The position numbers were made by a program, and so were the translations under genes. From assembly GCA_963765575.1 (NCBI GenBank), contig CAVXWZ010000011.1, positions 352,001 to 416,000 of the forward strand: DNA of 64,000 nucleotides, written 5' to 3'. Shown in pieces: positions 1-64,000 of this stretch (the stretch's first letter is position 1; the number at the start of each line of letters is the position of its first letter). This stretch comes from an uncultured cyanobacterium. GTDB lineage: Bacteria > Cyanobacteriota > Cyanobacteriia > PCC-6307 > Cyanobiaceae. Below the pieces are notes generated by a model. That model ran no database searches. It was not told the origin of the DNA and worked only from the letters and a program-made list of their open reading frames with translations.

Positions 1-367
<367 letters not shown>

Positions 368-583
368 AACAGGGAGACAAACCTGACATTGATGTCTGAG
401 CAGAAATGATCTCAGGCCAGTGTCCTGTCACCTTAGGTCGATCGGTACCTCGACGTGAACCAAACCAGAAGTCTGAGCGATTGAGTTTTGAGAGATCAGG
501 ACTTGATGGATCAGGTTTGGAGGGGAGGAATCACGATCAGTTCCTAAACTTTGTCTAGGTCACCCCATAGAGGAAGAGCTCCT

Positions 584-657
<74 letters not shown>

Positions 658-666
658 TTCGCGATT

Positions 667-739
667 GGGGGTTTAGCTCAGTTGGTAGAGCGCCTGCTTT
701 GCAAGCAGGATGTCAGCGGTTCGAGTCCGCTAACCTCCA
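667..739 (+). tRNA. tRNA-Ala(TGC) in the ITS
   Basis: GGGGGTTTAGCTCAG...TTTGCAA loop...GGTTCGAGTCC...CCTCCA. Confidence 0.98.
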
Positions 740-958
740 TACCAACGGGAGCGCTGAGCCAAGCAAGCAGGCAGCAAGCAAGCAGGCAAGCGAAACAACC
801 AGCCGAGCAGTGGAGCTGAGGGGTGACGAGACGGGATTGCAAGAACTGGGTCAGATTCCAGCCTTCAGGATCTTGATGCTGTGATCACAGGACGTGATGA
901 CGAGCAGATTTTGAATGCTGGATTCACACCTTCACGAGAGGGTGAGAAGAAGCCAGTA

Positions 959-978
959 GAACCTTGACAACTGTATAG
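959..978 (+). promoter_or_regulatory. rrn antitermination boxA of the ITS
   Basis: GAACCTTGACAACTGTATA matches the cyanobacterial ITS boxA motif and lies between tRNA-Ala and 23S. Confidence 0.75.
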
Positions 979-1241
979 GTAAGTCTGGACAAAAGCATCT
1001 CATGGATGCCAAGTTTAGCCGCCATTAAGAGCAGGATGCTGACCATCAATGGGCAAGAGATTGCCTGGGGTGGTTCAGTTGATGGTAATTGATGGAGGAC
1101 TGGATTTGGAGATTCTATTGAGTTTAGAGCCAAGACGCCTCAACGAAAGAGTCTAACCGAGATCATCAAGCTGCTTGGATCAGCAATGAACCAGGTCAGG
1201 GAGAAAGGTGTTGGTGATGATGAATGAGTTGAGGCAAAATT

Positions 1242-4125
<2,884 letters not shown>

Positions 4126-4312
4126 ATGACCATGGCGAAAGGTCATTGACGTCCCGTTGAGGGATGGAGACGACCATGCTTTTGTCTGGAACCTTGAGCC
4201 GTGAGGCCGCCGGTGAGCGCCTGCAGTGAAGAGCTGCGGGTGTTGAGCTGGTGGTGAGTGGATTAAGGATACCTATGCAGTTCTCAGGGTTCACCCTGAC
4301 AAGTGAAGAAAT

Positions 4313-4430
4313 TCCTGGTGTCCATGGCGCAGTGGACCCACGCCGAACCATCTCGAACTCGGCTGTGAAACGCTGCAGCGCCGACGGTATTTGGGGGGTA
4401 GCCCCCTGAGAGAATAGGTCGATGCCAGGA
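4313..4430 (+). rRNA. rrf: 5S rRNA
   Basis: TCCTGGTG...CCATCTCGAACTCGG...GATGCCAGGA with paired termini. Confidence 0.97.
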
Positions 4431-4725
4431 ATTATCTTTCACCTTGATGATCTTTGAGCTCCGCTGAGGGTGTGACGCAGCAGCTAGCCTGCGGCAGCCG
4501 CCCAGTGGCATCCCCCCAGTGGTAGCTGGCCTGCAGCTGCTGCGCTGCTTACCGTGAGAGCATTCAGCCGGTCGTGCTTTGGTGCGGGCCTGTCTGTCTG
4601 TATGTCCTGCTTTTGTAAGAGCCCTTTGCTTTGAGGCTTTGGCTGCAGGCATCTCGATGGAACTTTGATGATCTTTCCCACCAGCTCTTATTGGGATTGG
4701 ACCACTGATGGAGTCACGTTTACGT

Positions 4726-4760
4726 CAGATCCCAAATCCCTAATCCCAGATCCCAGATCC
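4726..4760. repeat. Heptamer tandem repeat, 5 copies of C(A/T)(G/A)ATCC
   Basis: CAGATCC CAAATCC CTAATCC CAGATCC CAGATCC read directly. Confidence 0.85.
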
Positions 4761-5618
4761 TGGACTGCTCAGACCCGCACCAGGTTTGATGGCGATTTGG
4801 CGGAGGCTTGAGACTTGTTTGAAGCCCTGCGGGTCACGCTTTGGATTGCCGTCTCGGTCGCTGAAGAGCACCGTCATACCCGCCATCTGTGCAGCGCGGC
4901 ATTCTTGTGCTGAGTCGGTGATGAACAGAATCTCGGAAGTAGCAAGTTGCAGACGCTTGGCGATGGCTGCGTAGCTTGCGCTCTGTTCTTTTGCCCCTAC
5001 CTGGGTATCGAACCACTCATCAATCAGTGGCTTCAGGTCTCCAGAGGTGGTGTGGCCATAGAGCAGCTTCTGCGCCTTTACTGACCCGGACGAGTAGATG
5101 GCAATTCTCAGCCCCTGTTCTTTCCAGTCGCGCAAGATTTCCGGCACCTCGTCAAACAATGGTGCCACCAGGACCCCCGTTTCGTATCCTGCTTGCCATA
5201 CCAGCCCCTGCAGTTCCTTAAGTGCAGGCAGCTTGCGATCCTGCTGGATCAGCAGGCAGAGATAGGCCGCCAGATCACTTGGCTGCTCCTTGAGCAGATG
5301 TCTGGCTGCTGGATGAGCATCCTTGTGCCATGCCTCCTGCGCGGCCTCCACCAGGTCTTGCACGTTCTGGCGTTGCGCGGCCTCCCCTTGCAAGAACGGC
5401 CCCATGGCAGCTGCCGCATAGGGAAACAGACTGCCGGTGACGAAGCTCACAGGACATGTGGTGCCTTCAATGTCAAGCAGGACCAGGCGAATTTCATGGC
5501 TGTCGATCGAAGTCTGCTGGCTTGATCCGGCAGAGTTTGGCTGAATTGGCGCTACAGCTTTGCCGGTGTGCATGGTTGTGGTTTCAATTGCTGGGGTTGG
5601 GTTGTCGTCTCGGGTCAT
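4740..5618 (-). CDS. mtnC: Enolase-phosphatase E1 (acireductone synthase), HAD family; true start may be further downstream
   Basis: LLDIEGTT, LFPYA, DRKxxxLKELQG, IYSSGSVKAQKLLY motifs. Confidence 0.92.
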   Translation of the reverse strand: MTRDDNPTPAIETTTMHTGKAVAPIQPNSAGSSQQTSIDSHEIRLVLLDIEGTTCPVSFVTGSLFPYAAAAMGPFLQGEAAQRQNVQDLVEAAQEAWHKDAHPAARHLLKEQPSDLAAYLCLLIQQDRKLPALKELQGLVWQAGYETGVLVAPLFDEVPEILRDWKEQGLRIAIYSSGSVKAQKLLYGHTTSGDLKPLIDEWFDTQVGAKEQSASYAAIAKRLQLATSEILFITDSAQECRAAQMAGMTVLFSDRDGNPKRDPQGFKQVSSLRQIAIKPGAGLSSPGSGIWD

Positions 5619-5693
5619 GGTCTTGGCTGGTGGCCTTGGGTGCTGGCGTCGGTGGGTGGTGGCTTGGGCTGAGGGTGGCCGGTGTTCCGGTGC

Positions 5694-6350
5694 TCAAGTG
5701 GCCAGAGCATCCAGCAGGAGCCGACGCCAGGCCTGCTCGAGCAGGAATTCATGAATCTCCAGATGGCGACGAGCCGTCGCCAGGTCGACTCCCCAGGCGT
5801 AGAGCCCATGGCCGGCGATCAGCAGGCCATGGGGGGCGCCGGCCAGGTGGGGAGTTGCTGTGGTGCTCAGGCGCTGGAGATCCTGATCATTGGCGAGCAC
5901 CGGCACCTCCACGGCACTGGCGTGGGTTGTGATTCCCTCCAGACCCTTCAGCATTTCCAGATCCTCCAGGAGCAGGCCTCCGGCGGCCCCGGATCCGGGT
6001 GCCCTGTGCCGCGACAGCAGCGTGCCGGCCTGGGAGTGGGTGTGCAGCACGGCGCCGGCCCCGGTTTCCGCCACGATCGCCAGGTGCAGCAAGGTTTCCG
6101 CACTGGCCCGCCCGCTGCCGCGCACGACCGTGGCGCTGCCGTCCACGACGATCAGCTCCTCCGGCCGCACGCTGCCCTTGTCCACCCCGCTGGGTGCCAT
6201 CAGCAGTTCCAGGGGTGAGCGCTGCAGCACACAGCTGAAGTTGCCGCCGGTGCCATCGCACCAGCCGCGTCGGTGGATGGCGGCCATGGTGGCGCTCAGC
6301 TCGGCGGCCAGTTGGCCCTGGCGGCGGCTGGGCGTGCTCAGAGGGGCCAT
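5694..6350 (-). CDS. mtnB: Methylthioribulose-1-phosphate dehydratase
   Basis: GWCDGTGGNFS, APSGVDKG, SAETLLH, LHTHS, GHGLYAWG (class II aldolase fold). Confidence 0.93.
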   Translation of the reverse strand: MAPLSTPSRRQGQLAAELSATMAAIHRRGWCDGTGGNFSCVLQRSPLELLMAPSGVDKGSVRPEELIVVDGSATVVRGSGRASAETLLHLAIVAETGAGAVLHTHSQAGTLLSRHRAPGSGAAGGLLLEDLEMLKGLEGITTHASAVEVPVLANDQDLQRLSTTATPHLAGAPHGLLIAGHGLYAWGVDLATARRHLEIHEFLLEQAWRRLLLDALAT

Positions 6351-6366
6351 GGCTCCAGGACGGAGG

Positions 6367-7212
6367 TCAATGCTGACAACGGGGGCACCAGTGGCTGCTG
6401 CGTCCCCCCAGCTTCTCGCGGCAGATGCTGGTGCCACAGCTCCGGCAGGGTTGCCCCGAGCGCCGATACACCAGGGCGATGCCCCCGTAGTTGCCGTTGC
6501 GGCCGGTGAGGTCGCGGAAATCACTGAAGGTCGTGCCTCCGGCACCGATGCTCGTCTCCAGCACCTCCACCAAAGCCCGGTGCAATCGCTCCAGCCTGGT
6601 CCGGCTCACCGTGCCGCTGGGGGTCCGGGGCCTGATGCCGGCGCTGAACAGGGCCTCGTCGGCATAGATATTGCCCACCCCAGCCACCAGGGCCTGATCG
6701 AGCAGTGCCGCCTTGATCGGCCGCCGCGATCCCCGCAGTCGCTCACGCAGATAGTCGGCGTTGAAGCTGCCCGCGAAGGGTTCGGGGCCCAGGCGCTGCA
6801 GCCCCGTGATCACCTGTTCGGGCGCGCTGCCGGGGGGCACCCACCACATCTGCCCGAAGCTGCGCGTATCCACGAAGCGCAGTTCTTCGCCCCGCTGGTT
6901 CCAGATCCGCACCCGGGTATGGCTGCAGGGGGGCTGATCTTCGTTCAGCCAGAGGAACTGGCCGGTCATGCGCAGATGCACGCCCCACCATCCCGCTGGC
7001 CCGCCCGCCTGCTGGAGCTTGCCCAGCAGATACTTGCCGCGCCGCTGCCAGCCGGCCAGGGAGCAGTGCTGAAGCCCCTGCTCAAACGCGCCGGGAGCGG
7101 CGGGGCTGGCGACGGCCCGCTGCCGCAGCACCTCCACCCGCGCCACTGTGAAGTCGCCGGTCCGCTGCTGCAGCCCCCGGCGCACGGTTTCAACTTCGGG
7201 CAGTTCCGGCAC
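6367..7212 (-). CDS. mutM: Formamidopyrimidine-DNA glycosylase
   Basis: MPELPEVE N-terminus, RRGKYL, HLRMTG, GVGNIYADE, C-terminal zinc finger. Confidence 0.97.
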   Translation of the reverse strand: MPELPEVETVRRGLQQRTGDFTVARVEVLRQRAVASPAAPGAFEQGLQHCSLAGWQRRGKYLLGKLQQAGGPAGWWGVHLRMTGQFLWLNEDQPPCSHTRVRIWNQRGEELRFVDTRSFGQMWWVPPGSAPEQVITGLQRLGPEPFAGSFNADYLRERLRGSRRPIKAALLDQALVAGVGNIYADEALFSAGIRPRTPSGTVSRTRLERLHRALVEVLETSIGAGGTTFSDFRDLTGRNGNYGGIALVYRRSGQPCRSCGTSICREKLGGRSSHWCPRCQH

Positions 7213-7332
7213 TGTGGCGGGATGGGGGGGAGAAGCGGCGCGACGGGCCTGCGAACAACAGCCCCGGCCGGTGCGCGGGGCACCAGCCGGGGCTGCAGCG
7301 TGGGGTGGAAGACGCGGCCCTGGGGGGCAGGG

Positions 7333-7542
7333 TCAGGCCTTCTGCAGTTCGCTCTCGGCGAAGTTGTTGGTGTTGATGCCACCCTCGGAGCCGCTGTAGC
7401 CGGTGTAGTTCACCTTCTCAAAGCGAACCACCACGGGGTAGCGGATTCCAGAGGTGTCGACCGATGCCACGGTGCCGACTTCGTTGAACCAGTAGGACTC
7501 GGGGCGCTTGATGCGCACCTTGTCGCCGCGGGAAATGGCCAT
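7333..7542 (-). CDS. psaE: Photosystem I subunit IV
   Basis: [29 protein letters not shown]...[12 protein letters not shown]...TNNFA. Confidence 0.97.
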
Positions 7543-7639
7543 CGCTGCGGAGAATTCGGAGGCTGCCAGAGGGAAGATACCCGCGCCGGCCAGGGGCTCC
7601 GGGGGCGACGTCACGTTTCGTCGTCCAACCCGGGCCCGC

Positions 7640-8713
7640 ATGGGAGCATCGGCCCCTGTGCCGCCGGCATCCCCATTGGCTCTCCCCGCGCTCGAGGCGC
7701 CGGTTCTCAGTCTTGACCTGCCCGATCCCGACAGCGACACCATCAGCACGATGGAGTTCCTGGCCCGGCTGGAGCAGGCCTGGGCCGTGTGCGACCGCTT
7801 CGACCTGCACACGGAGATCTGGCGGGGGCGGATCCTGCGGGCCGTGCGGGATCGGGAGAAGCGCGGCGGCGAGGGCCGCGGCACCGGGTTTCTGCAGTGG
7901 TTGCGGGAGCAGGAGATCAGCAAGACCCGCGCCTACACCCTGATCCAGCTGGCGGAGTCGGCTGATCGGATGCTGGCCGAGGGGGTGCTGGAGGAGGCCA
8001 GCGTGAACCACTTCTCCAAGCGGGCTTTCCTCGACACCGCCGAGTCGCCCCCGGAGGTGCAGCTGATGATCTCCGAGGCCGCCAACGAGGGCCAGCAGAT
8101 CACCCGCAAGCAGGTGCGCCGTCTGGCCGATGAATTCACGGCGGCCACCAGCCCGCTGCTGCCCGAGGAGATCCGCCAGCGCACCGCCGAAAACCTGCTG
8201 CCGCCCAAGGTGGTGGCGCCGCTGGTGAAGGAGCTGGCCAAGCTGCCCGAGGGCCAGCAGGACGACCTGCGACGGGTGCTGCGCGAGGAGCCGGAGCTGG
8301 AGCGGGTGCGGGAGGCCACCAGCACGGCCCGCTGGTTGAGCAAGGCGGCTGAAGCGGCTCTGGCCGTGCGGGCGTTCCAGCAGGGGGATCTGGATTTCGA
8401 GAAGGCCCTGCAGGAAGCTCAGCGCCTGGAGGCCCTCGGCCTGCTGGCGGATGCCGTGGGTCAGGCCCAGGCCCTGGAGGCCGCCGTGCTCAAGCTGCAC
8501 ACCAGCTGGCGGCGTCTGAACGGACTCCAGGAGCGCCTGTGGGTGGAGAGCGGCAGCAGCACGCCCCATCTGCGCGAGCTGCTCACCGCTCTGCAGTCGC
8601 TGAGCGGCAGCACCCTGCGGGTGTCGCTCGGGGAGCTGGCGGGCGGCAAGCGGTTGCGGCTGCAACTGGTGGAGGAATCGCCCGATCAGCTGGAGGCGCC
8701 GCCGCTGCCCTGA
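7640..8713 (+). CDS. Hypothetical alpha-helical protein
   Basis: Long ORF with host-like codon usage and protein-like composition; no recognisable motif; start uncertain. Confidence 0.75.
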
Positions 8714-8769
8714 GCCCGCTGGCGCCCGATGGCGGGATCGGTATCGTCACAGCGTGGTGGACGCTGGCG

Positions 8770-10351
8770 TTGCCTGAGTTACAACCCGGCGATCGGCAGG
8801 CCTGCGCAGCGGTGGCAGAGGGCGTCGGACTGGGCTCAGCTCCTGATCCCCTCGAGCAGGCCCTGAGGCGCCATTTCGGCTGGGACACGTTCCGGCCCGG
8901 CCAGCGCCCGGTGGTGGAGGCGCTGCTGGCGGGACGGGACTGCCTGGCCGTGTGGCCCACCGGTGCGGGCAAGTCGCTGTGTTTCCAGCTGCCGGCCCTG
9001 ATCCGCGAAGGGCTGGTGCTGGTGATCTCGCCGCTGGTGGCGCTGATGCAGGACCAGGTGGATCAGCTGCAGCGCCGTGGCATCCCGGCGGCCTGTCTGC
9101 ACGGGGGGCTGCAGTCCGGGGAGCGCCTGCAGCTGTTGCGGCGCATTCGCGAGCGCCGGCTGCGCCTGCTCTACCTGGCTCCCGAGCGCCTGCAGGCGGA
9201 GGCGACCCGCCAGCTGCTCGACGACCTGCTCGACGAGGGTGCTCTGGCGGCCCTGGCGGTGGATGAGGCCCACTGCATCAGTGCCTGGGGCCATGACTTC
9301 CGCCCCGACTACCGGCGCCTGGGCCAGCTGCGTCAACTCTGCCCGGGGGTGCCGCTGGTGGCCCTCAGTGCCACCGCCGCCCCCCGGGTGCGGGCCGACA
9401 TCATCCGGCTGCTGCAGCTGCGCCGGCCCCTGATCCAGGTGCGGTCGGCCCGACGGGCCAACCTGCGCTACGCCATGCGCCGGCGGCCTGCCGATCCCCT
9501 GCCGGAGATGCTCGCCGCCATCGGGCGCTCCCGTGGAGCCGTGCTGATCTACGCCCGGGCCCGCCGTTCGGTGGAGCAGTGGGCCTCGCGTCTGCAGGCT
9601 GCCGGAGTGGAGGCGCTCACCTACCACGCCGGCATGGATGCGGGCCTGCGCCTGCAGGCCCTGGCCCATTTCCAGAGCCAGCCCCGGCCCGTGCTGGTGG
9701 CCACGGTGGCGTTTGGGATGGGGGTGGATCGCCCCGACGTGGGCCTGGTGCTGCACCTGGACCTGCCCGCGAGTGCGGAGGGCTATCTGCAGGAATCGGG
9801 CCGGGCCGGCCGCGACCAGGGCCCGGCCGAATGCCTGGTGCTGTTTGATCCGGCCGATCGCACCAGCCTGGGCTGGGCCATGCGCGCCGCTGGCCGGGGC
9901 CTGCTGGGACAGGGGCCCTGCCGGCGATGGCGAGTGGCAGCGCCAGGAGCTGGCCCAACAGCAGCTGCGGCGCATGGAAGCGGTGGCGGAGGGGGAGGGC
10001 TGCCGGGAGCAGGCCCTGCTGCTGGCCATGGGTGAACTCGTGCCGCCCTGTGGTCGCTGCGACCGCTGCCAGCGCCAGCGGCGGGTCGGGCCCGGGCGGC
10101 GGGACTGGTCGGAGCAGGCGTCCCAGCTGCTGGAGCTGCTGGGGGAGCGGCGGGGCCGCGCCCTGCGTGGGTTGGTGGAAGACCTGGCCGGGCGGACCGG
10201 CAGCGACGAGCAGCGCTGGGCCTGGCTGGCGCGCCGGTTGGTGCAGGAGGAGCTGATCAGCGAGAGCGACGACGGCGCCCAACGGCTCTATCTCAGACCC
10301 TCGGGCCGGACCTACCTGCGGCAGCCCTGGCCGCTGCGCTGGGCGGCCTGA
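8770..10351 (+). CDS. recQ: RecQ-family DNA helicase with one apparent frameshift near 9913
   Basis: PTGAGKSLCFQLP, VDEAHCISAWGHDFRP, ATVAFGMGVD, QESGRAGRD; Zn-binding CR...CGRCDRC continues in another frame. Confidence 0.9.
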
Positions 10352-10357
10352 GCCAGC

Positions 10358-12028
10358 TCAGCTGCCTTTCTCCTTGCAGATGTCCTGCACCAGCTTCTTC
10401 TCGAAGTCGTTCTCCGGTGCCACCCAGGTGTTCCATTGCCCTGCGGGGGTGGTGCTGTTGAGCTTCTCGGCCGTGCAGTTCACCGCCATGTAGCGGGCTT
10501 TGCCATCCTTGCTGAGGCTGGGGGCCACGTAGCTTCCCCCCATCGAGCGCCACTTCGACCAGTCGATCTGAAGGGGGCCGTAGGGCCGCCAGTCGCCACT
10601 GGTGCCGGTGTTGGCGGCGGTGCGGGTCGCGGTGGCCGTTGCCGCCGGCGCCGCCGTGCGCCGCCGTTGCTGCCGTTGCTGCCGTTGCCACTGTGGTGGT
10701 GGAGGTGGTGCGGGTCGCCTGGGAGCCGACTTTGGCCGCCGTGGTCGAGACCGCTGCCGTGGTGGCTGTCACGCCGCCGGTGGCCGCCCCGATCCTGCTG
10801 ACTGGGGTGGCGGCCGCGGTGGTTGCTGTTTTTCCGTGGTCGGCTGTGGTCGTGGCTGTGGTCGCTGTCCTGCTGGTTGGCGTGGGTCGCGGCTGCACCC
10901 GTGGCTGGCTCACCGGCACTGCGGCTTTCGGCGCTGTGGCTTTGGCGCTGCGGCTTTGGGCGCTGCGGCGCTCGCTGCCGCTGCTGCCCCTGCTGCCGCG
11001 GCTGAGGTTGGGGCGGCCGCTCGGCTCTGGGGCGCCGGGCGGCTGCTGGCCGCGGCAACGGCTGGCTGGCTGGTGGCGGCCGCTGGCGCTTTGGCCTGAG
11101 CCCTCGGCTGAGCCTGCGGCGCTGGCTGGGCCACTGGGGCGGGGGCCGGCTTCGCGGCTGCCTGGGGTGTGGGGCTGGCGGCTGGCTTGGGTTTGGCGGC
11201 TGGTGGGGTGCCCCGCAGCTTCAACGTCGAGCCCGCCAGCAGCCGGTCGGGGTCGTCGATGCTGTTGAGCGCCACGAGCTGGCTCACCGAGGTGCCGTAG
11301 CGCTCGGCAATCGCCGAGAGGCTCTCGCCCCCCTGCACCTCGTGCTCCTGGGTCTTGCGGTCGGGTGTGGAGGGCTTGGCGGCGGCGCTGGCTGCTTTGA
11401 CTGGCGCCTTGGCGGCGGGTTTGGCGGTCCCGCGGTTGGCCGTCATGGGAATGCGCAGGCGGGTGCCGCTGTTCACCTGGTCGGGGTTCTGGATGGCGTT
11501 CAGCTCGATCAGGCGCGAGGTGCTGGTGTTGAACCGCACCGCGATCTCCGAGAGCGTCTCCCCGCTCTTGACGGTGTAAGGGGCGGTGGGCTGGCTGCGC
11601 GCCGCCGAAGCGCCACTGCCGCCGCTGCCCGCGGGGATGGTGAGGCGCTCGCCCACCACCACCAGATCGGCATCGCTGATGCCGTTGGCCTGCATCAGTC
11701 GGGTCAGGCCCACGCCATGGCGCTCGGCGATGGCGGAGAGGGTGTCGCCTTCCTGCACGGTCACCCGACCACCACGGGCTGAGGCTGAGCCCCCCGCCCG
11801 GCCGGAACCACCGGGGATGGTGAGGCGCTGGCCCACCACCACCAGGTCGGGATCACTGATGCCGTTGGTCTGCATCAGGCGGCTGAGGCTGACGCCATGG
11901 CGCTCGGCGATCTCCGAGAGGGTTTCCCCCGCCTTCACCACCACGGCCTGGGCCCGAGCGGCTGGGGCCAGCAGCGCGGCGGTGGGCAGGGCCATCGCCA
12001 GGGCCAGGGCGGCAAGGGTGCGGCGCAT
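10358..12028 (-). CDS. Secreted multi-LysM protein (4 LysM) with Ala/Thr/Pro linker and C-terminal domain; two compensating frameshifts in the linker
   Basis: Signal peptide, four VxxG(E/D)(T/S)LSxIA repeats; C-terminal DWRPYGPLQIDWSKWRSMGGSYVAP...C...C is in the same frame as the N-terminus. Confidence 0.85.
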
Positions 12029-12117
12029 GGGCTCCAGGAGGTTGCTGGGCGAACGTTAAGGGTCCAAGCCCGCCCGATCCAGTGCCGCCAGCGTGCCGAT
12101 GCTCCGCCGGCCGCCAC

Positions 12118-13506
12118 TCAGCCGAGCAGCCGCTGCACCAGCGCCAGCTTGCCGGCGTAGGGGGGGTAACGCAGGGGCAGATCCAGCCAGAAGGGCCGCC
12201 TGAGCACGCTGCGCAGGTGGGAGAAGGTGAGAAAGCCGGCCTCGCCGTGGTAGCGGCCCATGCCGCTGTCGCCCACGCCGCCGAAGCCCAGCTGGCTGGT
12301 GCCGGCCTGCATCACCACGTCGTTGAAGCACACCCCGCCGGAACTGGTGGTCGCCAAGGTGCGGCGCTGGGCCCCACGGCTGTTGCTGAACAGGTAGAGC
12401 GCCAGGGGCTTCGGCCTGCTGCGCACCCGGGCCAGGGCGTCCTCGAGATCGGTCACACCCACGATCGGCAGCAGGGGGCCGAACAGCTCCTCCTGCATCA
12501 GCGGATCGTCGTCGGTCTCCACCGCCAGCAGGGTGGGCTCGATGCGCCGCCGCTGCGGATCGGTGTGGCCGCCGTGCAGCACCTGACCCCGCTCCTTGGC
12601 GCCGGCGAGCAGCCGGGCCAGGCGGTCGTACTGCGCCTGGTTGACGATCGAGGCGAGGTCCTCGCTGGCCAGGGGATCGGGGCCGTGGAAGCGTTGCAGC
12701 TCCGCCACCAGAGCCGCCACCAGGCGATCGCGCAGGGGGGCCTCCACCAGCACGTGGTCGGGGGCGATGCAGGTCTGGCCGGCGTTGATGCTCTTGCCCC
12801 AGGCCAGCCGCCGGGCCGTCACCCCCAGATCGGCATCGGTGAGCACGATCGCGGGACTCTTGCCGCCGAGTTCGAGGGTCACCGGCGTGAGATGGCGCGC
12901 GGCCGCCGCCATCACCAGCTGGCCCACCCGGCCACCGCCGGTGAAAAAGATGTGATCGAAGCGCTCCTCCAGCAGCTCGGCCGCGACCTTGCCGTCACCG
13001 CACACCACCTGAACGATCGTGGGTGGGAAGACCTCGGCGATCGCTGAGGCGATCAGGGCCGCCGTGCGCGGAGCGTGCTCCGAGGGCTTGAGCACCACGC
13101 TGTTGCCGGCCGCCAGGGCGCTCACCAGGGGGTGGAGGCAGAGCTGAAAGGGGTAGTTCCAGGGGCCGATGATCAGCACGCAGCCGAGGGGTTCGGCCTG
13201 CTCATAGGCGCGGCCGGGCTTCAGGGGCAGATCCACCGGCACCGGGCGCGGCGCCATCCAGCGGCGCAGCCGCCGGCGGCTGAGCTTCAGTTCCTGTTGC
13301 ACCGCCACCAGCTCGAAGCTGGCCTCCAGTGGCGGTTTGCCGAGGTCGGCGGCCAGGGCCTCGAGCACCTGCTCGCGGTGACCGGCAAGCAGGGAGTCGA
13401 GGCGATCGAGCTGCTGCAGCCGCCAGGCCAGCGGGCGCGTGTGCCCGAGGCTCACCGGCTCGCGCATGGCCTCGAGGGAGTGGATCAACGGCGAGGTGGT
13501 GCGCAT
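12118..13506 (-). CDS. Aldehyde dehydrogenase (ALDH3-like)
   Basis: PWNYP, LKPSE, FTGG, TLELGGKSP, AGQTCIAPD, EELFGP. Confidence 0.95.
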   Translation of the reverse strand: MRTTSPLIHSLEAMREPVSLGHTRPLAWRLQQLDRLDSLLAGHREQVLEALAADLGKPPLEASFELVAVQQELKLSRRRLRRWMAPRPVPVDLPLKPGRAYEQAEPLGCVLIIGPWNYPFQLCLHPLVSALAAGNSVVLKPSEHAPRTAALIASAIAEVFPPTIVQVVCGDGKVAAELLEERFDHIFFTGGGRVGQLVMAAAARHLTPVTLELGGKSPAIVLTDADLGVTARRLAWGKSINAGQTCIAPDHVLVEAPLRDRLVAALVAELQRFHGPDPLASEDLASIVNQAQYDRLARLLAGAKERGQVLHGGHTDPQRRRIEPTLLAVETDDDPLMQEELFGPLLPIVGVTDLEDALARVRSRPKPLALYLFSNSRGAQRRTLATTSSGGVCFNDVVMQAGTSQLGFGGVGDSGMGRYHGEAGFLTFSHLRSVLRRPFWLDLPLRYPPYAGKLALVQRLLG

Positions 13507-13932
13507 GCCGGGGGCGGGATCGGCTGGGGTCCCACCCTGGCAAACGCCGCTGGCCGTCGGGATCGCTTCACGCTTCGAGCTCCAGCGGGAGGAGTCGGCA
13601 GGATGGAGGCCATTGATGCGCTCCGGTGTCCGTTCCGCCTGCGCCGCGCCATCGGCGAGCGGGCCGGACCGGGAGAACCGGTCACGGTCACGGTCACGGC
13701 CACGGTCTGGCTGGCGTGACCCTGATCGAGAGCCCCGGAGAAGGGGCGAGTAGCTCAGGGGCGTCAGTGCCGATGGGGATTGGCGGCCTGATCGTCAGCA
13801 CCTGTAATCGCCAGCAGGCTGAGTGATCGCTCGTGGTGCTCAATCGGTTGACCACCCAGTTGTCACACCATGGATATTCGATTGTTGGACTACCCACAAC
13901 AGATGCAGTTGCATTCTCCGCCCGCATCTGAT

Positions 13933-13985
13933 GCAGTGCCACGAAAGCAGTGCCACGAAAGCAGTGCGACGAAAGCAAGGCGACG
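13933..13985. repeat. 14-bp tandem repeat GCAGTGCCACGAAA (3 full copies plus a partial)
   Basis: GCAGTGCCACGAAA GCAGTGCCACGAAA GCAGTGCGACGAAA GCAAGGCGACG. Confidence 0.9.
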
Positions 13986-14006
13986 TTGTGGGCTGGGTCT
14001 GGGGTA

Positions 14007-14078
<72 letters not shown>

Positions 14079-14089
14079 ATGTGGAAAGG

Positions 14090-14171
14090 TGGGCCGGGTT
14101 GGATTTGAACCAACGTAGGCAGAGCCAGCGGATTTACAGTCCGCCCCCATTAACCACTCGGGCACCGACCC
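14090..14171 (-). tRNA. tRNA-Tyr(GTA)
   Basis: Reverse complement GGGTCGGTGCCCGAGTGGTTAA...ACTGTAAAT...long variable arm...GGTTCAAATCC...GGCCCA. Confidence 0.97.
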
Positions 14172-14218
14172 GAACCACACTCCAAGAACTTACCAGCCGG
14201 CCCCCCGGCTGATCTCCC

Positions 14219-14659
14219 ATGCAGCTGCTCGCCATCCATGGACCCAACCTCAACCTGCTGGGCAGCCGCGAACCGGCCCTCTACGGCAGCGCGACCCTGG
14301 AGCAGATCGATGCCCGGCTGCGCCGCCAGGCCGAGGCGCTGGGCGCCGCGATCGACTGCTTTCAGAGCAATCACGAGGGGGCCCTGGTGGACCGCATCCA
14401 GCAGGGCCGCGGGATGGTGGCGGGAATCCTGATCAATGCCGGCGCCTACACCCACACCTCGATCGCCATCCGCGATGCCCTGCTGGCGACGGCCATCCCC
14501 TATGTGGAGCTGCACCTGAGCAACACCCACGCCCGGGAGTCTTTCCGGCAGCGCTCGTTGCTGGCCGACCGGGCCCTGGGGGTGATCTGCGGCTTCGGCT
14601 CCCACAGCTACGGTCTTGCCCTTGAGGGCCTGGTGGCCCATCTGCGCGAGGGTTCGTGA
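14219..14659 (+). CDS. aroQ: Type II 3-dehydroquinate dehydratase
   Basis: [39 protein letters not shown]. Confidence 0.96.
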
Positions 14660-15267
14660 GCGTTGCCGCAGCCGACACCGCCGCGGCCCGCATCCGCTGG
14701 CTGGCGGCGCCCAGTTCCCCAGCCTGGCTGGAGCAGGCCCTGGCCCAGCCCGAGCTGGTGCTGATCGACCACGCCCACTGCGAGCGCAAGGCGGCGGGGG
14801 CGGCCCTGCAGCTGATGTTCCGCTATCCCGGCGATGGCGACCTGGCGGCGGTGCTCAGTCCGCTGGCGCGGGAGGAGCTGCAGCACTTCGAGCGCGTGCT
14901 GGCCCTGTTGCAGCGGCGCGGCATCCCCCTGCGGCCCCTGGCGGCACCGCCCTACGGCAGCGAACTGGGTAAGGCGGTGCGGCGCCAGGAACCCGAGCGC
15001 ATGCTCGACACCTTCCTGGTGGCCGGCCTGATCGAGGCCCGCAGCCACGAGCGCATGGCCCTGCTGGCCGAGCATTCCCCCGATGCGGAATTGCGGCGGC
15101 TGTACGCCGACCTGCTCGCCAGTGAGGCCCGCCACTTCGGTCTCTACTGGCTGCTCTGCGAACGGCGCTGGCCCCGCCCTCTGATCAGCGAGCGCCTGCA
15201 GGCACTGGCCGCCGTGGAGGCCTCGCTGCTGGCCCGCCTGCACCCCGAGCCCCGCATGCACAGCTGA
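14656..15267 (+). CDS. miaE: tRNA-(ms2io6A) hydroxylase, ferritin-like di-iron
   Basis: [32 protein letters not shown]. Confidence 0.92.
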
Positions 15268-15849
15268 TCAGGGGCTGGTGCGCTGCTCGTCGAGCAGCGG
15301 GTAGCTGGCGGCGATGGGATCGCCGCTGAAGTTCGCCACCCAGCCCTCGGGATTGCCGAAGAAGCGCAGTGCACAGAAGTGGGGCTGGGGCCCCATGTCG
15401 AACCAGTGGCGGGTGCCGGCCGGTACGGCGATCCAGTCGTCGGCTTCGCAGATCACCTGCAGCACCTCCGCGCCGATGTGCAGGCAGAAGAGGCCGCGTC
15501 CCTCCACGAAGAAGCGCACCTCGTCCTCGCTGTGGGTGTGCTCCGCCAGAAACTTTCTGCGCAGGGCCCGGCGATCGGGATGGTCGGGTGTGAGCCGGAT
15601 GGCGTCCACCGTGGGGTAGTCCCCCTGCCGCTGCACCTGGGTGATCTCCTCGGCGTAGGCGCTGAGGATCTGCTCCGCTGCGGCGCCCTCCGGCAGGGCG
15701 GTGCGGGCCGGCCAGCGTTGGAAACGGATGCCGCGGGCGGCCAGTTGTCGCTGGATCTCCTCGCCGTCGGCGGTGGCCAGCACGGGTGCGGCCGGCTCGC
15801 CGCTGACCGCTGGACTGGCAGGGTGCCGATAGATGGTGAGCGCACTCAT
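15268..15849 (-). CDS. mtnD: Acireductone dioxygenase
   Basis: FLAEHTHSEDEVRFFVEGRGLF...VPAGTRHWFDMG cupin motif. Confidence 0.94.
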   Translation of the reverse strand: MSALTIYRHPASPAVSGEPAAPVLATADGEEIQRQLAARGIRFQRWPARTALPEGAAAEQILSAYAEEITQVQRQGDYPTVDAIRLTPDHPDRRALRRKFLAEHTHSEDEVRFFVEGRGLFCLHIGAEVLQVICEADDWIAVPAGTRHWFDMGPQPHFCALRFFGNPEGWVANFSGDPIAASYPLLDEQRTSP

Positions 15850-15883
15850 GGCTGGCCCAGCGCCGATTCAGATCAGCGTAGGT

Positions 15884-16630
15884 ATGGCTCCGCCCGGCCT
15901 CACCCTGGTGGGGGTGGGGCCGGGCGATCCGGAGCTGCTGAGCGTGGCGGCGCTGCGGGCGATTCGGGCGGCGGCGGTGGTGGCCTACCCCGTGGCCCGC
16001 GAGGGCGCCGAGGGCATGGCCGCGGCGATCGCGGCGCCGTGGCTGGAGCCGGCTCAGCGCCGGCTGCCGCTGCTGTTCCCGATGGTGGCGGAGGCAGCCC
16101 CCCGCATCGCCGCCTGGCACGCGGCCGCCGATGCCCTGGCGGCGGAGGTGGCGGCCGGCTCGGCGGTGGTGCTGCTCTGTGAGGGCGACGTGTCGCTGTT
16201 CGCCAGCAGCAGCTACGTGCTGCTGGCCCTGCGCCAGCGCCATCCCGCCTGCCCCGTGCGGCTGGTGCCCGGGGTGCCGGCGGTGTGTGCGGCGGCGGCG
16301 GCCTCCGGTGCCGGCCTTCCCTGGCCCCTGGCGCTGCAGAGCGAGGCCCTGCTGATCCGTCCCACCCCGGACAGCGCGGCCGAGCTGGAGCCGCTGCTGG
16401 AGCGCGCCGCCAACGAGGCCACGGTGCTGGCCCTGCTCAAGCTGGGTCAGCGCTGGCGCTGGGTGCGGCCACTGCTGGGGCGGCGGGGGCTGCTGGCGGG
16501 GGCGCTGTTCGCCCAGCGGGTGGGCTGGCCCGATCAGCTGGTGACGGCGGCGGCGGCGGTGCCAGCCCAGGAGTGCCCCTACTTCTCCTTGTTGCTGATC
16601 CGCCAGGGCTGGCCGGCGGTGCTGCCGTGA
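15884..16630 (+). CDS. cobI: Precorrin-2 C20-methyltransferase
   Basis: LVGVGPGDPELL, LLFPM, LCEGDVSLF, VPGV tetrapyrrole methylase motifs. Confidence 0.85.
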   Translation: MAPPGLTLVGVGPGDPELLSVAALRAIRAAAVVAYPVAREGAEGMAAAIAAPWLEPAQRRLPLLFPMVAEAAPRIAAWHAAADALAAEVAAGSAVVLLCEGDVSLFASSSYVLLALRQRHPACPVRLVPGVPAVCAAAAASGAGLPWPLALQSEALLIRPTPDSAAELEPLLERAANEATVLALLKLGQRWRWVRPLLGRRGLLAGALFAQRVGWPDQLVTAAAAVPAQECPYFSLLLIRQGWPAVLP

Positions 16631-17665
16631 TCCAGCGCCTGCTCGAGCAGCGCCAGGGCCGCGGCGGGGGAGGGGGCCCGCATCAGGGCATGGCGCAGCT
16701 GGGGAGCGCCGGGGAAGCCGGTGCAGGTCCAGCCCATGTGCTTGCGGGCGATCAGCAGGCCGTGGTCGCCCCTGGCCGCCACCAGGGCCTGCAGCTGCTC
16801 GGCGGCCAGGGCCAGGCGCTGCGGCGGGCCGGGTGTGGGGGGGATCGGCCGGCCGCGCAGGGCCGCATCGATCTGGCCCACCAGCCAGGGGGCGCCCATG
16901 GTGCCGCGTCCCACCATCACGCCGTCGGCGCCGGTGCGCTGCAGGCAGCGGTGGGCGTCGCCGGGGCTGTTGATGTCGCCGTTGGCGATCACCGGAATGG
17001 CCAGGGCCCGCTTCACCGCCGCGATGGCGTCCCAGTCGGCGCGGCCCTTGAAGCCCTGCTCGCGGCTGCGGCCGTGCAGGGTGAGCAGCTGGGCACCGGC
17101 GTCCTCCAGCTGGCGGCACCAGGTCACGGCGGTGGTGGACAGCTCGGCGCCGCCGCACCAACTCAGACGGGTTTTCACGGTCACCGGAATCCGCACCGCC
17201 GCCGCCACCGTCTCCACGATCCGGGCCGCCAGGTCGGGGTCGCGGATCAGGCCGCTGCCGCCCCCCTTGCGGGCGATCTTCTTCACCGGGCAGCCCATGT
17301 TGATGTCGATCAGGAAGGCCCCGGCGGCCTCGGCGCGCCTGGCGGCATCGGCCATCGCCTGCGGCCGGTAGTCGAACAGCTGCACGCCGATCGGCCCGCT
17401 TTCCTCGCCCAGCTCCTCCACCTTCTGCAGGCCGTGGCCCAGCTCCAGGCTGGTGGCGTTCACCATCTCGGTGAACAGCAGCGCGTCGGTGGCCCAGCGC
17501 CGCACCAGGCCGCGGAAGATGCGATCGCTCACCCCGGCCAGGGGCGACTGCAGCACCCGGCTGTGCAGGGTGCGAGCAACCCCTCGACCGGGCAGGATGA
17601 GCGGCTCCGCCAGCGCGGGCGCCGACGGCCAGCGGCGGCAGGGACGGGGCGGGGGTGACGATCAT
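16579..17665 (-). CDS. dusB: tRNA dihydrouridine synthase B; probable frameshift near 17628
   Basis: QSPLAGVSD, IDINMGCPVKK, LHGRSR, IANGDI, VMVGRG. Confidence 0.92.
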
Positions 17666-17713
17666 GGTGACTCCATCCTCCCGTTCCCGCTCTCCCCTTG
17701 CGCCCCCTTGGCC

Positions 17714-18177
17714 GTGTCCGCAGCCCCCATCCCCTTCCCGCTCAGCCGCAGCCTGCTGGAGGCGGTGCTGGCCGACCGCACCAGCGACCGCTTCGTGTGT
17801 GAGCTGATCTGGCCCCGCCTCGGCTACGAGCTGGACGGCTCCGGCGCTGGTGTGCGGGTCCGGCCGCGGGCCCTGTCTGGCGGGAGTCGTTTGCGATCGA
17901 GCCCCAGTTCATCGCCCGGCGCCCCCCCAACGTGGCCCTCACCCGCGCCATCGCTCGCGAGCACAAGCAGCTGCTCAAGGAGCAGCTGGGCTTCGGTGGC
18001 TACCGCATCGGCGAGCTCTATCCGCGCCGCACCCGCCGGGCCACGGCGGTGAATTGGCTGCTGGCCGATCTGGCCCTGCGCGCCGAGCCCCTCCCCGACA
18101 CGGGCCCCCTGCCGGCGCTGCTCAGCGCGCCGGCCGATCCGGTGCGCGGCCATCCCGGCGATCTGCCGGTGACCTGA
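17714..18177 (+). CDS. Cyanobacterial DUF1823-like protein with a frameshift near 17845
   Basis: [20 protein letters not shown] in one frame; [15 protein letters not shown]...[31 protein letters not shown] in the next. Confidence 0.7.
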
Positions 18178-18257
18178 GGCGGCCGCGGCTGGCGGCTGCA
18201 ACGTTTGGATCCCGTCTCTGTAGGGTCAAGGGTCGAACCTTGATAGCGATCAACTCC

Positions 18258-19613
18258 TTGGCCCAGCCGGTCGTCGCCATCATCGGTCGCCCCAATGTGG
18301 GCAAATCCACCCTCGTGAACCGGCTCTGCCGCAGCCGTGAGGCGATCGTGCACGACCAGCCCGGCGTGACCCGCGACCGCACTTATCAGGAGGGTTTCTG
18401 GGGCGACCGCAGCTTCCGCGTGGTTGACACCGGCGGCCTGGTGTTCGATGACGACAGTGAATTTCTGCCGGAAATCCGCGAGCAGGCCAACCTGGCCCTG
18501 GCTGAGGCGGCGGTCGCCCTGGTGATCGTGGATGGCCAGCAGGGCTGCACCGCGGCCGATGAGGCGATCGCCACTTGGCTGCGCAGCCAGGCGGTGCCGG
18601 TGCTGCTGGCGGTGAACAAGTGCGAGTCGCCCGAGAAGGGGCTGGCCCTGGCGGCGGACTTCTGGGGGTTGGGGCTCGGGGAACCCCATCCGATCTCGGC
18701 AATCCACGGCGCCGGCACCGGCGACCTGCTCGACAAGGTGCTGGGCTTTCTGCCCCCCGGTGGGGAGGAGGAGGTCGAGGAGCCGATCCAAATGGCGATC
18801 GTGGGACGCCCCAATGTGGGCAAATCGAGCCTGCTCAATGCCATCTGCGGTGAGAATCGGGCGATTGTGAGCCCGATCCGCGGCACCACCCGCGACACGA
18901 TCGACACCACCATCGACCGCGAGGGTCACACCTGGAAGATCCTCGACACGGCCGGCATTCGCCGCAAGCGCTCGGTGAGCTACGGCCCGGAGTACTTCGG
19001 CATCAACCGCAGCTTCAAGGCCATCGAGCGCAGCGATGTGTGCGTGCTGGTGATCGATGCCCTCGATGGTGTCACCGAGCAGGATCAGCGCCTCGCCGGC
19101 CGCATCGAGGAGGACGGCCGCGCCTGCGTGGTGGTGGTGAACAAGTGGGACGCCATCGAGAAGGACAGCCACACCATGGCGGCGATGGAAAAGGAACTCC
19201 GCGCCAAGCTCTACTTCCTCGACTGGGCGGGGATGCTGTTCACCTCCGCCCTCACCGGCCAGCGGGTGCAGAGCGTCTTCGCCCTGGCGCTGCTGGCGGT
19301 GGAGCAGCACCGCCGGCGGGTCACCACCTCGGTGGTGAACGAGGTGCTCACTGAAGCGCTCAGCTGGCGCACCCCTCCCACCAGCCGCGGTGGCCGCGCC
19401 GGCCGCCTCTATTACGGCACCCAGGTGGCCACCCGGCCACCCAGCTTCACCCTGTTCATCAACGACCCCAAGCTGTTCGGCGAGACCTACCGCCGCTACA
19501 TCGAGCGCCAGATCCGCGAGGGCCTGGGCTTTGAGGGCACCCCGATCCGCCTGTTCTGGCGCGGCAAGCAGCAGCGCGAAGCCGAGCGGGATCTGGACCG
19601 GGTCAAGCACTGA
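18258..19613 (+). CDS. der: Ribosome biogenesis GTPase Der/EngA
   Basis: Two tandem GRPNVGKS P-loops, DTGG/DTAG, NKCE/NKWD, KH-like C-terminus. Confidence 0.97.
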
Positions 19614-20576
19614 TTGGATTTCCTGCGCCAGCTGCCGATCGGCCAGTACGTCGCCGAGGAACCCGATGCCTCCGGCGCCCGGCGCGATGGCAGCTGGCTG
19701 CGGCGTCTCGATGCCCGCCTCAAGCTGGCCTGGACCGTGGCCTTCCTGGTCACCCCCATCCTGGCCGGGCCGATCTGGCGCCTGGCCCTGGTGGGGGTGC
19801 TGCTGTTGATCACCGCCTGCAGCGGCCTGCCCTGGCGGCTATGGCGCCGCAGCCTGCCGCTGCTGCTGGCCCTGGCGCTGCTGGTGGGGGGGCTCGCCAC
19901 GGTGCTGCCGTCCGGGGCGGTGCCGCCGGCACCCCTGCAGCGGCCGCCGGCCGAGGTGCGGCTGCAGCCCGGTGCGCCGCTGCAGCCCGCGGCGGAGCGC
20001 AGCGGCAAGGCCTGGGAGCTGGTGCGCTGGGGCCCACTGCAGCTGGGGCCCGTGTCCCTGGGCCCGCTGGTGGTCAACCGCCGCTCGGCCCGGCTGGGTC
20101 TGAATGGCTCCACCCTGCTGTTCACCCTGGTGCACAGCGCCAACCTGATGCTGCTCACCACCCGCCCGGAGGAGTTGGTATGGGCGATCAGCTGGCTGCT
20201 GACGCCCCTGGCGCGCCTGGGTTGGCCGATGCAGCGCCTCGGTTTCACCCTGTTGCTGGCGCTGCGGTTCCTGCCCCTGGTGCAGGAGGAATTGCAGAAT
20301 CTGCTGCGCTCGGTGGCCACGCGGGCGGTGAATCTGCGCCAACTGGGCTGGCGGCCGTCCCTGGGACTGGTGCTGGCGGTGGGCGAGCGGCTGCTGGCCA
20401 ACCTGCTGCTGCGCTCGGAGCAGGGGGCCGAAGCCCTGCTGGCCCGCGGTGGCCGGTGGCTGCCGCCGGAGCAGTTGCACCGCCGGGAACCGCCGCGGCC
20501 CTGGCTCAACCTGGCGGCCCTGCTGGGTCTGATCGGCCTGCTGGGGCTGCGTTGGAGTGTTGGAGGTCCGCGGTGA
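19614..20576 (+). CDS. ECF transporter T component (CbiQ/Ycf92 family)
   Basis: MDFLRQLPIGQY, LDARLKL, hydrophobic helices, LALRFLPLVQEE. Confidence 0.85.
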   Translation: MDFLRQLPIGQYVAEEPDASGARRDGSWLRRLDARLKLAWTVAFLVTPILAGPIWRLALVGVLLLITACSGLPWRLWRRSLPLLLALALLVGGLATVLPSGAVPPAPLQRPPAEVRLQPGAPLQPAAERSGKAWELVRWGPLQLGPVSLGPLVVNRRSARLGLNGSTLLFTLVHSANLMLLTTRPEELVWAISWLLTPLARLGWPMQRLGFTLLLALRFLPLVQEELQNLLRSVATRAVNLRQLGWRPSLGLVLAVGERLLANLLLRSEQGAEALLARGGRWLPPEQLHRREPPRPWLNLAALLGLIGLLGLRWSVGGPR

Positions 20577-20606
20577 ACTTAAATACCTCGCAGTGCTGAT
20601 GGCTGA

Positions 20607-20873
20607 GTGACCTCCGAGCGCTACCTCAACCACCCCACCTTCGGGATGCTCTATCGCGTGGCGCCGGTGGCTGACGGGCGAGATCTCTATGCCACCCTCT
20701 ACGCCCAGCGCATCTTCTTTCTGGTGGCGTTGCAGCCCCGGGGCGCCAGTTTTGAGGTGGTGCCGCTGATGGATGCGCGCCACTACGCCGAACAGAACCT
20801 GGCCCGCTCCCGCCGCGACCGTTCCTCGGCCCATCCCTACTGGCGCCAACTGTTTGACCAGACCTTCATCTGA
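20607..20873 (+). CDS. pipX: PII/NtcA-interacting protein PipX
   Basis: ERYLNHPTFGMLY...YATLYAQRIFFLV. Confidence 0.95.
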   Translation: MTSERYLNHPTFGMLYRVAPVADGRDLYATLYAQRIFFLVALQPRGASFEVVPLMDARHYAEQNLARSRRDRSSAHPYWRQLFDQTFI

Positions 20874-20892
20874 GCCGCCACCCGACGCGCCC

Positions 20893-21564
20893 GCTGAGCC
20901 GTTGCCCATCGACGCCGCTGGCCTGAAGCAGCGGCTCCAGGACCTGCTCCAGGACCTGCCGGCCAGCACCCGGCTGCTGGCCGTGAGCAAGGGCCAGCCG
21001 GCGGCCCTGCTGCGGGAGGCGGTGGCGGCGGGCCAGCGCTGCTTTGGCGAGAGCCGCCTGCAGGAGGCGGTGGCCAAGCAGGCCGAGCTGGCCGACCTCG
21101 AACCCCTGGACTGGCATTTCATCGGCCGCCTCCAGGCCAACAAGGCCCGCGGCGTGCTGCGCCACTTCGGCACGATCCACTCGCTGGACAGCCTGGCCCT
21201 GGCCCGCCGCCTGGCCCGCATTGCCGCTGAGGAGGGCCTCAGCCCGGCGGTGCTGTTCCAGGTGAAGCTGCGTCCTGACCCGGCCAAGGCGGGGTTTGAA
21301 CCCCAGGAGCTGCGGCAGTGCCGGTCCCAGTGGGCCGACCTCAAGCCGCTGCGCCCCGTGGGCCTGATGACCATCCCCCCGCTGGGGCTCGATGCCCCCC
21401 AGCGGCTGGCCCTGTTTCGGGAGTGTGCCGCCCTGGCCGCCGAGCTGGATCTGGCCGAACTGTCGATGGGGATGAGCGGCGACTGGCGTGAGGCCGCCGC
21501 CGCCGGCAGCACCTGGGTGCGGATCGGCACGGCCCTCTTCGGTGCCCGTCCGCAGCGCGTCTGA
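20893..21564 (+). CDS. pipY: PLP homeostasis protein YggS/PipY (start uncertain)
   Basis: [50 protein letters not shown]. Confidence 0.92.
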
Positions 21565-21656
21565 GGGCCTGGCCAGGGCCAAGAATCGCTTCTCTGGCTT
21601 GCGATCTGCTCCTTGAGGCGCTATTCAGGTCGAAAGCTTCCCGAGAGGTTTGCTCC

Positions 21657-22211
21657 GTGTCGTTGTTCTCCCGCCTCCGTTCCGTCGTCTCCGGAGACGA
21701 CTATCTCGAAGGCGACTATGACGATGAACTCGATTACGACGGTGGCGACGACCCCGAGCCAGCCCCTGCCAGCATCAGTCGCTCCAATGCCCTCGCTTTG
21801 AGCAGCGATTTCAGCACCGACGACCCCTTCGCCGGCACCAACGTGATCGGCATGCCGGGCATCTCCACGGCGGCCGCTGAGGTCACGCTGATGGAGCCCC
21901 GCAGTTTCGATGAGATGCCCCGGGCGATCCAGGCGCTGCGCGAGCGCAAGACCGTGATCCTCAACCTCACGATGATGGAGCCCGATCAGGCCCAGCGGGC
22001 TGTGGATTTCGTGGCTGGTGGCACCTTCGCCATCGATGGCCACCAGGAGCGGGTGGGTGAGAGCATCTTCCTGTTCGCCCCCAGCTGTGTCACCGTCACC
22101 ACCGCCGGTGGCGAGGAGGCCGCGTCCTCCAGCGTCGTGAGCCGTGAGCCGCTCCATGAGCAGGACGCCGCCCCCAGTCCCGCCTGGGGCCGTGAAGGCA
22201 GCGCCCTCTGA
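21657..22211 (+). CDS. sepF: Cell division protein SepF
   Basis: EPRSFDE...VILNL...[11 protein letters not shown]...IFLFAP. Confidence 0.95.
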
Positions 22212-22255
22212 AACCGGCCTCGACCTCGCCGCTGACGGCGGCTGATGGGCCTGGG

Positions 22256-23050
22256 ATGAAACCCTCGACGTTTGGGGTGGTGGGTCTCGGCCGCATGGCT
22301 GAGGCCCTGCTGGTCCCGCTGCTGGAATGCGGTCTCGTGCAGCCGGCCGAGGTGCGGGCCGCCGTGGCCAGCAGCGCCTCAGCGGAGCGGCTCAGCCGCA
22401 GCCTGCAGCTCGCCGTGGGCACCGATGCCGGCCCCGCCTGGATGGCGCCTGTGGTGCTGTTGGCGGTGAAGCCCCAACAGCTGGCGGCGGCGGCGGCGGC
22501 GGTGCCGGCTGGGGCCGGCGGGCTGCTGATCTCGGTGCTGGCGGGCGTCAGCGTGGAGCGGCTGCAGCGGCTGTTCCCCGCCTGGCGCTGTGTGCGGGCC
22601 GTGCCCAACACCCCCGCCCTGGTGCGTCAGGGCCTCACCGGCCTGGCCTGGGGGGCCGGCGTGGACGCTGGACAGCGCCAGTGGGTGCTGGGGCTGTTCA
22701 GCCAGGTGGGGGAGGTGCTGGAGCTGCCGGAAAGCCAGCTCGATGCCTTCCTGGCGCTCACCTCCTCAGGGCCGGCCTTTGTGGCCCTGGTGGCCGAGGC
22801 CCTCGCCGATGGCGCCGTGGCCGCCGGCCTGCCCCGGGCCCGCGCCCGCCATCTGGCCCAGCGCACGCTGGCGGGCACCGCGGCCCTGCTGGAGCAGCAG
22901 GATCTCCATCCCGCCGAACTCAAGGACATGGTGAGCTCGCCCGCCGGCACCACCATCGCCGGCCTGCGGGCCCTGGAGCGGGGGGGGCTGCGTTCCAGCC
23001 TGATCGAGGCGGTGCTGGCGGCCGCTGAGCGCAGCCGCCAGCTGGCCTGA
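22256..23050 (+). CDS. proC: Pyrroline-5-carboxylate reductase
   Basis: GLGRMA, LAVKPQ, RAVPNTP, SGPAF, LKDMVSSPAGTT. Confidence 0.95.
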   Translation: MKPSTFGVVGLGRMAEALLVPLLECGLVQPAEVRAAVASSASAERLSRSLQLAVGTDAGPAWMAPVVLLAVKPQQLAAAAAAVPAGAGGLLISVLAGVSVERLQRLFPAWRCVRAVPNTPALVRQGLTGLAWGAGVDAGQRQWVLGLFSQVGEVLELPESQLDAFLALTSSGPAFVALVAEALADGAVAAGLPRARARHLAQRTLAGTAALLEQQDLHPAELKDMVSSPAGTTIAGLRALERGGLRSSLIEAVLAAAERSRQLA

Positions 23051-23060
23051 ATGCCCGCGC

Positions 23061-23714
23061 TCAGGGCGTCTGGTCTGGGTTGCGGGGGGCCGCACCCAGG
23101 CGCGGTTCCTGGCCGCTCAGCAGCCTGGCCAGGTTGCCGCGGTGGCGCCAGATCACCAGCACGCTGGTGACCAGAGCCAGCACCAGGTAGGGCCAGCGCA
23201 GGCCCATGCCCTGGTCCAGGAACCAGGCCAGCATCAGCAGCGGCAGGGCCACGGCGGCCAGCACGCTGGAGAGGGACACGATCCGGGTGGTGGCCAGCAC
23301 CGTGAGGAACACCCCCAGGCAGGCCAGACCCACGGGCCAGGACAGCCCCAGCAGCATGCCCAGGGCCGTGGCGACGGCCTTGCCGCCCCGCCAGCCCAGC
23401 CACAGCGGCCAGATGTGGCCCGCCAGCGCCGCCCCACCGCTGGCCACCACCCAGCTGTCGGTGCCGGCGAGGCTGGGATCGAGCAGGGTGCTGGCCAGCA
23501 GCACCGCCGCCGTGCCCTTGAACACATCCACCAGCAGCACCGCCAGGGCCGGACCCTTGCCCACCACCCGCAGCACGTTGGTGGCGCCGGTGGAGCCCGA
23601 CCCCTCCTGGCGGATGTCGATGTGCTTCAGCCAGCGGCCGGCCAGGTAGCCGCTGGGGATCGAGCCGAGCAGGTAGCCGGCGAACAGCAGCGGCAGGGCA
23701 AGGGGGGGGGACAT
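23061..23714 (-). CDS. plsY: Glycerol-3-phosphate acyltransferase
   Basis: YLLGSIP, DIRQEGSGSTGATNVLR, GHIWP...GGKAVAT, HRGNLARL. Confidence 0.95.
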   Translation of the reverse strand: MSPPLALPLLFAGYLLGSIPSGYLAGRWLKHIDIRQEGSGSTGATNVLRVVGKGPALAVLLVDVFKGTAAVLLASTLLDPSLAGTDSWVVASGGAALAGHIWPLWLGWRGGKAVATALGMLLGLSWPVGLACLGVFLTVLATTRIVSLSSVLAAVALPLLMLAWFLDQGMGLRWPYLVLALVTSVLVIWRHRGNLARLLSGQEPRLGAAPRNPDQTP

Positions 23715-23763
23715 CGGATCGGCGGCGGCGGCCGGCAGAGGACGGTGGGCTCAGCGGGCCGGC

Positions 23764-24732
23764 TCAGTAGTACTCCTCCTCGCGCATCAGCTCGTCCTGG
23801 CCGGGGGCGAAGGCGAGCCAGAGGGGGAACTGCAACACGGCAATCTCCACCCCCGGCTCGGCCGCATCGATGACGATGAAGGGCAGTTCGCCCCGCTCCT
23901 CCAGCCGGTCGGCTCGCTCGATCAGCGCTTCCGGCCGCTCAAGCAGCACGATGCCGCTGCTGGGGCCGAAGTCCTCCCGGTCCAGGCCCAGGCAGTCCTG
24001 GAGGCTGCGCCGCCATTCCCCCAGCCGTTCGGGCTGGCTGGCCAGCACCAGGGTCTGGAAGCGGTCGCCGTAGAGCTCGCCGAGGATGGCGATCACGGCC
24101 GCCGTCACCAGACCGTTGCGGCTGCGGCTGCCGCCGCTGGGCTGGGCGCCGCGGCCGGCCTGCTCCAGGAACCAGTTTTCCAGCGCGGCGGCACCGGGGC
24201 CCTCCAGGGTGCGGCGCAGTTTCCAGGGTTCGGCGTAGAAGTCGGGCTGGCCCTGGAATGCCGTCAGCCGGCTGCGGATCAGCTCGGCGTCGCCGGCGAA
24301 GGGACCACCAGCGGCCCCCGCCGCCAGGGTGGGGCCGCTGGCCACCGCGGCAGCCTCCTCCTGGGCCGCGGTATCGATCGGCGAGGGCTGCACCAGCAGT
24401 GGTTGGGGCACCAGCTCGATCTGCTCGGCCGCCACGGCCAGGTCCTGCAGGGCCCCCACCAGGTAGTCCTGGAAGCCCTTGAGCCGCCGCGCCACCGCAT
24501 CGGCCTGGCCGGCGTAGCTGCTGGCGATCTCCTGGGCGATCGTCTGGCGGCGGCTCTCCAGCTGGGCAATCTCGGCCTCCAGTTCGCTCCGCCGCTGGCA
24601 CAGCTCACGCAGGGCCAGCTCCTGCCAGGCGGCGGGGGCAGCCGCTGCCGGGGTGGGCTGGGTCGGCGGGGCCCCGGTTGGCGGGGTGGGGTTGGTGGGC
24701 TCGTCGGGCATGGACCGTTCAGGCGACGTCAT
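23764..24732 (-). CDS. Cyanobacterial coiled-coil protein (DUF3086-like)
   Basis: Coiled coil, GFQDYLVGALQDL, LQFPLWLAF; position next to plsY. Confidence 0.75.
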   Translation of the reverse strand: MTSPERSMPDEPTNPTPPTGAPPTQPTPAAAAPAAWQELALRELCQRRSELEAEIAQLESRRQTIAQEIASSYAGQADAVARRLKGFQDYLVGALQDLAVAAEQIELVPQPLLVQPSPIDTAAQEEAAAVASGPTLAAGAAGGPFAGDAELIRSRLTAFQGQPDFYAEPWKLRRTLEGPGAAALENWFLEQAGRGAQPSGGSRSRNGLVTAAVIAILGELYGDRFQTLVLASQPERLGEWRRSLQDCLGLDREDFGPSSGIVLLERPEALIERADRLEERGELPFIVIDAAEPGVEIAVLQFPLWLAFAPGQDELMREEEYY

Positions 24733-25156
24733 CGGGGCTTGCGGAGCCGGACTCGGCGGCCTCCAGCTGGGGCAGACGGCCCTGCAGCTGCTGCCGCAGG
24801 GCGGTGGCATCGAACAGCACGGGCAGCAGGTGGATGCTCTGACGCTCCCTGAAATAGAACAGCGCCGGCAGGGCCGGCCAGAACAGCCGCCAGCCCAGCC
24901 AGGCGTCGTAGGGGAAACGGCGCAGCTGGGTGCCGCCGCGGCGCACCAGCAGCGCCTCGCCGTTGAACTCCAGCCGCAGCAAGGCTGTCTGCAGCACCAG
25001 GAACAGCCCGAAGAGGGCCACCACCAGGGCCAGCCAGAGCGCCCCAGACCACAGCGGCAGCAGCGCCAGGCAGGCCAGGCCGAGGCCCACAACGGCCACG
25101 GCAACGCCGAAGTGGGGGCTCAGGACCACCGGTTGGGGAGCGTCAGACGGGGGCAT
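24719..25156 (-). CDS. DUF3119-like membrane protein
   Basis: Two TM helices then LFYFRERQSIHLLPVLFD. Confidence 0.75.
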   Translation of the reverse strand: MPPSDAPQPVVLSPHFGVAVAVVGLGLACLALLPLWSGALWLALVVALFGLFLVLQTALLRLEFNGEALLVRRGGTQLRRFPYDAWLGWRLFWPALPALFYFRERQSIHLLPVLFDATALRQQLQGRLPQLEAAESGSASPDDVA

Positions 25157-25162
25157 CGGGAT

Positions 25163-25948
25163 TCAGGCGAACAGCAGGGAGGTGAGCAGGGCATCCATGA
25201 GTGCCACCGAGATCAGAATCATCACCACGGCGCCGGTGGTGCTGGTTCCCACCTCCTTGGGGCCGCCGCGGGTGGTGAGACCCCAGCCGCAGGCGATCAC
25301 GGCGATCTGCAGCCCGAACACCAGGGCCTTCAGGAGCATCGATGGCAGGTCGTCCGGCTGCATCCAGGTGCGCACCGAATTCCAGAACACACTCGGGGGA
25401 ATGTTGTAGAGCAAGGTGCTGCTCGTCTGTCCCGACCAGATCCCCACCCAGAAGAACAGCAGACACTGCACCGGCGCCATGATCACCATCGCCAGCACCC
25501 GCGGCACCACGAGATACTCCACCGGGTCGGTGCGCAGCATGGTGATGGCGTCGATCTGCTCGGTCACTTTCATGGTGCCGAGTTCGGCGGCATAGGCCGT
25601 GGCCACCTTGCCGGTGAGCAGGGTGGCGGTGAGCAACGGGGCGATCTCCCGCGCCAGGCCCAGGGAGAGCAGCCCGCCCACGGCCGCGTTGGCCCCCTGC
25701 TTGGAGAGTTCCGCCACCACCTGGATGTTGAACACGGTGCCGGCGGCCAGGGCCGTGATCACCACGATCAGGAAACTGGCCGGACCGGCCTCCATCAGCT
25801 CCTGCATCAGGTCGTTGAAGCCGATGCGGCCCCGGGCAATGGCACTCACGGCCTGGCCGCCGACCATGGCGCTGGCCCCCAGCCGCCGGGCCCAGCGCGG
25901 CAGCTTCAGGCGTTGCCAGGCCAACGGCAGCCGGAACCGGCGTTTCAT
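25163..25948 (-). CDS. mlaE: MlaE-family ABC permease
   Basis: REIAPLLTA, AELGTMKVTEQIDA...DPVEYLVVPR, GGPKEVGTSTT. Confidence 0.92.
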   Translation of the reverse strand: MKRRFRLPLAWQRLKLPRWARRLGASAMVGGQAVSAIARGRIGFNDLMQELMEAGPASFLIVVITALAAGTVFNIQVVAELSKQGANAAVGGLLSLGLAREIAPLLTATLLTGKVATAYAAELGTMKVTEQIDAITMLRTDPVEYLVVPRVLAMVIMAPVQCLLFFWVGIWSGQTSSTLLYNIPPSVFWNSVRTWMQPDDLPSMLLKALVFGLQIAVIACGWGLTTRGGPKEVGTSTTGAVVMILISVALMDALLTSLLFA

Positions 25949-27360
25949 GACGGTTGCGGGGGGCGATGGGGCCAGCGTCGCATCACCACCAGCCCCAGCA
26001 CGACCAGGGTGGCCGGAATCAGTCCCATGCTCATGCGGATCGCCAGCAGGGCGCTGCTGGGTTGATCGCGCAGCAGCGCCGCCTCGTAACCGCTGAAGCT
26101 GAGCAGGTTGCCGAACACGAGCAGGGCCAGGCTGATGCAGAGCTTCTGGCCCAGCACCATCCAGGCGCTGTACTGCCCGGCGGGTTTCTCGGGATCGGCG
26201 TCGATGGCGTCGGGCAGCAGCGACCAGGGGATCAGGTAGGCGGTGGAGGCCCCCAGCCCGGCCAGCACGATGGTGACCAGCACCAGCAGCAACCGCAGCA
26301 CGTTGTCTGCGGAACCGAAGGGGGCAACGGCGGAATTCAGGGGCGGCAGCACCATGGCCAGGCCGCAGCCGCTGATCCACAGGGCTGCGCCCAGATGCAG
26401 GGCCCGCACCCTGCCGGCGCGCTGACTGACGCCATTCCAGATCCACAGGCCCCCCAGGCTGCTGACGATGAAGGGCAACAGCACCCAGTTGCTCCAGCTC
26501 TGGGGCAGGTGCAGCACCACCGGTAGGTAGATCAGGGCGGCCGTCTGCATCAGCTGCAGGCCGCACCAGAGCAACAGATAGAGGCCGATCACCCGCAGGA
26601 AGCGGCCGTTGCCGCTCACCCGGCCGATCAGGCGCCGGGTGGTGCCCTCCTGCCGCAGCGGCCGCTGGCAGTGCAGGGCCACGGGCGCCAGTCCCCAGCC
26701 GCAGAGCAGGGTGGTGGCGGTGACGATGAGGCCGGCGAGCACGCCCACCTGCAGGAAGCGGCCGGCATCGCTGTGGTCCTGCAGCAGCAGTGCCCCCAGC
26801 ACTACACCCACCAGCGAGGCGACGATCGAGCCGCTGAAGCGGGCCGTGTTCAGCCGCGTGCGCAGGGCCACGCTGGTGGTGAGTTCTGCGGCCAGGGCTG
26901 TGTAGGGCAGGTTCACGGCCGTGTAGAAGCTCTGGGCCACGGCCGAGATCAGCACGAAGAAGATGAACTTCAGCCACGGATCGCCGGGCGGCACCCACCA
27001 CATCGCCGCCATGCCGATGCCGAGGGGCACGGCACTGGCGAAGATCCAGGGCAGCCGGGGCCCCCAGCGCGTGTGGGTCTTGTCGCTCAGCCAGCCGATG
27101 ATCGGATCGTTGATGCCGTCCCAGAGGCGACCCACCATCAGCACCGCTCCCGCCATCCAGGCGGGCAGGCCGGCCGCCGAGGTGTAGAAGATGAACAGGT
27201 AGAAGCCGATCAGGGAGGCCACCATGCCCGTGCCGGCATCCCCGAGGCCATAGGACCAGAGCAGGCGCTGGCGAGGGGCTCCGCGCAGATCGGCGGCGTC
27301 GAGCACCGGAGGTGCCTGGGTGGGCATGCAGCGGAGAACCGGCTGGGTGGCGGGAGTCAT
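25945..27360 (-). CDS. MFS/GPH (MelB-like) sugar:cation symporter
   Basis: YGLGDAG, WDGINDPIIGWLSDKTHTRWG, NLPYTAL; multiple TM segments. Confidence 0.9.
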   Translation of the reverse strand: MTPATQPVLRCMPTQAPPVLDAADLRGAPRQRLLWSYGLGDAGTGMVASLIGFYLFIFYTSAAGLPAWMAGAVLMVGRLWDGINDPIIGWLSDKTHTRWGPRLPWIFASAVPLGIGMAAMWWVPPGDPWLKFIFFVLISAVAQSFYTAVNLPYTALAAELTTSVALRTRLNTARFSGSIVASLVGVVLGALLLQDHSDAGRFLQVGVLAGLIVTATTLLCGWGLAPVALHCQRPLRQEGTTRRLIGRVSGNGRFLRVIGLYLLLWCGLQLMQTAALIYLPVVLHLPQSWSNWVLLPFIVSSLGGLWIWNGVSQRAGRVRALHLGAALWISGCGLAMVLPPLNSAVAPFGSADNVLRLLLVLVTIVLAGLGASTAYLIPWSLLPDAIDADPEKPAGQYSAWMVLGQKLCISLALLVFGNLLSFSGYEAALLRDQPSSALLAIRMSMGLIPATLVVLGLVVMRRWPHRPPQPS

Positions 27361-27583
27361 AATGACCGAGCAAGCCGCCGGCTCCGGCCCCGGCCTGAAC
27401 CGCCCGATGGGGTGGTGGCCTTCTTGATCCGATCGCTCTCCCCACAGCGTTTGGGCACAGCTTCAGCTCTCAGGTTTGAACCTCAGGTTTGAACTCCCAG
27501 GCCTGCACTGGCCCATGTTGATTCGGATCCGTCCCTCGGCTGACACCCTTCAGCGAGCTAGATATAAAATAGAAGGCCCTATT

Positions 27584-27654
<71 letters not shown>

Positions 27655-27720
27655 TCCTGATCACACCAGCCCTTCGCCCTCAGCGCACCCACGGGCCGCC
27701 AGGAGGGTGCCTGGGCTCCG

Positions 27721-27828
27721 TTTTCCACGTCGCGGCTGCCTGATTGCAGCGGCAAAGGCCATCCGGCCCCGAGGACCTGTGGAAAACCAGGGGGCAAATT
27801 GTGGAAAACATTGCCGAGCTGCGGAAAA
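27721..27828. promoter_or_regulatory. Cluster of DnaA-box-like 9-mers
   Basis: TTTTCCACG (27721), TGTGGAAAA (27778), TGTGGAAAA (27800), TGCGGAAAA (27820). Confidence 0.55.
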
Positions 27829-27853
27829 CTCCGCGGGGCTGGGGTGGCAGGCG

Positions 27854-30026
27854 CTACAGCTCCACCCCCTCGAGCTGGCGGCGGGCCACCAGCAGCATCA
27901 GGCTGCGGCTCTCCAGCGGCGCGCCGGTGGGTTTCCAGGGCTGGGGCCGGCGGGGCAGGTCCTCCCCAGCCGGCAGGGCGGTGTCGATCACCCGCACCCA
28001 CCCCGATGGGCACACGGGCAGCTCGAAGTGCACCGAGCGGCTGTAGGCGTTGAGGCCGCACCACAGCAGCGGCCCTTCCACCCGCTCGTTCACGCTCCAG
28101 GCCAGGGTGTGGGACCAGTCGGCCCAGTCGGGACGGTTGATCTCCACGCCATGCCACTGGCGCCAGAGCGCGCGATCGTCGTCGCTGCGACGCTGGGGCC
28201 GCACCGGCAGGGGCAGCTCGGGATTGAGCACCTGCCTGAGGGCGGTGCGCAGGCTCAGTCAGCCGCTGCACGTAGGTGCGCAGGGCCTGGTCGGCTCCAT
28301 CGGGCTGCCAGTGCATCCAGCCGAGGGGATTGTTCTGGCACCAGGTGTTGTTGTTGCCCCCCTGGCTGCGGCGCACCTCATCGCCCATCAGCAGCATCGG
28401 CACACCGGGGGCCAGCAGCAGGGTGGCCAGCAGGTTGCGCAGCTGGCGTTCGCGCAGGGCGATGACGGCGTGGTCGCAGCTGGGGCCCTCCACGCCGTGG
28501 TTCCAGCTGTTGTTGTGGTTGTCACCGTCGCGGTTGTCCTCGCCGTTGGCCAGGTTGTGCTTGCGGTTGAAGCTCACCAGATCGGCCAGGGTGAAGCCGT
28601 CGTGGGCGGTGAGGAAGGTGATGCACTGGCCAGGGTGGGGTGGCCTGGGCTCGTAGAGATCCGGGCTGCCGCTCAGCCGCAGCCCCAGCGTCCAGGCCGT
28701 GTTCTGGTCACCCTTCCAGAAGCGGCGCACGTCGTCGCGGAAGCGGCCGTTCCAGGTGGCCACCCGCAGGGCGGGGAAGTCGGCGAGCTTGTAGAGGCCG
28801 CCACAGTCCCAGGGCTCGCTGATCAGCTTCAGGTCGGCCAGTTCGGGATCGGCCTCCATGGCCTCGAACAGCGGCGGTGCCTCCAGCGGCAGCAGCTGTT
28901 CCCCCCGGCTGAGGGCGATGCCGAGATCGAAGCGGAAGCCATCCACCCCCAGCTCCACCGCCCAGCAGCGCAGCGATTCCAGGATCAGGCGCCGCACCAG
29001 GGGGCGGTTGGCGGCGATGGTGTTGCCGCAGCCGCTCACGTCCAGGTAGTCGCCGTGGTGGCCCTGCTGGTAATAGAGCTGGTCGCAGAAACCGCGCCAG
29101 CTGAGCGTGGGGCCCTGCTGGTTGCCCTCGCTGGTGTGGTTGTAGACCACATCGAGGATCACCTCGATGCCGGCCCGGTGGCAGGCGCTGACGAGCTCGC
29201 GCACCTGGTGGCGGGCGCTGAGCGGATCGTTGCCCACCAGGTAGCCGTGATGGGGAGCCATCCAGCTGATCGGGCTGTAGCCCCAGTGGTTCTGGCGGCC
29301 GGCCGGGGCGTCGGCGGGGTCGAAGGCCATCACCGGCAGCAGCTCGATGGCGGTGATGCCCAGCTCCTTGAGGTAGGGCAGGGTGTCGATCAGCCCCAGC
29401 AGGGTGCCGCGCCGCTCGGCCGGCACCGGGCAACCGCTGCCCTGGGTGAAGCCGCCCACGTGCAGCTCATAGACCACGCTGCGCTGCCAGCTGTGTCGGG
29501 GGCGGGGAGCGGCGTCGAAATCGAAGCGATCCCGTTCGGTGACCACCCCCTTGAGGCAGCAGCCGGTGTTGGGCATGGCCCCCACCGCCGCATCGCGGCG
29601 GTAGCCGTCCCAGCCGGCGATGGCGCGGGCGCAGGGGTCGAGCAGCACCTTGGAGGGGTTGAAGCTGTGGCCGCCGGCCTGCAGCGGTCCATACACCCGG
29701 TAGCCGTAGCAACAGCCCAGCCCCAGCCCCTCCACTTCCACGTGCCAGTGGTCGCCGGAGCGGTGCCGCTGATCGAGATCCACCACCCGCTGTGGCTCGT
29801 TGGCCTCGCCATGGGCGAACAGCAGCAGCTCCACCCGGGTGGCCTGGGGGGCCACCACCGAGAAGTTGACGCCCTGGGCGGTGAGGCTGGCGCCGAGGGG
29901 CCAGGGCCGGCCGGGGTGTGCCGGCCCGCCGCGCCCTCCGGCACTGGCGGCGCCAGGACGCCGCTGGGCCGGAGGGCGGACCGTGGTGGCCTGGGTGTCG
30001 GCTGCGGGTCGGGCGGACACAAACAT
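27854..30026 (-). CDS. glgX: Glycogen debranching enzyme/isoamylase (GH13); frameshift near 28258
   Basis: YELHVGGF, WGY, DVVYNHT, DGFRFDLG, SEPWD, FLTAHDGFTL; C-terminal WHGV...W..VIDT in another frame. Confidence 0.92.
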
Positions 30027-30117
30027 GATCCGGATCGCCACAAACTAGTGATCCGATCGAGAATGCACCGCCGGTGTTACAGACCGCTCCCGCGGACCCG
30101 GCCGTCCGCCCCAGCCC

Positions 30118-30786
30118 GTGCGCCCGGGGCTGTGGCTGTTTGCCCCCAACCGTGAGACCAGCGGCGGCAGCAGCTGGCTGGTGGAGGCGGCCGCCGCCGG
30201 CCTCGAGGGGCAGCTGCCGGGGGATCTGCTGATCGACTGCCCGGCCTGGAGCCAGGCCAACCTCGACTGGCTGGCCCAGCGCGGCGGCCAGGGCACGATC
30301 GTGCTCACCGGTCGGGACGGCCATGGCCGCTGCCGCCGCTTCCAGGAGGCCCTGGGCTGGCCGGTGCTGGTGCAGGAGCAGGAGGCCTACCTGCTGCCGG
30401 GGGTGCGGGAGCTGGCCCTGTTCGGGGCTGACCATGGGCTGGCGCCGGGGGTGCGCCTGCTCTGGACCCCCGGCCCCTCCCCCGGCGCCTGCGTGCTGCA
30501 CCTGGCGGCCGGGGGCCTGGATGGCCTCTTCTGCGGCCGGCTGCTGCAGCCGCTGGCGCCGGGGCTGCTGGCTCCGCTGGCCACGGCGCGAAGCTTTCAC
30601 TGGCGGCGCCAGCTGCGCAGCCTCGAGCGCCTGCGCCGCTGGCTGCCAGCCGGCTCCCCCGGCTGGATCGCCTGCGGTGGCGGCCTCGGGGCCCTGCGGG
30701 GGGAGAAGCTGGTGGAGGGTGGTGCCGCCCTGCTGGCGGGGCTGGATCTGCCGGCCCTGGAGCTCCAATCGCCGCCCCCGGCCTGA
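30118..30786 (+). CDS. Degenerate MBL-fold hydrolase-like protein
   Basis: PNRETSGGSSWL, LIDCP, VQEQEAYLLP, LWTPGPSPG. Confidence 0.65.
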   Translation: MRPGLWLFAPNRETSGGSSWLVEAAAAGLEGQLPGDLLIDCPAWSQANLDWLAQRGGQGTIVLTGRDGHGRCRRFQEALGWPVLVQEQEAYLLPGVRELALFGADHGLAPGVRLLWTPGPSPGACVLHLAAGGLDGLFCGRLLQPLAPGLLAPLATARSFHWRRQLRSLERLRRWLPAGSPGWIACGGGLGALRGEKLVEGGAALLAGLDLPALELQSPPPA

Positions 30787-30935
30787 GCGCTTCAGCCCAG
30801 ACCCCCTGCGGCAGCCGGATTCTGTGTTGCAGTGTGGGGTCGCTGCCCATACCATTGGCGCGCCACAGGTCAGGCCGGTCGGGGTTTCCGACTCGCCCCG
30901 CTCCCCCCGACAGACCCTCTCAGCCTTTCCTCTTC

Positions 30936-31214
30936 ATGAACAAAGCAGATCTCGTCAACGTGGTGGCTGCCCGCACCGAACTCACCAAGACCGACGTCGC
31001 CCAGGTGGTGGATGCCCTGATCGACACGATCATGGATTCGGTGGTGGACGGCAAGAAGGTGTCGATCCTCGGCTTCGGTTCCTTCGAGCCCCGCGACCGT
31101 TCCGCCCGTCAGGGACTCAATCCCAAGACCGGCGAGAGGATCGCGATCGAAGCCAAGCGCGTGCCTGCCTTCACCGCCGGCAAGATGTTCAAGGACAAGG
31201 TGCAGGGCGCCTGA
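30936..31214 (+). CDS. hup: DNA-binding protein HU
   Basis: MNKADLV...[22 protein letters not shown]...PAFTAGK. Confidence 0.97.
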
Positions 31215-31224
31215 GCCCACCCCG

Positions 31225-32219
31225 CTGAGCGTTGCCGGGCTGCTCCCCGCTCACCTGAGGGCCCGGTTCACCGCGGCCCTCGAAGCCCGCGGTCGGGGCT
31301 ATCGCGGGCGCTTCGCCCCGTCCCCCACCGGCCCGCTGCACCGCGGCAACCTGCGCACCGCCCTGCTCAGCTGGCTCGATGCCCGCCTGGCCGGTGGGGA
31401 GATGGCTGCTGCGGATCGACGACCTCGACAGCCCCCGCAACCGCCCCGGCGCCGAGCAGCGGATCCTGGCCGATCTGCGCTGGCTGGGTCTGCACTGGGA
31501 TGGTCCGCTGTGGCGCCAGAGCGAGCGGCGCGGGCTCTACGGCTCCGTGCTCTCGGCCCTGCGGCGCGCTGGGCTGCTCTATCCCTGTGGCTGCAGCCGC
31601 CGGCTGCTGGCCGATGTCTCCGCTCCCCATGGCGGCTGGCCGCTCTACCCGGGCTTCTGCCGCCGGCGGCCCCTGGGCTGGGGCCCCGCCGCTGGCCGCC
31701 TGCCCAGCTGGCGGCTGCGGCTGCCGCCGGGGCCGATCCGGTGGCAGGAGCGCCTGGGCCGCTCGGGGCGGCTGGATGGCCCCGGCCAGGTGGGCGATGT
31801 GGTGCTGCGCCGCGCCGATGGTGTCGTGGCCTATCACCTGGCCACCGCTGTGGATGAGCTCAGCCTCGGCATCAGCGATGTGCTGCGCGGCGAGGACCTC
31901 TGGCCCTCCACCGGCGCCCAGGTGGCCCTGATCACCCTGCTGGGGGCGCCGCCGCCCCGCTACGGCCACCTGCCCCTGTGGCTCGATGACAGCGGCCGGC
32001 GCCTGAGCAAGCGCGAGGGGGCCGAGGGGCTGGACCGATGGCGCCAGCGGCGGCCTCGATGCGGCGGCGGTGATCGGGCTGCTGGCGGCCAGCGCCGGCC
32101 TGGTGCCGGTGGGCTCGCGGCTCAGTGCCCGCGAGCTGTTGGAGGAGCTGACAGCCGAGCGTTTCGCCGAGGCCCTGCGGGGCGAAGTCTTCACAAAGGC
32201 TTCGGGATCACGGGGCTGA
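31225..32219 (+). CDS. gluQ: Glutamyl-Q tRNA(Asp) synthetase; frameshifts near 31397 and 32050; start uncertain
   Basis: [46 protein letters not shown]. Confidence 0.87.
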
Positions 32220-32267
32220 CGCCGTTCGAGAGTGGTCTGATCCCGGCTGCCGCTGGATCTCCAAACA

Positions 32268-32525
32268 ATGCTCCCCCCTCAGCCCGCCACACATCAGCAG
32301 TCCGCCGATCTCGCCGCCTGGCTGCCGGAGGATCAAGCCTGTCCGCGCTGTGGCGGCAGTGGCGTGCAGCGCCTTGATGGCCAGCGCTTGCGCACCTGTC
32401 TGCCCTGCCTGGGCCAGGGTCGGATCACGCGCCTGCAGCCGGCCACCACCACGGCGGCCCTGTTCCGGCCAGATGTCCCGGACAGCCCGCCGCTCAGCGC
32501 CCCAGCTTCTTCTGCTTCCAGATGA
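32268..32525 (+). CDS. Small protein with two DnaJ-type CxxCxGxG motifs
   Basis: CPRCGGSG...CLPCLGQG. Confidence 0.6.
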   Translation: MLPPQPATHQQSADLAAWLPEDQACPRCGGSGVQRLDGQRLRTCLPCLGQGRITRLQPATTTAALFRPDVPDSPPLSAPASSASR

Positions 32526-32607
32526 AGAACGCCGCGGTGCCCACCACGGCCAGCAGCGGCACGGCGGTGAGCAGGAGCAGGATCACGGCGGTCCAGTCGG
32601 TGTACAT
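32494..32607 (-). CDS. 37-aa single-TM small protein
   Basis: MYTDWTAVILLLLTAVPLLAVVGTAAFFIWKQKKLGR: hydrophobic helix plus basic tail, host-like codons. Confidence 0.6.
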   Translation of the reverse strand: MYTDWTAVILLLLTAVPLLAVVGTAAFFIWKQKKLGR

Positions 32608-32701
32608 CGCGGTGACATCCAGGCAGGCGCCATCATCCCAGCCGATCGGCCCAACCCGCTGACGGGTGGGCTGACACTCCCGTCCGCCGCAAGCGCCTGC
32701 C

Positions 32702-35581
32702 ATGACCGATCCGCAGGGCTGCCGCCAGCGGCCGGACGAGGGATGGGGCAGCGACCCCACCCACGACATCCTGCGCAGCCGGCGGCAACCGCTGCGGGCC
32801 CTGTTCCAGCCGGGCTGCGTGGCCGTGATCGGCGCCAGCGAGCGACCCGGCAGCGTGGGCCGCACCCTGCTCTGGAACCTGATCCGCTCGCCCTTCGGCG
32901 GCACCGTGTACCCGGTCAACCCCCGGCGCCACAGCGTGCTCGGGGTGCGCTGCTGCGCCACCGTGGCGGCGGTGCCCGAGCCGGTGGACCTGGCCCTGAT
33001 CGCCACCCCGGCGGCCAGCGTGCCGGCGCGGCTGGCGGAGTGCGCGGCGGCCGGGGTGAAGGCCGCGATCGTGATCTCCGCCGGCTTCCGGGAGGTGGGG
33101 CCCGCGGGGCTGGCGCTGGAACAGCAGCTGCGGGCCATCCTGCGCGGCTCCGGCATGCGCCTGCTCGGCCCCAACTGCCTGGGCCTGATGAACCCGCGCC
33201 TGGGCCTCAACGCCAGCTTCGCCTCCACCCTGGCGGCCCCGGGGCACGTGGGCTTCCTCAGCCAGTCGGGGGCGGTGGGCACGGCGGTGCTCGACTGGAG
33301 CCACCAGCAGGGGGTGGGCTTCAGCGCCTTCGTGTCGATCGGCTCGATGCTCGACGTGGGCTGGGGGGATCTGATCACCGTTCTGGGCGACGATCCCGCC
33401 ACCCGCAGCATCGTGCTCTACATGGAGGCGATCGGTGACGCCCGCGCCTTCCTCTCGGCAGCGCGGGAGGTGGCGCTCACCAAGCCGATCGTGCTGATCA
33501 AGGGCGGCCGCAGTGCCGAGGCGGCGCGGGCCGCGGCCTCCCACACCGGTGCCCTGACCGGCAGCGATGCGGTGCTGGAGGCGGCGCTGCGGCGCTGCGG
33601 CGTGCTGCGGGTGGACCGGCTCTCGGATCTGTTCGATCTGGCCGACGTGCTTGCCAAGCAGCCGCGCCGTCCCAGCGGTCCGCGCCTGGCGATCGTGACC
33701 AACGCCGGCGGTCCCGGGGTGCTCGCCACCGATGCCCTGGTGCTCACCGGCGGCCAGCTGGCCGAGCTCAGCCCCGCCAGCCTGGCCGCCCTCGATGCCG
33801 TGCTGCCGCCCCACTGGAGCCATGCCAACCCGATCGACATCCAGGGCGACGCCGATCCGGAGCGCTACGCCCGCAGCATCGAGATCGCCCTGGCCGATCC
33901 CGGCAGCGACGGCCTGCTGGTGATCCTCACCCCCCAGGCGATGACCGATCCCACCACCACCGCCCAGCGGCTGCGCGAGCTGGCGGCGTGCAGCCGCAAG
34001 CCACTGCTGGCCAGCTGGATGGGTGGCGACGAGGTGGCCGGCGGCGTGGCGATCCTCAACGCCGCCGGGATCGCCACCAACCCCTTCCCCGATGCCGCCG
34101 CCCGGCTGTTCAACGCCCTCTGGCGCTTCAGCTACAACCTGCGCGGCATCCACGAGACCCCCACCCTGCTGCCGGACAACGACGACGATGGCGGTGGCGA
34201 CGACGACCGTGGCGATGGTCGCCGGGTGCTGGAGCGGGTCCAGGCCGAGGGCCGGGAACTGCTCAGCGAGCTGGAGGCCAAGCAGGTGCTGGCCAGCTAT
34301 GGCATCCCGGTGGTGGAGACGCGCCTGGCCGCCAGCGCCGCCGCGGCCCGCCAGGCGGCCGCGGCCATGGGCTACCCGGTGGTGCTGAAGCTCAACAGCC
34401 CCACGATCACCCACAAGCGTGAGGTGGGCGGGGTGTGGCTGGATCTGGCCAGCGCCGAGGCGGTGGAGCGGGCTTTCACCACCATGGCCGAGGCGATTCC
34501 GGCGCGCTTCGGGCCCCAGGCCTTCGCCGGGGTGACGGTGCAGCCGATGCTGCGGCGGGAGGGGGGCCTGGAGCTGATCGTGGGCAGCAGCATCGATGCC
34601 CAGTTCGGGCCGGTGATCCTGTTCGGCAGCGGCGGCACCCTGGTGGAGGTCTACCGCGACAGCGCCGTAGGGCTGCCGCCCCTGAACACCACCCTGGCGC
34701 GGCGGCTGATGGAGCAAACCCGCATCTACGGCGCGCTGCAGGGGGTGCGGGGCGGCCCCCCCGCCGACCTGGAGGAGCTGGAGCGGCTGCTGGTGCGGCT
34801 CAGCCAGCTGGTGCTGGAGCAGCCCGCCATCCTCGAGATCGACATCAATCCGCTGCTGGTGCGGCCGGGCGATCGGCGCCGGCCCCTGGTGGCCCTCGAT
34901 GCCCGCATCCTCATCCAGCCGGTGGCCGGGGCCAGCTGCCACCTGCCGCGGCCGGCGATCCGGCCCTACCCCAGCCAGTACGTCCATCCCTGGCGGCTGC
35001 GGGACGGCACGGCGGTGACGATCCGGCCGATCCGTCCCGAGGACGAGCCCCTGCTGGTGGCCTTCCACCGCAGCCTCTCGCAGGAGAGCGTGTACACCCG
35101 CTATCTGCACATGACCTCGCTCGGCCACCGCATCGCCCACGAGCGGTTGGTGCGCATCTGCTTCACCGACTACGAGCGCGAGCTGGCCCTGGTGGTGGAC
35201 CGCCGCGATCCGACCAGCGGCGAGCACCGCATCCTGGCGGTGGGGCGCCTCAGCCGGCTGCACGAGCGCAACGACGCCGAGTTCTCGATGCTGATCAGCG
35301 ACGCCGAGCAGCACCAGGGTCTGGGCAGCGCCCTGCTCGCTCAGCTGCTGCGGGTGGGCCGCGACGAGGGCATTGATCAGGTGCGGGCGGAGATCCTGCG
35401 GGAGAACGGGGCGATGCAGCGGGTGTGCCGCAAGCTCGGTTTCCAGCTGCGTGCCGGCGAGGATGTGATGGAGGCCTGGATCGATCTGGCCACGGCGGTG
35501 CTGCCCGGTGATCAGGCCGCCAGCGATCAGGCCGCCAGCAATGCCTCCACGTGGGCGGCGGCGCCCCCCGCCAGCCCCTGA
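32702..35581 (+). CDS. Bifunctional acetate-CoA ligase (ADP-forming, alpha+beta) / GNAT acetyltransferase (Pat/YfiQ architecture)
   Basis: [62 protein letters not shown]-terminal [12 protein letters not shown] domain with QGLG. Confidence 0.92.
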
Positions 35582-36471
35582 AGTCCGTAGCCCCCCTCCA
35601 GCACCGACACCAGCCGGCCGCCGGCGTGGTCGCCGGCGATGGCCAGGCAGAGCTGGGTGAGGGCGGTGTAGTCGGCGTCCTCGAGCAGGAAGGTGCCCAG
35701 GGGATCGTCGCGGTGGCCATCGAAGCCGGCCGACACCAGCACCAGCTGGGGCCGGAAGCGCCGGGCCACGGGCGCCAGGGCGGCCTCCAGGGCGCTGAGC
35801 ACGGCCCGGCCGTCGCTGTAGGTGGGCAGGGGACAGTTGAGGGTGAAGCCCAGCCCCGGCCCCTCACCCCGCTCCCCGGCGCTGCCGCTGCCGGGGTAGC
35901 TGCCCCCCTCGTGCACGCTGGCGTAGAGCACGCTGGGATCACTCCAGAAGATGGCCTGGGTGCCGTTGCCGTGGTGCAGGTCCCAGTCGACGATCAGCAC
36001 CCGCTCCAGGCCGTGCACCGCCTGGGCATGGCGGGCCGCCAGGGCCACGTTGTTGAACAGGCAGAAGCCCATGCCGCGGTCGGCCTCGGCGTGGTGGCCG
36101 GGGGGGCGCACCACGGCGAAGGCGTTCTGCAGCCGGCCCGCCAGCACCGCATCCACCGCCGCCAGGGTGCCGCCGGCGGCCAGCCGGGCCACATCTTCTG
36201 AGTGCTCGCCGATGGGGGTGTCGCCGGTGGAGAGCTGGGCGGCTCCGTAGGCCACCTCGCGGCGCACCGTGTGCAGATAGCGGGCGGTGTGGCAGCGGCG
36301 CAGCTCCCGGTCCACCGCCGGCCGGGCTGCGATCAGCCGGCAGCGTTGCAGCAGGCCGCGGCGTTGCAGCTCCGCCTCGATCGCCTGCAGCCGCCGCGGG
36401 CTCTCGGGATGGCCCAGCCCGGTCTCGTGCAGGCGGAAGGCCGGATCGATCACCAGGCCGGTGGCACCCAT
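35527..36471 (-). CDS. Zn-dependent histone-deacetylase-family protein
   Basis: [45 protein letters not shown]. Confidence 0.95.
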
Positions 36472-36571
36472 CGCTGACGACTCCCAGGCCACACTTCCAC
36501 CACAATCGCTGACACGCCCGCCGGGACTGGCTAGCCAGAAGGTGTGATTGCCGCGCCCAGCGCGTCAGACC

Positions 36572-37198
36572 ATGATCGCGCCAGCCACCGCGCAGCCCCA
36601 GCCACCACCGGCCCCCACGCCCCGGGCCCCCTCGCCACGGGTCCCCTCGCCACCGGCGCGCTCCTCCGGGCTGGCCACCCAGGCCGACCTGCCGCCCCAG
36701 GCGGTGGAGCGCACCACACGGCTGATTCGCCAGCACCGCGGCCGCGCCGATGCCCTGATCGAGGTGCTGCACCAGGTGCAGGAGCTCTACGGCTACCTGC
36801 CGCCGGGGGCCCTGGCCCAGGTGGCGCGGGAGCTGAAGCTGCCCCTGGCCCGGGTGCACGGGGTGGCCAGCTTCTATCACCTGTTTCGGCTGGACGCCCC
36901 CACCGCCCACCGCTGCGCGGTGTGCCTGGGCACGGCCTGCTTCGTGAAGGGGGGCGGGGATCTGGCCGCCCGCATCGAGCAGCGCCTGGGCCTGCGGCTC
37001 GATGATCCCGCCGGCAACGGCACCTGGGCCCTGGAGCACGTGAGCTGCCTGGGGGCCTGCGGCCAGGCGCCGGTGGTGGTGGTGGACGGCCGGCTGGAAC
37101 CGCGGCTGCCGATGGACGATCCAGCCGCCCTGGACATCCGCCTGGCCGCCCTGGGCCTCACCGCCACGGCGGCCCCTGAACCCGGCGGAGTGAGCTGA
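36572..37198 (+). CDS. hoxE: Bidirectional hydrogenase diaphorase subunit E
   Basis: [43 protein letters not shown]. Confidence 0.94.
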
Positions 37199-38830
37199 TG
37201 GCTTTCCCAGCCCCATTGCAACTGCGCTGCTGCGCCGCCAGCGGCTGCCGCTCCGCCGGCGCCGAGGCCCTGCAGGCGGCGCTGCTGGCCGCCCGCGACG
37301 AGCTCGGCGGCGCCGCCGAGGCGGTGACGATCAAGCCGGTGGGCTGCCTGCGGCTGTGTGGCCGCGGCCCGCTGGTGGCCCTCGACCGCTCCGAGGGGCA
37401 GGCCCCCGAGCTCTATGCCGAGCTCACCCCCGAGCAGGCCCCCGCCCTGCTGGCCGCGGCCACCGGCATGGCCGACAAGCTGGCCGCGCAGCGCCTCGAT
37501 CCCGGCCATCCCTTCTTCGCCCTGCAGAAGGCGGTGGTGCTGGAGGGCTGCGGGGTGGTGAATCCCGAGTCGATCGACGACGCCCTGGCCCACGGCAGCT
37601 ACGCCCAGCTGCGGCGGGTGCTGCTGGAGTGCAGCCCCGAGCAGGTGCGCGAGCAGGTGAAGCGCAGCGGCCTGCGCGGCCGCGGCGGTGCCGGCTATCC
37701 CACGGGCCTGAAGTGGGACACGGTGGCCCTGCAGCCGCCCGGGCCCCGCACCCTGGTGTGCAACGCCGACGAGGGCGACCCCGGCGCCTTCATGGACCGC
37801 AGCGTGCTGGAGAGCGACCCCCACCGGCTGATCGAGGGCATGGCGATCGCCGCCTACGCCGTCGGCGCCGAACAGGGCTACGTGTATGTGCGGGCCGAAT
37901 ATCCGCTGGCGATCGAGCGCCTGCGCCTGGCCCTGCGGCAGGCCCGCACCAAGGGGCTGCTGGGGGCCCGCATCGCCGGCAGCAGCTTCAACCTGCGCCT
38001 GGAGGTGCGGGTGGGGGCCGGCGCCTATGTGTGTGGTGAGGAAACGGCGCTGCTGGCCTCGATCCAGGGGGGGCGCGGCACGCCCCGGCCGCGGCCGCCG
38101 TTCCCCGCCCAGGTGGGCCTGTGGGGCGCCCCCACCCTGATCAACAACGTGGAGACGCTGGCCTCGATCCCGGTGATCCTGCGCGAGGGCGGCGACTGGT
38201 ATGCCGCCATCGGCACCGAGGGCAGCAAGGGCACCAAGGTGTTCGCCCTTTCCGGGGCGGTGGCCCACACCGGCCTGGTGGAGGTGCCGATGGGCACCAG
38301 CCTGCGCACGGTGGTGCAGACCATCGGCGGCGGCGTGCCCGGCGCCGATGGGCCCGATGGCGGCGTCAAGGCGGTGCAGACCGGCGGCCCCTCCGGGCGG
38401 CTGCATCCCCGCCCATCTGCTCGACACGCCGGTGGACTACGAGAGCCTGCAGGCCCTGGGCTCGATGATGGGTTCGGGCGGTCTGGTGGTGATGGGCGAG
38501 ACCACCTCGATGCCGGAGGTGGCCCGCCACTTCATGCGCTTCAGCGTCAACGAGAGCTGCGGCAAGTGCGTGCCCTGCCGCGCCGGCACCGTGCAGCTGG
38601 CCCTGCTGCTCGACCGCTTCGTGGAGCGGCGGGCAACGCTGGCCGACCTCGGGCGGCTGGAGGAGCTCTGCCGCATGGTGGGCGCCACCAGCCTCTGCGG
38701 CCTGGGCCAGGCGGCCCCCAACCCGGTGCTCAGCACCCTGCGCTACTTCCGGCAGGAGTACCAGGCGGCCTGCCGGGAGCCCGGCGACTGCGAACCCCTC
38801 GATGCCTGCCTGCTGCAGGAGGTGACCTGA
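37198..38830 (+). CDS. hoxF: Diaphorase subunit F (NuoF-like); extra G near 38396
   Basis: [37 protein letters not shown]; after the shift, [12 protein letters not shown]...SLCGLG. Confidence 0.93.
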
Positions 38831-39549
38831 TGAGCGTGCTCACCCTCACGGTGGATGGTGTGGAGGTGGCCGTGCCCGCAGGCGCCTCGCTGCTCGATGC
38901 GGTGCGGGCCGCCGGCGTCGAGCTGCCCACCCTCTGCCATCTCGATGGCCTCAGCCCGGTGGGCGCCTGCCGGCTCTGCCTGGTGGAGCTGGAGGGCAGC
39001 GGCAAGCTGCAGGCCGCCTGCGCCACCGCCGCCGGTGAGGGCGTGGCCGTGCTCACCCAGACGCCCCAGCTGCAGAGCTACCGGCGCATGGCGGTGGAGC
39101 TGTTCTTCGCCGAGGGCAACCACGTGTGCGCCTTCTGCGTGGCCAACGGCAACTGCGAACTGCAGGACGTGGCGGTGGCGGTGGGCATGGATCACTCCCG
39201 CTTCCCTTACCAGTACCCGCAGCGCCGGGTGGACGCCTCCCACGAACGCTTCGCGATCGACCACAACCGCTGCATCCTCTGCACCCGTTGCGTGCGCGTG
39301 TGCGATGAGATTGAGGGCGCCCACGTGTGGGATGTGGCCAGCCGCGGCGCTGACTGCGCGATCATCGCCGGCCTCGACCAGCCCTGGGGCGAGGTGCAGG
39401 CCTGCACCTCCTGCGGCAAGTGCGTGGACGTGTGCCCCACCGGCGCCATCTTCAGCAAGGACGACACCACCGCCGAGAAGGAGGCGCAGCGGGAGCGGCC
39501 CCAGCTGCTGCGCAGCGCCCGCGAACAGAAGCAATGGCTGAACCAATGA
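38830..39549 (+). CDS. hoxU: Diaphorase subunit U
   Basis: [49 protein letters not shown]. Confidence 0.95.
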
Positions 39550-39562
39550 TCTGGAGCCCACG

Positions 39563-40138
39563 ATGAGCACCTCCTCCCCCAAATTGCGCTTCGCCACCGT
39601 GTGGCTGGCCGGCTGCAGCGGCTGCCACATGTCGTTTCTGGATCTCGACGAATGGCTGTTCGAGCTCGCCGAGCACGTGGACATCGTGTTCTCGCCGGTG
39701 GCCAGCGACATCAAGACCTACCCCGAGCAGGTGGACGTGTGCCTGGTGGAGGGGGCGGTGGCCAATGCCGACAACCTCGAGCTGGCCCTGCAGCTGCGCC
39801 AGCGCACCAAGCTGGTGGTGTCCTTCGGTGACTGCGCCGTGACCGGCAACGTGCCGGCCCTGCGCAACCTCTGGAGCGACGGCGACCAGGCCAGCCGCCA
39901 GGCGGTGCTGGAGCGCAGCTACGTGGAGCTGGCCGACACCGGCGCCCAGCACCCCCATGCGCCGGGCATTGTGCCGGAGCTGCTGGAGCGGGTGCGGCCG
40001 TTGCATGAGGTGATCCCGGTGGATCTCTATCTGCCCGGCTGCCCGCCGTCGGCGGAGCGCATCCGCGCCGCCATCGAACCCCTGCTCAGGGGCGAGACCC
40101 CGGTGCTGGAAGGCACGGCGATGTTGAAATTCGGCTGA
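39563..40138 (+). CDS. hoxY: [NiFe] hydrogenase small subunit
   Basis: [26 protein letters not shown]. Confidence 0.96.
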
Positions 40139-40145
40139 GGCCCCC

Positions 40146-41606
40146 ATGACCCGCACGATCACGATCGATCCCGTCACCCGCATCGAGGGTCACGCCAAGA
40201 TCACGCTCCACCTCGACGAGGCGGGGCGCCTGGCCGATGCCCGTTTCCACGTGGTGGAGTATCGCGGCTTCGAAACCTTCTGCGAGGGGCGGCCGTTCAC
40301 GGAGATGGCCGGCATCACCGCCCGCATCTGCGGCATCTGTCCGGTGAGCCACCTGTTGGCGGCGGCGAAGACGGGCGACAAGTTGCTGGCGGTGCAGCCG
40401 CCGGCGGCGGCGGTGAAGCTGCGGCGGCTGCTCAACCTGGCCCAGCTCTGCCAGAGCCATGCGCTGTCGTTCTTTCACCTCAGCAGCCCCGATTTCCTGC
40501 TGGGCTGGGAGAGCGATCCGGCTCGCCGCAATGTATTCGGCCTGATGGCCGCCGATCCCGATCTGGCCCGCGCCGGCATCCGCCTGCGCCAGTTTGGCCA
40601 GCAGGTGCTGGAGCTGCTGGGGGGTCGCAAGATTCACTCGGCCTGGGCGGTGCCCGGCGGCGTGCGCACGCCCCTGAGCGCCGAGGCCAGGGAGTGGATC
40701 CTGGAACGCCTGCCCGAGGCCAAGGCCACGGTGGCCACGGCGCTGAAGCTCTACAAAACCCTGCTGGATGGGCCGCTGCAGCGGGAGCAGAGCACCTTCG
40801 GTGACTTCCCCTCGCTGTTCATGGGCCTGGTGGGGCCGGGCGGGCGCTGGGAGTGCATCGACGGCCTGATCCGCTTCACCGACAGCGCCGGCACGGTGGT
40901 GGCCGATGGCCTCTCGGAAGACGACTACGCCAGCTACCTGGGCGAGGCGGTGGAGAGCTGGAGCTACCTGAAGTTTCCGTACTACAAGCCGCTGGGCTAT
41001 CCCGAGGGGATCTACCGGGTGGGGCCCCTGGCGCGGCTGAACGTGTGTGACGCGATCGGCACGCCCTGGGCCGATGCCGAGCTGGCTGAGTTTCGCCAGC
41101 GCAGCGGCACTGCTGAAAGCGGCGGCCGCATCGTGACCTCCTCGTTTGCCTTCCACCACGCCCGGCTGGTGGAGATCGTGGCCTGCCTGGAGGGCATCGA
41201 GCAGCTGGTGGTGGATGACAGCCTGATGAGCGGCCGCATCCGCGCCCGCGCCGACCTCAACGCCAACGAGGCGGTGGGCGTGAGCGAGGCGCCGCGCGGC
41301 ACCCTCTTTCACCACTACTGCGTGGATGACGACGGCCTGATCACCCGCGTGAACCTGATCATCGCCACCGGCCAGAACAACCTGGCCATGAACCGCACGG
41401 TGGCCCAGATCGCCCGCGAATTCATCACCGAGCCAGTAGCCGCTGGCGCCGAGATCCCCGAGCCCCTGCTCAACCGGGTGGAGGCGGGCATCCGCTGCTT
41501 TGATCCCTGCCTGAGCTGCAGCACCCACGCGGCGGGGCAGATGCCGCTGCACATCGAGCTGCGGGATGCTGGTGGGGAGTTGGTGGCGGAGAGGGTGAGG
41601 GATTGA
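40146..41606 (+). CDS. hoxH: [NiFe] hydrogenase large subunit (group 3d)
   Basis: [16 protein letters not shown] (L1), DPCLSCSTH (L2) plus cleavable C-terminal extension. Confidence 0.97.
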
Positions 41607-41632
41607 GCGGTGGGGCTGAGGTGTTGATGTGG

Positions 41633-41802
41633 CCTGAACGGTCTTATAAGGGTCCGCCTAAACTGCCAAGGGTTTGATGCGCTTCTCTGAGACCCACTGC
41701 CATGACGGGTTTCCCTGGCGATAGATTCAAGAGTGAGGGGTTTTATGATGCTGGATCCAGGGGATCCGGATTTTATGCGGATCCGCCTAAGCAGCGTTAG
41801 CC
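41633..41802 (+). mobile_element. attC-like site 1 (long, 170 bp)
   Basis: CCTGAAC ... GGGTCCGCCTAAA pairs imperfectly with TTTATGCGGATCC ... AGC-GTTAGCC core. Confidence 0.7.
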
Positions 41803-42039
41803 TTACGCAAAGTCCATGCGTCCGGCTGCCCTGAGTTCCGAGCCAGGAGATCAAATAGCCGCTGGAGATCATGTTCGTTTGATTTATTTTGCTTCATTCT
41901 ATTCTGCAAGATTCTGACATTATTAAATATTGTTGTTAGCTCAAAAGTCCCCGAAGATGCCGTATGTGAACCTAAACAAAGCAAGCGGTCGGCTTTGCTC
42001 TAAAGTTCTACTACCCGACGTAGTGCTTTACGCGATGAT

Positions 42040-42240
42040 ATGAAAGTGTCCGAGGTTCTCAAAGCGATCAAGGATGATGGCTGGTTTCAAGTGGCCCAGA
42101 GAGGCAGTCATCGTCAATTTAAGCATCCAAGCAAGCCAGGAAGGGTAACCATTGCTGGCAAGCCGTCCGATGAACTTGCAAGGGGCACTCAGATGAGTAT
42201 CCTGAAGCAAGCAGGTCTCCGAGGTTCAGAACAGCCATGA
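42040..42240 (+). CDS. hicA: HicA-family toxin
   Basis: DGWFQVAQRGSHRQFKHPSKPGRVTIAG...GTQMSILKQAGL. Confidence 0.93.
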   Translation: MKVSEVLKAIKDDGWFQVAQRGSHRQFKHPSKPGRVTIAGKPSDELARGTQMSILKQAGLRGSEQP

Positions 42241-42449
42241 AGTACGCAGTAGTCATTGAGAAGGCTGGAGATAACTTTTCGGCCTACGTGCCAGACCTCC
42301 CAGGCTGTATCGTAACTGGCGATACTGCCTCTGAAGCCGAACAGCAGATACGCGAGGCAATTTCATTTCACTTGGACGGGTTACGGGAGGATGGCATGGA
42401 GATACCCGAGCCGTCTTGTGCCGTTGGTTATGTCGAACTTGCTGCATAA
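42237..42449 (+). CDS. hicB: HicB-family antitoxin (short, no DNA-binding domain)
   Basis: YAVVIEK...SAYVPDLPGCIVTGDT...IREAISFHL; overlaps the hicA stop (ATGA). Confidence 0.93.
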   Translation: MKYAVVIEKAGDNFSAYVPDLPGCIVTGDTASEAEQQIREAISFHLDGLREDGMEIPEPSCAVGYVELAA

Positions 42450-42464
42450 CCGAAATGAGGCGAA

Positions 42465-42549
42465 GGCTAACATCCAGATGCAGAAGACGGGAGCAAAATG
42501 CATTGATTATGCCCACACCTCTGCCCGCTTCTGATCTGGAGCGTTAGCC
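42465..42549 (+). mobile_element. attC site 2 (85 bp)
   Basis: GGCTAAC-A-TCCAGAT-g-CAGAAG-a-CGGG ... CCCG-CTTCTG-ATCTGGA-GC-GTTAGCC: stem with two extrahelical bases. Confidence 0.92.
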
Positions 42550-42640
42550 GAATCTGTGAATGGCGGCGGGCTGAGCGGAGGAACAGGATGCGCTCTAGCA
42601 TGTGGGATATTGCTACAGTGTCTTCAAGTCGGAGCTAAAC

Positions 42641-42853
42641 ATGAATTTCACTTTGGAGTGCGAACAAGAAGTAGACGGTCGTTGGATTGCCGAGGTGCCG
42701 GAGCTACCTGGAGTCCTTGCATACGGGAGCTCTTCAACTGATGCAATGTCAAAGGCTGAAGTACTAGCCCTTCGTATTATCGCTGATCGGCTTGAAAATG
42801 GCGAGTCCGAGCCACTCAGCATCCGGTTTTCGCTCCACTCTCTGCATGAGTAA
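42641..42853 (+). CDS. hicB: HicB-family antitoxin (short)
   Basis: EQEVDGRWIAEVPELPGVLAYG...AMSKAEVLALR; GGAG SD upstream. Confidence 0.85.
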   Translation: MNFTLECEQEVDGRWIAEVPELPGVLAYGSSSTDAMSKAEVLALRIIADRLENGESEPLSIRFSLHSLHE

Positions 42854-43057
42854 CTGGCCTTCAGCCAAAGCCAAGAAATATTAGCAGCCTTGCAGTCCAT
42901 TGGATGGAGAGTTAAGCGTCAGTCAGGATCTCACAAGACGCTTGAACATGCAGACTATCCGGACTATGTCTTTGCATTTCATGATGGCGAGGAGATTGGC
43001 CCCAGGATGTTGTCGCGAATCGCCAAGCACACCGGCCTCGAACCAGGTGATCTGTGA
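42846..43057 (+). CDS. hicA: HicA-family toxin with a 1-nt deletion in an A-run near 42877 (absent from the ORF track)
   Basis: MSNWPSAKAKK, then in the shifted frame ILAALQSIGWRVKRQSGSHKTLEHADYPDYVFAFHDGEEIGPRMLSRIAKHTGLEPGDL*. Confidence 0.85.
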
Positions 43058-43072
43058 TGCAGGCGGGAAATC

Positions 43073-43162
43073 GGCTAACAATGCCATACACCTGAGCCGC
43101 CCCCTGATGATCTTTGTTGAGCTTCCTGGCTCTTGGCGGCCAGGTGATGGCGAGCGTTAGGC
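43073..43162 (+). mobile_element. attC site 3 (90 bp)
   Basis: GGCTAAC-AAT-GCCAT-a-CACCTG-a-GCCGCC ... GGCGGC-CAGGTG-ATGGC-GAGC-GTTAGGC. Confidence 0.92.
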
Positions 43163-43184
43163 CTCCAAAAAGAGTTCGCCAGCA

Positions 43185-43601
43185 ATGCACCTTCCTTCTG
43201 TGGCCTTGGTCAAAACTATCCACGCCGGCCTCGCTTACTGCGCCATGGTGCTGGGGGCGGGATTTGTTCTCGGCATGGTCAGGGTTCCGTTCCTGGTGCC
43301 ACGCATCGGTGAGCGCTGGGCGGAACTGGCAGAGATGCCCATCATGGCCATGGTGATCTACGTCGCTGCGGGGGTCATCCTTCGCCGCTTTCCAGAGGTT
43401 GGCTCACCGCCGCGAGCTTTGATCGCTGGTCTGCTGGCCTTGGCGCTACTGGTTGTGGCGGAGCTGGCCCTGGCCACGGTGCTGCAGGGCATGGGCCCTG
43501 CAGAGTTGATCGCCAGCCGCGACAAACTGTCGGGTTCGGTCTATCTCGTTCTCCTGATTGTTTTTGCCGTGATGCCAAGGTTGCGATCACCAGCGCCATG
43601 A
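43185..43601 (+). CDS. Hypothetical 4-TM membrane protein (cassette gene)
   Basis: Starts 23 bp after attC3; four hydrophobic segments; AELAEMPIM. Confidence 0.75.
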   Translation: MHLPSVALVKTIHAGLAYCAMVLGAGFVLGMVRVPFLVPRIGERWAELAEMPIMAMVIYVAAGVILRRFPEVGSPPRALIAGLLALALLVVAELALATVLQGMGPAELIASRDKLSGSVYLVLLIVFAVMPRLRSPAP

Positions 43602-43804
43602 CATCAGCTCTCCCCTGCCAGCATGGAGCTGTTCATTGTCCTCTCTTGATCCGCTTTTGGCGAGGAGAGCAATCTGCCAGGGATCTTGAACATTGATCGC
43701 ATCATCGTCTGGCCTGCGTTTCCAGTCGTAGCGTTAGCTCCCTACCAATCAGCTGTCTACCCCCTACACTATCTGGATGCCAAGAGCGAATCCTGTTGCA
43801 TTCC

Positions 43805-45510
43805 ATGCCGTCTCCCTCCACTGTATCGACTGAGCCCCGCGTCACCACATTTGACGACTTTGTGGGATCGGCTGACTATTCATTGATGGATTCCTTGAAT
43901 CCTGATCCTGAGGCCACCGACGATGGCAACGATCACCGCGTGCGCCAGGTGTTCTCCGGTCATTACGTGCCTGTCACGCCCACACCGCTCGCAGACCCCG
44001 AGTACGTGGCCCACAGCAGCACGTTGTTCCGTGAACTCGGCCTGAGCGACGCGCTGGCACAGAACAATGATTTTCTCAGGATCTTTTCGGGCGATCTCTC
44101 GGCCGCCCATGAGCCCATGCGCCCGTTATGGCTGGGCCACGGGTTATGCCCTCTCGATTTACGGCAGTGAATACAACCAGCAGTGCCCTTTCGGCACGGG
44201 CAATGGCTATGGCGATGGCCGGGCGATCTCTGTGTTTGAAGGCGTCTTCGAGGGCCGGCGCTGGGAGATGCAGCTCAAGGGTGCTGGTCCGACCCCCTAT
44301 TGCCGTGGCGGTGATGGCCGTGCCGTGCTGCGCTCCAGCGTGCGCGAGTTTCTGGCGCAGGAGCACATGCACGCCTTGGGGATTCCCACCTCGCGCTCGT
44401 TGACCCTGGTGGTCTCGTCCTCGGAGACCGTGCAGCGACCATGGTATTCGGCCGATTCCCGCTCCCACGACCCCGATGTTCTGGTGCGTGATCCTGTGGC
44501 GATATCCACCCGCGTGGCGCCATCCTTTCTGCGGGTTGGCCAGCTGGAGTTGTTTGCTCGCCGCGTTCGCCGCAATGCGCATCCAGGGGCCTTGGCTGAG
44601 CTACGCATGATCGTGATGCATCTGATGCAGCGAGAGTATGCATCCGATATCGATCCAGGCCTCGCCTTCAGCGATCAATTGGTGGAGCTGGCCGTGGCCT
44701 TTCGTGGGCCGTCTCACTTCCCTGGTGGCCAACTGGCTGCGCGTGGGCTACTGCCAGGGAAATTTCAACAGTGACAACTGCGCCGCCGGTGGCTTCACGC
44801 TCGATTACGGCCCCTTCGGCTTCTGTGAACTCTTCGATCCCGCCTTCCAGCCCTGGACGGGTGGCGGCGATCACTTCGCCTTCTTCAATCAGCCCGTGGC
44901 GGCGGAAGCCAACTTCCACATGTTCTGGACGGCCGTGCGGCCCCTGCTCGTCGATGACGCCGCAGCCCTTGCCCAGTTCGACGCGGTGCGCCAGGGTTTT
45001 GCCGCTGCGATGGAGAGCCAGATCCAGGCGATGTGGGCCACCAAGCTGGGCCTGGCCACCTACGACCCAACCCTCGTCCAGGAGCTGCTGCGGTTGATGG
45101 TGGCGACCAAGCTGGATCTCACCATCTTCTTCCGCGAGCTCTCCCAGCTGCCAAACGACCTTTCAGCTCTGAGCAACAGCTTCTATGCCGCTCCATCAGA
45201 GCCGCTCGCGGCGGCATGGCACGCCTGGTTGCAACGCTGGCGCGACCGCATCGGCAGCCAGGGCGATCTGGCAGACGTTTCCACACAGATGAAACAGGTG
45301 AACCCGAAATACACCTGGCGCGAGTGGCTGGTGGTTCCCGCCTATCAGCAGGCGGCGCAGGGCGACTACGCCCTGGTGAAGGAGCTGCAGCAGGTGCTCA
45401 CCCACCCCTACGACGAGCAATCGCCAGAGATTGAAGCCAAGTTCTACCGGCTCAAGCCTGAGCACGCCTTCAACGCCGGTGGCGTGTCGCACTACAGCTG
45501 CTCATCCTGA
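43805..45510 (+). CDS. selO: Protein adenylyltransferase SelO/YdiU; frameshifts near 44122 and 44707
   Basis: [65 protein letters not shown]-terminal SCSS. Confidence 0.9.
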
Positions 45511-45545
45511 GCATCGATTCACCCACTGGCCAGGAGCGATCGCTC

Positions 45546-45974
45546 GTGATCGGCATCGGCAACCCCCTGCGCGGCGACGATGGCGTCGGCGCCCTGCTGG
45601 CCGAGTCCGCCGGTGGCCGCTGCGTGCATCAGCTCACGCCCGAGCTGGCTGCCGACCTGGCGCCGTTGCAGCGGCTGTTGTTCATCGATGCCTGGTTGGC
45701 GCCGGGGCAGGCCGGCGAGGCCCCTTCTCCCAGGCTCGACCCCCTGCCCGCCGAGGTCCAGCCCAGCAGCACCTGCAGCAACCACCGCCTCGAACCGGCC
45801 GAGCTGCTGGCGATCACCGCCGCCCTCTACGGCCGCGCCCCCAGCGCCGCCTGGCTGCGGGTGCCCGCCTACGCCTTCGATCACGGCAGCGAACTCTCGG
45901 CGCCGCTGCGCTCATCGCTGCCCGTGGCCCGCCGTCTGCTGCAGCAGTGGCTGGAGGATGGCGCCCATGCATGA
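45546..45974 (+). CDS. hoxW: Hydrogenase maturation protease
   Basis: IGIGNPLRGDDGVG, HQLTPELA, LFIDA. Confidence 0.88.
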   Translation: MIGIGNPLRGDDGVGALLAESAGGRCVHQLTPELAADLAPLQRLLFIDAWLAPGQAGEAPSPRLDPLPAEVQPSSTCSNHRLEPAELLAITAALYGRAPSAAWLRVPAYAFDHGSELSAPLRSSLPVARRLLQQWLEDGAHA

Positions 45975-46323
45975 GCTCAGCATCATGGAAGCCGTGCGCG
46001 ACCAGGCGCTGGCCCAGGCCGAGCTCCATGGCGGCGGCCTGATCACCGCCATCACCCTGCGCATCGGCAGCCTCGCCGGAGTGGAGCCCGATGCCCTGTC
46101 TCTGGCCTTCACCGTGGTGATGGCGGACACCCCCGCCGCCGCGGCCCGGCTGGTGATCGAGGCGGTGGCGGCGGAATGTTTCTGCGCCGGTTGCCAGCGG
46201 CCGTTTCCTGCCCAGGATGGGGTGTGCGAGTGCCCCCGCTGCGGCGCCATCAGCCGCCAGCTCTTGCGCGGTCGCGAACTGCAACTGGCCTCCCTTGAGT
46301 TGGCCGATCCGGAGCCCTGCTGA
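45967..46323 (+). CDS. hypA: Hydrogenase nickel metallochaperone
   Basis: MHELSI, two CxxC, GRELQL. Confidence 0.95.
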   Translation: MHELSIMEAVRDQALAQAELHGGGLITAITLRIGSLAGVEPDALSLAFTVVMADTPAAAARLVIEAVAAECFCAGCQRPFPAQDGVCECPRCGAISRQLLRGRELQLASLELADPEPC

Positions 46324-46324
46324 G

Positions 46325-47068
46325 ATGTGCACCACCTGCAACTGCGGCCAGATCGAGCCGGCGGTGATCGCCGCCGCCGCTCCCAGCGTCCGGCGCCTGG
46401 AGCTGGGTGAGGCCCTGCTCTCCCACAACGACGCCCACGCCGCCGCCCTGCGCCAGCGCTTCGCGGCGGCGACCCTGCCGGTGATCAACCTGCTCTCCTC
46501 CCCCGGTTCGGGCAAAACCGCCCTGCTGGAGCGCCTGGGCCACGACTGGAGCGGCAGCGGCCGGCTGGGGGCGATCGTGGGTGATCTGGCCACCGACAAC
46601 GACGCCCGCCGCCTGCGCGCCGCCGGCATCGACGCGGTGCAGATCACCACCGGCCAGGCCTGCCACCTGGAGGCCTCGATGCTGGAGCGGGCCCTCGATC
46701 ACTTCGATCTGGCCACGCTGGAGCTGCTGGTGATCGAGAACGTGGGCAACCTCGTGTGTCCGGCCGCCTACGACCTGGGCGAGAGCCTGCGGCTGGTGCT
46801 GCTGGCCGTCACCGAAGGCGAGGACAAGCCCCTCAAGTACCCCGCCATGTTCCACAGCGCCGATGTGGTGGTGATCAACAAGATCGACCTGGCCGCGGCG
46901 GTGGAGTTCGACCGCGAGCACGCCCATCGCCACATCGCCCGGGTGGCGCCCGCCGCCCGGATCGTGGAGGTGTCGGCCCGCACCGGTGCGGGCATGGACG
47001 GGTTGCGCCAGGCCATCGCCGCTGGCCTGGCGGCGCCTGCCGGGGTTCCGGCGCCAGCGCTGGCCTGA
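46325..47068 (+). CDS. hypB: Hydrogenase nickel GTPase
   Basis: MCTTCNC, SSPGSGKT, TGQACHL, ENVGNLVCP, NKID. Confidence 0.95.
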   Translation: MCTTCNCGQIEPAVIAAAAPSVRRLELGEALLSHNDAHAAALRQRFAAATLPVINLLSSPGSGKTALLERLGHDWSGSGRLGAIVGDLATDNDARRLRAAGIDAVQITTGQACHLEASMLERALDHFDLATLELLVIENVGNLVCPAAYDLGESLRLVLLAVTEGEDKPLKYPAMFHSADVVVINKIDLAAAVEFDREHAHRHIARVAPAARIVEVSARTGAGMDGLRQAIAAGLAAPAGVPAPALA

Positions 47069-47077
47069 GCCCGTTCC

Positions 47078-49624
47078 ATGGCCGAGCCGGCCCGGCTGTT
47101 GCTGCACTGCCGCGGCACCGTGCAGGGGGTGGGCTTCCGGCCGTTTGTGCATCGCCTTGCCGGTGAGCTGGCGCTGGTGGGGGAGGTGGAAAACGTGGCC
47201 GGAGCGGTGCGGGTGGATCTGCAGGGGGAACGCCCGGCCCTGGAGACGTTTCTGGGCCGCCTCCGCAGCGAGCTGCCCATGCCGGCGCGGCTGCAGCCGC
47301 TGCAGCCCCGTTGGCTGCCGCCCCGGGCCCAGCCCCCCAGCGGCCTGCGCATCGCCGCGGCGGCGCCTCGCCCCCTGGGCGCCGGCCTGATCGCCCCGGC
47401 CCTGGTGGCCGACCTGGCGCCCTGTGCGGCCTGCCGCGCCGAGCTGGCCGACCCCGCCAACCGCCGCCACCGCTACCCGTTCATCAGCTGCAGCGCCTGC
47501 GGGCCGCGCTATGCGATCGCCACCGCCGAGCCCTTTGCCCGCGCCCACACCACCCTGGCCGCCTTCCCGCTCTGTGCCGCCTGCCGCCGGGAGTTCGCCG
47601 ATCCCGCCGACCGTCGCTTCCACGCCGAAACCATCGGCTGCCCCGCCTGCGGGCCGCGGCTGGAGCTGCTCGCCACCCGCGCCACTGCCACCAGCGCGGC
47701 TCCGGATCCGTCCAGGGAGCCTGACCAGGCCCTCGATCCAATCGCCGCGGCGGCCCAGCTGTTGCTCGGTGGCGGCATCCTGGCGTTGCAGGGGGTGGGC
47801 GGCTTCCAGCTGCTGGTGGATGCCACCCAGCCGGCGGCCGTGGAGCGGCTGCGGCGGCGCAAGCGGCGCCCCGCCAAACCCTTCGCCCTGCTGGTGGCCG
47901 AGCCGGATTGGCTGGCGACTGCAGTGGAGATCGGGGCGGCGGAGCGGCGTCTGCTGGCCTCAGCCGCGGCCCCGATCGTGCTGCTGCGCCGCCGCCACGA
48001 CCCGGCCGCGGCCCCTGTGGTGGCCCCCCAGGTGGCCCCGGGCAGTCCGGCCCTGGGCGTGATGCTGCCTGCTTCGCCCCTGCATCTGCTGCTGGCGCGG
48101 GCGGTGGGCCGCCCGCTGGTGGCCACCAGCGGCAACCCCAGCGGCGAGCCGCTGGCCATCGATCCGCTGGAGGCGCGGCAGCGGCTGGGCGCCATCGCCG
48201 CTGGCTTCCTGGTGCACAACCGCCCCATCGCCCGCCCCCTCGACGACTCCCTCGTGCAGCTGATCGACGGCCAGCCGGCCCTGCTGCGCCGGGCCCGTGG
48301 CTACGCCCCCGCTGCCCTGGAGCTGCCGGCGCCACCGCCCGCGGATCGCACCGTGCTGGCCCTGGGCGGTGATCTCAAGGCGGCGCCGGCCCTGGCCCGC
48401 GCTGGAGGCATCTGGCTGGCGCCCTTCCAGGGCGATCTCGCCGGCGCCCGCCAGCAGCAGACCGTGGAGTCGGGGCTGGAGCAGCTGCTGCAACGCCTGG
48501 CCACCGACAACCAAAACAACAACGGCACCGGCACTGGACCGGCCTTGGAGGCCCTGGTCGCCGACGCCCATCCCGGCTATGTGGGCCGGGCCCTGGCGGA
48601 GCGGCTGGCGCGCCGTCACGGGCTGCCCCTGCACTTGGTGCAGCACCACGGCGCCCACGGCCTGGCGGTGGCGGCCGAGCACGGCCTCGAGGGCCCCCTG
48701 CTGGTGTGGGCCGCCGATGGACTCGGCTACGGCCCCGGTCCCGGCCACCAGCTCTGGGGTGGCGAGTTGTTGCTGCTCAACGCTGGCGCAGCGGCGCAGC
48801 GGTTGGCCTGTCTGCGGCCCTTCCCGCTGCCGGGGGGAGAGCGGGCGATGCGCGAATCGCGCCGGGCCGCCCTGGGGCTGCTGCTGGCGGTGGGGCCGGA
48901 GCTGGTCGAGCACCCCGGTGCCGCCGCCAGCCGGCACGCCTTTGACGCCGCCGAGCTCCGGCTGCTGAGCGCGGCGGTGCGCAGCGGCTGCAACGCGCCG
49001 CTCAGCTCGGGCCTGGGGCGCCTGTTCGACGCCGTCGCCTCGCTGCTGGGGGTGGTGCAGGAGCAGAGCTTCGAGGGGGAGTCGGGGCTGCTGCTGCAGG
49101 GCCTGGCGCAGCGCTGGGGCGAGCCGCAGCAGCTGGCCCCTCCGCTGCCAGCCGTGCCCCCGCTGCCGGTGCCCTCAAATGCTCTGCCCCTGATCCCGGC
49201 GCCGGAGCTGCCCCTGGGCTGGCTCGACTGGGAGCCGCTGCTGCGCCAGCTGCTGGCCGCTCGGGCGGCCGGGGTGGAGGCGGGCCCCCTGGCGGCCCGG
49301 TTCCATGCCGCGCTGGTGCAAGGGCTGGTGGCCGCCGCCGGGCGGGCGGCCGACCTCACCGGCTGCCGGCGGGTGGCCCTGGCCGGCGGCTGCTTCCAGA
49401 ACGCCCTGCTGCTGGAGGGCTGCATCGCCGCTCTGCGGGCCGCCGGCCTGGAGCCCTGGTGGTCGTGGCAACTGCCCTGTAACGACGGCGGCCTGGCCCT
49501 GGGCCAGCTGTGGGCAGTCCTGAAGCACCGGCCTATAACGAAATCGGATCCCCCCGATCCCCCCACCTCCGCTTTCCGCACCCATGTGCCTGGCCACGCC
49601 CGGGGTGATCCTGGCGATCAGTGA
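47078..49624 (+). CDS. hypF: Carbamoyltransferase
   Basis: GTVQGVGFRPF acylphosphatase domain, zinc fingers, ATSGN, RRARGY, GGCFQN, NDGGLALGQ. Confidence 0.94.
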   Translation: MAEPARLLLHCRGTVQGVGFRPFVHRLAGELALVGEVENVAGAVRVDLQGERPALETFLGRLRSELPMPARLQPLQPRWLPPRAQPPSGLRIAAAAPRPLGAGLIAPALVADLAPCAACRAELADPANRRHRYPFISCSACGPRYAIATAEPFARAHTTLAAFPLCAACRREFADPADRRFHAETIGCPACGPRLELLATRATATSAAPDPSREPDQALDPIAAAAQLLLGGGILALQGVGGFQLLVDATQPAAVERLRRRKRRPAKPFALLVAEPDWLATAVEIGAAERRLLASAAAPIVLLRRRHDPAAAPVVAPQVAPGSPALGVMLPASPLHLLLARAVGRPLVATSGNPSGEPLAIDPLEARQRLGAIAAGFLVHNRPIARPLDDSLVQLIDGQPALLRRARGYAPAALELPAPPPADRTVLALGGDLKAAPALARAGGIWLAPFQGDLAGARQQQTVESGLEQLLQRLATDNQNNNGTGTGPALEALVADAHPGYVGRALAERLARRHGLPLHLVQHHGAHGLAVAAEHGLEGPLLVWAADGLGYGPGPGHQLWGGELLLLNAGAAAQRLACLRPFPLPGGERAMRESRRAALGLLLAVGPELVEHPGAAASRHAFDAAELRLLSAAVRSGCNAPLSSGLGRLFDAVASLLGVVQEQSFEGESGLLLQGLAQRWGEPQQLAPPLPAVPPLPVPSNALPLIPAPELPLGWLDWEPLLRQLLAARAAGVEAGPLAARFHAALVQGLVAAAGRAADLTGCRRVALAGGCFQNALLLEGCIAALRAAGLEPWWSWQLPCNDGGLALGQLWAVLKHRPITKSDPPDPPTSAFRTHVPGHARGDPGDQ

Positions 49625-49837
49625 CGGCCACCCCGAGGTCGCCGCCAACCCTCTCGCCACCAGCCCTCTCGCTGCCGATCCGCTCTGGCGCTGCGCCGAG
49701 GTGGATTTCGGCGGCGTGCGCCAGCAGGTGAGCCTGGCCTGTCTGCCCGAGGCCACGGTGGGCGACCGGGTGCTGGTGCATGTGGGCGTGGCCCTGAGCC
49801 TGGTGCAGGACGACGACTTACCCAGCCTCCCGACCCG

Positions 49838-49841
<4 letters not shown>
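49584..49841 (+). CDS. hypC: Hydrogenase assembly chaperone
   Basis: MCLATPG...VDFGGVRQQVSL...VGDRVLVHVGVAL. Confidence 0.93.
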
Positions 49842-53679
<3,838 letters not shown>

Positions 53680-53683
<4 letters not shown>

Positions 53684-54693
53684 GCGTGCAGACCGCCGTG
53701 GACCTCAGCACCACCTATCTCGGCCTGCCCCTGCGCACGCCCCTGGTGGTGGGCGCCGCCGGGCCCCTCAGCGAGCACGTGCAGCAGCTGCAGGAGCTGG
53801 AGCGGCACGGTGCCGCGGCGATCGTGCTGCACTCGCTGTTCGAGGAGCAGATCCGGCAGGAACAGCTCGATCTGCAGTGGCACGCCAACCAGGGCGCCGA
53901 GAGCTACGGCGAGGCCCTCAGCTACCTGCCCGAGACCGCCGTGCTGCACGAGGGTCAGGACCTCTACCTGGGCCTGATCGAGCAGGCCCGGCGCCGGCTG
54001 CAGGTGCCGGTGATCGCCAGCCTCAACGGCACCCACCCCGGCCGCTGGGTGGAGAGCGCGCGGCGCATCGAGGCCGCCGGTGCCCACGCCCTCGAGCTCA
54101 ACATCTACGACCTGCCCACCGACCCGGAGCTGAGCAGCCTCGCGATCGAAAACCAGATGGAGGAGATCGTGCGGGAGGTGCGCGCCGAGGTGCGCCTGCC
54201 CCTGGCGGTGAAGCTCAGCCCCTTCTTCACCAACCTGCCGGCGATGGCGCGGCGGCTGGGGCGGGCCGGCGCCGATGGTCTGGTGCTGTTCAACCGCTTC
54301 TACCAGCCCGACATCGACATCGAGGAGCTGGAGGTGCGCCCCAACCTGCTGCTCTCCAACCCCCACGACCTGCGCCTGCCGCTGCGCTGGATCGCCCTGC
54401 TGCATGGCCGCGAGCCCGTCGATCTGATCGCCAGCGGCGGCGTTTCGCGCGGCACCGACGTGGTGCGGCTGCTGATGGCCGGTGCCTGCGCCACCCAGCT
54501 GGTGGCGGCGCTGCTGCGCCACGGGCCCGAGCGCCTGCGGGGCATCGAGGACGAACTCGCCACCTGGTTGATGGAGCACGACTACAGCTCCCTGGCCGAC
54601 CTCCGCGGCTGCATGAGCCAGCTGCGCTGCGCCGAGCCGGGTGAATACGAGCGGGCGCAGTACATGCGCGTGCTGCAGAGCTACCGCCCATGA
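53680..54693 (+). CDS. Dihydroorotate-dehydrogenase-like FMN protein
   Basis: DLSTTYLGLPL, PVIASLN, ELNIY, VKLSP, LFNRF, SGGV. Confidence 0.85.
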
Positions 54694-55829
54694 CGCCGCC
54701 CATCACCACGCCCGTGAGCGCTCCCGCCCGTCGCGTCGCCGAGCTGGCCGCCGAGCTGGCCGCCATCACCACCCGGCCCTGGACCCTGATGGAGGTGTGT
54801 GGCGGCCAGACCCACGCGATCGTGCGCTGGGGGCTCGACCAGCTGCTGCCGCCGGGGGTGGAGTTGATCCACGGCCCCGGCTGTCCGGTGTGCGTGACGC
54901 CGGCCGCCACCATCGACGCCGCCCTGGCCCTGGCCCGGCGGCCGGAGGTGATCCTCTGCTCCTACGGCGACATGCTGCGGGTGCCGGGCAGCGATCCCGG
55001 CGACGATCTGCTCGGGGTGCGCGCCGCCGGTGGCGACGTGCGGCTGCTCACCTCGCCGCTGCAGGCCCTGGAACTGGCCCGCAACCACCCCGACCGCCAG
55101 GTGGTGTTCCTGGCCGTGGGCTTCGAAACCACTGCCCCCGCCACGGCGCTGCTGGCCCGCCAGGCCCTGGCGCTGGGGTTCACCAACCTCTCGCTGCTGG
55201 TGGCCCATGTGCGCGTGGTGCCGGCCATGGCCACGATCCTGCAGGACCCCGGCAACCGCGTGCAGGGCTTCCTGGCGGCCGGCCACGTGGGCACGGTGAT
55301 GGGCCTGGCGGAGCTGGAGGACTTGGTGCAGTGCCACCAGCTGCCGGTGGCGATGACGGGCTTCGAGCCCGCCGATGTGATGGCCGGCCTGCTGGCCTGC
55401 GTGCGCCTGCTGGAGGCGGGCACGGCGCAGGTGGTGAACGCCTACGGCCGGGTGGTGCGCCCGGCGGGCAACGCCGCCGCCCAGCGGCAGATCGAGGCGG
55501 TGTTCGCGGTGGTGGATCAGACCTGGCGCGGCCTCGGGGTGCTGGCCGGCGGCGGCCTGGCCCTGCGCGGTGACTACCGCCGCCTGGATGCCCGCGAGCG
55601 CTTCGCCCTCTCCGGCCCCGCTGACGACGAATCTCGCTGCGGCAATTCGGTGTGCATCAGCGCGGCCATCCTGCGCGGCCAGGCGACGCCGCCCGAGTGC
55701 CCGGCCTTCGGCAGCAGCTGCACGCCCCACCACCCCCTGGGGGCGCCGATGGTGTCGAGCGAGGGGGCCTGCGCCGCCTACCACCGCTACAGGCCGGTGT
55801 CGGTGAGGTCGGCGTCGATCGGGCCCTGA
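54690..55829 (+). CDS. hypD: Hydrogenase maturation protein HypD
   Basis: MEVCGGQTH, GPGCPVC, GFETTAP, GHV, CPAFG..CTP..PLGAPMVSSEGAC. Confidence 0.96.
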   Translation: MTPPITTPVSAPARRVAELAAELAAITTRPWTLMEVCGGQTHAIVRWGLDQLLPPGVELIHGPGCPVCVTPAATIDAALALARRPEVILCSYGDMLRVPGSDPGDDLLGVRAAGGDVRLLTSPLQALELARNHPDRQVVFLAVGFETTAPATALLARQALALGFTNLSLLVAHVRVVPAMATILQDPGNRVQGFLAAGHVGTVMGLAELEDLVQCHQLPVAMTGFEPADVMAGLLACVRLLEAGTAQVVNAYGRVVRPAGNAAAQRQIEAVFAVVDQTWRGLGVLAGGGLALRGDYRRLDARERFALSGPADDESRCGNSVCISAAILRGQATPPECPAFGSSCTPHHPLGAPMVSSEGACAAYHRYRPVSVRSASIGP

Positions 55830-56872
55830 CCGGCGGGCTTCCAGGGCATCTTCGCCAGACCCAGGGGCTGCAGCCGCTCCAGCGCCGCCAGCTGCAGGCT
55901 GCCGATGCGGTCGCGCACCCAGGGCAGGGCCAGGGGATCGAGGCCGTTCCAGGGCAGGAAGGGGTTGCGGCGCAGGGCGGCGTAGATCTCCACCCGGCAG
56001 GTGGGGTGGTCGCTGGGGGTGCGGCCGTGGAAGCCGCGGGTGTCGGCGATCACCAGGGTGTTGGCCTTCACCGCGAAGCGGCGCGGCGGGCCCAGGCCCA
56101 TGGCCGCCAGGTCGGCGGGCTCCACCCGGAAGGAGCCGCGGCCGTGATACACGATCGGGTGCTGGGCCGCCTCCAGGCTCTGGCGCCGCTCCCAGGCCAG
56201 CCGCGTCGGGGTCATGCGATGGGAGCCGCCCACGTAGGCGAAGGGACCCTCGTCCTCCCCCACGTCGTGCAGGAAAAACCAGGCCTTGGCGAGCGAATGG
56301 AAGGTGTCGGCGTGGAGGCTGGCCTGGGGATCGGGCCGCTGGCTCGGCAGGCCGGCCAGGATCGCCTGCAGGGAAAAGATCGGCTCGGCCCCGGTGCCGG
56401 CCACATAGCGGATCAGGTTGCGGATCTCGCGGCTGGCCACCAGCTGCTCCAGCTGCGGATGGCGGCCGCGCAGGCGGGCGCGGTCGAGGGCCACCCGGCG
56501 GGTGATGGCGTTGCCCTGGCGCATCTCCCGCCGCGGCCAGTCGCTGCCATGGATCTCCCGCAGCAGGGCCGCAAACTGCTCGGCGGGCAGCAGGTTCTCG
56601 CGGATCACGTAGCCCTGCTCGGCGTACTGGCGGCGGTCGGCGGCCTCGATGCCGTGGCCCAGCCGCCAGCGACGCTGGGCGGTGATGGCATCGGCCAGGC
56701 GGATGCGGCCCACGTGCAGGCCGAGGCGGTTCAGGCGCCGGCTGCCGATCACCGGGTTGTCGCGGAACGACTTGGCGCCGCTGAGCAGGGCCAGTGGCGC
56801 CAGGGCGGTGCGTAGCGCGCGGGAGGGTTGGGGCTGCGCCATCGGCGGCGGATCGCTGGGCGGATCTGCCAT
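55787..56872 (-). CDS. Fe(II)/2-oxoglutarate dioxygenase (PhyH-like)
   Basis: YAEQGYVIRENLL, LHADTFH (HxD), GPFAYVGGSH, DTRGFHGR. Confidence 0.8.
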   Translation of the reverse strand: MADPPSDPPPMAQPQPSRALRTALAPLALLSGAKSFRDNPVIGSRRLNRLGLHVGRIRLADAITAQRRWRLGHGIEAADRRQYAEQGYVIRENLLPAEQFAALLREIHGSDWPRREMRQGNAITRRVALDRARLRGRHPQLEQLVASREIRNLIRYVAGTGAEPIFSLQAILAGLPSQRPDPQASLHADTFHSLAKAWFFLHDVGEDEGPFAYVGGSHRMTPTRLAWERRQSLEAAQHPIVYHGRGSFRVEPADLAAMGLGPPRRFAVKANTLVIADTRGFHGRTPSDHPTCRVEIYAALRRNPFLPWNGLDPLALPWVRDRIGSLQLAALERLQPLGLAKMPWKPAGQGPIDADLTDTGL

Positions 56873-56906
56873 TCTCCGACCAGGCCCAGCCCAGCGCCCG
56901 AGCCCC

Positions 56907-57908
56907 ATGACCGAGCGGATCCAGCTGGCCCACGGCGGCGGCGGCAGCCTGATGCAGGAGCTGATCCGCCGCGACCTGCTGCCGCTCTATGGCGAGCCGG
57001 CGCCGGTGCTGCACGATGCCGCCAGCCTGGAGCTGCCCTCCGGCCGCCTGGCCTTCACCAGCGACTCCTACGTGGTGCAGCCGCTGGAGTTCCCCGGTGG
57101 CGACATCGGCCGCCTGGCGGTGGTGGGCACCGCCAACGACCTGGCCATGGCCGGTGCCCGACCCCGCCACCTGAGCGTGGCCCTGATCCTCGAAGAGGGC
57201 CTGCCGATGGCGTTGCTGCGCCGCATGGTGGCCTCGATGGTGGCGGCGGCGAGCGCCTGTGGGGTGAGCATCGTCACCGGCGACACCAAGGTGGTGGAGC
57301 GGGGCAAGGCCGACCGTCTGTTCATCAGCACCAGCGGCATCGGTGTGATCGAGGCCGTCGAGCCGATCAGCCCGGTGGCGATCCGCCCCGGCGATGCCCT
57401 GCTGGTGAGCGGCGATCTGGGCCGCCATGGCGTGGCGATCCTGGCGGCCCGCCACGGGCTCGACCTGCAGCCGCCGGTGCTGAGCGACTGTGCGCCGCTC
57501 TGGCCCCAGGTGGCCGCCCTGCTGGAGGCCGGGGTCAAGCCCCACTGCCTGCGCGATCTCACCCGCGGTGGACTGGCCAGTGCCCTGGTGGAGCTGGCCG
57601 AGGCGGCCGATCTGGAATTTGCTGTGCAGGAGGAGCGGTTGCCGGTGATCGAGCCGGTGGCGCGCACCTGTGAGCTGCTGGGTTTCGAGCCACTGCACCT
57701 GGCCAATGAGGGCCGCTTCCTGGCGGTGCTGCCCGCCGAGCAGCTGGAGCGGGCCCTGGCGCTGCTGGGCCCGGGCGGCGCGGCCTGCATCGGCAGCGTG
57801 CGCGCCCGGCCCGCCGGCGCCTCGGCCCGGGTGCTGCTGGCCACGGCCCTGGGCACCGAGCGGTTGCTGTTACCCCTGAGCGGCGAGCTGCTCCCCCGCA
57901 TCTGCTGA
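56907..57908 (+). CDS. hypE: Hydrogenase maturation protein HypE
   Basis: LAHGGGG, FPGGDIG, GDTKVV, RDLTRGG, ANEG, C-terminal PRIC. Confidence 0.96.
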   Translation: MTERIQLAHGGGGSLMQELIRRDLLPLYGEPAPVLHDAASLELPSGRLAFTSDSYVVQPLEFPGGDIGRLAVVGTANDLAMAGARPRHLSVALILEEGLPMALLRRMVASMVAAASACGVSIVTGDTKVVERGKADRLFISTSGIGVIEAVEPISPVAIRPGDALLVSGDLGRHGVAILAARHGLDLQPPVLSDCAPLWPQVAALLEAGVKPHCLRDLTRGGLASALVELAEAADLEFAVQEERLPVIEPVARTCELLGFEPLHLANEGRFLAVLPAEQLERALALLGPGGAACIGSVRARPAGASARVLLATALGTERLLLPLSGELLPRIC

Positions 57909-58484
57909 GCCACAGCGCCAGCAGGCCAGGCCGCCGCCGCGCCCCCGGGCCAGCAGCCAGCGCCCCTGCCCATCGCTGCCCGTGGCGATCAGGGCGAAGA
58001 ACGGTTGCTTGCGGGGATCTGACGGTGGCAGGGGGCGCTGCAGCAAGCGCCGGGAACCGAGCCAGAGTTCCAGCTGCTCGAAGCCGAACTGCAGCAGCGG
58101 CCGCCGGCCCAGCAGACGTCCCGAGCCCTGGAAGCGCAGCTCCAGCGCGCCGAGCCGCACGCTGTTGCAGAGCTGCAGCGGTGCTCCCGGGGTGACCGTG
58201 AGGCTTGCCCCCAGCAGGCGCAGCAGGGCGGCCTGGGAATCCTGGGGCGCCGCCGGCCCCTTGCTCCAGAGGTGTCGCAGCTCCCAGGCGCCCACCACCT
58301 GGTCGACGCCGATCCCCGATCCGGCCCGGCGCGCCTGCCGTTCCAATGCCAGCACGCGCTCGCCATCGGGCCGGCCGCCGGCTGCGAAGGGGCTGTCTGG
58401 GGCGGGGGGAGAGGGAATCGGAGAGGAGATCAACGGCGGGCCTGCTTCACATTGCTTGACGCGACCCTGAGTATCCCTGCTCAA
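57870..58484 (-). CDS. Hypothetical protein (possible beta-barrel); start uncertain
   Basis: GAWELRHLW, NSVRLGALELRF, PFFALIA, ARGRGGGLACW; protein-like. Confidence 0.55.
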   Translation of the reverse strand: MSRDTQGRVKQCEAGPPLISSPIPSPPAPDSPFAAGGRPDGERVLALERQARRAGSGIGVDQVVGAWELRHLWSKGPAAPQDSQAALLRLLGASLTVTPGAPLQLCNSVRLGALELRFQGSGRLLGRRPLLQFGFEQLELWLGSRRLLQRPLPPSDPRKQPFFALIATGSDGQGRWLLARGRGGGLACWRCGSADAGEQLAAQG

Positions 58485-58548
58485 CCTGCTTGTGTCGCAG
58501 GAGGTCTGGCCATACGGTGAAAATCACCACTTCAACCCCGAGGGAGCC

Positions 58549-58761
58549 ATGACCATCGAGCATGCCGATTTCCAGCTTGAGAATCGGGCTAATCAGGGCG
58601 TTGACGGGATGGCTCGGGTGCTGGTTGCCGACCTTCAGGTCAGCCAGGTCGAGGTTGCCGCTGATCCGGTGGAGGCCTACTTCGAGTGCATCACCACCTG
58701 CTCCCTTGACGATGGTGAATGCGTCACCACCTGCACCGATTTGCTGCGGGAACAGATGTGA
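58549..58761 (+). CDS. Small acidic protein with CxxxC-x6-CxxxC
   Basis: GGGAG SD; YFECITTCSLDDGECVTTC. Confidence 0.75.
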   Translation: MTIEHADFQLENRANQGVDGMARVLVADLQVSQVEVAADPVEAYFECITTCSLDDGECVTTCTDLLREQM

Positions 58762-58767
58762 TCACGA

Positions 58768-59472
58768 TCAGATGATCTCCACGTTGCCGTTGTTTCTCAC
58801 CACCAGCGTGCCGTTCTGCTGATCGATGTCGATACGGTCGCGGCGCCGTCCACCGATGGCGCCCACCGTGTCGAAGTCGAACAATCGCAGCCTGTCGTCA
58901 CGCCGCTCGATGCGTACTTCCCGGCCTCGGCGTCCACCCCCGCGGCGCCGCAGGTCGTAGCGGCCAGTGGGTAGCTCAAGGCTGTCGCGCTCCTCCTCGC
59001 TGCCGAACACGGTGTGCTCGCCGAAGCCGATGAAGGTGTTGCGGCCCTGACCCAGGTCGATGAAGCCGCGGCCGCGGATGCCGCCGTCGCTCACATCGAC
59101 CAGATCGTCGCCACCCTGCATGAACACGAAGCGGCGGTTGCGCATGGCCCGATCGCCGCCGGAAGCCTCAAGGCTGTCGTCGCCGGGGCCCATGTAGATG
59201 AAGCCCTCATTGCGGATGCCGATGCCGTTGCGGCTGCTGCCGATCAGCTGGTCATCGCCGCGGCCGAACTGCAGGTTGCCACGATCGCTGAAGTAGCCGG
59301 GCTTGCTGTTGCGGCGCCGGCCGATGATCACATCGTCGCCCCTGAGCGCATTGATCAGGTCGCGGCCATCGGTGCGCACGCCCCCGCGCTCATCGATCAC
59401 CCGATTGACCCGGCGGCTCCAGCGGCCGCTCGTGGCGCCGGACCACCCTTCGGGGTTGAGAATGGTTGCCAA
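58768..59472 (-). CDS. RTX/hemolysin-type repeat-like protein, Arg-rich
   Basis: Repeated GxGDDxxxG-like units (LRGDDVIIG, GRGDDQLIG, GPGDDSL, QGGDDLV). Confidence 0.7.
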   Translation of the reverse strand: MATILNPEGWSGATSGRWSRRVNRVIDERGGVRTDGRDLINALRGDDVIIGRRRNSKPGYFSDRGNLQFGRGDDQLIGSSRNGIGIRNEGFIYMGPGDDSLEASGGDRAMRNRRFVFMQGGDDLVDVSDGGIRGRGFIDLGQGRNTFIGFGEHTVFGSEEERDSLELPTGRYDLRRRGGGRRGREVRIERRDDRLRLFDFDTVGAIGGRRRDRIDIDQQNGTLVVRNNGNVEII

Positions 59473-59598
59473 GGGTGCCGTGCGCAGGAGCGCCCCGATC
59501 CTCCCACCGCGTTCCTGGCAGGGTCAAGGCGCGCTGCTCAAGGGCGGGCGCCAGGCTGGCGGCCCTGTGTCGCTGGCTCCGCAGGGGCCGAGGAACCG

Positions 59599-60984
59599 AT
59601 GACGGCCGGCTCACCCAGCCCCCCACCCAGCTCCTCAGCGAGCCCCCCGCCCCGGTCCCTGCCCGGCACCGGCGCCGCCAGCGGCATCCTCGAAACCTTC
59701 GCCTTCTTCCGCGATCCCCACTTCGCCCGGCGGCGTTTCGCCCGCCACGGCAACGTGTTCGCCACGCGCCTGCTGGGCCAGCCGCTGGTGTTCATCCGCG
59801 GCCAGCGGGCGATCGCCGATCTGCTCGCCGATGGCGGCAGCGTGCAGGGCTGGTGGCCCGCCAGCGTGCGTGAGCTGCTCGGCAGCCGCTCGCTGGCCAA
59901 CCGCAACGGGGCCGACCACCGGGCCCGGCGCCGGGTCGTGGGGCAGCTGTTCGCCCCCGCCGCCCTGCGCCGCTACAGCCCGGCGATTGTGGATCTGGTG
60001 GACGAGCTGGTTGCCGAGCTGGCCGCCAGCCGCGAGCCGCTGGCCCTGGCCGCCCGCCTGCGGCGCTTCGCCTTCACGGTGATCGCCACCGTGGTCCTGG
60101 GCCTGGAGGGGGCCGACCGGGAGGCCCTGTTCAGCGATTTCGAGATCTGGACCCGGGGCCTGTTCTCCTTCCCCCTGGCGCTCCCCGGCAGCCCTTTCGC
60201 CCGCGCCCTGGCGGCCCGCGGCCGGCTGCTGGAGCGGCTGGGGGTGGTGCTGGAGCGTGCCCAGACCCAGGCGGCAGCTGGCGAGGGCCTGGCCGCCGGG
60301 GGGCTGGATCTGCTGGCGGGCGGGCTCGATGAGGCCGGTCTGCCCCTCGCCGATGACGACGTGGTGGAGCAACTGCTGTTGCTGCTGTTCGCCGGCTACG
60401 AAACCACGGCCTCCTCTCTCAGCTGTCTGCTGCTGGCCCTGCTGCAGCACCCCGAGGTGGGGTCCTGGCTGGGCCAGGAGCTCGCCGGTCTGCCCTGGCC
60501 GCCGGCGGCGGAGCAGGCCTCCAGTGCCTACGACCCCACCCGGGCGCCGCGCCTCGATGCGGTGGTGCAGGAGGTGATGCGCCTCACGCCCCCGGTGGGT
60601 GGCTTCTTCCGCCGCACCACCGCACCGCTGCTGCTCGATGGGGTGCCGGTGCCCGCCGGCTCGGTGGTGCAGGTGGCCCTGGCGGCCCACAACCGCCATG
60701 CCGAAGCGGCCGCGGATGATCTGGAAATCTTCCGGCCCCGGCGCCACCTCGACGGCGGCTGCCCGCTCGCCCTGCTGCCCTTCGGCGGTGGCGAGCGGGT
60801 GTGTCTGGGCAAGGCCCTGGCGGAGCTGGAGATCCGGCTGCTGGCGGTGGGGCTGCTGCAGCGGCTGCAGCTGGAGCTGGTGCCCGGTCAGAACCTGGAG
60901 CTGCAGGTGATCCCCAGCCCCACCCCCCGCGATGGCCTGCTGGTGCGCACCAGGATGGGTTCTCTTGATCCCGACGGGCGATGA
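59599..60984 (+). CDS. Cytochrome P450 (CYP120-like)
   Basis: FAGYETT, EVMR, heme motif FGGGERVCLG. Confidence 0.95.
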   Translation: MTAGSPSPPPSSSASPPPRSLPGTGAASGILETFAFFRDPHFARRRFARHGNVFATRLLGQPLVFIRGQRAIADLLADGGSVQGWWPASVRELLGSRSLANRNGADHRARRRVVGQLFAPAALRRYSPAIVDLVDELVAELAASREPLALAARLRRFAFTVIATVVLGLEGADREALFSDFEIWTRGLFSFPLALPGSPFARALAARGRLLERLGVVLERAQTQAAAGEGLAAGGLDLLAGGLDEAGLPLADDDVVEQLLLLLFAGYETTASSLSCLLLALLQHPEVGSWLGQELAGLPWPPAAEQASSAYDPTRAPRLDAVVQEVMRLTPPVGGFFRRTTAPLLLDGVPVPAGSVVQVALAAHNRHAEAAADDLEIFRPRRHLDGGCPLALLPFGGGERVCLGKALAELEIRLLAVGLLQRLQLELVPGQNLELQVIPSPTPRDGLLVRTRMGSLDPDGR

Positions 60985-61664
60985 CGCAGACGGTGGTGCC
61001 GCGGCAGGACGTGCTCAGTGCGGCCGAGCGCTTCAAGCTCGACGGCGACGACGACGCCCTCTTCTATGCCGAGCCGCGCTTCGTGCAGCACCTTGATGCC
61101 GCCTTCCGGGCCCGGCTCCAGGCGCTCTACCGCGAGCGCATCCCGCCCTGCGCGGTGGTGCTGGATCTGATGAGCAGCTGGGTGAGCCACCTGCCCGAGG
61201 ACGTGAGCTACGAGGAGGTGATCGGCCATGGCCTCAATGAACAGGAGCTGCGGGCGAATCCGCGCCTCGATCGCCACTGGCGGCAAAACCTCAACACCGA
61301 CCAACGCCTGCCTCTGGACGATGCCAGCGTCGATGCGGTGCTGATCGTGGCCGGCTGGCAGTACCTGCAGTATCCCGAGGCGGTGGCGGAAGAGCTGCTG
61401 CGGGTTGTGCGGCCCAAAGGGCAGGTGATCGTGGCCTTCTCCAACCGCATGTTTTTCCAGAAGGCGCCACAGATCTGGACCGACGGCGGCGATCGCGATC
61501 ACCTGGCCACGGTGGCGCGGGTGCTGATGGCCCAGGGCTGGCCGCGGCCGGAGCTGATTGCCGAGGACACCCCCGCGGCTGGTCCGCTGGGCTGGATCGG
61601 CGCCAAGGGCGATCCCTTCTTCGCCGTCATCGCCGCCCGTGGGGCGGTGGCCGCGGCGGGCTGA
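60981..61664 (+). CDS. Class I SAM-dependent methyltransferase
   Basis: FYAEPRFVQHLD, LDLMSSWVSH, FSNRMFFQKA. Confidence 0.88.
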   Translation: MTQTVVPRQDVLSAAERFKLDGDDDALFYAEPRFVQHLDAAFRARLQALYRERIPPCAVVLDLMSSWVSHLPEDVSYEEVIGHGLNEQELRANPRLDRHWRQNLNTDQRLPLDDASVDAVLIVAGWQYLQYPEAVAEELLRVVRPKGQVIVAFSNRMFFQKAPQIWTDGGDRDHLATVARVLMAQGWPRPELIAEDTPAAGPLGWIGAKGDPFFAVIAARGAVAAAG

Positions 61665-61708
61665 ATCCGCTGCTCTCGCTAGCGTCAGCGAACAAACTGT
61701 CCTCCGGC

Positions 61709-63232
61709 ATGCGCATCCCTGGCCCTTCCCTGAGCCTGCTCGCGATGGGCTTGCTCGGCGGCAGCCTGCTCACGGCGGGGCCGGCCAGGGCGATCGAGGA
61801 GGTGGTGATCGAGTTTCCCCAGCTCGAGCTCGAGGTGATCGTGCGCGTGCCGGAGCTGGAGAATCCCGCCCTGCTGCGGCAAGGCACCAGCGATCTCGCC
61901 GAACTCGACCGCGCCAGTGGCGGTGCCCTGGGCCCGAAGCTGAGCGAGTTGTTCAACCAACCGGTGCCGGTGGGGCTGGTGAACATCGCCGAGGGGTCGG
62001 TGGGCTCGCCGCTGCTGGACCAGGCGTTGCTGGTGCTCTCCAGCCTGGGCACGGTGGAGGGATCGGATCAGGTGTTCACCGGGGACGACCTGCAGGCGGC
62101 GCTGAAGGCTGGCACCGCCGGTGCTGACCCCACGTTGTTGTCGTTGATCAAGGCCATTCCCGGCGAGCGGGTGCGGCTGAATCTGGGGCGGATCCGCGAG
62201 GTGACCGAGAGCATGCTGCGCCAGCGCCGCATGAGCGAGGCGCTGATCGCGGCGGTGCCCCCGGCGCCGGTGGCTGCGGTGCCTCCGGCGCCGGCGGCTG
62301 TGAACCGCATCGAGCTGCAGCTTCCCGTGGCGCATCGCCCCGAGCCCCTCGATGTGGTGGTGCTGCGACCGGCCGAGGGCGGCAACGGCCGGCTGGTGTT
62401 GATCTCCCATGGCCTCTGGGACTCGCCGCTCTCCTTCGAGGGCTGGGGTCGGCGCCTGGCGGCCGCTGGCTACACGGTGGCGCTGCCCCGGCACCCCGGC
62501 AGTGACCAGCAGCAGCAGCGGGAGGTGCTCAGTGGAAAGCTGCCGCCGCCCACGCCCGAGGAACTGGTGTTGCGGCCCAAGGACCTCAGCGCGGTGATCG
62601 ATGGGGCCGGCGCCGGTGGGCTGGGTGCCGGCCGACTCGACAGCGAGCAGGTGGTGGTGATCGGCCATTCCTGGGGTGCCACCACGGCGCTGCAGATGGC
62701 CGGTACGCCCACCACCGACACCAACCTGCGGGAACGCTGCTTCGACCTCAGGGATCCCGACCGCAACCTCAGCTGGACGCTGCAGTGCAGCTGGCTGGAT
62801 GCGGCCGATGCGGGGGCTCTGGGCGATCGCCGTGTGATCGCCGCGGTGGCGGTGAGCCCACCCCTGGCGCTGGTGTTCCCAAGCGGCTCGGGCGAAAAGC
62901 TGCATGCCCGCATGCTGGTGGTGAGCGGCAGCCGCGACTGGGTGGTGCCGCCCGATCCGGAGGCCTTGACGCCGATTTCACGGGGTGGTGCCACCCGCGT
63001 GGGCCATCGCCTGGTGCTGGCCCAGGGCGGCGACCACTTCAACCTGCGGCCCGGTGAGAGCGCCGATGGCGGCGTGCTCGGCGGCGTCATGCTCTCCTGG
63101 ACCGAGGGGGCCTTCGCCGCCGGCGAGCGGGCCAGGCCCGCAGCCGGAGCCGCCTCCCTGTTCAGCACCGCGGACTGGGGCCATGCCCTGATTCCGCTGG
63201 TCGATGTGAGCGAGAGCCTGCAGGCTGAGTGA
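61709..63232 (+). CDS. Secreted alpha/beta hydrolase with N-terminal DUF1400-like domain
   Basis: Signal peptide, ISHGLW, HPGSD, GHSWGA nucleophile elbow, GGDHF. Confidence 0.85.
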   Translation: MRIPGPSLSLLAMGLLGGSLLTAGPARAIEEVVIEFPQLELEVIVRVPELENPALLRQGTSDLAELDRASGGALGPKLSELFNQPVPVGLVNIAEGSVGSPLLDQALLVLSSLGTVEGSDQVFTGDDLQAALKAGTAGADPTLLSLIKAIPGERVRLNLGRIREVTESMLRQRRMSEALIAAVPPAPVAAVPPAPAAVNRIELQLPVAHRPEPLDVVVLRPAEGGNGRLVLISHGLWDSPLSFEGWGRRLAAAGYTVALPRHPGSDQQQQREVLSGKLPPPTPEELVLRPKDLSAVIDGAGAGGLGAGRLDSEQVVVIGHSWGATTALQMAGTPTTDTNLRERCFDLRDPDRNLSWTLQCSWLDAADAGALGDRRVIAAVAVSPPLALVFPSGSGEKLHARMLVVSGSRDWVVPPDPEALTPISRGGATRVGHRLVLAQGGDHFNLRPGESADGGVLGGVMLSWTEGAFAAGERARPAAGAASLFSTADWGHALIPLVDVSESLQAE

Positions 63233-63239
63233 GCGGCAG

Positions 63240-63740
63240 TCAGGTTTCGCGCAGCCGCGGCAGCAGCTGGGCCAGGTTGCAGGGCCTGGTGGTGGGATCA
63301 AGCTGTGGAGCGATGATCCGCTCCCAGGCTGTGGTCACCGCGTCCAGGGAACCGGGCAGCACGTAGATCACCGTGCCATTGGCCACCCCCGCCAGGGCGC
63401 GGCTCTGCAGAGCACTGGTGCCGACTGTCTCGTAGGAGAGCATGCGGAAGAGCTCACCGAACCCCTCGATCGTCTTGTCGAGCAGGGGTGCCACCGCCTC
63501 CGGTGTGCCGTCCCGGCCCGTCAGGCCCGTGCCGCCGGTGGTGAGCACCACGGCGAAGCGGTCGTCGGCGATCCAGTGGCTCAGCCGGGCGCGGATGGCG
63601 TAGCGGTTGTCGGGGACATGGGCACGCTCCAGCAGCTGGTGGCCCGCCCCCTCCAGGCAGCGCTGCAGGGCATCACCGGAGGGATCGTCATCCTGTCCGC
63701 GGCTGTCGGACACGGTGAGCAGCGCAAGCGGCAGACCCAT
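63240..63740 (-). CDS. moaB: Molybdenum cofactor biosynthesis protein B
   Basis: LTVSD, TTGGTG...DGTPEA, GFGELFR, SRA, LPGS. Confidence 0.93.
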   Translation of the reverse strand: MGLPLALLTVSDSRGQDDDPSGDALQRCLEGAGHQLLERAHVPDNRYAIRARLSHWIADDRFAVVLTTGGTGLTGRDGTPEAVAPLLDKTIEGFGELFRMLSYETVGTSALQSRALAGVANGTVIYVLPGSLDAVTTAWERIIAPQLDPTTRPCNLAQLLPRLRET

Positions 63741-63929
63741 GGAATGGCCCCGGCGGATGCCACCGAAGTTAGGCAGGCCCGCTCCTGGCGTACGGCAGTG
63801 CCGCTGCGGAATCACCGGTCGATCTGGGTAGGGTTCGTCGATCAACCCATGGCTTGTCCGCGGGTGCGATCGATGCCCTCGCCACGTTCTGTGACCGCTC
63901 CCCTAGGCGCTGAAGCTGACCCGGCAGCG

Positions 63930-64000
63930 GTGATCACGGTCCTGCTGTTCGGGCCGTTGCGCGAGGCCGCCGGCTGGGACTGCCGCCACCTGGCCCCCGG
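63930..64000 (+). CDS. moaD: MoaD/ThiS-like protein, 5' fragment
   Basis: (V)ITVLLFGPLREAAGW; divergent from moaB; truncated by the window edge. Confidence 0.65.
   Translation, partial: MITVLLFGPLREAAGWDCRHLAP

Follow-up and report, generated by a model that had tools for sequence, protein, structure and literature searches.

An orphan attI homologue heads the integrase-less cassette array behind hoxH in a cyanobacterium and probably receives cassettes in trans

We have found that the integron cassette array lying between the hydrogenase genes hoxH and hoxW of an uncultured cyanobacterium (family Cyanobiaceae) is an integrase-less array (CALIN) with its own attI, one of several per genome. 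As judged from comparisons with relatives, several orphan sites of this kind are probably still served by an integrase whose gene lies elsewhere in the genome, since different genes are found at the same point in the relatives. Overall, we put at about 80% the probability that this is a satellite integron platform, that is, an orphan attI behind hoxH which would be served in trans, the integrase gene intI having once been there and then been deleted.

Layout of the array between hoxH and hoxW

The features are given below by their positions in the window, which is the whole stretch of 64,000 nucleotides that was analysed.

40146..41606, + strand: hoxH, [NiFe] hydrogenase large subunit (Pfam NiFeSe_Hases, E 1.6e-28), fixed left anchor of the array
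41620..41798, + strand: orphan attI (site 1) of the co-oriented (inverted-integrase) class (intI-only HMM, E 2.8e-4)
41797..42543, + strand: cassette 1, with an AT-rich leader, hicA (42040-42240), hicB (42237-42449) and then attC
42465..42549, + strand: attC of cassette 1 (site 2), the bottom strand being the folded one (z -4.93; 72.0 bits)
42544..43156, + strand: cassette 2, with a hicB-like antitoxin gene (42641-42853), a frameshifted hicA (42846-43057) and then attC
43073..43162, + strand: attC of cassette 2 (site 3; z -3.77; 73.1 bits)
43157..43733, + strand: cassette 3, encoding a 138-aa hydrophobic protein (43185-43601), with no attC left
43730..43739, + strand: G|TT junction without a hairpin, start of the selO block; half site or secondary site
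43796..45510, + strand: selO (ydiU), protein adenylyltransferase (Pfam SelO, E 1.6e-27 and 1.8e-30 on two pieces)
45546..45974, + strand: hoxW, hydrogenase maturation protease, right anchor (TIGR00072, 54.8 bits, above the cut-off)

An earlier reading of the sequence only had described a cassette array without an adjoining intI and with cassettes of different origin, and both claims are supported. Two attC sites lie on one strand with no intI near, as in the operational definition of a CALIN; intI has no match anywhere in the window or on its contig (C11), and its sole full match is on contig C2. The array starts on the strand of hoxH, 27 bp past the hoxH stop (which ends at 41606), and the reported drop in GC content is also there, from 0.65–0.71 in hoxH to 0.43–0.55 across most of the array. 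The sequence AGCGTTAG is present four times, at 41793, 42540, 43153 and 43730.

In cassette 1 the Pfam matches are HicA_toxin (E 5.1e-21) and HicB_lk_antitox (E 2.8e-14), and in cassette 2 they are UPF0150 (weak, E 0.0037) and HicA_toxin (E 9.4e-12). Cassette 3 is the oldest, distal cassette; its 138-aa protein is without any Pfam match and falls in unnamed Atlas clusters at 0.95. The selO gene shows two frameshifts in this assembly, and the contigs of relatives show a one-base difference at two places.

For the attC sites we have used a covariance model of our own, built from 14 attC sites of intI-linked arrays in other genomes, with compensatory changes at 14 of the 22 pairs of the same structure in this training set. 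It replaced a crude arm-matching finder, whose null reached 29, and a strict fold test, which missed sites 2 and 3. With this model, the assignment of sites 2 and 3 as attC holds: their bottom strands score 72.0 and 73.1 bits versus 19.6 and 15.1 for the top strands, and their bottom-strand folds (z = -4.93 and -3.77) are equalled by none of 200 shuffles. In both hairpins the AAC/GTT box is paired, the spacer is unpaired, and two extrahelical bases stand 6 bp apart. In addition, the left box of site 2 is the exact complement of the first 7 bases of cassette 1.

The fourth AGCGTTAG end (GTT at 43733) is not an attC. Its hairpin is absent (z = -0.25 and -0.29 for two lengths), it has no attC-model match, and no bottom-strand hairpin with a matching left box was found there. 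In three other genomes (G132, G258 and G106), selO also starts at AGC-GTTAG after unrelated DNA. For this junction only, an attG-type secondary site may be the right reading.

Site 1 is an attI homologue

The sequence-only reading had taken site 1 (41633-41802) for an attC and had seen no attI in the window, and neither statement stands. As an attC, site 1 has a fold z of +0.21 (111 of 200 shuffles equal it) and zero attC-model matches up to E 10, and its family has no consensus base pair across 39 aligned copies on the top strand. As an attI, it is matched at E 2.8e-4 by an HMM whose training was limited to the DNA behind intI in 25 other genomes, and it is one of exactly four matches at E<1 in the genome. 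That is, an element of ~170 bp homologous to site 1 follows intI in co-oriented ("inverted integrase") integrons.

The architecture of site 1 consists of three conserved blocks, then an L box, 5 bp and GTT, with the crossover G|TT at 41796|41797. The core of attI is defined in the accessible text of PMC12614218 as two inverted boxes 4–5 bp apart which terminate in the GTT crossover, and site 1 has such a core, with an L-like box and GTT at 41796. The bases G, T and T are invariant in the 39 aligned copies, which were picked for ending there. The motif columns are better kept than the spacer columns in three of the four sub-groups and equally kept in the fourth (0.778 vs 0.777), in an alignment that favours motif columns. 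As expected at the head of an array, the sequence is constant before the crossover and variable after it. Site 1 deviates from a classical attI in that it does not adjoin intI. In the reading favoured below, it would be a double-stranded DNA target of IntI. The sequence-only reading had also suggested that the cassettes may be expressed by read-through from hox. A consensus sigma-70 scan of the + strand across 41400-45700 gave no promoter, and the promoter and terminator scans yielded no better than chance; a TAnnnT hexamer in the middle block of the element is a candidate Pc.

These results bear directly on the earlier proposal that site 1 is a long attC and that the array has grown from cassettes captured at a secondary (attG) site behind hoxH. 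An AAC near the left end of site 1, palindromic blocks pairable on paper, a fold with two extra flank bases that paired its ends, and a crude arm-matching score of 29, which equals the best of 30 shuffles, would suit it. However, in addition to the lack of a significant fold, a consensus pair and an attC-model match, the element occurs both at array heads and directly behind intI; and attG sites, as far as their published description goes, are a GWT consensus only, while site 1 extends over 170 bp and is conserved throughout the genus. We therefore find this proposal very hard to credit. Since the element is homologous to attI, at full length, and recurs behind hoxH in most of the genus, the array should be regarded as a CALIN with a retained attI rather than as a secondary-site capture.

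Cassette turnover and the integrase in trans

Among the loci of the same genus, the attI element stands behind the hoxH stop in 20 of 22, and the intI-only HMM matches 17 of these 20 elements at E<=0.062. An identical hoxH-hoxW interval in all relatives would have spoken against a cassette array; instead, the first cassettes at the 20 sites are of 19 different kinds. Four genomes (G207, G268, G270 and G253) have the hoxH-attI spacer in common, yet each of the four starts its array with another cassette, always with the junction exactly at GTT. None of the 11 closed intervals (2.1–17.0 kb) has intI between hoxH and hoxW. The cargo of the gap, which measures 2–17 kb, comprises genes of toxin-antitoxin systems as well as defence-like ones (TIR, GmrSD, HEPN, type I RM, reverse transcriptases).

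The cassettes of the window have relatives elsewhere. Cassette 1 is found in a metagenome contig with the exact ends 41796-42545 and 14 differences in 750 nt, and the flanks beyond are different. A relative of cassette 2, 92% identical, takes the second position in the hoxH array of G033. Copies of cassette 3, 79–81% identical, are the last before hoxW in G247, G258 and G106.

Whole blocks are also exchanged, probably by homologous recombination, as indicated by G265 and G247, whose hoxH genes are 97.9% identical and whose attI sites come from different sub-groups. Such block swaps inflate the count of different first cassettes. In three genomes (G155, G269 and G022) hoxW follows 17–46 bp past hoxH. 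The idea of one gain at hoxH, with G155 and G269 never invaded, was considered and rejected, as both lie nested within the array-bearing genomes in the hoxH tree, and a single clade of array-bearing hoxH genes is rejected by the AU test (p 0.0225). In the tree of the attI sites themselves, those of hoxH require one change if L167, a second hoxH end, is relabelled (weak support, 180 columns). G155 and G269 may be without an array through loss or through exchange of blocks.

The integrase that had been postulated in trans does exist. An intact intI, the only one of the genome, lies at C2:324869-325849, on another contig than the array, and scores 463.7 bits against a TIGR02249 cut-off of 265. 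Its product aligns over the full length with V. cholerae IntI4 (PDB 2A3V, E 4.8e-88), with the catalytic residues and the IntI-specific extra domain kept. The C2 integron is co-oriented, with intI on the cassette strand and attI behind its stop. The genome has four attI-type elements, namely site 1, the one that follows the intI on C2, and two further orphans, and each of the six attC-model matches of the genome stands behind one of them. The four sites are 40–46% alike. As no cassette is common to the four arrays, the evidence for cassette copying within a genome comes from relatives only.

Such evidence is given by a gene-less cassette of ~137 bp, which is first behind an attI in 8 of 8 copies in the five genomes searched. 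In G106, the copy at hoxH is 100% identical (139 nt) to a copy at another attI, and in G173 the hoxH copy is 100% identical to the copy at the intI-linked attI over the 74 nt available; between genomes the identity is 89–93%. One G106 copy is only 88% identical to that at hoxH. The attI sites heading the identical copies are only 45–49% alike, and the presence of the same cassette at such unlike sites of one genome points to capture in trans. Regarding excised circles, no public run had more than 0.25 of the words; in one contig (depth 2) the start of cassette 2 directly follows the end of site 3, which is too weak for use, and the word share in the one RNA run is 0.05.

The same observations weigh on the view that the hoxH attI is the relic of a dead integron, whose arrays diversified while intI was in cis or by block exchange and now erode. 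It would explain the mismatch between attI and hoxH relatedness in G265 and G247, the damaged core at some hoxH sites (GGT in G267, TTT in G252), the broken toxin gene of cassette 2 both here and in G033, and the existence of genomes in which several sites are present but an intact intI is not. Among these, intI has no match in G116 and only fragments in G039, with 7 sites in each of the two, thus such sites can outlast the integrase. However, block swaps cannot bring copies of one cassette, identical in sequence, to the first position behind unrelated attI sites in one genome; behind one shared spacer, the exact GTT junction leads into four different first cassettes; and GTT is intact at 18 of the 20 hoxH sites. 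We consider the relic view unlikely.

Orphan sites are by no means limited to hoxH. The attI-family search gave 173 matches in 32 genomes of the genus, and among the 150 matches listed, 40 adjoin an intI piece and 110 do not; the element is found in 18 of the 64 genera of the family and is spread over dozens of distinct loci. Of the attC matches at 80 orphan sites, 81 lie downstream and one upstream. An intI piece is retained at 9 of 82 orphan loci. Some anchors occur both with and without intI (L011 vs L159, L193 and L185; L007, L017 and L117 vs L122; L103, L104 and L112 vs L119). In the tree, the attI sites cluster by locus and not by genome, which rules out a recent duplication of attI within genomes; together with the low similarity of the four sites of this genome, it argues against any recent copying of the element.

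In another explanation, attI came to hoxH without intI, moved as a unit by IntI or another recombinase and aided by an inverted partial core at its left end. In line with it, no hoxH spacer holds an intI remnant beyond a few bases, 73 of the 82 orphan loci are without an intI piece at E<=0.05 (5 of these have under 1.2 kb upstream), the platform sits at many loci, and an AAC with a palindromic block mirrors the right end at 15 of 20 hoxH sites. On the other hand, the left boundary is no clean crossover, as a short motif resembling the last codons and stop of intI, which may just belong to the site, stands left of AAC at 12 of 20 hoxH sites; the spacer length ranges between about 5 and 100 bp; elsewhere, the loci form a graded series from whole intI through fragments to none; and the sites group by locus, with the four of this genome dissimilar as given above. 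Movement as a unit thus appears quite improbable. An element that arrived in this way would still act in trans, and only its origin would differ. Nor is there support for intI having excised itself at the inverted core on the left, as the intI-stop-like sequence persists left of AAC.

In the satellite platform that we favour, a co-oriented integron (intI, attI, cassettes) would have become established between hoxH and hoxW in an ancestor of the genus, and intI would then have been deleted while attI was kept. IntI from the intact gene elsewhere would recognise this attI in double-stranded form, insert circular cassettes at G|TT behind hoxH (folded bottom-strand attC x attI), and excise cassettes by attC x attC and attI x attC. 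New cassettes would therefore adjoin hoxH and old ones drift towards hoxW. In each genome, one to three integrase genes would serve several attI sites. As intI did not turn up between hoxH and the element in any genome, we infer the former intI at hoxH from the other loci and from the left-end motif; recombination of site 1 by IntI would continue today, and the order of events would be the one given here.

Comparison with known systems and implications

Co-oriented integrons, known as "reverse" or "inverted integrase" integrons, have been described in Treponema (Wu et al. 2013, PMC3607928; Tansirichaiya et al. 2016, PMC4909258), and attI sites downstream of intI in archaea (Ghaly et al. 2022, PMC9668308). 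The C2 integron has the same layout, with intI transcribed towards attI, attI past the intI stop and a GTT crossover. In contrast to the one attI per integron, beside intI, in the accessible text of these papers, the attI described here is a three-block element of ~170 bp and mostly without intI. The attI-family HMM has no match in the Treponema records searched.

Arrays without intI at loci fixed across species, with one complete integron per genome, are also known in Xanthomonas (bioRxiv 10.1101/2025.06.18.660453) and Alteromonas (PMC4119200). The Xanthomonas CALINs were interpreted as traces of ancestral activity. In Alteromonas all three regions are expressed, and the arrays without intI acquire new cassettes at a lower frequency than does the region with the integrase. 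Unlike the hoxH array, these loci have no attI reported in the available portions of the two papers. The attG/SALIN model (Loot et al., bioRxiv 10.1101/2022.09.11.507474) likewise forms small arrays without intI through IntI in trans, at GWT motifs spread over the genome, and may account for the junction at 43733. Site 1, however, is a conserved attI homologue, whereas attG sites have GWT only and no conserved att-like flanks in that description. The same paper reports that 95% of CALINs are without a recognisable intI pseudogene, for which an orphan attI would give an alternative account. In the largely open-access literature searched, we found neither integrons of Cyanobium nor an integrase-less attI served in trans described.

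CALINs are commoner than complete integrons, and a 2016 paper (PMC4889954) states in the part consulted that the attI of most integrons is unknown and not searchable. Partly for this reason, it has been open whether CALINs are relics, captures at secondary sites or live platforms, and the CALIN class of that paper does not split arrays with and without attI. The hoxH array differs from the class as described there in having its own attI and in appearing to receive cassettes. Now the attI of one co-oriented integron class is delimited and searchable, and capture in trans is directly indicated by the identical cassettes that head unrelated sites within a genome. The question of relics, captures or live platforms thereby becomes testable in culturable cyanobacteria.

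More tentatively, and with doubts of our own, we suggest a distributed integron, that is, a set of attI sites without integrase genes, spread over the genome and placed within host operons or right behind them, which would be kept under selection and served by one to three integrases. One cassette pool would then be plugged into different host promoters (here that of the hox operon), the gene-less first-position cassette would be a mobile switch, and a sizeable share of bacterial CALINs would be live capture sites. The hoxH-hoxW gap, for its part, is an insertion hotspot, which is relevant to anyone engineering the hydrogenase of these cyanobacteria.

The hoxH-hoxW array and its attachment sites

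In the source genome (2.71 Mb, 11 contigs), a low-GC array separates hoxH from a frameshifted selO, which is followed by hoxW, hypA and hypB. GC falls from about 0.68 to 0.43–0.55 on entering it, as had been noticed from the sequence alone. The features are, in window coordinates:

37198-39549: hoxF, frameshifted
40146-41606: hoxH
41633-41802: site 1, attI homologue
41797-42543: cassette 1, with cassette 2 carrying HicA/HicB toxin-antitoxin genes
42465-42549: site 2, attC (bottom-strand fold)
42544-43156: cassette 2, its hicA frameshifted
43073-43162: site 3, attC (bottom-strand fold)
43157-43733: cassette 3, coding for a 138-aa protein of no family, up to the fourth GTT (43733)
43796-45510: selO, frameshifted
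45546-45974: hoxW

Some of the frameshifts in this assembly may be sequencing errors, since single-base differences from relatives' contigs occur in selO and hicA.

We have built an attC covariance model from 14 attC sites, all in intI-linked arrays of other genomes (17 candidates, minus two non-attC and one misaligned); both-sided changes occur at 14 of its 22 pairs, the structure being derived from these same sequences. Its bottom-strand scores are 72.0 bits for site 2 and 73.1 bits for site 3, against 19.6 and 15.1 bits for the top strands, and both bottom strands fold as attC (z −4.93 and −3.77, respectively). In addition, the left box of each is exactly complementary to the first seven bases of its own cassette, as expected for excisable cassettes. 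The sequence-only reading was therefore right about these two sites by folding and by our covariance model, and wrong in extending it to site 1: neither this site nor the fourth AGC-GTTAG is matched by the model at E up to 10, and site 1 folds no better than its shuffles (z +0.21), which rules it out as attC. A degenerate attC-like site resembling site 2 borders a low-GC island on another contig (C4:91583-91660); it is matched by neither this model nor the HMM described below.

Directly after the intI stop codon, 30 intI loci of the family carry an element of ~170 bp, whose end was located by pattern in 26. An HMM trained on 25 post-intI elements, with the source genome left out, finds four places there at E<1: the post-intI DNA, site 1 (E 2.8e-4), C11:664049 (3' of a nitroreductase gene) and C2:555695 (3' of another host gene). 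All six attC-model matches of the genome are located behind these four. By its sequence, site 1 is an attI, and the earlier statement that the window has none does not hold. Across 39 aligned copies, the element has three conserved blocks whose spacing is fixed, and no base pair appears in the consensus; overall its motifs are more conserved than its spacers (0.67–0.74 versus 0.50), but in only three of the four sub-groups. Of 73 named records with sufficient flanking sequence, nine are matched by a family HMM in their post-intI DNA, including Nitrospira and Planctomycetota records, the Treponema records of this set being unmatched.

The integrase in trans and cassette movement

The hoxH-hoxW array is by definition a CALIN, yet with its own attI. 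The earlier interpretation stands as to an integrase-less array with an intact intI elsewhere, and fails as to capture at a secondary site. The genome search yields one full-length intI, on contig C2 (463.7 bits), whose product aligns full length to V. cholerae IntI4, extra domain included. Its closest named relatives are labelled Synechococcaceae, Cyanobium, Synechococcus and Vulcanococcus, and one 83% relative bears the label Chitinophaga; the source is thus probably a picocyanobacterium. The complete integron (C2:324869-328330; L003:9870-13330) lies between opposite-strand genes that we take, from their translations, to be mtnA-like and mtnB-like. An element of ~170 bp resembling site 1 in build lies between the intI stop and the first GTT, and the three cassettes (mazEF, a PemK-like pair and a 209-aa protein) are on the same strand as intI; the attC model has no match at the third attC. 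This layout is as described for Treponema (PMC3607928). A short GGGAA-type motif, a candidate promoter or operator, lies 25–40 bp 5' of most family intI genes (L001, L004-L032), and in loci L159 and L193 an intI deletion appears to fuse it to attI.

A gene-less cassette of ~137 bp (e.g., L005:1185-1324), a candidate promoter or selfish cassette, was found in eight copies among five genomes searched, always first behind attI, and heads arrays in G106, G173 and G132. In G106, the hoxH copy is 100% identical (139 nt) to that at another orphan site, i.e., one without adjacent intI, and 98.6% identical to that at the intI-linked site, a fourth copy being at 88%; in G173, where the contig ends after 74 nt of the hoxH copy, this copy matches those at the intI-linked site and at another orphan site without a difference. 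Copies of different genomes are 89–93% alike. Since the attI sites underneath are only 45–49% alike, segmental duplication is ruled out as the source of the shared copies, which point to integrase activity in trans. The match of an 858-nt metagenome contig to the window is confined to exactly 41796-42545 (14 differences), other DNA lying on either side; this indicates that cassette 1 is a moving unit that recently moved, in or out.

In four genomes, selO starts at an AGC-GTTAG junction (window 43730-45510; G132, G258 and G106, loci L069, L066 and L067), with unrelated upstream DNA; its place in the operon is either ahead of hoxW or in the gap from hoxW to hypA, and it lacks a terminal attC, thereby resembling a cassette-type insertion at half sites.

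Orphan attI sites in the genus and at hoxH

When the element's sequence model was applied, with scoring limited to 83 candidates per genome, 173 matches resulted in 29 of 32 genus genomes (at most 17 per genome). Among the 150 listed, 40 are behind an intI piece, 20 behind hoxH and 90 elsewhere. We have examined 82 orphan loci (80 of 88 from other genomes, and two own). An intI piece is upstream in nine, one being a whole intI split off by an insertion sequence; among 80 loci searched, the attC model finds attC downstream in 52 (52 of the 66 with at least 1.5 kb available) and upstream in one. Several anchors that have intI in one genome show just a fragment of it, or none at all, in another. 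In a tree of 127 copies, based on a short alignment with weak deep branches, attI sites cluster by locus, those linked to intI lie dispersed over the tree (15 changes), and hoxH copies need two changes, or one once a second hoxH end is relabelled. Across the family, matches occur in 46 of the 141 genomes sampled, from 18 of 64 genera. G116 has seven sites with no intI match, and G039 seven with intI fragments only, so some sites must stand idle or depend on integrases in passage. In eight loci (L030, L121, L141, L142, L146, L173, L177, L203), a second repeated element directly follows the attI GTT, where contigs often break; it is possibly a multi-copy cassette or an attI-targeting mobile element.

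hoxH is matched in 24 of 31 other same-genus genomes. Of 22 same-genus loci read, the window's included, 20 have the element within about 5–100 bp of the hoxH stop; 17 of these are matched by the intI-only HMM (E≤0.062), and those of G267, G255 and G222 were assigned by alignment, the first and last being also matched by a wider model. The other two, G155 and G269, have no element, and hoxW follows hoxH after 17 and 37 bp (46 bp in G022, of another genus). The 11 closed hoxH-hoxW intervals span 2.1–17.0 kb and have no intI match at E≤1e-3; no hoxH-intI-attI arrangement was found among the loci examined, and the nearest intI match is >0.5 Mb off in three closed genomes (G077, G106, G235) and in G132. 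The intervals differ among relatives, with 19 distinct first cassettes at the 20 sites. The distal cassette 3 is common to G247, G258 and G106 (79–81% identity), and cassette 2 to G033 (92%), likewise second, indicating old distal and new proximal cassettes. Of 108 ORFs called in the intervals, 74 were scanned; many match toxin-antitoxin or defence-type families, and 37 have no match at E≤1e-5. The G222 array (L083:927-4269) is headed by two adjoining reverse-transcriptase genes, a possible defence system.

Whole blocks seem to be exchanged too, since G265 and G247 have hoxH genes 97.9% identical and attI sites of different sub-groups. Array-bearing hoxH genes do not form one clade (AU test, p 0.0225). 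In the G252 assembly, a hoxH 3' end with attI behind it occurs a second time, on contig C55 (L167), a candidate duplicate or second strain.

Known systems and proposed origin

At the sequence level, the parts, their positions, turnover at G|TT and an intact IntI in trans are established. According to PMC12614218, attI recombines as double-stranded DNA and attC as a folded bottom strand, cassette insertion being attI x attC. An intI probably stood at hoxH formerly and was deleted later; the co-oriented layout, with attI wholly behind the intI stop, would let such a deletion spare attI. Transcription of the cassettes may start at the hox promoter, within the element or inside the cassettes themselves; those carrying toxin-antitoxin genes usually bring a promoter along (PMC4909258).

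Cury et al. give the loss of intI as one scenario and call attI unsearchable, and Loot et al. propose attG insertion for small CALINs. The conserved integrase-less arrays of Xanthomonas and Alteromonas are described with no mention of attI in the text available, whereas the window array has its own; attI pieces end cassettes in mobile integrons (PMC12901181), an arrangement different from the window's. A full-text search of openly accessible articles yielded none in which orphan attI sites are said to be served in trans.
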